A DNA stretch of 61,596 nt from Octopus bimaculoides (lineage: Eukaryota): the NCBI RefSeq assembly GCF_001194135.2, contig NC_068990.1:84777100-84838695 (forward strand). The letters are read 5' to 3'. How positions within the stretch are numbered: the first letter of the stretch is position 1; each line of letters begins with the position of its first letter. Below are positions 1 through 61,596 of the stretch, piece by piece. The notes under the pieces are model-generated. The model ran no database searches. It was not told where the DNA came from and worked only from the letters and a program-made list of their open reading frames with translations. The translations under genes and the position numbers were made by a program.

Positions 1-44
1 TATATGTATACATATACATCTCTCTCTCTCTGAAAGTATCTGTC

Positions 45-345
45 ATTACAGTATCGAAATGTGATTGTTTCAGTTAGTAGAATAGTTTCATTTTTTAAAG
101 TGAAAGTATTTGACATGAGTGTTTTTGTTTCACTTTTGACACGTAATACTTAAATAGTGGAGGAGATATTATGTTGCCGTGGGCTCGAACTCTGCAAGAA
201 GTTAAAATTTTTTTTTACTAAAACACAACTGGAACCCTAAGTAAGGCATGTGTAAAATTTGAATGAAATTGGTTGCGTAGTTCTCGAGTTTTAGGGATTG
301 ACACAGACAGACAGACACACATTCTCATTTTTATATATATAGATA
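45..345. mobile_element. Non-autonomous Helitron/Helentron-like (HINE-type) repeat remnant
   Basis: Pattern aaatttgaatgaaattggttgcgtagttctcgagtt..(gaca)n..tttatatatatagat resembles non-autonomous Helitron-type repeats. Recognised by pattern only. Confidence 0.4.
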
Positions 346-848
346 ACGTTTCAGTGTGTCAACTGCAGCCATGTTGGGGACCATTTCGAAGAGTTTTAGT
401 CGAACAAATCAATACTAAACTTTTTTTTTAAAGCCTAGTGCTTATTCTATCGGTCTCTACCTGGCTGGCTCTAGTGAAACCGTCCCACCCATGCCAGCAT
501 GGAAGGTGGACGTTAAACGATGATGATATATGTGTGTGTTTCTCCTCACTTCCCATCTCATACTCTGGTTCCTGTTGCTTTACTTTTAACAATCACTTCT
601 ATCCATCCATCATCTCTGCCCACTATTGCTGGGAGGGGAGGTCATGGGGGTAGAGTCTTTAGGCATCTCCTCCATAGGATCCTGTCAGAAGCAACCCTCA
701 TTAGATTCCAGCACTACTTATGTCTTTTCTATATTTTCTCTATAATTGAATCTAAAACAGATGTCTGATACAGTTGTACTTTCATTTCCAAGCTGTAATC
801 ACTGCTAGCTATTTCTACTCTGATGGCTACTTATGAATCCCTTTTCAG

Positions 849-3800
849 TTGATGGATCCAAATTATGGTTTCTATGTGTGGCCTTGTGCAGTTGTACTAG
901 CACAGTATATCTGGTATTTCCAAGATCAGGTTGAAGGCAGAAGGATATTGGAGGTAAGATATCTCTCTTTGTTACTATAGAAAATTCTTTGAGGTTAAGA
1001 AGTTAGTTTTTGTCCTGTCACTGAATTGTACCTGTGACACAAGACACTTAACACTTGAATGTTTAGCATTGTCTGCCCAGATTAAGCAGATCTATGTTCA
1101 AAAGCATTTCAACTATGGACCATTCCATTGTATGATAGTTGTAAATCAGTGGTTCTCAATACCACAGGGGTGGTAGTGGGACCAAAGAAGGGCACTGGAT
1201 GGCTCTGTGTTCCCACCCCATACGACTGCCCCACTTGTCAGTGGTGCATCCTCAGATTTACACAAAAGTGCTTGTGCAAAAAGAAAACATCCTGAACTAC
1301 ATTTCTTGAAGTCATATCTTTCAAATTTTCAATTTTCTTCTCAAAACAAGAACAAAGAACAATAACAAATTAAAAAAAAACTCAAATGTTTATATACTGA
1401 AGCTTGTCAGAAAATATTGGAAGAGATAATTGAGAATGAAAAGAAATGGTACTAAACAAAAATGTCAACAACAACAATAAAGTAAACCAATAAGCAGTGG
1501 TGATGAATAAACTCAAGCATCCACTCCAACTGAACATGCTTTGGTTTTTCTCAGATGAGAAAAATTTCTGCCAGGGTCAGATAGAGAACGCACAGAACAA
1601 TCGTTGGCTTGCTGTGTCCCCAAAACATCTGAGAGTGATAAAAATCAAACATCCAGTCAACATGTTGGTGTTTGGACTGATCACTAGTGAAGGTGACATT
1701 ATGCCTCCACTCATCTTCCCACATGGCCTCAGACTTGACACGGGGGCCCACATCAAGTGGCTGGAGGGGCAGTGCTGCTCTGGGTCAAGAGGGTGGCTAC
1801 TGGAAGACCCTGTCTGGCAACAACATTCTGCACCATGCTACACAAGCAGGAGAACCCAGTCATGGCTGTATAACAATTTCTATGACCGTATCACCCCTAA
1901 CTCCCCAGACTGCAACCCCCATGATTATTATGTGTAGGGCGCAGTTAAGAGACCAACAAAACTCCTTGTAACACCAAAGATGAACTGAAGGCAAGGATTA
2001 TGGCAGCATTCACCAACTTAAACAAGGAGACCATCCAGAAGAGTTGCAAGAGATTCGTGGTTGAAACCAATGGACGATTTTATTGAATAAATTTACTCTT
2101 TAGTATTTCAAGATATTTTTATGTAATTTTGGTAAATATATCTGTTAAAATGAGATGTCAGTGTTATTTTCATTTTTGTGTAATTTAGATGACAGTATAT
2201 TCACCTCACCCTGTGTGTATATCCCAAGGTAAATACCACAGTATTCAGTATTGTAACAAAACATCCATGTTAAGATGGATATAAAGATTGTTTTTTGGTA
2301 TTAATATTGCTTCTGTTGCTCATAGTTAATTGATTAATTTCACTGTTATTATATTTCAGTTGAGTGCTGGGACTGCTTTGCCAGGAATTGTTGCAGCCAA
2401 ATGCAAGGCAGAATCCGTGGTTCTCAGTGATAGTTTTTTATTACCTGACAGTCTGCGACATTGTAAGAATTGCTGTGCTGCCAATGAGCTGCCAGATTTA
2501 CCTGTTATTGGTATTACATGGGGGCTTTTTTCACCTGACTTAATAAATCTTGCACCAGTTGATATCATTCTTGGTTCTGACTGTTTTTATAACCTGAAAG
2601 GTAACTCCTCATTTATTATTTTTTTATTATTATTATTATTATTGTTGTTGTTTAAGGCAGCGAGCTGGCAGAATCATTAGCACACCAGGTGAAATGCTTA
2701 GCGGTATTTTGCCTGTCGCTATGTTGAGTTCAAATTCCGCCGAGGTCAACTTTGTCTTTTATCCTTTTAGGGTTGATTAAATAAGTACCAATTAAGCATT
2801 GGGGTCGATGTAATCAACTATCCTCCTAGTAGAAAGGGTTATTATTGTTTAAGGTAGCGAGCTGGCAGAATCATTAGCACATAAAGAGTTGGAATAAACA
2901 CCACAAGGCATTTTATCTAGCATTCTAATGATTCTGCCAACCCACTAATAAATAATAGTATGTATATATATTTTGCTTTGGTTAACATTATCTCCAGAAT
3001 TCCAATCAAAAATTCATTGTTAATTCCAGACTTTGAAGACATTATAGTAACTGTATCATTTATTTTGGAGAAGAACATTGAATGCCAGTTTTGGTGCACT
3101 TATCAAGAAAGAAGGTAGGTTCACATGATATTTTTAAAATGGTTATTTGGTCATTGTACTGCGGCTATGCTGGGGGTACTTGCTTGACACTTGATGTTGG
3201 TGTGTTCACATCCCTGTAACTTAGTGGTTCAGCAAAAGACACTGATAGAATAAGTACTAGGCTTACAAAGAAGTCCTGGGTTCAATTTCTTTGACTAAAA
3301 AACCCTTTATGGCAGTGCTCCAGGATGGCCACAGTCAAATGACTGAGACAAGCAAAAGAATAAAAGAATACACACACATAATTTAACATGAGCTTTCTAA
3401 GCTGGCATAGGTTGGATGACTTGGCAAGTCATAAGGCCATGTCAGGCTCCAATGCCAGCTTTGATATGGTTTCTATATCTGGATGCCCTTTTTAATGCCA
3501 ACCACTTTACAGAGTATAATGGGATGTTTTTCATGCTATTGGCGCTAACAAGGTTTCTAAATCATCATTGTCATTGCTTAATGTCTGCCTTCCATGCTGG
3601 CCTGTGTAGGACAGTTTGACAGGAGCCAGCCAGGTAGAAGCCTGCACCAGACCTCTGTGTCTGTTTTCGCAGGATTTTTACAGCTGGATGCCATTCCTAA
3701 CACCAACTACCCAGCGCAGTGGACTGAGTGCTTTTTATGTGGCACAAGCACAGGCAAGGTTACAGTGTGGACAAGATGCTTTTTAAGTGGCACCTGCACT

Positions 3801-4783
3801 GACAGGGTCACCAAGTAACTTGCAAGACAAGAGGGAAGGGGGCAAGTGCCAGGGCTTACCCTTGATGTTTGAATGTCATGTTGTAAGTGGCAGGACATTG
3901 CCAAAGAAGCAGGATTAGAGGGTGGGGAGGGGGATGCAGTGAGTGGTGAAAACCTGGGTATATAGGGTGGTAGGGGCTACCGGATAGCAGTGATATTGAG
4001 AAACAGGGCTGTGAGGATAGGAGTGGGAGGTAAGCATAGTGCATGATGGAGGAAATGTGAGGAAAAGAAGAGATGTAATTTGGGTTGTTGGGGTAGAGAG
4101 TGTGAAAAGTTTTCTTGTTGCATGTAGATGGAACCCACAGCACTTCTAGAATTCAGTTTTGTTGTTGTGGGCAGGTCTTCTCGAGAACCTCATATCACCA
4201 GACACCGCGATCCATTGCCATTTCCTCAGTGAAGCCCAACATCCGGAGATTGGTCCTTCCTAGTTCTTCTTCCATGGGCACCATCCACTTTCAGTGATTG
4301 GCTCTTCTTTATGCAATTGTCCTCAGTGTGTGTGTGTGTATGTAAAATATATATACATAGAGAGAGAGAGAGGAAAGCAAAGCAAAAAGAAGAAAATGCT
4401 TTACCTGTCTACACAATGATATTGCTTAGGTAGTGATGACATTTGGTATCCCTACCAGAGCAGATAGAAAGGAAACTGATTCTAGAGACTTGCTTTTTTT
4501 TTTACTTCTAGCAGCTGTTAATACTTCTGTGGCAACCTTGAAGAATGATAACTTGCTGTACTATCAAAGTGACTGGTTACTTTTTCAATAACTGCTCTGC
4601 ATTTTAATTTTCAGCTCAGACCAATCTATAGAACCTCTACTAAAACACTGGAATCTGAATTGTTGTCAAGTATCTCTGGCTGAATTCCAAGCTGATGGTC
4701 CAGACATTGCCAATTCGGGCCTCCCAGGAAATCATACCATTCAAATGCTGAAGATATTTAAGAGAAAGCCTAAGATTGGATGA
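849..4783 (+). CDS. METTL23: Methyltransferase-like protein 23 (family-16 SAM-dependent methyltransferase), 4 exons, probably 5'-partial
   Basis: Exons 849-953, 2360-2600, 3030-3114, 4615-4783 have AG/GT boundaries and compatible phases (600 nt, ends TGA). Translation LMDPNYGFYVWPCAVVLAQYIWY..RILE|LSAGTALPGIVAAKC..TWG..DIILGSDCFYNLK|DFEDIIVTVSFIL..FWCTYQERS|SDQSIEPLLKHW..SGLPGNHTIQML matches the recalled METTL23 pattern (YVWPCAVVLAQY, DFEDI, TYQxRS, LPGxHT). An upstream exon was not found. Confidence 0.93.
1497..2215 (+). mobile_element. Decayed Tc1/mariner-superfamily transposase fragment (maT/DD37D-like) with right end
   Basis: FSDEKNF..NAQNNRWLA..VFGLITSEGDIMPPLIF..WQQHSAPCYTS..NSPDCNPHDYYV. 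The second catalytic D is replaced by H, with an internal deletion and frameshift. Terminal caccctgt at about 2207-2214 is typical of Tc1/mariner TIRs. Confidence 0.8.
2654..2845 (+). mobile_element. tRNA-derived SINE, family A (aaggcggcgagctggcagaa head, AT-rich tail)
   Basis: Same sequence family as the TSD-flanked copy at 37226-37438. Many further decayed copies, e.g. about 10130-10300, 13820-13990, 25990-26130, 56360-56880. Confidence 0.8.
3560..4297 (-). mobile_element. Old RTE-type LINE 3' end (ORF C-terminus, long 3' UTR, gat tail)
   Basis: Minus strand reads SLKVDGAHGRRTRK..LRMLGFTEEMAMDRGVW..VLEKT, followed by a 3' UTR also seen on + at about 43990-44330 and ending in gatgat repeats. 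Confidence 0.7.
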
Positions 4784-7700
4784 AGCTGCTTCCTCCATAC
4801 CCACTTCTGCAAATGGTGACATTTGTTGGCATTTTCCAGCCAACAAACTGTCTGCAAGTTTTACTTGAAAGACAGACAAGGGTTAGCAACAAGAACATCT
4901 AGCCATAAAAATCCTATCCTTTTCTTCATCATCTAACCCATGCTGGCATGGAAAAAGATGTTAAACCAACAAATGAATGAATATGACCAGGATCTTGGAT
5001 TAACACAATATGTATCAGGCTATGGCGTTAGTGAAAAAGAGACATTTAGGTAGGTAAGTACTATGAATACACTTGCTACAATGGGGAAGTCTTGGATTTG
5101 TAGAACAAAGATAATCATTAAATTAATAATGGATATGTTTGAAATGAGGGGGGGAAAAAAAAAAGTGTCTATCACCTGTCCATTTCTTTCAAATCCAAAG
5201 TGGCAGAAGAATAACCATTCAACTGTAAAATGGCTTAAGTCCAACAGGTTGTCAGCATTCAACCATGAACAGGATTAAGTGCCTGAATCTTCTGCTTAAC
5301 CAATGGTAGTGACTAATGTTGGAATGTGCCTCAAATAACAATACAAGAGACTTCAGGAATCAATAAAGAAGCCTCTACATAGTCACTGACCAGATAGATA
5401 TAGCTGCCATATCTCCCTCATACCATCTTGAAAGAAAGGAAGGATAACATAGTTTTGTGGAGGGTGGAAATGAGGTCATAGCTGGAGCACTTTTAAGGTT
5501 AAAAAAAAAAACTGAAATAATGAAAATTGTTTGAATTCAGCACAAACATTTCTCAATTATACAAGCCCCACCTCCAATTCCTTCCATTATTGTAGATACC
5601 CAATTTAGTAGAGTGCCTTATCAACCAAGAGATTGTTGACAACAGATTATGTACTGTCAGTGTGTTCAATTTATGAACAAGATTGAACTTATGGAATTTA
5701 ATCTTGTTACTGTAAGGAGTGGGAACACTATAAAATTAAAGAGGAATTTATTGGTTTGTAGTGTTGAATTCAATTCCTTTCATAAAAGTTACCTGGAAAG
5801 TAGACTGGTATTCCATCCTGGAGATGCCTCCCAGCTCTGTGTACAAAAGAGGGCAGATCCTTTATACATGGCTGCATTTTTTTTTTTTTACTAGGGTACT
5901 TATTAATGACTAAATATGAATCAAACCACCATATGTTTGGTGTTGTTACCAAACTGAGCAGTGCCGCTTCTAGACATGGTTCATGTAATGTAACTTGGTC
6001 TTGTGATAGACATGTGTAACTGACTGCATTAAATGTCAATGACGCTAGATTTTTTTTTCTTGTCTACTACCATACAGTAAATATGCCGTGAGGTTTCATT
6101 GCATTGGTATGGCAGAACGTTTGCAATCAGCAAGTGCTTAAGGAATTATGAGTAATTAAAGAACAAAAAAAAGCAACACGTTTTACCTTGTTTTTAATAT
6201 TTATTAAATTCTGGATAAAATTTCGAACTTTGTATTTTTCTTCAGAAAATTGAAGTTTTTCTAGTAAGGCAATAATTAGAACAATCCATTCAAGGCAGTC
6301 ATTTGTTTCTCTCCCACTCACCTAATAAACAAAACAGTTAAATAACAAATATATCTATATGATGGTGTTTGTGTCTTTATTTCTTTATTACCAAACAAAA
6401 TTGCTTAAGCTTACTAAAAAGGAAACAAATTTACCCAATTCCCCAATCAACACAAATAAGGAGGGTCATTTTGAAAAGGCAATTCATATAATTATAAATA
6501 AAATATGTTAAGTCATATAAATGTATATATAACAAAAATATTTTAATTAAACTTTATATAAATCTACTGGAAATTATATTGCTTGACCAAAATGAATTTT
6601 TAAGAGAGCCTGAAGTGTAGCTTGTGACAAAGTTTTGGTAACAAGCCAAATTTGTAGATATTTAATGATAAATCTTAAATACATGAGAAATAAAATGGTC
6701 AATTTTTTTTAATACTGGACAACAGAGTATCTGGAATAGTGAGACTAAGCATTACCAACTATTGGAGCAGTCAAATATTTGCCATTTTTATTCCTGCCAT
6801 TATTTAAGACAACTTATTCCCTATCATTTCACACATTTCCAATGACTTACCAATTCTGAAGGTTTGAAAATGCTAAATATTTAATTCAGGTTAAACACCA
6901 CATATGGACAGGCTGAGAGAAAAAAAATGAAATGTATTTATCTCTACAAACACAGACAGCTAAGTGAACAAAGACAATGGAGAATTAACTGTCCTGTCCA
7001 AATAAAAGAAAGACGGTATGAAAGAACAGAACAAATGAACTTGTAACCAAATACCTTTTCACATTTTGATGCAGTATAAATTAGGAGGGAGAGAAAATAT
7101 TTTTGAAGAAATAGTAGCACAATTGTTTTGTGATGATAAATGTTAAGAAATGCTGCACTTAATGCATCCCCCCAAAATAAGGCATCAGTATCCAAGACTT
7201 TGGATGTATGAGTTAAGATTTAGTGGTGGTAGGGAAAGACCCTATAAGGCCACACTCAGTCATAAAGACTTGTTTTTAAGGCAACTGTTGAAGTAGCACA
7301 TACAATTATTGAGATCCACAAGATATGTGTAAAATGAGTGTATTTAGGCACAAAACCAGAGAACAATAACTTGTGTGTTCATGTTGGTCCAAATGTCATT
7401 AGCAGCAAAAGCAAACTGGTTTCTACTGACAAAAATCAAACTGTATTCTTGGTTTGCTGTGGGCTAATTTTTCTACTGGCAAAAGGCTTACTTTTGTCTC
7501 GTAGGTGGGGAAATTTAGTCAATTGAATTGGCCTACAGCATATTAATGGTACTTTGTACTGCCCTATACATTGTTACAATTTCAATGAAGAAAAAAATAC
7601 TGGCAAACTTAATACTGCTCGCTTCGCTCCACTTTTTTTTTTTTTTTTTTTTTTTTTTTGTTTTTGTTTTAAATAATGAAAAGAATATATCTTCAAATGC

Positions 7701-7799
7701 AACTCTAAAATATAATTAACATACATCCTTTGTAGATATCTTTCTCACATAACATAATACAACCTGAATTTATAGATTGTCTTTGATAAAGAATGTCAC

Positions 7800-8069
7800 T
7801 GAACATTTCTCAATAATCTATGGACATGTGCGAGTGGCACATAAAAGACACCATTTCGAGCGTGGCCGTTTTCGTGCGGGTGACACGTAAAAGCACCCAC
7901 TACACTCCGAGTGGTTGGCGTTAGGAAGGGCATCCAGCTGTAGAAACTCTGCAAAATTAGATTGGAGCCTGGTGTTGCCATCCGGTTTCACCAGTCCTCA
8001 GTCAAATTGTCCAACCCATGCTAGCATGGAAGGCGGACGTTAAACGATGATGATGATGATGATGATGAT
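7800..8069 (+). mobile_element. RTE-type LINE 3' terminal fragment with (GAT)n tail
   Basis: Near-identical to the 3' ends at 14010-14296, 32815-33225 and 43775-43897; ends gcatggaaggcggacgttaaac(gat)n. Confidence 0.85.
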
Positions 8070-8699
8070 GAATTATTATGAGACCTGTTATATGCTTTAT
8101 TACAAAAAATAAACTAAAACAAAATTAGTTTTAACAACCTGCGAAAAATCTTCACAGATATGGTTAATGGACAAACTGACAACTTGCTTAGTTTTTTTTT
8201 TGCATTCAACAAATGTTTTAAATATAAGATTGATTCTTCTTTTGCATCATTCAAATAAAGATTCTTCAAACCACTTGATCATGTATATATATGTGTGTCT
8301 ATAGATCATGTATATGTGTGAATGGCTGTGTGTATATATATATATACACACACACACATACATGTGTGTGTGCATCATATCCCTTTTAGTTTAACATGAG
8401 AATAATGGCTCCAACAATGGCAAAACAGAAATTTCAGTTCATCCATTCACTTACTTGGATCTTAAAAAGAGAAAGTGACTAGTTTCTCATTCAATCGTTT
8501 AAGAGTTTGATAGGGAAATTAATGAAGGACATCATCACACCCCAACTTTTTAGCTACATTTATCCTCTATGTCCTTTTATAGCCATGTTTTGGGAGGCGG
8601 GGATGATGTATTTGTTCTGTATGGTCTTTTTCTTCTCTTCCTTTGCTCTGTCAAGTTCTCTTCACCTTTTGATGTAATGCTTGTGGCATCTTAATGGCC

Positions 8700-11600
8700 C
8701 TAGTTTCCATTTACAAAACTGTCTTTATTTGAAGAGAGAGAACGTAAACTATTTGCAATTTCTCTGCAACAGAAAAATTTAAAGAATATACATATATGCA
8801 CACAAACATGAATACTTTACAAACCAACATTTTGAACTCCCAAGAATATCAACCCATTCAGTAAACAGGAAATATTAATGAAACCAATATAGAAACTTCA
8901 AAAAATTGTTTGAGTTGACGGATATGGAATACTAAGAGAAGATTGTAATTTTCTAGAATTAACCTTAACTTCAGAGTACATTTATGCTTCAATCTCCAAT
9001 CAGCATATTTCTAGATATGTACATACCTACTGACTGAATTTTCACACTAGGCACCTTTATTTCTGAAATGAATGCAATAATGTCCATCTCCAGTAGGCCA
9101 AATGATAGTGGATCAAAAAATTAGTCTTAGTTTAAAAAGGTACTCTTTTACTGACCCAAGAGGGATGAAGGGCAAAGTTGACCCCCAACAGGATTTAGTC
9201 TTAATGTAGAATAGCATAACTAAATATCCAACAACATAGACAGAGAGATGCATATTTTGGTTGAAATGTATAGTCAATAAAAATGATGTTAGTACATGAC
9301 ATGATTACTTTATTGGCCCCAGATTGATGGAACACCAAAGTTAAATCTGGTAGACATTTTGTCTGACACTATAGTCCCCATTCACTATATTTAATAAAAA
9401 TAGTAATAATAATAAAAGTAAACTTACTTTGATAAATAAAAAAATATATAGCCAGAATCCTGACGAGTGTTTTGTACTTCAGTTTCGTTAGTTAACTGTA
9501 CTTCTTTGTCGTCAAAGGAATACCATTTATTGGTCTGTAAATCTAAAACTTCACTTAAATAGTGTCCTGATGTGAAATAAAGGAAAAAAACATTTAGACA
9601 TTTAAAAGAGAAAAGAAAAGTATATACAACTCTGACATGTCTTGCAGTTTAATTTTATCGGCCAGTGAAGTATAAAAAGCAAAGCTGACCTGGAAGAATT
9701 TGAACTCAGACTGTTAAGAGATGTGACTAAAGACTTCTCCCAAATATCATAACAAGTAGATGTTACACATTTCATCAATTATCCTGTTTGCTTCATAACT
9801 TCAGTCTCTGATGTTGAAGTAAAGCAGTCCACATTGTTCATCAACGAGTCAAAAAATATGTAACCTTGGGAGGCCATCGGCACAGAAAAGAACCCCTTCT
9901 GAGCCCAACACCTCATTCTTCACCATCTTTCTCACTGTCCATTCTTTGATGTTCCTCAACCAACTTTATAGGTTTCTCAGACATCAAAACAGTTATTAAT
10001 TTTTAGAAATTGATTTCTTAAACCAGTTACTTAGATATTCATTACATACACTGGGCTGAGTACAATAGAAATACATACTCTTACTCACGGGTACACAGAT
10101 ATGTAATTTCTTTTAGATATTAGAATATAATAAAGTTTCTAACAGCAGAGGCACAAGGCCTAAAATTTCTGAGGGGTGAGAAGAGTCTATTACATCAATC
10201 TCAGAACTTAACTGGTAGTTTATTTTACTGACCCTGAAAGGATGAAAGCAAAATTAACAAGGAGAAAGAGGGGAAGTGAGTTTGAACCTAGAATGTAAAG
10301 ACCCACAAAGCATTTTGTTCAACACTAATGGTTAGGCCAATCCATGACCCCGACACTTAGTGCTGCCAGTCTACTGACCAAGTGAGTCACACATTTTATT
10401 TCCACATAATGCTGAAAGATCAGAGAGTATATCAAAGATGCTCTAAGCTTGAATTGCTATAAAAACTAATGCGTTTTCTGCCAGAATGTGAGGGAAGATG
10501 TCCCAAATGAAAAGTGTCAGCCCAACTATTTCAACCTGGCCATGGTGAAATGAGGTATTTGAGATTAACTGTACACATTATTGATGACTTACACTCATGT
10601 CTGTCATCTTGCTGAAGACAGGTCTGCCACATATCTCATTCCATCAGCAACATTTGCAGTACCACTGTCTTCTTTCCGAGTCTTGACAATAGTTTTCATA
10701 GGAGATATGGCTCACCCTCCTATGGATTGCTTAGCAGTTAATGGCATGGCACACCAAATACACAATGAAATGACTTGCAGTGGATTTGAAAAAGACCTAT
10801 GAGTTTTAAGTCCAATATGTTATTTATTTGATCCAATTTTACATTTTAAATCAAAGATTGAGTCAAAAAAATTAAATAGTAGCCAAGTTGGCCATCAGAA
10901 CACAGCATTCTTAAACTCTCCAGTTAAACAACCAATTGCTTTATTCTCTCATTTTAAATGGAGCAGGTATCTTACATGACATAACAAGCATTATGATCGA
11001 ACTGGTGTGTAGGGAGGAGAAATCAAAAAAGAGATTTGAGAAAGCAGAAACAAAATGAAGGAAGAGTTACTACAACTTACCAGAAACAGATGTATTTCCA
11101 ATATGTGCAACAACACTGACAAGTTGGTAGGACTGAGGTAAATTACCTTCCTGGAAAAAACAAACAAAAACTGCATTAGACTTAATGTCTCACCCAACCA
11201 GACAGACAACATGGAATTTATGAATCCTTATTTTAATTACTAAATATTTGTTGACGTTTGTCCACCTTTTTAATTGGTAATACATTTATCCTGCTGGGTT
11301 TCCCTGAATCACATTTACTAAGTGTGCCAGTTTAATTGCTGACATTTCAACCATCTAACAAGTTGTACTAGATTACATGTAACACAATAATGAAGACAAC
11401 CCATATAGGAAGCCAGTGGGAAGATAAAATGCAACCAGTTCATTCTGTGAAATGAATTATGTGAGTAAGAGCATCTAGCCACAACAATGGACTAACAAGT
11501 TTTGTCTGCAGATCACAGTAAGTAGTAAGACACGAGAGAGAAACATTAATTCACCCCTCTGTAATATAACAAATAAGGTGAGTTAAACTAATTAAATATA

Positions 11601-12491
11601 AGTTTCAAGGAGCTGACCATAAAAGTTTCTTTCAAAACTAAGTTTTAGTTTGAGAAAGAAGTAGTAATGCTTTGAATATAATAATAGTTGTAATTAATGT
11701 TGTTAGAACAGAAAAAAAAAAGGAAAAAAAGAATTACCACAGAATTAGTTTTTAGTATTTCAATTTCTTCTTTTGACCGTTTCAACGTTTCAACAGAAAC
11801 GCCAAATTCTGCAGGAGAGGGCTGAAGTTCATCATCATTATTTAAATCTAGGAACAAGAATAATGATCTTAAGTTTTTTTTCTTTTTTTTTTTTGCATAT
11901 TATAAACACAAAAGACAAATTTTAAGTAAAGATTTGTTACTGAACGACCCTCTGCCTATCTCCTCTCTTTGACTGGTAATTATTTTTTATCAAATCTGGA
12001 GACAAAAGGCAGAACTTAAGGTTCTGAATCAAAAAAAAAAAAGTAAAAGAGTGTAACAATATCACAAAGTACAAACATGCATGTATGTATGTGTGTGTGT
12101 TTTATATCTTTTACAAAAAAATTGTCAGTGATGGTGAGAAGAGTGAAATCCATAGAAATTGAAGTCAAAATCTCAGCAAATAGATCAATACAAACTTTAC
12201 TCACCATAAAGACTCATAGCTTTTGCTTTCTTCAGATCTTCCTCTTCTTGGTTAACGCCAACCTAAAGTGAACAAATATTTTCTTTTTTGTTATAACAAG
12301 AAAGCATATTGATGGATAGAAAAGTACATTAGTCTCATGTATATATCATCATTTAACATCTGCTTTTCATGCTGACACAAGTTGGACGGTTTGACATGGA
12401 GCTGGTCAGCTGTGAGCTGTCCCGACAAGGTTTCTACAGCTGGATGCACTTCCTAATGCCAACCACTTAACAGTGTGCTGGGTGCTTTATG

Positions 12492-12530
<39 letters not shown>

Positions 12531-15500
12531 TGTAAACTTCTACTTTTCAGATATTCTATAGCTGGATGCCCTTACTGTTGCCAAGCAAAATAATATTTTC
12601 CCATAGCTGGACATGTTTTCACAGAAGATTGAAAATGAAGGACACTGCTTGTATTACAATCCCATGGCATCAAGACAAGGAGACTCTCTCTCTCTCTCTC
12701 TCTCATACACACACACACACTTTAGGCTTCTCTCACTTTCCATTTACCACATCCACTCACAATGCTTTAGTTGGCCTAGAGCTATAGTGGAAGATACTTG
12801 CCAGAAGTGCTACTCAGTGGGACTGAAGTCAAGACTACAGAATTACAAAAGGAAATTTCATAACCACAGAAAAGATATTGGGGGTTGAAGAACAGATTGC
12901 ATATGCTCTATAATAGGATCATGTACAAGTATTTATCTTGTGAAATTATGTTATCAACTTCTTAATGAGATTTGTATAGATATTTTCGCTTAAATATAAT
13001 TAATTACATATAGCATCATATATGGTAACCTGTAACTACAGAAAATTTGTTGAACAAATTGCTAAAGCAGGTTAAACAGACGCGAGTTAAATCTTCTGGA
13101 GAGGGTGCTAGTCTACTGCTGATACATATATGAACATTTGTTAACTTTCCACATTTTGCACCAACCCAGCTGACAACAATAAAGAATTACAAAGAAAGTT
13201 AAGCAATCTACCTCAAGATCCACAACAGGTATGTTATTGCTGTTGGTTTTGCCATTAACTTCACCATTTTCATGAGGATTGTTTACTAGAACCGGGATCA
13301 AACTTGGTTTTGTCTTGCCGTTTTGTGTAGGTTGTTGATTCTCTTTGTTTTCTACATCATAACCTTTAATTAAATAAAAATAAGAAATTTGTAAGAAAAC
13401 AATGGAGGTGGAAATTCATAAGTATTTTGTAATGAGGATAATATACTCACGCTTGTGTATATATATATATATATATATATATAATTTAGAGAAAAACCAC
13501 TATCAAATAATTCAATAATGAAGAATATAATTCATACCCTCCATATATATATTCTTCATTACTGAATTATTTAATAGTGGTTTTTCTCTAAATTATATAC
13601 ATATATTTTATATTTCTAAATTTGATTTAGTTTTGCTAAATTGAATTTTTTTCCCCCTGTAAGTTTGGATTTTATTCCATATATATATATATATATATGT
13701 GCATATGTGGGTATAGGACGTGGCCAACAGTAATCATGAAATACGAAAACAAATTAGTTAAATACACAAATAATGAGAGAGAAAGGACAAGTAATACAAA
13801 GAATGACCCTTCATCAGTTGTAGCCAGTAATTTGAGGAGAAGGGATTAGTTGATACCTGAAACACCAGAACTTTGTTTTCATCACTACCAGAGAGATGAA
13901 AGGCAAAATTAGAAGGAACAGGATTTGAACTCAGCATGTAAAATGCTAGAAGAAATAACATAAGGAATTTTTCTGTTGCACTTCATGATTCTACAAACCC
14001 ACCACCTTTCATCATCATCATTTAACGTCCGCTTTCCATGCTAGCATGGGTTGGACGATTTGACTGAGGACTGGTGCAACCGGATGGCTACACCAGGCTC
14101 CAATCTAATTTGGCAGAGTTTCTACAGCTGGATGCCCTTCCTAACGCCAACCACTCAGAGAGTGTAGTGGGCGCTTTTACGTGTCACCCGCACGAAAACG
14201 GCCACGCTCGAAATGGTGTCTTTTATGTGCCACCCGCACAAGAGCCAGTCCAGGGGGACTGGCAACGATCTAACTTGGCTTGCCGGGTCTTCTCACNNNN
14301 NNNNNNNNNNNNNNNNNNNNNNNNNNNNNNNNNNNNNNNNNNNNNNNNNNNNNNNNNNNNNNNNNNNNNNNNNNNNNNNNNNNNNNNNNNNNNNNNNNNN
14401 NNNNNNNNNNNNNNNNNNNNNNNNNNNNNNNNNNNNNNNNNNNNNNNNNNNNNNNNNNNNNNNNNNNNNNNNNNNNNNNNNNNNNNNNNNNNNNNNNNNN
14501 NNNNNNNNNNNNNNNNNNNNNNNNNNNNNNNNNNNNNNNNNNNNNNNNNNNNNNNNNNNNNNNNNNNNNNNNNNNNNNNNNNNNNNNNNNNNNNNNNNNN
14601 NNNNNNNNNNNNNNNNNNNNNNNNNNNNNNNNNNNNNNNNNNNNNNNNNNNNNNNNNNNNNNNNNNNNNNNNNNNNNNNNNNNNNNNNNNNNNNNNNNNN
14701 NNNNNNNNNNNNNNNNNNNNNNNNNNNNNNNNNNNNNNNNNNNNNNNNNNNNNNNNNNNNNNNNNNNNNNNNNNNNNNNNNNNNNNNNNNNNNNNNNNNN
14801 NNNNNNNNNNNNNNNNNNNNNNNNNNNNNNNNNNNNNNNNNNNNNNNNNNNNNNNNNNNNNNNNNNNNNNNNNNNGCTATTCTTATTCTAGCAGTTACAC
14901 TTTCAGCGCACCCACCCCCACTACTAACTTGGTCACCCAGATAGCGGAAGCTATCAACTACCTCTAGTTTTTCTCCCTGGAATGAGATAGAAGTTGTTTC
15001 CTGTTTGTTCACAGTGAACATCTGCCACATACAAAGACTAACTTTGTAGCTAATCTGCCTTTGATATTGCTGCACCTCTTATGTGTCCATAGCTTGCACT
15101 GGGTACATCTTATAGAGTTACTACCTATTCCTTTACTGCATACTGAGCAGGGCCATCTACCTGAAGGGGTTTGTGTTTTATCTACCTTCCTACTTATTAG
15201 TATTTTGAGTTTTGCTAGGTTGACTCTAAGACCCTTCGATTCTAGTCCTTGCTTCCACACCTTAAACCTCTCCTCTAGTTCTGATAGTGACTGCGCAAAC
15301 AACTTACAAGTCAAAGAATTATTTTCATTCTCTGGTAATAGGGAGTTCTCTCTATTTACAAACTCTGCGTTAAACATTGACTGCTGTTGTTCTGGCTGCC
15401 ATTGCATAGCTGAAGAGTTGTGGTCTTCAGTTTCAGTCTTCAACTGTAAGCTGTTTTCTATTGCTAACTTCATCCGTTCTTCTTCACTCAAGCTAAACAG

Positions 15501-18500
15501 ATCATCATTACTTAAATACTTCACCCCTGAAAATAAACAAATTGGGAGGTTAATTGAATGTTTTGACTGGTAGTTATTTGGTCACATATTTAATGCATTG
15601 GGAGGGGATAAAAATATTAATCAATGATTGTTTTAATCTTTCCTGCAAATACAAGACATCTCTTGACATGTTCTGGTATTATTCTGACTCCATCAGCTCA
15701 TAAGTGAAGTAAATAATTCAGAGATATCAACATCATCATTTTGCAGCTAGATATCCTTCATGTCATCCAACCCTTTTAGTTGTTTATGACATGTAGAGGC
15801 ATGTATCTTTCCTAATACTAGGTAATATTTCACCATGAAAGACAGGAAATTAATAACATTGCTTGTATGACAGTGATGTCCAATTTAAAATCATCAAATG
15901 GTGTCAAGACAAAAGTAAACAAAAACATGCACATACACTGGGCTTCTTTCAATTTCTGACTGACAAATCCACTCACAAGATACTTGCCCAAGGTGTCATG
16001 CAGTGGGACTGACAAGACCACATGGTTGGAAAGCAAGCCCTTAACCACACAGCCATACCTACATATATTCATTATGTAGAATAATTTTCTTCAGCACTTT
16101 AATTCTGCTCTGGAAGTGTTTTGGAGCTATTTTTACAAAAATCCATACAGATTGGCAGACAAAAACAAGAACCAATACATATAAAACACTAGTGTTGTTT
16201 GTTTCTATCATGGTACTGACTTTTGTAACCAGAAAGCACATTCACCAAATGTTTCATCATCAAGCTTAATAATTAATAGTTGTCTCCATTTTCCAGACTT
16301 ACCGTTTTCCATGGGTTTTGTCTCCGAAGAATTATCTTTAGGTGTACTGCAGTAAACTGCTAACTGAAATCAAATTAGAAATATTATATCGATAAGGATA
16401 TTTTGTAATGTGGTTTACATGCATAAATATTAAGGTGTTCAATACACATTAGTGGAGTATTTTACATGTTTGTCTGAATTATGGTCGCTGATGGTTGGGT
16501 TTCCTCCACACAGTTCACTGGAAATCCAATTTCCACATGTGTAGTGTGACAAGCTCTGAGAGAATTTCACTGAAAGTTTAAGACTTATGAACTCTCTTTA
16601 TCCTGGCTTAACTAGTCTGACAATAACATGGTCCAAACAGTGGCCAGTAGTATAAGAACCTGAAGAAGTAATTGGCAGGATCCCCACTAATGGTATTGTT
16701 CTCCTTAACATACCATAACTCCTGATCAACAATGCAAAGTTGACTCCAGAAAGATCTGAACTCAGGATAATTATTGACAGTTGAATATATATATACATAT
16801 ACCTGTATTTTGAAAGGCCAGCCTGTGTCGTGCTGAATCTCCCTCAGAACTACGTTAAGGGAACATGCGTCTGTGGAGTGCTCAGTCACTTGCACACTGA
16901 TTTCACAAGTAGGCTGATCCATTGATCGGATCAAGTGGAACACTTATAACCGTCAGAGTGCCTTATATGTTACACTAAATACAGAGAAGACTTATTAGCC
17001 ATTCAAAAATACACAAAAACTGTTAGTTTCACTTTAATTTCATTCATTATTTGGTGTCAAAATTTCTGTTGCACCAACCGTGACCTGGTCACTGATACAT
17101 TTTCATTGCAGAGGAGCTGCATGAAGTTAACAGACTGTGTGTTTTTGAATGGCTAACTTAAGCCTTCCATTCTGTAATTGCTTCAGCTTCAACACACAAT
17201 CCGAGATCAAATCACTTGCCTGTGTGATTGTGAGTAAGAAAATTTCATATTCCAACTCAAACACACCGAAAAAATGGTCAATAAATGTTTTTATGCATAT
17301 TGATAATTTAGGCATTATATAGTTAAAATAGTCACCACATACTTCAAGTATATAAACTACTTACCAATTTGGAATTTTGCCCAAATTCCAAATCATTGAA
17401 GAAAGAAAGATCTTGACTTTTAGTTGATTCCTAGAAACAGATAATTTCAAAATTAACATCTTCAGTTAAGCTATAGACATGCAATGCATGTAAGCGCTGA
17501 TTAAAACTGCAATTAATTCTCATATTACCACAGCAATCCATCTTTAACTTTTAGTTGTGGAGCTGTGGTTTAAATATTCTTAGCTGAAGCTATTTACTTC
17601 ATTAATGTTATCAATGCTTTTAAGTATGACCAGAAATATGCTACAACTTCTCACACCCAAAGTTTCTGGATTTTCTTCTTGTGAAGAATCTTTTGATTTT
17701 CTTATATATTTAAAACCTCTTAAATCAATATAACCAGCATAGCAGATAACCCACACATCAAATCAACAAAGAAAGTTTGTGCTTGATTGCTTAACTTGTA
17801 AGAAATAGCAGTCAGGTCTTCCAAAACATTACATGCTTATTAGCTCAAAAGAGGAGACAGGGGAATGCCATTCTTGATATTTGGTGTCCAAGTGAAAGAC
17901 CTGGTGACCGTGGCTGGAAGAGCAGCTTTGATCAGAGGTCAGCTCAGTTAGGACTGATTTGGAAATGAAACAACAGTAATATGCCATACTTCAAGCAATT
18001 GGCTATTTGATATAACATCTGAGCCTCCTTTTTTCCACTAATCATACTGATGTAGATTTGCAGAACCAGAGGAATTTGGGATAAAATACATTTATACTGT
18101 TGTATTTGGGGATGGTCATGTTGCCAGTTTAGCCAATAAAAACACACGCACTATATATTTGGTGTTAATTTGCTTCAGATTTATATTACATTAATCGTAT
18201 TTCGGCCAGAGTTCTTTCATCACACTTCTGTGACCTCATCAGTGGTCCTTTGCTTTCTTCTTTCATATTTCAACACATGATTTCACATCAAGAATCTTGC
18301 AAAACAAATATATATACATTTATACCGTTTTGATTATAACCCTTTATATCTTAAGTTCAGATCCAACCCAGGTCAACTATTTCTTCTCCATCTGAGGTCA
18401 AGAAAAATTACTGAACAAAATGACTAGTGGTCATATAATCCACTTCACTTTTTTAGGTGATGTTTCAAGTTGGTTGTAGTCTAGTGTGTATGTAAACAAT

Positions 18501-21500
18501 AAAAGAATTGATATAAAAAGAAACTAAAAGTAAAAAGTTAGTTACTTTGTTGTCAGTGTGATTGGATGGGTTCTCATGTATATTATTTGAGAATTCTTGT
18601 GCCAATGTTGAAATTGGGACAACACCTAAATCATCAGAGTTTTCCGCAGATTCAAATAAAGAACTACTGAAAAATGAAACACAAAAATTTATGATTTTAG
18701 TAATTGTTAAAGTTTGCAAATCATTATTCACATAAAAACAAATAAAAAAAACAGTGAAACAAGAATTGAAAACAGATTTTCAAGAAAAACATCCTCTTTG
18801 ATGCTATAATAAATTCTTAAAGACAAGATACACATTTCTAGTTTTAGGAAATGTCTGAAGACATTATCAACATCACCACATCTGTTTTCTTTTTTTTTAT
18901 GTTCATTCTATACTGACATGGGGAAGATGGATCTTATGGAGGCAATGTTTTTCCTGGTGATAATCCTTATTTACTTCCAACAGAGGTACTTATTCTCTTG
19001 ATCTGTCGAGCACCAAACAGCTCAACAGCCAGACGTGTCTTTATGGTTGACATTATGTTTTCTTTTAAGCAACATGTAGATGATGCCAGAACACAAACAC
19101 ATATACACATGCATATACTCTCACTCAATGAGTGAATCCCTAGCATGACCATAGTCTAATGACCGAACACGTAAAAGATAACAGAAAAAAGAAAATCAAC
19201 TGCTTCAACTTACACAGAATCTGTGTACTCAAGTCTTCTACAAAGTGATGAATCTTTCTCCATTTCTGTTCGGGCTACCGGTGAGCTGCAAATGTTACAA
19301 ATGTTATTTCAGTAGGCCATTAACAGGGACAGGAGAAACAGACAGTTTCAGTCAAATAAAGCAAACCAAATTTTAAGCCCAGCCAAGAGCATAACAATTG
19401 TAGCAATAAATTTTTAATTCACCTTAAACTCCATGGCCATTGTGCTGTCTTTATTGAATGTCCCTGCACTCACTCTCACCCCTGGTGACAGCTTTATGTT
19501 AAGACATCTCAGATCACCATGTTGCCCTGGCTTCCAAGACTAGTGAAAAGAGAAGAAGGAATCCTCAAACTGGATACCTGGTCCAAGTGCTTACAACAGA
19601 GTCATCATCAGACTCCACTAAAAGGTACCCAAGATGCCAGGTGGTGGTATTAAAATGGATCATGTCTACCATGTAGGCTACAGCAAGATTTGACTCAGAA
19701 TATTAAGAGCTAGAATAAATACTTCAAAATATTCCATCTAAGGCTCTATAAATTCTGCTAATCCATTGCCCTTGACTGGCCCTTTATTTTAACATCCCTG
19801 GAAAGATTAAAGACAAAGAGGACTCCAGCAGTTCAAAATTTGTTATATTCTGGCAAAAAGCCAGAATAAATACTACAAAGTATTTTGTTTGATGCTTTAA
19901 CAACTGCCATTTGTCTGAGTACACCTGTTTACCACCAGGGGCAGAAAGTGACATTTTGGTCTCCCAGTGTTCAGAAAATAAAGACGGAGTAAACAAGGAA
20001 GACACAAATGACTGAAGAAAGATGCAATGAAGGGAAGTGTGGGGTATGGAGCAAGAGAAAAGAGTCAAAGAAAGACAGTGAGAGAGAGAGAATGCAGTGG
20101 AGTAGGACAGGCTGCAGATGTCAATTGGATGTTGGTCAGAATGTTTTAAATCTAGTTTCTTTAGATTCCATCTTACTCAATGAGATAAGTACTTCTGAAC
20201 TTTGACCTCACAGCTATCGTGCACTCCATGATATAGAAAGGAATACCAATACTAATCTGGGAAATATCACTTGATGCTCCTATGAAATGGAAGGAAAAGA
20301 AAGAAACAAAACAACGTTCACATAATATTACTCACTCTGTGATGGGGTTGACTACTGAAATTACAGATGGTTGGTTCTGATTGTTACCAACAACAAACAC
20401 ACTAGCAGTGTGGTCCAATTCATTGCCAATACAATATACTCATTTGATATTACATTTTGTGAACAGAAGCACCATTAACTTCAGGTTTTCAATGAACCAA
20501 TGAGCATTTATAATGGCAAGAGAAGACTTGTGTAAACAATCCAACTTCATTATTGTATAGGTCTTACAGTGTAGATAGAGTGCATTTATAGTAACACTAC
20601 CACTTGCCCATTATACTATGCAGCAGAAACAGGTTCAAAACTATATGGTTACAAAATGAATCTTTTCACAATTATACTTATGACTACATAGATATATCAG
20701 GAATATATTGTGTGTACTGGATAAGCACTCCACACTCACCAGTTTTCTTCAATTCTTAATTATAATTGCAATATTCCATGTCTTTTATACTTGTCAGCCA
20801 CTGATGTAGATGATTCTCTGACATAGGGAGTCGATCCTTTATGATAAAGTATTGCCTTGTATGCATGGACATGCGAGACGAAAAGGTGTGTGTACACAAA
20901 ATAAGTGACTGCAATTATCTTACCTAGTGAAAAGGCTGTTAATAGAAGGTGCTGGAATAATGGTCTCTGAACAATGTGATGACAGCGTCAGATATTTAGG
21001 AATAGAAATATGCTGAATAACTTTTCTGTTACATGAAGCTGTGACACTGTATGTGTAGCGTTTCAAATGGAGGATTAATACTCTGGAATGAAAATAATCA
21101 ACATTATCATTATTGTCATAGACACCAAGATACCTCAATTATCAAAACTCACAGTAGACTTATAAAATCCGGTATCAGAACAAGTTTACTGTGCTTTGTG
21201 ACACTGTGGCAGCAAGCCTATACAAGCAAACTTATATTGTGACACGAGGAACAAAAATTTAGTTATTTATCATAGCACCAGATATAAAGATAATGTTATC
21301 TACTGTAATAGACACAAAGATTCCAATGGACAAAGTCCATAAAATAGGAAAGAGGTGTCACAAAAACTACACTGCCTGAAAATATTTGAACCAGATCTCT
21401 TATAGAAGAAAGAAGGCATAAGTAATTAACTGAAGGAAGGAAAATTTAAACTGCATCTGAGAAATCCAGATTGTTAAGTAATAAGTATATAATTATGTGT

Positions 21501-22761
21501 GTGTGAAGCATGCTAAAAGATTAAACAGGTTAAAAGCAATTTATCTTACCTCGGTAATCTACTGATGCATTTGGAAACTTCTGATTTATCGTGATTACAT
21601 TTAGCACATCGGTATTCCACATTTTCTTTGACAAAGAATAAGTCGAGAGCATCCTGAATACTTGGATTGCTGAAATTAGAGAATGAAAGCTGATGAAAGA
21701 GAGTAGAGTGAGAGGAGAGAATCAGAAGCCAAAAGAATGATGGAACTATGGTGTGTCAGACTGCTTTTGCTATTAGCCTTGTATTTAGAAATATGAGAGA
21801 GAGAGAAAAAATTACAAAAGTTAGGCTCACCATCCCTTTGGTATGTCCAATGATAAATCTATACACTGTTCAACTTTAGAGACAACAACACCACATCTAA
21901 AAACAACAAAATGAAATTAGTAATTCCTATTAGTAAATGGTTAAATGTTGGACAGTTGTACATTATAATCAACATTAGTAGTAGTTTAGCCCCAGGTCTT
22001 CACTCATCAACCAAAGCCTATGATCAAAACGTGTTCCGACCATGATTACACCTTATATAAGTGAATGGTAGCAATAGTAATTTGTCTTGTTGATTGTCTA
22101 TTTGGTTGGGTTTCTTTTCTTTTCTTCTCACTGGACACTCATGCATTGTGTTTGATGGGAGAGATAGATTATATCTCAGATCATATTCATCAGTGATCCG
22201 AATGAGATTTGGCTGCTATTTCTAGCAACTTTATATTGCTGCGTTGTGCTAAGAGTTCCGATCTCTCTGTCTCATGAGAAGACGAAATATTGGAACCCTT
22301 ATTAAATATCCTCCCATGAACTTACTTTAGCATCATCTACACAAAGGGGATGCGAATAAACAGAAACAATACGTAAGCATTCAACAATGAAAGATGTTGA
22401 AAGAACCTACAAGAGACATGCACAAGACAACAGCATTAACAACACTAATACAGCATACTGGTTGCAGCTGTAATATAGTTTGTTTAACTCAAGGACATTC
22501 CAGCCATGACCACATTGTCTTTTACCCAGAATGTTCTCAGATTACACTATCCAGTAAGTAGAGAGAGAGGAAAAACAAAACAAAAAAAAAAACAAGAGGG
22601 ATTTGTGAGAGACTTAGCTGCTTCCCCTAGAAGTTGAATGACCATAGAGAAGTTTCCTTATTACCTCATAGCCATGTCAAGGGTCTTTTTTGACCACAGA
22701 TTCATGAAACTGAAATGACATACAACTGTGTGTGAAGAGAGAGAGAGAGAGAGAGAAAGAA

Positions 22762-22794
<33 letters not shown>

Positions 22795-25700
22795 AAGGAA
22801 GAGATAATAGACAGAGGAAGAGATAATAGACAGAGGAAGAGATAATAGACAGAGGAAGAGATAATAGACAGGGAAAGTGAGGAAGGCAAATGGAAAGGAA
22901 GAGGGGGTAGAGAGAGAGAGAGAGAGAGAGAGGGGAAAAACAGTTTCAAATGCATCAGTGAAAATTAAGGATTTATCTTTTTACCGTTTACAAGTAATAG
23001 AGCGATTGATATCAAATTCGAAGTTCTGAACTGTGGGGTTAATGAAAGCATCTCTGCAGTTAGGGTCATCATCGGAACTGGAATTATTAAATGTAGGAAT
23101 ACTTGCGGCCAACTTGACCCCTTCTTCTTTCAGACAGTCAAGGACTTGGTTCAAACATTCATGAGCATCCTACAATATTTAGAATGAGAAAATGTTCCTT
23201 TAAACAATTTTGACTTTCTTTAAAAAAAAACAAATGCAGTTAATAGTTATAGGTGTGTGTTGTTGAACCAACAACCACATGAATGTGAAGTGAATTTCCT
23301 AATTACATGGCTATATTTGAACCACTATGTTAAAAGAAAGTAAGAGGTTGAATAGAACTTAGCAACTATGTAAAACAGGTGAACTAACTGAGAAACTGGG
23401 TTGAAAATATTGTCTTGCTTCAGTGTTGAAATACATCACTACACAACTGAAAGAAACAAAGTAGAAAAAAAATATGGACGTACCTGCATGTCATTACTTA
23501 AGAAATGTGTACCAACAGTTGATATAGCTTCTCTCACATTACCTAATAAGGTCACTTTACTAACATCAGATTCACTTTTGGTCTGTGAGATTAACAAATT
23601 GGCCATGGTACTGCAACAGGAATTTAAAATTTAAATTCATGTAAAACCAAAAAGGAAATTTTTTTTTTCAAAACATTATACAATGAAAACTGAATATCGT
23701 TACTCGTGGACAGATATATAATATATGAAATAGAGGGGTCAGGATGATACACTTTCTAAAACGTGCTGAGAGATAAAATTGTCTACTATTCATTCTGTTC
23801 CAAGGAATTGAGAGAATAGTAGTCAAATCTTTGCTTGCAAAAGATACCAATCTATAACAGGAAAGTACTTTTAGTGAGCACCAGGGTCAAAATTAGCTTA
23901 TGGGAGGTCAAACTTCACATACAGGACCTAGGATGATTTTTTTTGAGATTTTATCTGGGGGGTAAAATGTATCATATACCAGAGGTTCTCAATGTAAGTG
24001 GTACTATACCCAAAGAGACATTGGGCATGTTGAAGGGGGTAGTGAAGTAATTAACATACTAAATTTTACCTATAGTAGTAATTATATTATACACGATAAA
24101 ACCAGTAACAGTTATCAAAATGAAATGAAATCTCATCAGGCACAAGGAAGTTATTATCTTGCAATGTATAAAATAAATTTCAACTTTTGTCTTTTCTGAT
24201 TTTTATATCATTGCACTGTTAAAAACTTATACAATCCAATTTTAGAGTAAAAATTTAAAGATTATCATTTGTATTAGATTAGCTGTGATATCTCACTTGC
24301 AACTTAGGTGGGTGCTAAGCATAACTACTTNNNNNNNNNNNNNNNNNNNNNNNNNNNNNNCATCATTTAACGTCCATTTTCCATGCTGGCATGGATTGGA
24401 TGGCTTGACAGAAGCTGGCCATGTGTGACCACAGGTTCACAGACAATATTCTTTCTTATTACAAATAAAAGGTAGATGCAGAAAAAGTAGTTTACCTGTG
24501 TAAAGAACTGGGGTTTACTTTTGATACTTTACAGTTAATTAACAACAACTCAGTGGCAAAAGTCTCGAGACTAAAAAGAGACTGCAGGATTGCATTTAAA
24601 TAACAGGTATTGCCCATATTGGTGAGTCTGGGGGGAATAAGAGAAAGAAAAAAAAAGAAATGAATGCATGAGAACATGTAAACATTTACAAAGGCAAGGG
24701 ATAAATCAAAATAATTTGAAAGGTGGAACAAAGGGTAAATAAATTTATCAGTAAATTGGCTTATCTAAATTCATGCCAATGGTACATTTGGGTTATTTCC
24801 CATACATACATACAGACATACACAGAAATACAGACAGACAGACATACCAGTTGAATGACCCGGCACTGCCAAGGTTACTGCTGTTCTTATTCAGATTAGT
24901 AAATAAATATAAAGATATATTCTCATAATTATTTCAAAATATCCGAATTGTAATGATAATAGAATTTCAAACTGAAAATCTGTCGATGTTGAAGTACCTC
25001 AGGGTAAACAATATTCATTGAGAAATTTTTCGTTGGTGTTGAAATGAATAAACTGTTGCTGCTTCCAAGTCACAAACAAGCAACATAGAGTTGGCCGTGG
25101 GAGAAGCATGTAGTAGAGAGATCAAGTCCAACTACCTTGAGGGATATTGGCCCTGAGATTTCTTAATTGAAATATCAAAACTTAGTTTGACTGGAAACTA
25201 AAGTGTCTTAAATTCAAATAGAACATCTGTAGGTATGAGAGGAATTTTTGGAATAAAGACATTTTCTTCTTTGTGACTACCTGTTATGATTGTTGCTCGT
25301 AAGACATGAAGCTTCATGGAAGTAACAATTAAGCGAGTTCCATTACACAGGTGAGATGGGTCAAGATTCCTAAGCAACATAATGGAAGCATCCAGTTTTA
25401 GTGTCAAGTTCTGTGGTGTCAGTCATCACAAAAATGTATGCATATTCACACACACGCACACATCATCACATACACTCACACACAGTTGAAGAGTAAAACT
25501 TCAATTACCCTCTTAAAGCAAGTTTTGGCAAGGGGTAAATGGCTGGTACCGGAGGACTTTCTACCTTCTGCGGTTGAGAATTTGTTGACGAGTCCACCAA
25601 AAACCGTGCTCGTTTAACAGGTCTTGTTTCACATCTTTTCATCCTACAGAGAAAAAGAATGGTCAGTCAATAATATAACGTAATACCATTAAAAACACTT

Positions 25701-28700
25701 TCTTATCTTTGGTTAATATCTAATTAAACCTCTTGAATATATGAAAAAAAATTGTTGGATTAATTAAAGAAACAAAATAGGCAGGCAAACAATTTTTTTA
25801 AACCAACATCTTGTGAATTTTAACAGGTAGAAAATTTCTCCAGTTTTGATTGGTATTCATGAGAAACATACTTGATTAATGCTTGTTTTAATTAAAAAAA
25901 GATTCAAGCTACTGTGGCTGTAAAGAAAGTCCTACACTGTTATCTAAAGTAAACAAATATAGCTTCTATCATTCCAGCAGTTGAGGACAACAATAATAAT
26001 CCTTTCTACTATAGGGACAAGGCCAGAAATTTTGAAGGGGTGCTAGTTGATTACATCAGTCCAGAGTTCAACTGGTACTTATTTTATTAACCTCCTAAGA
26101 ATGAGAGGCAAAGCCAGCCTCAGTTGAAATTGAATTCTTGGGTGACATCAAGTCATAAAACCCTCAAGCAAACACTGCACTGAAAAGTCAACAAGATAAT
26201 TTCTACATGGTCATTCAACTTGTGAGAAATAAACAGCTAAGTCACCTTCAAATTACACTCAACCATCTTAAAAAAGAATGACACACTGAATAGGGTAATA
26301 TGCAAGCATCCAGGCCATGTCAACATCTGAGGCTGGTCTCTTCCCTTCTTCCAATCTATCCAAATCCCTGACAAAGATCATGGATGTTTAATTAAGAGGG
26401 AAGGGTAGTGCTCAGCACACTTTTCAGATTTCCAAAACTTGTCGGAGGTTAGGAAGGTATCCTCAGAGGAGACTGAATATTTGCAACAGACTGGACTCTA
26501 CTGAGGGTCAGTAGAATCGGGTGTCTTTCTCAGACACATAACACAATGGTAGTAATAAGACTTGAACTCATGGTCATAATATCTCAAACTGAACACTTCC
26601 AATGAACCAAATAAAGAAAAAGAAAACAACAGTTACCCCAGCATTTGTTTTACACTAGCTCCACATGAAGATTTATTCTTGCTATAGAAATTGTTTTTTC
26701 CAAGAGATAAAATATTTTGCATCTTCTCATTTGCACATGCAAGGAAGTTATCCCCATTNNNNNNNNNNNNNNNNNNNNNNNNNNNNNNNNNNNNNNNNNN
26801 NNNNNNNNNNNNNNNNNNNNNNNNNNNNNNNNNNNNNNNNNNNNNNNNNNNNNNNNNNNNNNNNNNNNNNNNNNNNNNNNNNNNNNNNNNNNNNNNNNNN
26901 NNNNNNNNNNNNNNNNNNNNNNNTGTTATTGTTGTTGTTGGCACTCTGCCGCTTACGACGTCGAGGGTTCCAGTTGATCCGATCAACAGAACAGCCTGCT
27001 TGCGAAATTAATGTGCAAGTGGTTGAGCACTTCACAGACACGTGTATCCTTAATGTAGTTCTCGGGGATATTCAGCATGATACAGTGTGACAAGGCTGGC
27101 CCTTTGAATTACATGCACAACAGAAACAGGAAGTAAGAGTGAGAGAAAGTTGTGGTGGAAGAGTACAGCAGGGTTCGCACCATCCCCTGCCAGAGCCTCG
27201 TGGAGCTTGAGGTGTTTTTGCTCAATAAACACTCACAACACCCGGTCTGGGAATCGAAACCGCGATCCAATGACTGCGAGTCCGCTGCCCTAATCACTGG
27301 GCCATTGCGCCTCCACAATACAATGAGTAAAGTAGTTCTATAAACCGAATAACTGAAACACTCATCATCAAAACTAACAAGGAATCTATTAACTCTAATC
27401 CATTAATTTCATAGTTAATACTTATCACAATGAACCATTCAGTGACGCGTGAAATCTTTCTTTCAGATCAAATGTCCAATAATGCTGATGTTCACTAATC
27501 CATAATAATAATAACGAGAGGGTATTCATAACAGGGTTCTTGTGCTCATGTCTACATGATACCTAGACAAGATAGCTTCATGTGGTCAATGTTTTTAATT
27601 GGGTCACATACAAGTTTGTCTAAATAGGTTCCAAGATTGATTTCTTTTCCAGATTTTCATTTTTTAAATTTCTCAAAATTGCATTTCCTTTAACACCTCA
27701 TGAATATGCTTTTTTTTCCCAACCAAAATAAAGGAAATTAGCAAAAAAACAAGTTATTCCTAATAATAACAATTATTTATTTAAAAAAAAAATTAAAACA
27801 TCTCTTAATCAAACAATTTCATGCAAAGTATAACCACAAATTCATTTACTTTGAAAGACACATGGGCGATTCTTTGGCTCCCTCATCAAACTGCTTAACT
27901 TCTTTCTTCCGTACCATTTTGGATTTCAATGTATTATCAAGTTTTGAGTTTTCTTTACCACTGCAAACAAATAATATCAAATAAATATATTTATGTCTGT
28001 GGTTACTTCAAGTTTTATCCATATTTCAAAATTTAAGAACAACTCGTTTTTAGAGGTGAAAATTAAAAAAGTTTATTGCTTGTATCTATATTGATTATGT
28101 ATTGGGTCATCCCATTTTGTATCTACATTGATTATGTATTGGGTCATCCCATTTTGTATCTACATTGATTATGTATTGGGTCATCCCAATTTGTATCTAC
28201 ATTGATTATGTATTGGGTCATCCCATAAATAATGGGATTTTTTTCAATTGCATGAACTAAAAGTCGGAGGGGGAAGGGATAAACCACCTGCATCAACTTG
28301 CTATAAAAGCAAGTAGTAATTTTACCTAGTACTTATTACTAGTGTAAATTTTGAAAAGTGCAGTTCGATTTAATAGTTATTTTTTCAAAGCTATAATGGA
28401 AGTGGCAAAGGAGCATATTCAGCATATTTTGCTTTATGAGTTCAATAAAGATAACGATGTAACAGAAAGTGTGAAGAATATTAATGCAGTATATGGGGAT
28501 CGGAAAATAAGCATAAGCCAGTGTCAACAGTGGTTCCAGAAATTCCAAGCCGGAAACTACATGCATGCAAACATAGAAAAGGGCTGTGAAAGTGATGATA
28601 TACATTTCAAGAGGGGCAGATAAAAGAGATTTACCGGTAAGCTTGGAGAGTTATCCTTTCAGCAGAGACATTAAATGTCTTGTTTAATAAAGGAGTAGTA

Positions 28701-31290
28701 GCACTAACTTCTGCTCGGTTGATTGGCGCTGAAATGTATAGAAATACCATTAATTGTCTATATAATTGCATAAACACTTATGTTGGTTATATTTCAGATG
28801 GAAATCTCATGGAAAATTAACTGAAAACATTTGTTTCATTAAGCAATTCATTACCATATTCCTATTGAAATATGGAAACTTTGTTTCAAAAAAGGTAAAA
28901 AGATAAAATTAACTGTAAAAACAATATGAAGGAGACATTGCAAGCAAGAAGTGTCATCTCTCAACTGACTGAAATGCCAAATACAATTTAAAAGACAGAA
29001 AAAAGCTTACTTTTCCTGGCATTGCTATTTTTGTTATATTCTTCAAAGAAATCAGTGATTTTTGGTATTAAATGATCATCAGGATTAAAATGCACTAAAA
29101 GCCCATCAACAAATTCCAGTAGAAGCCGTTTCTTAAAAATGAATCGTCTGATGTTAGTCCGAATCAACTAGAAACATTAACAGAAAAAGTTAAGAAATTA
29201 ATTTTAAAAAATAGAAAAAAGTTCATTAGAAGACAAATCAAAGAGTTATGTAAAATAGTGTTTTCTTTAAGCATTATGTCAAATTTGGAAGAAACGGTAA
29301 GGTATTTGTGGTGCTCACTGTATTGAACCTAGTAAGGTGGAAATGTAAAATTTACACTAGTGACAAACTAAAAACCTAAGGATAGTGGATTATTTTAGCC
29401 TTGATCTGCTTCATTGTATGAATCACTTCCATTCATTCAAGTCAATATAATATTCAGACATAACACATTACCAATAAGTTTTGGGCTCAGCTATCAGTGC
29501 TACACTAAACTCTTAATATTTTATTGCATTAATAAATCCAGTCACTGCATCTGAGGATAGGCTAAAATGCAGAGTTCAAACATGGATAAATATACACACA
29601 GACCAGCCTAATTCCCTTCTTGCAGGTAGAGGAATTTAATTATGAACAAAAATTCATTTCACACCTTAACAGAATATGATATTAATGGAACCTCAATGAT
29701 TTATACAGGGTGTCCACAAGGTCTGGGTACATGGAGTAAATAAAATCATAACATAAACAGTTAAATATAAGAAATAATTTCTTAAAGTATGTGTTAATCC
29801 CCATGTGGGTACATGGAGTAAATAAAATCATAACAAACAATTAAATATAAGAAATAATAATTTCTTAAAGTATGTGTTAATCCCCATGCACCCAGACTTT
29901 GTGGACACCCTGTATACATACATTTTCATGTGTGTATGTCTAAGTACATAATTTATGTATTTACATCTGTACATGTGTGTACTAATGTATGTACAGATTT
30001 TATGTGCATGTACGTATGTAAGCATTTATAATTTTTAAATCAAAGGTGAACTTACAGCATGTATCTTTCTGTTGCTTTATTAAACCCCATTTTTGCATAT
30101 TATACCCACCTCCCCCTTTTTCACTTTTTTTTTTATCACTTTCTATCTCACTCCACCTCAAAGATATAATGCACAAACTCTCTCTTATTCTGTTTACATT
30201 AGTAGAACATTGAATATAGACAGACAAAGATCTTTGGAAAAAAGACAAAATTCCTCCTCATACCCTACTATCTTCAATGATTCATGGAATTTTGAAACAT
30301 TTTGTTTTTCTACATACAACCCAAAATTAATCACCCAAAAGTTTGTCAGTGTAAATGGAAACTTTTTTTATACATATATTTTCTTTTTATGTCTTGTCTA
30401 TTTGGATTATAGATTTCACTTTGAATTGAGTGATAAATGCTAAAAATCAAATGTACTGAAAATAAATTTTTGCTAAATGTAACAAAACAAACACTACTCT
30501 CTTTTACTTGTTTCAGTCATTTAGTCGAGAAAATCGACCCCAGGACTAACTCTTTGTAAGCCAAGTACTTATTCTATCGGTCTCTTTTGCTGAACCGCTA
30601 AGTTACGGGAACATAAACACACCACCATTGGTTGTCAAGCGATGTGGGGGGGGGGACAAATACAGGCACACAAACACACACTATACATATATACGACAGG
30701 CTTCTTTCAGTTTCCGTCTACCGAATCCACTCACAAAGCTTTGGTTGGCCTAAGGCTATAGCAGATTTTGACAGTAAGATAGGATTTTTGGATATTTGGC
30801 TGCTACTTCTAAGCACTCAAGTAACCACATATAGGCTGTCTAACTGGTAGAAATCTTGCTAATAGAACAGTCTAATAGTGCTGGTGTTAAGCAGGATGGC
30901 TAACTGTATCACCAACAAAATCCACTGGTTATTAATGTCATGAAATTTTGATGGAAGGTTTTAAGTTAGATCACTTCAAAACAAGGAAATTAGGGTCATA
31001 GAATCAGGGATAGTGGTTTCAGACAGGTTAGTAACAAAGGGGTGTTAATGAGATCCTGAAAGCTTTGAATGGTGGCATTCATTCAATCTGTCCAAATAAC
31101 TTGAAGAATAAATACTTACCTTAAATATCAAAGCTGGGTAAACCTTATTGGTACTGAACATCACATTACAGCACCAAACATTGTTGGTGTTCTTTAGATT
31201 AAGGGTCCCAGACTTCCAACCAATATTGCCAGTCTTTTGTGTATAATATTTAATGGAACCAGACCATTCAAGGGTATCTGGAAGCTTCAT
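8700..31290 (-). CDS. USP37: Ubiquitin carboxyl-terminal hydrolase 37-like (USP26/29/37 family), 22 coding exons, about 862 aa
   Basis: Exons (minus): 31290-31120, 29167-29011, 28728-28635, 27960-27850, 25643-25509, 24627-24496, 23610-23484, 23169-22985, 21896-21831, 21669-21550, 21082-20924, 19285-19214, 18666-18546, 17430-17365, 16363-16303, 15526-15308, 13363-13212, 12262-12205, 11847-11738, 11150-11081, 9566-9428, 8763-8700. Phases chain without a stop (2589 nt). N-terminal PH-like region (GSIKYYTQKTGNIGWKSG), Cys box GLTNMGNTCYLNAILQSL, QDAHE, RLPRVLILHLKRY, UIM-like SEEERMKLAIENSLQ and EEEDLKKAKAMSL, NKEN, His box GHYLSEV..WYSFDD..GYIFFY. Exons in the disordered middle are less certain than the catalytic ones. 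Confidence 0.93.
13479..13598. repeat. About 120-bp foldback/MITE-like inverted repeat in a (TA)n tract
   Basis: About 50-bp arms (ataatttagagaaaaaccactat..gaagaatata and its reverse complement) with 2 mismatches and a short spacer. Confidence 0.85.
14010..15296 (-). mobile_element. 5'-truncated RTE-type LINE (RT C-terminus, PHD-type finger, 3' end), interrupted by N gap 14297-14875
   Basis: SLSELEERFKVWKQGLESKGLRVNLAKLKILIS, C4-H-C3 finger, then after a frameshift GEKLEVVDSFRYLGD. 3' end with (gat)n tail at about 14010. Confidence 0.9.
22801..22876. repeat. 19-bp minisatellite x4 (gagataatagacagaggaa) within a (GA)n tract (22735-22930)
   Basis: Four consecutive units read directly; the last unit is slightly degenerate. 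Confidence 0.9.
24847..25407 (-). mobile_element. Helitron 3' remnant (PIF1-like helicase C-terminus and terminal hairpin/CTRR)
   Basis: IMLLRNLDPSHLCNGTRLIV..VFIPKIPLIP..FPVKLSF..KSQGQ..FSHGQLYVA..NIVYPEVL with stops and frameshifts, then ggcagtgccgggt and CTGG|T at about 24847-24870. Confidence 0.85.
26925..27316 (-). mobile_element. tRNA-derived SINE, family C
   Basis: Reverse-complement copy of the element at 60324-60704 (A-box TGGCCCAGTG, B-box-like GGTTTCGATTCCC, (aac)n tail). Confidence 0.85.
28080..28227. repeat. 37-bp tandem repeat x4 made of host flank + TA + start of mariner TIR
   Basis: Unit ttgtatctacattgattatg-TA-ttgggtcatcccatt at 28080, 28117, 28154 and 28191; the fourth unit runs into the full TIR. 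Confidence 0.92.
28213..28560 (+). mobile_element. Mariner (Mos1/Hsmar-like) 5' half: left TIR and transposase N-terminus
   Basis: TA + ttgggtcatcccataaataatg. Translation MEVAKEHIQHILLYEFNK..INAVYGDRKISISQCQQWFQKFQAGNY, after which similarity ends. Confidence 0.88.
29706..29912. mobile_element. Tc1/mariner-type MITE with TA target duplication and an internal tandem duplication
   Basis: TA-cagggtgtccacaaggtctgggtacatgg ... ccatgcacccagactttgtggacaccctg-TA; an approximately 80-bp internal unit is present twice. Confidence 0.85.
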
Positions 31291-32814
31291 ACTGATGGTG
31301 CCAGGTGAATGAGCTGCAATTCTGAAACAAAAAAGTGCCTATAAAAATAACATGTTTACAAGCAGGACTTGTAGAAATTACTTGATTATTTCGAGAACTA
31401 TAAAATGATCAAAAGTTTATAGAGAACTATGAAATATATAATTTCTTTTGGAATTGATTTCGTTCAAACCTTTGATGCTTTAAATGGTGTAAAAGCACAA
31501 ATACATCATCATTGTTTAATGTCTACTTTCCATGCTAGCATGGGTTGGACGATTTGACTGAGGACTGGCGAACCAGGTGGCTACACCAGGCTCCAATCTG
31601 ATCTGGCAGAGTTTTAAAATGGTCATGATTGGAACACGTTGACCATAAACCCGCAGAGTCAAGAATGTCCTGGAGTAAACTAACAACAACCTCTGTTGAC
31701 ACAATGGCTAGACTCCTTAAATAACTTGTGTGTGCACAAACACAAACATGCAATCTGACCATTGATTTGTTTGATCTCTGGGTGTGAAGTAAGATAATGT
31801 ACAATTAATACAAGTTTAAGTAGTTTGATTTATAAACATTACAGTTGTCATTCCTCTTTCCATCATGACTACAACTATTAACTGCCCTCAACTCTATCAC
31901 CATGTCAATTACCACCACCACCACTTCTACTACTACTGACCACCACTCTTTATTAGATTTACAAAAAGGTTTCTCAGACCAATATCATTACACTGAAGTG
32001 GTTTAGATCAATGTAATGTATCCAATCAAAACATGGTTTTTAATGCAAATAGCATTTTACAAACAGGAAGAAGTATATCAGTTTTAGCTGATCGTCCAAG
32101 TTAATATTGCACACATATGTATGTTATTAGAAATATATAGATTCTATGTTGATCTTGATATACATCAATAGAATTGCAGAAAAGACAGCAAACACAGTTT
32201 AACTTTATAAAACAAATTTGTCATCATTTTAACAACCATCTTTCTACGCTAGCATGAGTCAGAGTTCCATTTAAATAACCAATACTCTCTACACTATATA
32301 CTGAGTACTCTCTTCCTCTTTCATTTAGAAACTGCAACATTTGAATGCATGAATGAGCAGAATTCAAATTTTGTGTATCTGTATACACAGATACACAGAT
32401 GTTGAATTATGTTAAACCAATGAGAGTGGGGTGCATTGTACAAGTTGTAGAGCAGATGGTTGATTGAGACTGAGTGTTCATCCTGTAACTCATGTTATAT
32501 GCCACCATTAAAGTTCAAGCAAGAGCTGAAGACCGGCAGAGGTGTGAAACTCAAGTTGTGAGATAAGCATTCAGTTTCCGTCGGCTCTATATATAAAGGG
32601 AGTAAGAGAGAGGAAGGAAACACTTGACTCAACATCTATCTTGTAGAAAATAAAACCACAGCCTAAGATGTTAAACATTGTATTGTGCTTAAGCACTTTG
32701 TTATATATTTCGCCAAAACTTAGAGAAAGAGTAAAAAACTTAGAAAACCACTTAATCTTCTCTGAACCACAAGAATTGATAATTAATTCAGATTTATATA
32801 GTAATAATGCCCTC

Positions 32815-33228
32815 ATCATCATCGTTTAACGTCCGCTTTCTGTGCTAGCATGGGTTGGACGATTTGACTGAGGACTGGTGAACCAGATGGCTACTCCAGG
32901 CTCCAATCTGATTTGGCAGAGTTTCTACAGCTGGATGCCATTCCTAACGCCAACCACTCAGAGAGTGCAGTGGGTGCTTTTACGTGCCACCGGCACGAAG
33001 GCCAGTCAGGTGGTACTGGCAACGGCCACGCTCAAAATGGTGTATTTTATGTGGTACCTGCACAGGAGCCAGTCCAGCGGCACTGGCAATGACCTCGCTC
33101 AAATGTCTTTACACGTGCCAGGAAGGCTACGCTAGGCACAGGTGCCACTATGATTTTGCTTGCCCCAATAGGTCTTCACAAGCCGAGTTTAGTGTCCAAT
33201 GAAGGAGACGACGTTGGCATACACAACT
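32815..33228 (-). mobile_element. RTE-tail repeat (LINE 3' end or non-autonomous derivative)
   Basis: catcatcatcgtttaacgtccgc.. shared with the other RTE 3' ends. Shorter copies at about 31505-31620, 54775-54960, 55375-55640 and 58070-58200. Confidence 0.8.
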
Positions 33229-33319
33229 AATATAATACCAGTCTTTTGCTGTGAGTTTTCTCCTGTAGATGCAACTAAACTCATCACTGCAAACCATGCA
33301 AATGCGAAAATACCTCCAA

Positions 33320-34261
33320 ATTGGAAACCACAACCTAGAAGACGAGACTCAACCTGGAAGATCTGTAGAGCTCGACGAGGACGTCCTGCAAACCCTGGTG
33401 GAAGAAAATCCCATCGTAACTGTTGAGGAACTAGCAGAGAAGCTTGGATTTGGTCATTCAACCATTCATTGACATCTGTGTGCCATCGGAAAAGTCAACA
33501 AATTGGGTCAATGGCTTCCTCACAAACTTTCCAAGCCTAATTGCAAGCAGAGAGTGAATGTGTGCTCTTCTTTGCTGTCACACCTCACAAATGAACCTCT
33601 TTTGAACCGAATAGTGACTGGTAACAAGAAATGGGTTCTCAATAAAAATATCAAGTGCCAAAGACAGGGTAGGGAAAGGAGAAACACTGGCACCCCAGGC
33701 TAAAGAAGGTCTTCACCCACGTATGGTGTTGTTATCTGTTTGGTGGGATATGAAAGATTTAGTCCACTTTGAACTTTTAAACTCAAACCAAATGAAAAAG
33801 ATCTACAGTGAGCAGCTTGAGTGGCTTAAGTCAGTGCTAGAAGAAAAGCAACCATCTTTGTTTTCAAGATGAAAGGAATTCTTCCATCAGGATAATGCTT
33901 GGCTACATACGAGGATGATATTCCAAAGATTAGAGTAGTATGAATGGGAAACAATGCTCCACCCACCATATTTGTTGGACATTGCCTCATCTGATTATCA
34001 TTCATTTCACATTCTTCAAAATCATTTGGATGGAAAAAATATGAATTCTGTAGATAAGGTAAGAGCAATACTGGAGGAATATTTTTCTTCATGGACAAGT
34101 GAATTTTGGAAGAGGGGATTTGCAAGTCTACCAGATAGTTGGAAGAGCATTGTAGAAATTGAAGGAGAGTATAATTTAGATTAAAAAAGAACTTTGTTTA
34201 TCTTGATTTTGAAAAATAAAAGAAGTATAAAAATAAAAACATTATTTATGGGATGACCCAA
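33320..34261 (+). mobile_element. Mariner 3' part: decayed DD34D-type transposase and right TIR
   Basis: GNHNLEDETQPGRSVELDEDVLQTLVEENP..WLPHKLS..IVTGNKKW..HQDNA..HPPYLLDIASSDYHSF..W..IVEIEGEY with stops and frameshifts. Ends cattatttatgggatgacccaa-TA, the exact reverse complement of the first 22 bp of the left TIR at 28213. Confidence 0.92.
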
Positions 34262-37225
34262 TAGAATATGCCTGCTCAAGAGGGAAAGAACCCAAAACTA
34301 CATGGTTTTAAGTGAACTTCTTAAATCAAGCAGCCATACCTTTGCCTTTATATAAACATATATAATTTAAGGCTAACTGGAGAGAACTACAACCAGAGTT
34401 TGTGTTCATTGGCAATATGACTCATCCAAAGTAGAATATCAGTTTCAAATCAGAATTTAATGCAAAACAAATCCAAAAACAATAGCACCATCATTTTTAT
34501 TGTCTACTTTTCTATGCTTGAATGGGTCAGACAAAATTCATTGAAACAGACTTTCTATGGTCGACTGCTCATCTTGTTGAAAATTCTCAATTGTTTTCCA
34601 GCAGAGATGTATTTCTTTGGAGTTCACTAATCACAAAAATAGCTAATCGCTTGCTCTTCTCAGTCTTAATATTTCCAATTTAACCTGTTTTTCATGAAAG
34701 ATTACAAATGACCACTACCAATTGTATGACAGTGAAATTTATCTACAATTAGTCCACAATGACATGACAAGTATATAAACACACGATGGACTTCTTCCAG
34801 TTACTGTGAAATCAACAGCCTTCAGTCAAGCAAGGTGAGTTTATAAATCAATTCAGTTGTCTTATAAATGTTAATGCTCAGATAAATGAGAGCAATGTGC
34901 GTTTTTCAAATCTCATATATCTTTGTATAAAATTGTCCAGTTGTTGCCATGGCTACTAGGATGCTTAGATGTAAAATAACCACTAGTATGAGAACACAAG
35001 AGAAGTGTTTTATAAAAAGATATGTAAAAGATCACAAACAGACAATGAAATTGTAAATCTAAATGACCTATAAACTCTTAGGGGATTTAGTTGAACTCCA
35101 GGTCAGCCTAGCAATCAACATCTTTCCAGATATGGCCATCCCATCTTTTGAGAGTGTAGCTAAGAATACATTAGCTAACATTTTCTATTGAATATGATAG
35201 TGTGATTTCAAGACAAAATATTGCTGACTTGACAAAGTAATGAAATCTATAAAGGTTACAGAAGATCGAAATAATTGTAACTGACCCCAGATCTACCAAC
35301 TAGTTTTTACTTCAGAATGGAGTGAACTAAGCTAAATTCTATAGAAAATATAGTTCAGAGCTATCATCACTATTATCATTAAAATTATTCGTCAACGACT
35401 GCTTGTCTTGATATTTGTCACCTGGGTACAAAGGCATTTGTCAAACTAGAAAATTATAGCATAATGAATTAACCCAGAGATATTCCGACATACGTATTTA
35501 ATATTTTTTGGAAGAGTGAAAGCTAGGAGTCGACTCAACGCAGAGTTTGACTTCAGAGTATAGAGGGACATAACTGACGAACATAAAACAATGCAATTAG
35601 TAAACTCGACTAAGGTCGAGCACAGAACCATTTCTTCGCCACACCACATGGCTTTCCCATCAACTACTAAATACGATGCGATTCAGTTTCGTGGATCCCT
35701 GATCAAGTTGTTGACAAACAGCAGGTACTTTTATTTACATGTTAAATAGAAAATATTACACACAACTAAGAACAAACGATTAGCCATTTTTTGAAGTGTC
35801 TTTCGTAAAATCTATTTCTCGTTCTAAATATATAATCAAAATATTCACAATCGCCCATAGTTAAACATGAAAAATCGAAAGTACTAAGTAGCTGAATGAA
35901 AATTAGTTTCAATTTAAATTTTCACTTCCTCAAAATTATGATTGACCAATGTTCTTAGGATTCTCTATCGAAATAAGTGTTTTTAATAATTTAAAAGATC
36001 AATCAATGAAATTGTAAATAATCTAAATAACCTTTTAAACCCTTAGGGGATTTTTTCTTGAACTCTAGGTTAGCCTAGCAATCAACATCTTTCCAGATAT
36101 GACTATCCCATCTATTGAGAGTGTAGCTAAGATTACATTACATTTTAAAGACTACAGCTAAGATACACACATACCCAATGTTTTATTATTAACGAAATTA
36201 TAAATGTTGAAAGAAAAACTACAGAATTTCAGGTCGAATAGTCCAGAATAGATTGTGAAAGCGGATGTAAATATTTTGATATTTTATAATTTGTGAAATG
36301 AGAAGTAGTAATTATCGTAGTATGTGTAATCAAAAAATTGACCTCGTTTAATTAATTTACAAAAGCAAAGTTAAATGACCGAGCATTTTACAGTGAATAT
36401 CATGTTAACACGTGGGCAGTTACTGTTGCCAAGATAAAACATTGTTACATAGTATGTGTGTGGAGTGTAATACGACAGAGCAAAAAGCAGGGTAGGTCGG
36501 ACAGCTGGGTTCAACAGATCGTTTCCAGTAAGTGTCCGTAGTCAAGACTAAACTTCTGACTATGGACTCTGAAAACATAAAATGACAGTCCACCTAGTTG
36601 TAAACGTGATCAGTTTCTCGATAGCTACAGTACTGAATGAGAGAGAGAGAGACTTATATTCACAAATGAAAACAAAGTTCTCAACGAAAACCTTTTTTCT
36701 GAATAAAAGACAGCTAGAACAGTTTGCTCAACCAAGTCTGATATAGCGTTAGAAAATGACCTACTGAAAAGCTTCATATGAAATCGGGAATGCTTTTGTA
36801 ATAACCATGACTACCTTCTGTACATTTCAACAAATTAGTCATGATCAACAGTATCATGTTTACATTCACTTTCCATGTTATGGGCTAGACGGGATATTTC
36901 GAAGCAACGGGTTGGTGTCAGAAAGATACCAACCCGTTGCCTTCTGCGACACAGGGTTTCGGTCTGTCTTAACGAAGGGAAGTACCAACGACTCTCTAAG
37001 TGCCTTCAAAACAATGTGACAGAAAGTGATCAAGTTATCCTTAGATCTGAGACTTGACCAGTATGTTCACAACAAAATGGACTCCGCTAAAGAGAACTAA
37101 ACAAAAAAAAAAAAAAAAAAAAAAAAAAAGCCAAATGGTGGTTTTAAACTAGGCGATGGATTAAGCATACGCGCGAAGAACAGAAACGTCCCCTCTGGCG
37201 GGTTTCGAATCAGTTTCTGTATATT

Positions 37226-37438
37226 CTTTTCTACTCTAGACACAAGGCCCGAAATTTTTAGGGAGGGAGCCAGTCGATTAGATCGACCCCAGTACGCAAC
37301 TGGTACTTAATTTATCGACCCCGAAAGGATGAAAGGCAAAGTCGACCTCGGCAGAATTTGAACTCAGAATGTAAAGACAAACGAAATACCGCTACGCATT
37401 TCGCCCGGAGTGCTAACGTTTGTGCTAGCTCCCCGCCC
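37226..37438 (-). mobile_element. tRNA-derived SINE, family A, with 16-bp target site duplication
   Basis: TCAGTTTCTGTATATT at 37210-37225 and 37439-37454 flanks a complete copy. Confidence 0.92.
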
Positions 37439-39578
37439 TCAGTTTCTGTATATTAAAACAAGTTCTAATCGATTTGAGCATATGATAAAAGGCCAATGTG
37501 ATGTACCGTGGTATCGAAACAGAACCTTTGGTTTTTCTAAGAGCGCAAGTAGCATAAGAGAAATGAAATGGCTCCCAACTGAGAATCGAAACCACATTCC
37601 TTGGGATATTACCTCCTGTTCTAGTGCTTACCACAAAACAGAATTCCCGAAAAAGGCTGAGACTCCCACGCGGTTTTCAATATCCTCTTCAAATAGTTTA
37701 TATCACTATTATTAACCAAACCTTTATCATAACTTAATGTTAGAACAAAACCGAGGATTACATTAAAATTTGGTTTGTATTACTCACAAAGCTTTACATC
37801 CTGTTAGTGATTACATATTGACAGTTTTATAAACTATATATTCGCTAGAAAAAAGATTAGCAGAAAAGCAAGAGGACGCCTAGCAGAATGGCTAATGCGA
37901 TATTTTCACAGAGCCATGTACCATGAAACCGTTCCCCAGACTAGAATGATTCTGCGGAAGGATCGCAAATAGCATTGGTTTCAAAAGCCATAGTTAAAAA
38001 ATAGCATTGAATATTGACAAATCTTTGTTCTGCCGTTCTATCGGCAGAGCCCCCCCCCCCACACATACACCAAAGAACAGCACAATTAAGGGACATGGCG
38101 TGCAACAAAAAAAAAATCCACCTAACGCTATCCCAGAGCAGACAATACCCCTTACTCCAAGGACAGGAGCCTATTCTATCTGTAGTTTTGCCATCAGGAC
38201 AAAACAAACTGACTGGCTTCAGAAGAGGCAAAATAATTTATTAAAACAAATGCCCGCTTCATTATTCAATTTCACTAATGACGCTTGAGAAAAACATGAA
38301 AGTCACAACCTCTAAAATCACCAAACCAAAAGAAAACCGTGAAGTGCCTGCAGACACTTCTCTGAGGTTGTGATATTCATGGAGAGAGCATAAAAGCCAC
38401 CACATCTCACTTTCTTCGTCTATGTTAAAGTTTTGAATGGGATATACTAAAACATTTATAACATTGCTTAAGCAAATTCATAGCGAGCCAGGAGCATATT
38501 TCGCTTCCCGCTTACGCTGCTAATGCTTTTCAGAAAGGCACTTATCTAAAATTCTCTCACTACGCAACTTATCGTTTATTATTAACAGTTACTGGAGTAA
38601 CGGTGAAAGTTATCATTACTGAAATCACCATCATTTCTAAGAATATATTTCTTCTTACAATACAAAGCCAATTTAATTTACCTAAGTGGTGGATATAGTC
38701 GATTGAATGTACACTAGTATATTTATCTACTGGCACCTACGAGCCAACAGGTCTTCTAAGCAGTCGCTTAAACTTCTAGAAATAGCAGCAAAATTTTCTC
38801 AAACCTTATCCTACTGCTTTGAAACAGAAAGAACACGTTGAATCTTTTGACACCCGTAAAAAGATGAAATAGTCACAACTGGAAACAAGAGGATGAACAA
38901 TTAGTTAACATTATTTTGATTTTTGTATCGACCCGCCAGAGATTTGCATAAAACGTAGAGGCGAAATGAAATATTACATCGTTTATTGTCATGTAATTAG
39001 ATTTTTACTTAATTACTGAATAACAATGACTACATTATGATCTGATTGCTCAAAGACATTCTCACCAATACTAAGATATGTGAGCGCCAGATCGGTTCTT
39101 TGACACGATATTAAATAGAGAAAAAAAAAAGATAAAAGTTTTTATATTTAAATGTTATAAAATTTAGAATGTTATAAATTTTAAAATGTGACTGTAGAAA
39201 TAAACATTTTTATAATTAATAAATACAAAAGAAAAATGTGAAAGATAACGTGTTACTTAAAATATATATGTCGAGTACTATATATATTAATAAACAATAC
39301 AGCAAAGATTTAATAACGATATAATTGGCTCCAACTTCGAAATTTTAGCGATGAAAAAGTTAGTCAAGAATAGACGAAACAAACGATAGAATATAATCAA
39401 TAAAAGAAAAAAAACCCATCGGCACTAAAATATCAATACATAAAATATTTTATCTTCCATGAAAAATAAATATACTTATTCCCTAGAAATTTAATAAATC
39501 AAAAACCCTGTATTCATTCATTACGCATCGTAACGTTATTGACTGAGTACCTGAAGTTTACCGGCATTAAATTGTGTG

Positions 39579-39609
<31 letters not shown>

Positions 39610-39756
39610 AACTAGTATTTAACAGATTTCGAAATAAATTCTGAAGTAGGTAAAATTCTTTTATATTTAAAAGAAAGTTGTTAGAACAAGAAGGAAAAAT
39701 GAAAACGAAAACACCAACAACTGAGAAGGAAGTAATTCTTGTGCAACTTTAAATGA

Positions 39757-39840
39757 AAAGTCTGACAGTCTGGGGGGGTGGGTAAAAACCCTGAAGTTAT
39801 GCCAAATGGCATAACTACAGGGTTTTACCCCCCAGACTTT
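39757..39840. repeat. Near-perfect palindrome, probably a collapsed MITE/foldback element
   Basis: agtctgggg..gggtaaaaaccctgaagttatgcc-aaat-ggcataactacagggttttaccccccagact; a third copy of accctgtagttatgcca lies at about 39905-39921. Confidence 0.8.
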
Positions 39841-40108
39841 GGGAGGTCATAACTTTCAGAAAAATGAATATTTTTTAATGAAATTTTCTATGCATATAGT
39901 ATTTACCCTGTAGTTATGCCAATAAATCTTGAAAGAAGCGCCATAATATAGTGTTTTTTTTCTATTTTATACACAGTTCGGATTAAGTCGATAAAATCGA
40001 CCTATTTATATTAAGGGATATCGAAGACACAAAAGACTAAACTGACCTCAGTGAGAGTTGAACACAGAATGCCGAAACCAAATACCATAATTCATTTCNN
40101 NNNNNNNN

Positions 40109-40164
<56 letters not shown>

Positions 40165-40715
40165 AGCGCGGGAGAGAGTATAAGTTCAGTTCAGTATTTA
40201 GTTTCATCTTTTACAATTCACAGTTACTGACGAAGGTCGACTAAGGTTGATAAAATCTGTGATAAATCATTATTTAGCATTGTTGAGTCACCGAAGACTA
40301 AGTGCTTGAGTTCATTCGTGTCAATAAACACCTATTCATTCTCCACATGCTCTCATTTAACTTAAAACTTTTTTTTTTCTTTCAATATTGATTTTTTAAA
40401 AATTATTTGAAGCCAAAATATGAAGAAATTGCGAGTGAAAAGTGTCAACCAAACTGATAAAGTAAGGAGCTATAAATATGTCCCGGCTATACACTTCGAC
40501 TAAACACTCTTCCATAAGGTATCCAATCGAGCAAAATATCTCAAGTAATCAATACTGGTTATAAAGAGATAAGACACCTGTTGTTTATATAACTTTATAA
40601 CAAGAAATATTCCACAGTAAATTAATTATATATTAAACACAAAATCAAAAAAGGATGAAAAAAAAAATCAAATTCAGAAAATAGATTAGGTTATAAAAAT
40701 AATTATATTACTTAC

Positions 40716-41050
40716 CATACAAAACAAGGTAAATTAACAAGACATGACACAAACAACGTTGGTAAGTTCAAGGAATAAATAAAACTCTCTACCACTATTA
40801 CTACCGGTGCAAAGACTATTTCCCGCTAAACAAACGAAGAGAGCGAAAATTCACGTGGTGTAAGCTTTCGGCCAAACGGCGTTGTTAGGTTTCGACCATT
40901 CAGAAAGCACTTTATAAAAATCATCCGGAAGTTACTACATTGAATTTTCAATGGTAAATGAAGAGGAGACCAATCAGAAAGCTTCGTTCACTGACTGATT
41001 TCGAAGTTGTTGATTGCAGCGGTCTTTATACCGGTTAGCAACATTGGATT
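40716..41050 (-). promoter_or_regulatory. Putative Pol II promoter and non-coding first exon, probably of USP37
   Basis: CpG-containing motif cluster: E2F TTTCCCGC (40819-40826), E-box CACGTG (40852-40857), ETS CCGGAAGT (40925-40932), CCAATCAG (40970-40977), minus-strand TATAAA (41030-41025) about 30 nt upstream of TCAGT, and a strong minus-strand donor GTATG|GTAAGT at 40716/40715. The link to USP37 is inferred from strand and position only. Confidence 0.55.
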
Positions 41051-41990
41051 AATTAAATTAATGAGCATGATGAGTATATAGAGATATATGTGTATGTATT
41101 GTTTTCTGGTAGGACCAGCTTGTTTGTCTCTTTTTCTCTCTGCTCTTATTTCGTGGTTCTTGGTTGGATATTTTTTGCTTTTTTTGTTCTCTGGTACGTT
41201 GTCTTCGACGGGAGATTCCATCAGAGACGGCACTGCATGTATATTTATGTATGTCTGTATATATAATATAGGTTAATTAACCATATATATGTGTGTAAGT
41301 GTATATGTAGCGCCGTGTGAAGGCACAGGCACACAGGTCTAGGGGACCGATGCTGTGGCTTGCTGCCAATAAATGTATACCTTAGGGTTCGTTTTATTCA
41401 TTTGCCCAGTACCCTATAATGCTGCTAAGACGGCATTATATATATATATATGATTCAGACACTAGACTCTCTATCTCTCTCTTTCTTTCTAGTGCGTTCA
41501 CCTAACTTTCAAACAAGGATCACAGAGAGTGAAGTAACAGCATTGTAAGACTGATGTGTTTCAATGACTTGCAGTGACTTAAATAACTTCAAAAACTTAC
41601 TTTGGTTGTATGTAGGTGCTATGAGAAGTAAAACTATCTTTAAATAATTACAGATTTTTTTTTTCTAATGAGAGTTACCTCCCCGAATTAGAACCAGATT
41701 TTTTTATATATAGTTTGGCTGCCTGGCTGGAATGTTCGGTTAGTTGAAACAATCGTTTCAACTGTTATTATTACTGCCACGAACACCACTTGATACAAAG
41801 GGCCTCAACAATTTGTCGCTAGCCTTGTCTATTTTGTGCTTCTAATCTGGCCTCCTCTGAGGATCGTTTCTATTGTTCTCTTTTACCTTCATTATTTCCT
41901 CCTTATTTATTTATAGAAATTTTTCTGGTACTCAACACTTCGTTTCTCAACAATGATGCCCTTTTGATTCCCTACGATTTCTTTATTTTT

Positions 41991-42373
41991 GAGGCTGTGT
42001 GGTAAGTAGCTTGCTTACAAACCACATGGTTCCAGGTTCAGTCCCACTGTGTGGAACCTTGGGCAAGTGTCTTCTACTATAGCCTCGGGCCGATCAAAGC
42101 CTTGTGAGTGGATTTGGTAGACGGAAACTGAAAGAAGCCCGTCGTATATATGTATATGTATATATGTGTGTTTGTGTTTGACCCCTCCCCCCCACAACAC
42201 CGCTTGACAACCAATGTTGGTGTGTTTACGTCCCCGTAGCTTAGCGGTTCAGCAAAAGAGACTGATAGAATAAGTACTAAGCTTACAAAGAATAAGTCCT
42301 GGGGTCGATTTGCTCGACTAAATGTGGTGTTCCAGCATGGCCGCAGTCAAATGAATGAAACAAGTAAAAGAGT
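41991..42373 (+). mobile_element. tRNA-derived SINE, family B, with CORE-like cttgggcaag motif and internal (TA/TG)n
   Basis: Head gctgtgtggtaag..ggttcagtccc. Homologous copies at about 350-520, 3150-3370, 15930-16060, 30500-30760, 43300-43450, 50850-51010 and 61237-61596. Resembles published octopus SINEs; family name not verified. Confidence 0.85.
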
Positions 42374-42817
42374 ATTAAACATTTTGTTTTAAATAATCAA
42401 GGAAAAAAGTGAAATAATTACCCAGAAATATTTGACCTGTATAATTTTACTAAAATCTAACATAAAAATATATATTGTTTAGAGTAGTGATTCTCAAAGT
42501 GGGTCCAATCAAAATAACGGGTTCTGCAAATAACATTTAATAAAAATTAATTTATTAAAATATAGTATTCACTATTTTCATAATTTACACTTTTTCTTTA
42601 TATATATATAAAACTAAGTGGCACTTTGTTGATTATGACTATGAGAGACGTACAAATCACTAATTTAGAGAATAAATAATTCAGAGACACCATCTGCATA
42701 AAAACAATTGTTAAAAGTTAGTATTAAAATATTTAATGTAGAAAACAAACAGTTAATTAGAAATTATTATCCTCACTGTATAATTCTCTCTCAACATTTT
42801 AACAATCACCACATTAA

Positions 42818-43106
42818 ATAACTTAATTATAAAAATATTTTTTCCTGCTGAGTTAACCATTTTTGCCATCTCCATCATCAAAAGACTTTTGTGTTGTAGA
42901 TTTTCCTCTCAATATCCTGATTGGCTGAAGTTGCAATCATACTACAAAAGTTAATTATAAAAATTAAACAATAACTTAATAATAAAAATATTTTTCCTGT
43001 TGAGTTAACCATTTTTGCCATCTCCATCATCAAGAGACTTTTGTGTTGTGGATTTTTCCTCTCAATATCCTGATTGGCTGAAGTTGCAATCATACTACAA
43101 AAGTTA
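42818..43106. repeat. Tandem duplication of a 136-bp unit, period 153 bp
   Basis: 42818-42953 and 42971-43106 are near-identical. Confidence 0.9.
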
Positions 43107-43470
43107 TCCATTTAACTAGTATACCAGTGTTGTCAAAAATGCTGAGTTTTATTAAGAATAGAAACTGGCACATCAACACAATGGGGAAAACCACTAATAA
43201 ATGTCAGTAATCTAGGAGATATATGTCCATACACAGAACTGAAGCACTTGAAGAATCAGATACAATTGTAACGTCTCGGTTGAAAATATCACCCACATAA
43301 TTTATGTATGTGTATATACACACAAACATGTACATATACATATATATGTAAATGCACACATGTATATATATACATATGAAGGTGTTCTCTTAGTTTCCAT
43401 CTACCAAATCTACTCACAAGGCTTTGGTCAGCCCTGATATAGTAGAAGATTATGTAGATATAAATACGCA

Positions 43471-43897
43471 ACCCTAACCCTAACCCTAACAGTTGAGGGA
43501 ACCCGTGGAAGAGGTAGGCCCAGGAAGACCTGGGCTGAGGTGGTGAGGCAAGACCTTCGTACATTGGGCCTCACCGAGGCGATGACTACGGACCGAGACC
43601 TTTGGAAATGGGCTGTGCGTGAGAAGACCCGGCAAGCCAAGTAAGATCGTTGCCAGTGCCCCTGGACTGGTTCTTGTGCGGTTGGCACATGAGATGCATC
43701 ATTTTGAGCGTGGCCGTTGCCAGTACCGCCTGACTGGCTCCTGTAGGATTTTCNNNNNNNNNNNNNNNNNNNNNGAAACTCTGCCAAATCAGACTGGAGC
43801 CTGGTGTTGCCATCCGGTTTCACCAGTCCTCAGTCAAATCGTCCAACCCATGCTAGCATGGAAAGCGGACGTTAAACGATGATGATGATGATGATGA
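43471..43897 (+). mobile_element. 5'-truncated RTE-type LINE 3' end
   Basis: TVEGTRGRGRPRKTWAEVVRQDLRTLGLTEAMTTDRDLWKWAVREKTRQAK* (RTE C-terminal GRGRP..W motif), 3' UTR and (gat)n tail; small N gap at 43754-43774. Confidence 0.9.
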
Positions 43898-46800
43898 GGT
43901 TAGATACATATATATATATATATGCATTTATTTTATAGACATCTCTCCCCTTCTCTCTTTATATATACATATATTTATTTTATAGACATATCCCTCCCCC
44001 CTCTCTTTCTATATATATATATACCCACACATAACAAGAAAACTTTTCACACACCCTACCCCAACAAACCAATCTACATCTCTTCTCCTTCTCACATATG
44101 CTCTATGCTTACCTCTCGCTCCTGTCCTCATGGCCGTTTCTCTGTATCATTGCTATCCAGTAGCCCATCACCCCTAACTCTATATACCCAGGTTTTCACC
44201 ACTCACTGCATTCCCCTCCCCACCCTCTAATCACACTTCTTTGGCAATGTCCTGCCACTTACAACATGACATTCAAACCTCAAGAGTTCGCCCTGGCACT
44301 TGCCACCATCTATCTATATCTCTCTCTCTTCCTTTACTTGACCATTCCATTTATATTCTGATTCCCGTCCCTTGTGAGTATGCCTGGCACTCTGCCACCA
44401 CCTCTATCTTGTTGTCTCCCACTCTCTCTCTCCTCCTGTTCTTCCCCCAGGTTGGGTAACCATTCATCTCCTTTATGGCAGCACACCTGTTTCTGTACTC
44501 ATCTCTGATCTCTCTCTCTCTCTCTCTCTCTCTCTGGCAGGGTAACCTTGTACCTCCTCTGCATCAAGGCAACACAGTCAAATGACTGAAACAAGTAAAA
44601 GAGTAATATACTACTATATATTACTACTAGAGAAGCAACAACAAAATAAAATTAATATTTCCGTGGAAAATTGTCAAATTCAAGAAAATTAGAAAATAAA
44701 ATAACAACAGAAACAAATTATGATTTTAAACAAAAAGAAATATAATTCAACAAAATAAAAAGATAAAAGATTAACAAAAAATATGAAAAACAAAAGTTTA
44801 TTTACTTGTTCCTTTATTGTTCCTGAATATAACTGAATTAGTTTAAATTGTACTTTCCTTTTTTTTTTGTATCAGGAAGACTTCAGTTACATATTTGTAA
44901 ACCTTTACTTATTTTTTTTCTTCAATCCAAAACATTCATCAATAGCCAATGGCAAAATAAATGGAATTGCATTCACTACTCACTCATACATGAATACAAA
45001 CATATACATCCACACACACATAGATATTGAGGCAATTCTATTAATGTAAGAGTGAATACCATAACCCATTGTGCTCATAAATGCATAGTTTGAAAACTGT
45101 CTTTATGTAAGTAGTAGTAGCACAAGTAGGGTATCTCTTGTTAAACTATGATCATAGGAGTTAAACTTAATACTGTAAGCTAACAAAACACTTCAAAATT
45201 ACTTTGTCATCTTACTGCTTACAACAGTATACTTTACCATACATGGTACTTATTTATAGCTAGGTGAACTGGACAATTCAAGAATAGAATTGTCATGATC
45301 TCATTCACAATGCTGTTCTGGTGGAATTATACAAACTGTTGAGCACTTTGGCTGCTAGCTTAACACACCCTTGACTTCACTAGTTATGACTTAACAACAT
45401 TTTTCACTTATCCTTAAGTCAAGAGAAAAAACAGTGCTTAAGATCCCTCACAAGTTAAGGAGAGAGGAAGGTATCTTTAAACTGGAAATCTTGCCCTGAT
45501 GCTTGTAACAGAGTGGACTCTGCTAAAGGCACCAGTGGACCAGGTAGTGGTATTAATCTGTGCACTGGATTAAATCTACCATCCAAGTAGGCCATAACAA
45601 GATTTGAACTCAGAATGCAAAGAGCAGTAAAATTACAGCAACACATCCTGTCTGACACCCTAATGATTCTGCCAGTGTAAATCCCGAGACTGGCATTTTA
45701 TTTATCCTTCCTGGAACGATTAAAAGCTAAGTTGATCTTGGTCTGAACTGAATTCATCTGTCAATTTAGCAACACTGTCAGTTTACTTCCGAGACTACTT
45801 AAACTCCATTGGAGAGTTCTAAGTGGAGTCTGATACCCTTCAACTGCCCTGAGACAAGAAGTAAAGAACCAAAACAGATTCTTCACTTCTCACAACCAAT
45901 GAACATAACACCAAACTCTTCTATGTTCTCTCCAACAGATCAGTTGCTGCTAATGTTGTCAACTCATCGGTTTCCTCAGAATCAGGATTTTACTCCATAT
46001 TTGTTCTGCCTTATCTTTTACCATTGCAAAATGTCTTTTGTTTTATTTATTTATTGATAATAAAAAATTCACAAGAGAACAACAAAAAAAAGGGTGGGGG
46101 AAGCAATATTTCAACTTAAATATTAAATAATTTTCAACAAGCAATAACTTTGGAAAAAAAAAAAATCAAATTACTTCAAAATCAAAAAATATAAACAAAA
46201 TAATGTATACATATCACATTAAATAATTCAACAGATATATACATATATGGATATTATTGTATGTGTAGGATGGCATAAAGAGAGAGAGAGTAAATGAATT
46301 TAAAAAAAGGAATTTTAATAAAACAAATTATCAACTTTTAATGTTTTTAGGTATTGGGCCAATTTCATAAGGGGACATATGTCAATCAACTCCAGCATAT
46401 CACAGGTACTCAGTTTATTAAAATACCCCTTTCTCAAACCCATGCAACCAAAACATTACAAAGGATATTTTTTTAGTCCAACAAGGTTTCTTATAAAATC
46501 CACAACTTTTATAATAGTAACTCTTAACACTGACAGAGGCCATACATTTTTAGTAGCGGAGTGGGACAGAGTGGATTTAATCATCAACCCTATAGATATC
46601 TGATGATTATTTTGTCAATCCTAGGAGCCACTGCATGGTTGCTTGACCTGCAAGAAATAGCAGCCAAATCACGCTCAAATATCATCCCACTGTCTTAAAT
46701 AAGGAAGGATACATTTAACAAGTCAGTCTTATATATTGTAAATCAAAGAATGGACACGTTGGATTTACATATCAACACCTCCATTCTTGGAATTACTGCA

Positions 46801-47079
46801 TTATACTTTATAATTAACAAATTTTTCTTGGAATTTCAGTTTGTATGAAACTGTTTCCTTTACGGAAAACTGTTCATTTCTATTTTAAGGGAGGGTTATA
46901 GCTGATTAGATAGGCCTCTGTACATGACTGGTAGATACTTTATCAATGGATGACTGAAAGACAAAAGAGAAACCCATCAAGATCTGAATTTGGAACAAAA
47001 AAAAAAAGAAAGACATAACTAAACACAAGGAATCTTGTCTGATGCTGTACTGATTCCACCATTCTGTTACCCCTATAAT

Positions 47080-48529
47080 TATTGTTTCTAATTTAGGCAC
47101 AAGGCGAGCAGTTTTGAGGGAAGGGGTTAGTTGATGCCATTGATCTAAGTACTAGACTTGTATCCTATTTTATTTTATCAAGCCCAGAATGATGAAAGGC
47201 AAAGTTGATATCCTCAGAATATAAAGAACTGGAAGAAATACCACAAGGCATTTTATCCGATGCACTTACAATTCTGTAGCTGTTTTGGTGCCCTTATAAC
47301 AATTAGAATAATGATTTATAACATAGACAGAAAGATACAGTAAATTCTATCGACCTTGCCCCAGTGCTGTACTGGAACTTACTGTATCAAATTCAAAAGC
47401 TGGCTCTTCTTCAGAATTCTCCCTCCACCCTATAACTTTTGAACCAGTAATCTAAAAAAAATTTTTTTCAGATTCATGTTTTCTATATTAGAAATTATCA
47501 TTTAGCAAATTTAAATTCCCTACCAATTTATTTGCTTTGTTTAGTTGACAAAAATAATAATAATAATAATGAAATTATTGTGTATAGTGCTCAGGTACAC
47601 TACATCTCATCAAAGGTGCATGTACAGTTCATAGAATTATGTACAATTGAAATTAAAATTTTTTTTTTTTTGGCTAAATTGTAATCTCTGATATCAAAAA
47701 TATGTAAATCTGAAAAAAAAAACAAAAAAACATAGAAAAAATTTTTTAACATGGCATGAGGCTACATTTTTCAGGTTTTTTTTACAAAATCTGAAACCAG
47801 CTGTGCTGATAATAGTACAAAAATTTTTATTGGCCACAAGAGCCCAAAATGTTGGGAAGAGCACAATGAAAAAATGCAAAAGAAAACAAAGTAGAAACAA
47901 TTGAGGATTTACATCAAGTAAAAGGATTACATCAACAAAACAATAATAATAACAATAATGATGATGATGTTGGTGATTTAAAGGTGAAATACAAAAGAAA
48001 GTAGCAAGAAATGGAGAGGATTCACATCAAGTAAAGGGTTGAGATCAATAAAATAATAATGATTTCTGATTTAGGAATAAAGTCATCAATTTTTAGGGGG
48101 AAGGGTTAGTCGACTACATAAATTCTGGTACTTTACTTTGCTGACCCCTGAAAAGATGAAAAGCATGGTTAACCAGGGTAAGATTTGGATTCAGAATATA
48201 AGGAGCTAGAAAAAAATACAAGACATTTTTCTCCTATGCTTTAGCAATTCTTCCAATCTACCAAACAATAACAACAACAACAACAACAATAACAATAATA
48301 ATAATAATGATAATAATCCTTTCTACTATAGGTACAAGGTCTGGAATTTGTGGGGAGGGAGACAGTTGATCACATCAACCCCAGTACTTGACTGGTACTT
48401 AATTCACTGACCCTGAAAGGATGACAGGTAAAGTCAACCTCGGTGGAATTTGAACTTAGAACATAAAGATCAACAAAATGATGCTAAGTATTTTGCCCGG
48501 TGTGCCAAAGATTCTCCTTGCTTTCCACC

Positions 48530-48569
<40 letters not shown>

Positions 48570-49230
48570 TGTTTTCAAATTTTTCCACAAAGGCAGCAAT
48601 TTTGGGGGAGGAGATGAGTCGATTTCAATGACTCCAGTATGTAACTGGTACTTAATTTATCAATCCTGAAAGGATGAAAGGCAAAGTTGACCTCGGCAGA
48701 ATTTGAACTCAGAACATGGCAACGGGTAAAATACCGCTAAGCATTTCGTCCAGTGTTCTAACAATTCTGCCAGCTTGCTTCCTTAATAATAACAATAATA
48801 ATAATGTTTCAAATTTAGGCACAAGTCCAGCAGTTTTTGAGGGGCAAGGGCTAATCAATTACACTGACCCCAGTACTTGATAGTAATTTATTTTATTGAC
48901 CCTGAAAGGGTGAAAGGAAAAGTTGATCTTGATGAAATTTGAACTCTGAATGTAAAGAGCCAAATGAAAAACTGCTGAGCATTTTGTCTGATGCTCCAGT
49001 GCTTCTGTCAGCTCGCTACCTTAATAATAATAATGGTAATAATTGGGAAGAGGTATAGTTGACTCATTCCACCCTGGTAGCAACTCAGACTGGTACTATT
49101 TCTACAAACTTAGAAGAATGAAAGGCAAATTCAATTTCAGGTCAGAATGTAAAAAGACATAACTAAAAAGTAAAAATAATTTTATCTGATGCTCTACCAA
49201 TTCTGCCATCTTCCACTCTAATAATAACAA
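47080..49230 (-). mobile_element. Cluster of head-to-tail family-A SINEs separated by (AAT)n tracts
   Basis: Repeated aaaggatgaaaggcaaagt..gaatttgaactcagaa cores at about 47190, 48160, 48420, 48670, 48905 and 49120, with (aat)n/(aac)n between them. Confidence 0.85.
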
Positions 49231-52200
49231 GGATCATATTTTTGTTTCAAAAAATTTAATCTCACTTGAATTGAAAATAAAATGTTTCACAGTGCATTCA
49301 GAGGGAATGTAGACATTTTCATACATACAGGTGTGGAATCAGGAATACCAAATACATTTTTTAATATTTTTTTTTTACAAAGATTTTTACCACATGAGAA
49401 GCTTCATAGTGAGTACTAAACTTCCAAACCTAATCAGTTTGTTTTTTTTGCAGTACTCAAGCTCCACCTCACATGTTATCACCAGCTAAATCAATTTTAT
49501 AAAATTCGACACACACAAAGGTATTATTATTTACAATGTTTTCTAACACTTCTACACTATTTCTATCTATTTCATGTTTTCTATATCTGTTATACCATGA
49601 AATTTATTTAAACTTATTGTCTATATTTTATAAAGTTCATCATAACCAGTTTCATTCCTAACAGGGATATCACTACTAAACAATATATCAGTCAAGACAA
49701 AACAATATGTATGTCTACATAATCACTTGATCTACTGTTCAATGGAGAAACTAAATTTAGCTTAAGAAATACTCTATTGTCTTTATCTTTTTTGTTACTA
49801 TATTACTTTCAAGTAGATTGCTTACTGTGTTTTAGAAACTAATTTTCATATAATCAAAATTTGAGAGGGATTAATAAAATATCTGTAATTTTATTACATA
49901 TTGGTATATATTACGTTGGTGTTGATCGACTGGAAATTCTCATTATCATTCATGTTATCATGAGATTTTAACTCAAGATCTTATTGTAACAAAATTTTGA
50001 TATAATGTGAGTTAAATAAGTTACTATGCCTAGTATCAGGCAAGTTGGTATTAAAAGGATTAAAGCACACACTACACATTTAAGTCCTGAATCAAAGAGC
50101 AGTATATTTATGAGAACAAGGTAAAAATATATGCCTCCAAAGCACCAAAGGTTTTTTTAAGGGGCTGGCACTTAGTTCCATTTTTATAGTATTAGTCTGC
50201 TGAATGACAGATCTCTTCCTTGCTTAGGAGGCAGATCTATTCCAAGGCCACATATGTATTTAGCCGGAGGGGGTATAGATAATTGACTGAAGTAGCCCTA
50301 GTATTTTATTTTATTAATGTTGAAACAACAGAACGTAGAATTTGATTCCAATGGCATTTGAACTCAGAATGTAAAGGGTGGGAATTAAACATTGATATGC
50401 ATGTACTCTGGTTTTCTGTCATTCCCACAACAATATCAAATAATACCAGATCAATAAAAAGTTGAAGAACAGAAATTTAACAAACACCAACATATAAACA
50501 TGACTGTCAACCTTATAAATAGTCAATATAACCTGCAAACAACAGTATTCACAATTTATAATGCCATAGGCTGTTAAAAACAAAATAAAGTAAATGAAAT
50601 CTTTATTTTCTTATTATCCTCCATAGTTGGTTCTAAGTTCCTTAGTTTGTTTTAATTATCACAGTTAATACAATACTGAAAGGCTTCCTTAGCAGAATAA
50701 GTTACAATCTGTTGGAGCATTTCCCAGATTTCAAGATTCTAACTGATGTAGAGAAAGAAAATGACACTTCTGTTCTTGAATTTATACCAAGGACCAAAAG
50801 AATTCATTTATTTTCCAAAGTTCTTCTATTTCAAAGAATGTTTCTCTATTTTAGATATAGGAATGGCTAACTAGTTATGTAGTTTGCTTCCCAACTATGT
50901 GATTTCCAGTCAAATTCCACTGCAAAGTACTTTGAGAGAATGTCTTCTATCATAGCCGCAGATTGACCAAAGCTTTGTAAGTGAAATTTGGTAGATGGAA
51001 ACTGCATGGAAGCAAATCAGAGAGAGAAAGAGAGAGACAAACTTTTCTTGTTCTTGAGAGGTAAACTTAATTCATTGCCCAGTTTACCACCACCACCACT
51101 AAACCATAATCACATGACCATTGAGTGTCTTTAGCAGAGACCTTTCTGTTATAAATATTCAGGACAGGTCTCTGGTTTGTGGAAAACTTCTTCCCTTCCT
51201 CCTATCAATCATAAAGATGCTGCACTTCTGACTTTGGAGTTAAAATTGAAAAAAAGTTATTAAAAATAAAAACATTAGTGTTGGATTTGTAACAAAAAAG
51301 AAAAAGAAAAAAGCATTTAGATTTTATTTTCACACTTCGTGGATGTTTGATGGTCTTTTTTTTGTTTCAGTTCTGGTAGGAAATGTTAGTGCCAGGAAAT
51401 TGACAGGAGTAAATCCAAAGAATCAGTCTTTGGTAGTATGGTAGTGCTAATAATGATGATGATAATAATATCGCCCTATTATATTAAAGATGAAGTGTGT
51501 AATGATAATATAATGATAGAGTTTTAGTCCAAGGAATTTTTTCTTTGAATATCTTTTAAAAAATGAAATTAAGTTGAATATTACAAAGTTTCACTGTGAG
51601 CCTTGAAATATTTGAATGTGCATCAGCCCTTTTAATTAAAGTTGCGTGTGTGTGTGTGTGTGTGTGTGCATATACATATGAGTATTACACAAGCACATCT
51701 ATTTAATACTCTTTAATACACAAACATATATTTCATTATATTATGCACACACTCATTTATTCCAAATGAAGGGTTCCCTTTACTGCTATTCTGGATTTCT
51801 GCTCTCAACTGCAACTGAAATCCAAAGTTTAAATTATGGATTTTATGACATCCTAAGATCTTCAACTGATAGTCATTCCCAGGTTTAAGAGGCATGGCCA
51901 ATCTAAGTTATTTATGGTGTTTGAAGTTAAGGTTAGGATTTAGACTTATTGAAATTAGTGTGATATAAATCTTGTTGACATACTGTCTGTACTGAAACAT
52001 TTCAAAACTATCAGAAACAACATTCCCTCTCAAATTATGAGATATTGAACCTAAAAGAAAGAAAAAAAAAAGAATAAAAGATGTAAATTTTTCCCAAACC
52101 TCATGAAACATCATCACATCATCATTATCATCATCATCATCATCATTTTACATCTGTTTTTCCATGCTTGTTTGGGTCTGCTCCAGTACATCTCAACACT

Positions 52201-52794
52201 TTTGTTGTGGTCATTTTGTCATCTCTTTCTGTGAGGTCTAGGATTCTGAGATTAACTTTCATCACTTTTTCCCCACATCTTCCTCAATCTTTTACAGACT
52301 TTTCGCGCTTGGATCACTGTTGACATGTGGTCATGTAGCATGTCATAGTTGTGGATCATGCATTTGTACTGTAACTACATGTGGTCGTTAAATGTGCAAC
52401 CCTAAATTTTGTTGTTTGGGGATACATGACCTGCTTTAATTCTGTATATAAGAAAATGTGCGGGGCAAATATTGCAACTGAAGATGTTAAGTAGGGAGGA
52501 GAGAAGGAGAGATATATATTGATAGAGAGAGATAGGAACAGACAGAAATGAACATTCATGGTTAGCTGAAACAATTATAATCATCAATCTGTCTCCTGAT
52601 AATCAGAAAAAAAAAAAAATCACTAAAAAAGACAAAGAAGTGTTTTAGCATGGAAATTGTCTTTAAATAATCAACAGAAATGATACGAAATGTATTTATA
52701 CAGAGTTGAGATATGCTGACATATATACATGTTTGCATGTGTGTGTGTGTGTATGTTGTGTGTGTGTGTGTGTGCATGCATGTGTTTAAGTATT

Positions 52795-55700
52795 TTATTC
52801 CCCAATGCTATCATCAATTGGTGTCTGAACTAATGTCAATTTGTCATCCACACCACTGATATATGGGCTTGGCAAGTTGTTGTTATATCGGTAAAACATT
52901 GAAATGATGCTATATAAAATCACATCCGCAGCCATGAGGGCAGAAAACAGGAAAAACTCTGAAGCCTGGAAGAAATTGAAAAACATTTAAAATAGAAAAT
53001 TATAGCATTTTGGCTATGGTCCCTAAAAAATATTTTAAATATTTACCTCTAACATTACGTTTTCTTTTAAATCATTTTATAAACTGTGACAGACTAAATA
53101 TGTCTGCAATAGACAGTATTCTATGTAAATACATCAACATATCCAGCATTGTTAAAATTATGAATGTTTAAACCTTAAACAAGGCACATTACTCTTTAGA
53201 AATATATTGGTATATTTAACATTATGTTTTATGAAGGCTAAATTATCAGTACTAAAAAATAATGTAAAGAATCAGAAGAAATGGCACTGAGCAGCTTGTC
53301 TGATGTGCTAATGATTCTGCCAAATTGCCACCTGTATGGGCTAAATTGTTGTCATTATCATGTTTCTTTCCTAGTCTGGGAAATTCTGCCAGGGTCGACT
53401 TTAACTTGCATTTTTTGGGGATCATTAAAGTAAGTACTAACTAAGTATTGGGGTTGATGGTAACTGACTTTTCCCTCTCTTCAAAAACTGCTGGTCTTGT
53501 GCCAAAATCATCATCTTTGCTATTATCATTATTATGGCAGAATTGTTAGTACACTGTGAAAAATGCTTAGTAGCATTTTGTCTGTTGCTACATTCTGAGT
53601 TCAAATTCCACTGAGGACAACTTTACCTTTCATCCTTTTGGGATCGATAAATTAAGTACCAGTTGAGTACTGGGGATCAAGTAATCGACTAGTCACCTCA
53701 GGCCTTGTGCTTATAGCAGAAAGAATTATTATTATTATTATTATTATCTTTTATTTGATTTGATAAGTGGAAGCAAGATCCATGGGAGAGATGATTGTAT
53801 TAGAGATACAGATTGGAATCTTTTCTACACTAGGCACAAGGCCTGAAATTTTGGAGGAGGGGGCCCAGTCAATTAGATCGACACCAATATGCAACTGGAA
53901 CTTAATTTATTGACCCCAAAAGGATGAAAGGCAAAGTTGACCTCGGCGGAATGATACAGATTAGAACACTACATCAATGGTTCAAGATCCCCAAAACTTA
54001 ACTAGTTGGTCACAACACCTGTCATTAAGATTACAAAAGTTAAATATAGCCTTACCTGATTTTCAATAAGTGATGTTTGAGCTACGAACACAACAATAAG
54101 ATTTCCTACTGCGACTGTCAACAACCAAGCTGCTTGAACAACTGATTTCATTGACACAGGAGCCTGTGAAACAAACAAAGACATTCATAAACTAATTGAA
54201 AAGCAAGAGAAGTCTAACAGACTGTAATAACCTGTTACTGAGGGCCCACGCACTTACTTGCTAAAACCATCTCTTTAGGGTACAAATAAGCTTTAGTTGC
54301 AAAACAGTTGCTCACTTATTACAAGTTTCAAACATGTTCTACACAAAGATTATTGCTCACATATTCAGACAGTACACCCACCACAAAAACAGACACATTC
54401 CACATGGTAGTCAAGGAAAAGCCCATTCTGATAACAGAAATTACTTTATTTGAAGAATAAGGCATTGTACTGATGCATCAATCAACTCTGCTTGAGTAGA
54501 CCTATGACATGATCAATCCATATTCCTTACAATGTGGATAAGAAACTTATTGTATACAATGCTCAGATGCACTACAAACCATTGGATAGGTCCTACTTTC
54601 TTCTGCTCCAAGACTAAGTTGCTTTCTTTTTCTTGCAATGAATGGATATGTCAAGATTGTGGCAGTTGAGTATGCTGCATGTATTCTGCAATCATCTTGT
54701 TTATGCACAATAAACACAGTTACAAGTTGCAGCAGAGCTCAGAATCATATACTTGGTTGGTGTATGATGATAAGGATCATCATCATCATTTAACGTCTGT
54801 TTTCCATGCTGGCATGGGTTGGATGGCTTGACAGGAGCTGGTAAGGCCAGGGACCACACCACATTCTGTAGTCTATTTTGGCTTGGTTTCTACAGATGGA
54901 TACCCTTCTTAATGCCAGCCACTATACAGAGTGTAATGGGTGATTTTTATGTGGTATCATCACCAGTGCTTGAATATTTAGTATTTACAAGAGACAGGGT
55001 GGTAAACCAAGAACAGAGTTATTGACAACAAGATATTAGAATATGCAGTAAAATTGGATAAAAAATGCGTGTCAGTGTATGTGTGTGTGCAGAATATAAA
55101 TCAAAATACATTTAAAGATAGCATGTTTAAAACATCTCCNNNNNNNNNNNNNNNNNNNNNNNNNNNNNNNNNNNNNNNNNNNNNNNNNNNNNNNNNNNNN
55201 NNNNNNNNNNAAGTTGCTTTCTTTTTCTTGCAATGAATGGATATGTCAAGATTGTGGCAGTTGAGTATGCTGCATGTATTCTGCAATCATCTTGTTTATG
55301 CACAATAAACACAGTTACAAGTTGCAGCAGAGCTCAGAATCATATACTTGGTTGGTGTATGATGATAAGGATCATCATCATCATTTAACGTCCGCTTTCC
55401 ATGCTGGCATGAGTTGGACGGTTTGACAGGCGCTGGCTAGGCAGAAGACTGCATGCATTATGTTTCAGTGTCTCTTTTGGCCAGGTTTTTTTTTTTTAAT
55501 GGCTGGATGCCCTTTCTAACACCAACCACCCTGCAGAGTGGACTGAGTGCTTTTTACATGGCACCAGCACAAGCAAAGTCAGTTTTTACATGGTTTGATG
55601 CCCTTGCAAGCGTCAACCACTTTACAGTGTGGACTGAATGCTTTATATGTTTCTACATGAAAACTACAATTTGACTAACCATCTTGTGAATAAGAACAAT

Positions 55701-58700
55701 GTTAATTTAGAAATAAATGCCCATAGCTTGAATTCAGTTTAGATGATGTACATATCAAGGAATAAGACACCTGATGACAATCAGACACCAAACTGATCAA
55801 AACAATGTAAATGTAAATAACATTTTTTAAAAATTCATCTCTAAAGATGATGATAATAGTCTGAAAGAATATGATCTTACAATGATTGTAGTAGCAAGTT
55901 GGAACTAATAACCACAAAGTGAGTAGTTGAACATATTAACCTCACGTGCATTGGGTCTACATTGTTGTTTATTAGTAAATATTAAAAGGTGACTAAGAAA
56001 CAAATATTTGTATAAGAATAAAATTTAAAAATAAAAAAAACTTACTTCAGAATAAGCAAATGTGAGGCCAGTCACTGAGAACATAACCTCACCAATAGTA
56101 ATTAGAAGATACTGTGGTATTTGGAGTAACATTGATACAGTGTGTTCTATTAATCCATGAAATATCTTTATATCAAACTGGAATAAAAGAAAGTGGAAAT
56201 GTGCATATGAAAAAATGTTAGAATATGAAATTATTTTATTTCATTCATAAAAGTTAAACTTGTTCTGTATTATTAGAAACACATTAAAGCCAGGATTTAT
56301 GACATTAATCATGCTTTGTATCACAATACTGCTTTTACTAATAATAATAAGAGTTTCTTATTTACTGACAAGGTTAGCAATTCTGAAGAATTGAGTTAGT
56401 CAATTACATCAACCCCAGTGCTTGACAGAAGGTGGCAGGCTAGCAGAATTGTTAGCACAATGGACAAAATGCTTAACAGTATTTCTTCTGGCTCTTTATG
56501 TTCTGAGTTCAAATCCCACTAAGGTCAACTTTGTCTCTCATCCTTTTCTGGTCAATCAAGTAATGTACCAGTCGAGTATGGGAATAGGTGTAATTGACTT
56601 GTCCTTTTCCCTCAAAACTACTAGTCTTGAACACTACAACAGACTGGTGTCCTGTTGAGGGAGAATGTTGCAATCCCAATCACTTACACATCATGGACAC
56701 CAGGTAACTGGCCTTATAAGTCCTGGGTCACAAGAAAAAAAAAAAGAAAAGAACTTGGCAAGTACTTTATTTTATTGGCCTCATTAAATTTGGTGTGGTT
56801 TGAACTTGGAATGTAATGAACTGGAAGAAATATCACAAGGCATTTTGTTTGGTGGTCTAACGCTTCTGCCAAATGACCACCATTAATAAAAACAATAGTA
56901 GTAACTGCTATAATTTAAGTGGATAGTCAGCAATTTTAGAGAGGAGACAATAAAGTAACTGCATTGCTCTGACCTCCACTCCCCAGTATATGGGTGGTAT
57001 TTTACTTTATTGACTCCAGAAGAATGTATGGCAAAGTTTACAATAGTAGGATTGCAACCAGTTACCACATGGTTTGGCACTGTAATGATTCGAACAATCC
57101 ACCACCCTAACAATAGTAGTAGTAGTAGTAGTATCCCTCAACTCACAATAACATCTTAAAGACAGATTGCATAATGTAGTCCTGGATACACCAATTAAGA
57201 GATGGGAAGGTCACAGCTGGGAATAAGTCTGTCGACCGGGGGTCAAATGACAACTACATACTAAATTAATACTTTACCTTATGTTTACGTCCATGGGGTA
57301 CAATGACAACTGTGTATGTAGCACCTGTTAATAATTCTAATATGTGTTGTGTTTTTACCCACTCACTTTTGTTTTTACCTTGGTTATATATTGTATACCT
57401 GAAACAGAAATGGTAACATTAGACATGCAGGCACCAGTTACACCAATATCATTTCTCACATTAATAAATAGTTAAGTAGCAAGCCACAAGTCAGCAATGC
57501 AGGGTACTGGATGAGAGTGTACAGAACAGAGTCAAGAGGGAGGATATTGATGAAGATGACGATGATGATGTGTGTGTATACATACACTTTCACATGCACA
57601 AACACATCATATACATACAAACCCCTCTAGGAAAATGCACACATATACACAACACAAATTTTCAACTCAACAATACTTTACATGCCTTTTTTTCTTTTCT
57701 AGATAGTTAGAAATATTTTTTTTACAAAATTTCAATATAAAATAATATTTCTCTTTTGTTGATTTACTTACTCTCCTGGATCGATATTCATAAAAGGAGT
57801 CACAAACATTTGTGTATTGTTTAAAATGAATTCAGAATCCTCAGACTTCAATTTAATGCGAGAGCTGTAGGAATTTGGAAGCATACTGAAGAAGCTGTAA
57901 TGGAAAGTTGGAAATAATATAATGAAAAATTTAACAAAAATAAGAAAGTAAAAATTAATAAAAAAGGATATGAAATATAGAAAGAAAATACCCCAAAATA
58001 ATACAAAACAAAAATATAGCAAATCTTAGAACTTAATTTTCAGTAATGATTTCTGACCATGAAGAGCATTCAGCTGTAGAAACTCTGCCAAATCAGATTG
58101 GAGCCTGGTGTAGCCATCTGGTTCACCAGTCCTCAGTCAAATCGTCCAACCCATGCTAGCATGGAAAGTGGACATTAAACGATGATGATGATGATGATGA
58201 CTGACGGTGCTCTAGAAATGGTCAATTCTGGTTCCAGCTGCTTTGTAGCTACTCCTACATCAGTCTGTTTTCCAGCTTCTTTAAGCAGAAAACTCCCAGC
58301 TGTCCCATAGTGTATTACAGGTAGCAACTAGCCCTTTCTACCTAGCATCACCACACTCATAGCTTTTGTTTCTTTTTACTCACAACAGGATACAGCTCAG
58401 GAATAGCCCTATGGTATCAATGAGAGGAGTATCACGAGAACTTGTATGCCTGTACAGATCTCTGATGATCACATAAGTTTTAGTTAGTTCAGTACGTACT
58501 AGCTTCTCATATTTTGTCACAACAGTTATAATGAACTGAAGGTCAATGTCACTGGCAATGCGACCCTTGTATTCTCAGCACCTTGCTTTAACCTTGGACT
58601 TGAAGATTAGACATGCACACACCTATATGTCCTGCTATAGTTGAAATCTCAATGTTTTTTTTTTGTTAATATTCCTGTCTACCAATATACCCACTCTAAT

Positions 58701-59235
58701 ATTTCCTGTCAAAATCAGTGGTTTTGTGCCAATGATAGAAATGTTCAGCTCCATGTTCAGTTGTTAGTAAAGTCAAGTTTGTCCCAATGTTATTTTGCAG
58801 AAAGGATGTGCACCTGTGATTTGAGAAGGTACCAGTGACATTCAGAAAATAGCTCTAATGTCCTCCTCCATCTTAGTCATTAGCTTTCATTTTAAGAGAT
58901 TAAGTCATATTTTAGAGCTCTTTCTTCTGATGAAGAAAAGTTCAAACTTACCTGACAGAGGTCATATATTTTGGAGGCTTCTCTGATTGTTCCAAGGCCT
59001 ACAATGAAAAATATTAACATATTATATATGTGTGTGTATGTGCGAGTGCATGTGTGTGTGTATTTACAAGTACAGGATAAATCAGTTTATGTTACTAGTA
59101 AAATTTAAAAAATGACATAAAATAAATATATACACACATATTTTCCACTAAAATTTGTTAAATTACAATCAAATATATTTTTTTTAAATAGATAAAAATC
59201 AGTGATATATGTCGAAAATAAAGTAGTTTTCATAC

Positions 59236-59267
<32 letters not shown>

Positions 59268-60195
59268 CTGAACTGCATGGATTTTAGTGTCTTGTTCGTA
59301 GAAAAGTAATCGAGATGCTTGGCCTTTGTTAAGCTGAATATCAATTTTGGTCATATTGTCAGATGTACATGATTCAGAATAGTTGACTGAGAAGTTACCA
59401 GGATTATTTTTGGTCAAGTTTGATGACTGTTTAAAACAGAAAATATAAAAAGTTATAACTAGAAAGTTAAACAAACATTTTCTACAAAACAACTATTTTG
59501 CTCAAGACTGTCTGGCAGCTATTTTGCAAGGCTTACATTTATGAGATAATTTTCGGAAATTTAGTCATTTATCCTAACAACTCAATCATGAAGTAGAAGC
59601 GGAAGCTATTGTCAGACAAGCAGACTGAGTTAAACAGAATTATGGGTTTGGCCCAGGAACTAAATACAGTTGCTGTAATAGGGTTGTGGCTTTTTTTTGG
59701 TGCTTTAACAAAGAATTCATAAAAGTAGGTCAAACACTAAAATCTATCTTTAAACAAATGGTTAAATCTTAGAGAAAGTCTATAAAAACACACATTTAAC
59801 CCTTTATCATTTAAACCAGCTATATCTGGCCCAAGCATTCTACCTATGTTATATTCGAACCAGCTAGGTCTGGTCTCTCACACCTACCCTACAATATCAT
59901 TCTAAAATCTAAGCAATCACATCATGAAAATCTACAAGCTACAAGATAGATACTACATGGTTAATTCGAGACAATGTGAATAGATAAGCATTACATGTGA
60001 CAGATTAATTTAAATGCTGAAAGGGTTAAAACCCATTTGTCACAGACAAAATATTTCTTTTTATATTGGTTACAAAATTCCATATCTTGTTCCCCTAAAA
60101 ATAGTAAAGACATGATATAATAAAGAGTGACCAATGGTTGCACATCTACAAAAGCTGCAGGTTTGTGGACAGCTTATCAGACTCGATACAAAGAC

Positions 60196-60227
<32 letters not shown>

Positions 60228-60869
60228 TTACATAAACATAATAAAAACAGATGAATAGGTTATCTAGTTTTGCCTCAATCTTTTATGGACCCCTTGTAAT
60301 CAAAACTACATATATTTAATATAGTGGAGGCGCAATGGCCCAGTGGTTAGGGCAGCGGACTCGCAGTCATAGGATCGCGGTTTCGATTCCCAGACCGGGC
60401 GTTGTGAGTGTTTATTGAGCAAAAACACCTAAAGCTCCACGAGGCTCCAGCAGGGGATGGTGGCGAACTCTGCTGTATTCTTTCACCACAACTTTCTCTC
60501 ACTCTTACTTCCTGTTTCTGCTGTACCTGTAATTCAAAGGGTCAGCCTTGTCACACTGTGTCACGCTGAATATCCCCGAGAACTACGTTAAGGGTACATG
60601 TGGAGTGCTCAGCCACTTGCACGTTAATTTCACGAGCAGGCTGTTCCGTTGATCGGATCAACTGGAACCCTTGACGTCGTAAGCGACGGAGTGCCAACAA
60701 CAACGACATAATATAACTTTTAAGAAACCAACATCAAGAGTCATGAACTTACCTGAAGATATTGGAGGTCTCCAGTAAAATAAATGGACTCTACTGACAC
60801 TTCACATGAGGCTACATTTACAATTGACAGTCCACTTTGGTCAGGAGAAATCTGAGGCTCAGCTATACG
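52795..60869 (-). CDS. Proton-coupled oligopeptide transporter SLC15A1/SLC15A2 (PEPT)-like, 3' part (8 exons); gene continues beyond the right edge
   Basis: Exons (minus): 60869-60753, 59426-59268, 58998-58952, 57894-57772, 57398-57278, 56177-56046, 54163-54056, 52965-52795 (978 nt, ends TAA). Encodes the large extracellular loop, then VSMLLQIPQYLLITIGEVMFSVTGLTFAYSE|APVSMKSVVQAAWLLTVAVGNLIVVFVA|..ASEFFLFSALM, the PEPT TM10-12 signature. The paralogue (A1 vs A2) cannot be assigned. Confidence 0.93.
53270..53960. mobile_element. Family-A SINE cluster including oppositely oriented copies in an SLC15 intron
   Basis: A + copy at about 53535-53750 ending in (att)n, and a - copy at about 53820-53950. 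Confidence 0.75.
59800..60025. mobile_element. piggyBac-type MITE with TTAA target duplication
   Basis: TTAA-ccctttatcatttaaa ... tttaaatgctgaaaggg-TTAA (59796-59799 and 60026-60029). Confidence 0.8.
60324..60704 (+). mobile_element. tRNA-derived SINE, family C, apparently full length
   Basis: A-box TGGCCCAGTGG, B-box-like GGTTTCGATTCCC, conserved body and (aac)n tail; a partial copy lies at about 16800-16960. Confidence 0.88.
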
Positions 60870-61236
60870 CTTTAGAAATTACAAGATAAATAAACAAATA
60901 AGTAAACATGAATAAAAAATAAAAGAACTATAGTTTAAGCTCCAAAAATATATTAAAATTTTACCAAAAATTATAATTACCAAAATAATAATATTGTGAC
61001 TCAGACTGCTCACATAACGGCCAAATTCTGACCAACATTTGTGCCAGAGAAGGAGCTTATATTTAGTCACCAGACCTGCTTAAGAGTCACCCTAAAATAG
61101 TTTTTGATAATCAGGCTTCGGTATTTCAAATGTCAAATCTTAAGTAGGACATCATATCTTATAATAAAGACATATGTCATAAGATATATATATATATACA
61201 TACATACATACAAATACATCTTAAAATAAAGATATA

Positions 61237-61596
61237 TACTCTTTACGTTTTTACTTGTTTCAGTCATTTGACTGTGGCCATGCTGGAGCACCGCCTTTAG
61301 TCGAGAAAATTGACTCCAGGACTTATTCTTTGTAAGTCAAGTACTTATTCTATCGGTCTCTTTTGCCGAACTGCTAAGTTACGGGGACATAAATACACCG
61401 GCATCGGTTGTCAAGCGATGTTGAGTGGACAAACACAGACACACAAACATATACACACACACATACACATATACATATACATATATACAACGGGCTTCTT
61501 TCAGTTTCCATCTACCAAATCCACTCACAAGGCTTTGGTCGGCCCGAGGCTATAGTAGAAGACACTTGCCTAAAGTGCCACGCAGTGGGACTGAAC
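61237..61596 (-). mobile_element. tRNA-derived SINE, family B, running off the window edge
   Basis: Reverse complement of the 41991-42373 element. Confidence 0.88.

What the first reader, a model, noticed from the sequence alone, without database searches (positions are those of the whole stretch)
28213..34261. Two complementary halves of one mariner bracket the first three coding exons of USP37, forming a TIR-bounded 6-kb cassette
Seen: the left TIR and transposase N-terminus end at ..FQAGNY (28560). The remainder starts at the same position of the protein, GNHNLEDE.. (about 33320), in the same orientation, and ends in a right TIR identical over 22 bp, each end with TA. The halves sum to about 1.29 kb, the canonical mariner length, with only about 10-18 bp overlap. 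Between them lie about 4.75 kb of host DNA with USP37 exons 31321-31120 (start codon), 29167-29011 and 28728-28635 (PH-like domain) in correct order. Inference: a Pack-like composite that a trans-acting mariner transposase could excise or move, exon-shuffling a PH-domain module. Possible origins: a rearrangement splitting one element; two local copies that lost their inner halves because direct repeats around essential exons are deleterious; or mis-assembly.
Basis: partly seen in the sequence, partly recalled or inferred. Interest (0 to 1): 0.75.

Follow-up and report, generated by a model that had tools for sequence, protein, structure and literature searches.

The report
Two separate mariner relics, not one
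The two "halves" flanking the first USP37-like exons of Octopus bimaculoides are leftovers of two different, long-dead mariner insertions, one of which is still whole in Octopus vulgaris, so this is ordinary transposon decay and not a split element or a proven gene-carrying cassette.

Summary
The sequence facts hold. A 348-bp left mariner end (28213-28560) and a 946-bp right end (33316-34261) lie in the same orientation. Their 22-bp inverted termini are identical and each has an outer TA. They bracket 4,755 bp that carry three spliceable coding exons of a USP37-like gene, whose product has a PH fold.

"One mariner" is wrong. The orthologous O. vulgaris locus has a whole, degenerate mariner at the upstream site, with its own left part and its own left flank. 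It also has the intron-3 left end. These are therefore two independent insertions older than the species split.

In O. bimaculoides a 1.6-2.3 kb deletion removed the left part of the upstream copy plus adjacent DNA. Its end-joined junction is 33315|33316. This deletion happens to end 18 bp before the point where the intron copy stops. A random endpoint would land that close about 3% of the time.

The exons are in place and collinear with the rest of the gene and with O. vulgaris. They are not a captured copy. I found no sign of movement, no intact transposase and no breakpoint hotspot.

One loose end remains: a second, diverged copy of the start-codon exon is listed for O. bimaculoides (UniRef A0A0L8I962), but its DNA could not be retrieved.

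Verdict: ordinary, low interest.

The parts
28080..28226 (+). 37-bp x 4 tandem array covering left flank + TA + first 13 bp of the terminus. TIR tips lie at 28102, 28139, 28176 and 28213. The array is specific to O. bimaculoides.
   Evidence: TRF period 37, 4.0 copies, 97% matches. TIR-tip positions. O. vulgaris has a single unit.
28213..28560 (+). M1 relic (L1): left terminus, 5' UTR and the HTH_48 coding part of a mariner, 3'-truncated. It lies in intron 3 of the USP37-like gene, 75 bp from the exon-3 donor.
   Evidence: Pfam HTH_48 1-50/50. 92.2% identical to the orthologous copy in O. vulgaris (L004 29995-29686) but only 87% to the left part of the upstream O. vulgaris copy.
28213..28234 (+). 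Left 22-bp terminal inverted repeat, preceded by TA (28211-28212).
28561..33315 (.). 4,755 bp of resident host DNA (introns, three coding exons, SINE fragments). Collinear with O. vulgaris L004 29006->15487.
   Evidence: No second copy in the window.
28635..28728 (-). USP37-like coding exon 3.
   Evidence: AG/GT borders and 100% match to P0001.
29011..29167 (-). USP37-like coding exon 2 (second half of the PH fold).
31120..31321 (-). Start-codon exon (ATG at 31290; an acceptor AG precedes 31321, so a 5' UTR exon lies further upstream).
   Evidence: 90.1% nt identity to O. vulgaris, with 7 synonymous and 6 non-synonymous codon differences.
33315..33316 (.). Deletion junction specific to O. bimaculoides: ..GAAAATACCT|CCAAATTGGAAACCAC... 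It joins the host DNA to the interior of the upstream mariner with 1 bp of microhomology.
   Evidence: Three-way comparison with O. vulgaris X-end (..ATACCT|GATAATTG) and M2 (..AAATT|CCAAACTGG). The 1,974-bp Z segment plus about 340 bp of the element are absent from the window.
33316..34261 (+). M2 relic (R2): a 5'-truncated mariner holding the second HTH, the catalytic domain (first D now N, D-34-D kept, 3 stops and 1 frameshift), the 3' UTR and the right terminus.
   Evidence: Pfam Transposase_1. A single alignment runs through the terminus into the right flank: 33777-35115 = L004 12489-11183. 94.2% identical to the O. vulgaris ortholog over the last 414 bp.
34240..34261 (-). Right 22-bp terminal inverted repeat, followed by TA (34262-34263).
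   Evidence: The flank TAGAATATGCCTGCTCAAGAGGGA is the same in O. vulgaris.
27849..27959 (-). Coding exon 4 of the same gene, outside the bracketed interval. It shows that the enclosed exons are in register with the rest of the gene.

Best explanation
Two copies of one mariner family inserted independently, in the same orientation, into the 5' region of the USP37-like gene. This happened before O. bimaculoides and O. vulgaris separated. M1 went into intron 3 and M2 upstream of the start-codon exon. Both are now dead. M1 survives only as its left 348 bp. M2 stayed whole in the O. vulgaris lineage. In the O. bimaculoides lineage one end-joining deletion of about 1.6-2.3 kb removed M2's left ~330 bp together with the host DNA next to it. 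That deletion happens to end 18 bp before the element coordinate at which M1 is truncated, so the two relics look like complementary halves of one element. The exons between them were never moved or captured. The structure has no demonstrated function.

Shown: two copies, orthology, the deletion and its junction, and the in-situ exons. Inferred: that the near-match of the breakpoints is chance, and that the deletion arose by non-homologous end joining.
For: - Orthology: the O. vulgaris locus L004 is collinear with window ~23.9-41 kb, including all four N-terminal exons and both flanks.
- Whole upstream element: the window's L1+R2 composite aligns to L004 13513-12711 as one ungapped-through-the-junction match, and on to 12009. 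O. vulgaris therefore has a whole 1,505-bp element there, including a ~220-bp insert.
- Different left flanks: M2's left flank is ..GGTCTCTGCA|TTGGG and M1's is ..GATTATGTA|TTGGG, so these are different target sites.
- M1 is present in both species: it sits at L004 29995-29686. L1_Obim is 92.2% identical to L1_Ovul but 87% to L2_Ovul, and the two L1 copies share private substitutions.
- Junction..ATACCT|CCAAATTGG.. equals the O. vulgaris host sequence joined to the M2 interior with 1 bp of microhomology. The Z segment is missing from the window.
- R2 and its right flank are orthologous across the terminus.
- The overlap in R2 matches O. vulgaris M2 at 19/21 positions but L1 at only 14/18.
- No hotspot seen: the other truncated family copies break elsewhere (L002 at ~547, L003 at ~899, M3 at ~864), none at position ~349.
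- All copies are degenerate. No intact transposase of the family turned up in the 5.8-billion-protein search.
Against: - The breakpoints match to within 18 bp. That has only about a 3% chance (37/1,286) if the deletion endpoint were random, and I found no mechanism that would make it non-random.
- The history of the L1|X junction (28560|28561) is unresolved. O. vulgaris has a SINE plus 108 unique bp there and lacks the last 38 bp of L1, so M1's truncation could be ancestral or also specific to O. bimaculoides.
- Only one comparison species was reachable, with no outgroup.
- The O. bimaculoides assembly could not be checked against independent reads.
Confidence: 0.9

Rival explanations
1. One mariner was split in two by a rearrangement or by insertion of 4.75 kb of host DNA, the 10-18 bp overlap being a target-duplication-like scar.
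For: The pieces are collinear and nearly exactly complementary against family references, with identical termini.
Against: - O. vulgaris has the right piece as part of a whole element with its own left part and its own flank, and separately has the left piece in intron 3.
- The overlap differs at 4/18 positions, and in R2 it follows the M2 lineage.
- The enclosed DNA is the resident gene segment.
Confidence: 0.01
2. The arrangement is an assembly artefact of the short-read O. bimaculoides assembly.
For: The assembly has many gaps (6 N runs in the window). The junction ORFs were not found in any independent assembly on record.
Against: - There is no gap between 26924 and 40098.
- Both junctions join unique, non-repeated sequence with at most 1 bp of overlap. 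Repeat-induced collapse does not produce that.
- Order and orientation of everything else match O. vulgaris.
Confidence: 0.03
3. The near-complementarity is not chance. Once M1 was reduced to its left part, the 350-bp direct repeat L1/L2 flanking essential exons was harmful (risk of recombinational loss of exons 1-3), and a deletion removing just L2 was favoured. Alternatively, a recombination intermediate between L1 and L2 resolved at the end of their homology.
For: The deletion removes almost exactly the stretch of M2 that is homologous to L1, leaving 18 bp. Chance gives only about 3%.
Against: - The junction shows 1-bp microhomology to unrelated host DNA, which is typical end joining and not a homology-guided product.
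- Selection against a 350-bp, ~5-10% diverged repeat 5-7 kb apart would be very weak.
- O. vulgaris has kept L1 and L2 in place.
- Selection would equally favour any larger deletion.
Confidence: 0.06
4. The 6-kb interval is (or, as L1..M2, was) a mobilisable composite or macrotransposon that has moved USP37 exons. The second copy of the start-codon exon in O. bimaculoides would be its product.
For: - The outer termini are intact and identical, in the correct relative orientation, each with TA.
- A diverged second copy of exon 1 (+8 aa of exon 2) exists in UniRef for O. bimaculoides (A0A0L8I962).
- Recently active Tc1/mariner families are reported in O. vulgaris (PMC13282606).
Against: - Both ends sit at orthologous sites in two species.
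- The second copy shares none of the five substitutions private to the window's exon 1, so it was not copied from the present cassette.
- All copies of this family that I saw are degenerate.
- From general knowledge, mariner transposition falls steeply with element length.
- Excision would delete the gene's start.
Confidence: 0.02

Closest known systems
Mos1/Himar1-type mariner elements (Tc1/mariner superfamily, DD34D), as degenerate and truncated genomic relics
   Same: About 1.29 kb long, ~22-bp terminal inverted repeats, TA target duplication, a Mos1-type HTH_48 N-terminus, Transposase_1 and a D-34-D spacing. Copies decay by stops, frameshifts and deletions.
   Different: Nothing unusual. 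The first catalytic D is N in the O. bimaculoides copy. The apparent 'split' comes from two copies.
Macrotransposons / alternative transposition by two closely linked Ac/Ds elements in maize (e.g. PMC4270019, PMC3260210)
   Same: The outer termini of two nearby same-family elements in direct orientation bound a stretch of host DNA that transposase could in principle treat as one element.
   Different: In maize the movement is observed and transposase is present. Here there is no active transposase and no evidence of movement. Both ends are fixed at orthologous sites in two species, and the elements are relics.
Pack-MULE / Pack-TYPE transduplicating elements of plants (own knowledge)
   Same: Termini of one DNA-transposon family enclosing host exons.
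   Different: Pack elements carry copies of gene fragments whose parent gene lies elsewhere. They were inserted as a unit and usually exist in several copies. Here the exons are the resident ones, the two ends arrived separately, and no further copy is shown.
Bacterial composite transposons (IS-bounded, e.g. IS26/Tn10 type; PMC4894685 for IS26)
   Same: Two copies of one insertion element flank cargo DNA.
   Different: Those use complete, active flanking elements and demonstrably move. Here only one inactive stump remains on each side.

Membership tests
mariner family (Tc1/mariner superfamily) | Short terminal inverted repeats with a TA target-site duplication | tested here: met
   22/22 identical termini at 28213 and 34261, TA outside each. 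The same termini occur in L002 and in O. vulgaris L1.
mariner family (Tc1/mariner superfamily) | Transposase with a Mos1-type paired HTH N-terminus and a DD34D catalytic domain | tested here: met
   HTH_48 E 2e-20 and Transposase_1 E 3.8e-12. The second and third D are 34 residues apart in the conceptual translation. The first D is N here but D in O. vulgaris M2. The ORF is broken.
single element split in two | Both pieces descend from one insertion event | tested here: not met
   O. vulgaris holds a whole element at the R2 site plus a separate L1 at the intron-3 site. The left flanks differ, and L1 clusters with L1, not with L2.
Pack-type (transduplicating) DNA transposon | The enclosed host sequence is a captured copy, with the parent gene elsewhere | tested here: not met
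   The exons are collinear with exon 4 and the UCH exons on the same strand, and with the O. vulgaris gene. There is no second copy in the window.
Pack-type (transduplicating) DNA transposon | The whole unit was inserted at once (one target duplication, an empty site in relatives) | tested here: not met
   Both ends are present at orthologous sites in O. vulgaris as parts of two separate elements. TA itself is uninformative.
Pack-type (transduplicating) DNA transposon | Several copies, or other evidence of mobilisation | tested here: inconclusive
   A diverged second copy of exon 1 exists (P0008), but its DNA context could not be fetched. It lacks the window copy's private substitutions.
macrotransposon / composite of two linked elements | Two same-family elements in direct orientation with intact outer termini around host DNA | tested here: met
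   The ancestral form was L1 ... whole M2.
macrotransposon / composite of two linked elements | A cognate active transposase is available | tested here: inconclusive
   Only fragments or degenerate copies were found. The octopus genome itself could not be searched. Active Tc1/mariner families of unknown relation are reported in O. vulgaris.
macrotransposon / composite of two linked elements | Observed excision or transposition of the unit | not testable with these tools
   This needs PCR or long-read screens. The comparative data show no movement since the species split.
USP37 (PH domain + UCH with inserted UIMs) | N-terminal PH-like domain followed by a UCH catalytic domain | tested here: met
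   AF2 model pLDDT 87, top PDB match 3U12 (USP37 PH domain), TM 0.70. The N-terminus is homologous to the N-termini of 820- and 1,003-aa UCH+UIM proteins. UCH exons lie downstream. Pfam and PDB sequence searches of the N-terminus alone were negative.

The most novel reading that the evidence does not exclude
The pair of outer mariner termini (today L1...R2, ancestrally L1...whole M2) has acted as a macrotransposon. On this reading the second, diverged copy of the USP37 start-codon exon recorded for O. bimaculoides (UniRef A0A0L8I962) is a transposed or duplicated product. That would be a natural animal case of mariner-mediated exon or PH-module mobilisation.
Probability: 0.03. Interest if true: 0.6.

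Novelty: already known. Interest (0 to 1): 0.1.

Why it matters
As it stands it matters little. It is a worked example of two decaying copies of one transposon family mimicking a single split element or a gene-carrying cassette. It also shows that one orthologous locus is enough to tell these readings apart.

It would matter if the termini had moved host exons, because DNA-transposon-mediated exon shuffling is documented mainly in plants. Nothing found here supports that. The only open thread is the unlocated second copy of exon 1.

Tried and rejected
- Other family copies in the window: none.
- TIR scans of the metagenome and viral collections to build a family census and test for a breakpoint hotspot: 0 hits in each. 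The hotspot test therefore rests on only 4-5 other copies.
- Independent confirmation of the two junctions by exact look-up of the ORFs that span them: nothing on record.
- A third octopus species for polarity: my last homology search used too strict an E-value cut-off and returned only a fish USP. P0002 itself was not on record, but its isoform P0007 gave the O. vulgaris locus.
- DNA for the second exon-1 copy, P0008: not on record.
- Pfam and PDB sequence searches of the N-terminal protein: negative. The fold search settled it.
- Whether the 108 unique bp next to the O. vulgaris SINE are a remnant of M1's 3' end: there is a weak AT-rich match to the last ~20 bp before the terminus (score 24-25), not above shuffles (6/500 shuffles reach the best score, which lies elsewhere). 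Inconclusive.
- Target duplication around that SINE, to date the junction: none recognisable.
- Single-event mechanisms that would yield L1-X-R2 from two whole copies or from one copy (unequal crossover, circle reintegration, inversions, tandem duplication, inside-out transposition, abortive gap repair): considered on paper. None gives this order and orientation with the resident exons retained.
Full report
**Source and gene**

The window is Octopus bimaculoides, assembly GCA_001194135.2, chromosome CM046610.1. Locus L001, fetched through the encoded protein, is 100% identical to the window.

- On the minus strand, 31290-31120 (ATG), 29167-29011 and 28728-28635 have canonical AG/GT borders.
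- They translate exactly to NCBI model LOC106871317 (P0001, 178 aa).
- A fourth coding exon lies at 27959-27849, to the left of the mariner piece.
- USP-type catalytic exons follow on the same strand from 24623 to 9427, in the order of human USP37.
- The N-terminal protein has no Pfam or PDB sequence match.
- It is homologous to the N-termini of 820- and 1,003-aa invertebrate proteins that carry UCH plus UIM motifs.
- An AlphaFold model of the exon 1-2 product (pLDDT 87) has seven strands plus a C-terminal helix. Its best PDB match is 3U12, the PH domain of USP37 (TM 0.70).

"USP37-like, PH-like N-terminus" is therefore supported.

**Checking the observation**

- The 22-mer TTGGGTCATCCCATAAATAATG occurs exactly twice in 61.6 kb, at 28213 (+) and 34261 (-). 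Chance predicts 0.02 occurrences. TA lies outside each copy.
- The left piece encodes a complete Mos1-type HTH_48 domain. The right piece carries Transposase_1 and a D-34-D spacing, with three stops, one frameshift and N in place of the first D.
- Against longer copies of the same family the two pieces are collinear and overlap by 9-10 bp in BLAST terms. The references were L002 from a JGI metagenome contig and L003 from another O. bimaculoides chromosome.
- No assembly gap lies between 26924 and 40098.

**The decisive comparison**

An isoform of the O. vulgaris orthologue (P0007) gave the orthologous locus L004 (GCA_951406725.2, 37.4 kb). It is collinear with window ~23.9-41 kb, including all four N-terminal exons and both outer flanks. 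Three results settle the origin.

1. The window's L1+R2 composite (1,286 bp) aligns to L004 13513-12711 in one piece, straight through the supposed break, and on to 12009. O. vulgaris therefore has a whole, degenerate 1,505-bp mariner at the upstream site. R2 and its right flank are orthologous to it across the terminus: one alignment covers 33777-35115, and the flank TAGAATATGCCTGC.. is the same.
2. O. vulgaris also has the left piece at the orthologous intron-3 site (L004 29995-29686).
3. The two left ends have unrelated flanks. L1 of O. bimaculoides is 92.2% identical to L1 of O. vulgaris but 87% to L2 of O. vulgaris, and the two L1 copies share private substitutions.

Two independent insertions, M1 and M2, therefore predate the species split. 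A recent repeat-annotation paper gives that split as 13-33 Myr, citing Huang et al. 2022 (PMC13282606).

**How the right piece arose**

The three relevant sequences are:
- O. bimaculoides: ..GCGAAAATACCT|CCAAATTGGAAACCACAACC..
- O. vulgaris host: ..GAGAAAATACCT|GATAATTGTATGG..
- O. vulgaris M2 interior..CACAAATT|CCAAACTGGAAACTACAACC..

The junction is at 33315|33316, with one base of microhomology. That is the signature of an end-joined deletion.

In O. vulgaris coordinates about 2.3 kb is missing. It consists of M2's left ~330 bp plus 1,974 bp of host DNA. Two SINE copies within that host DNA may be O. vulgaris-specific, which leaves at least ~1.6 kb. None of the unique part is in the window.

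With the true junction placed, R2 overlaps the end of L1 by 18 bp (TCCAAATTGGAAACCACA against TCCAAGCCGGAAACTACA, 14/18). In that stretch R2 follows the M2 lineage (19/21).

**The left junction**

L1 is bona fide mariner up to 28560. Host sequence begins at 28561, exactly where the O. vulgaris alignment resumes.

In O. vulgaris, L1 stops 38 bp earlier. It is followed by a ~560-bp tRNA-headed SINE and 108 unique bp. Without an outgroup I cannot say whether M1's truncation at 28560 is ancestral or also specific to O. bimaculoides. A weak, AT-rich resemblance of the 108 bp to the last bases of the element is not significant.

**Is the complementarity more than chance?**

If the deletion endpoint fell at random within a 1,286-bp element, it would land within 18 bp of M1's truncation point with probability of about 0.03.
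- I found no mechanism that would couple the two. The junction is not homology-guided.
- O. vulgaris has kept both L1 and L2.
- The other truncated family copies seen break elsewhere: L002 at ~547, L003 at ~899 and the O. vulgaris fragment M3 at ~864.

The sample is small. The TIR scans of the metagenome and viral collections that could have enlarged it found nothing. I read the near-match as coincidence picked out by a reader looking for patterns, and leave about 6% for a selective or recombinational cause.

**Function and mobility**

The enclosed 4,755 bp are the resident 5' part of the gene, not a captured copy. This fails a defining feature of Pack-type elements.

Formally, two intact outer termini in direct orientation resemble a macrotransposon, as described for linked Ac/Ds in maize (PMC4270019, PMC3260210). 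Against any actual movement:
- Both ends are fixed at orthologous sites in two species.
- All copies seen are degenerate.
- No intact transposase of the family turned up.
- Excision would remove the gene's start codon.

**Open thread**

The 90% cluster of the O. vulgaris protein contains a 65-aa O. bimaculoides entry, UniRef A0A0L8I962 (P0008). It is a second, diverged copy of exon 1 plus eight residues of exon 2.
- It differs from the window's exon at 7/57 residues and from O. vulgaris at 3/57.
- It shares none of the five changes private to the window copy.
- It is not encoded in the window, and its DNA could not be fetched.

It cannot be a recent product of the present cassette, but its genomic context should be examined.

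**Verdict**

The features are real, the headline interpretation is wrong, and what is there is ordinary: two mariner relics and a lineage-specific deletion.

Noticed in passing
window 28080-28226: A 37-bp unit repeated four times spans the left flank, the TA and the first 13 bp of the mariner terminus, so the TIR tip occurs four times in tandem (28102, 28139, 28176, 28213). O. vulgaris has a single unit, so the array arose in the O. bimaculoides lineage.
   Followed up: partly
not in window (UniRef A0A0L8I962, P0008): A second, diverged copy of the USP37-like start-codon exon (+8 aa of exon 2) is recorded for O. bimaculoides. It has 7/57 aa differences to the window copy and only 3/57 to O. 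vulgaris. Its genomic location and flanks are unknown.
   Followed up: partly
window 27846-27850 and gap 26759-26923; L004 27374/28910: Annotation splits the USP37-like gene into an N-terminal model (178 aa in O. bimaculoides, 153 aa in O. vulgaris) and a UCH model (713 and 784 aa). The 'stop' of exon 4 overlaps a good donor (AA|GTAAAT), and in O. bimaculoides an assembly gap follows, so the split is probably an annotation artefact.
   Followed up: partly
L004 10752-11177 (O. vulgaris); empty site at window 35115|35118: O. vulgaris carries a third fragment of the same mariner: the last ~420 bp, inverted, with the outer part of its terminus missing. It lies about 830 bp beyond M2 and is absent from O. 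bimaculoides. It is 92-93% identical to both R2 orthologues.
   Followed up: partly
window 41993-42379, 30520-30765, 61249-61596; L004 14427-15991, 17908-18294, 20966-21336, 29117-29685: An abundant ~390-bp SINE with a tRNA-like head (GGCTGTGTGGTAAGTAGC... ending AAGTAAAAGAGTA). The O. vulgaris locus has many more copies than the O. bimaculoides one. That includes one inside the intron-3 mariner relic and two in the segment deleted in O. bimaculoides.
   Followed up: partly
L002 1026-1571 (JGI metagenome 3300007190, contig Ga0103267_1034587): A ~550-bp internally deleted copy of the same mariner family, with the identical 22-bp terminus, sits on a metagenome contig. Octopus-type host DNA is apparently present in that sample. 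The contig is not in the scannable metagenome collection.
   Followed up: no
P0006 (UniRef A0A0L8HMH5, O. bimaculoides): A 484-aa C2-domain protein model ends in ~90 residues of this mariner's transposase C-terminus (71% identical to the window's R2). This is either an exonised fragment or a chimeric gene model.
   Followed up: no
L004 12490-12710: The whole upstream mariner of O. vulgaris carries a ~220-bp insertion at element position ~803 that is absent from the O. bimaculoides copy.
   Followed up: no
L004 10001-10072: The longer O. vulgaris isoform (P0007) starts in an extra upstream coding exon (MAGGYISQNVLLTTNKMRTNICQ). This exon lies beyond both mariner copies and has no counterpart in the window. 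The ~1.4-kb stretch L004 9277-10647 around it does not align to O. bimaculoides.
   Followed up: no
window 29724-29888: An 83-bp unit repeated twice (92% match) in the intron between coding exons 1 and 2.
   Followed up: no
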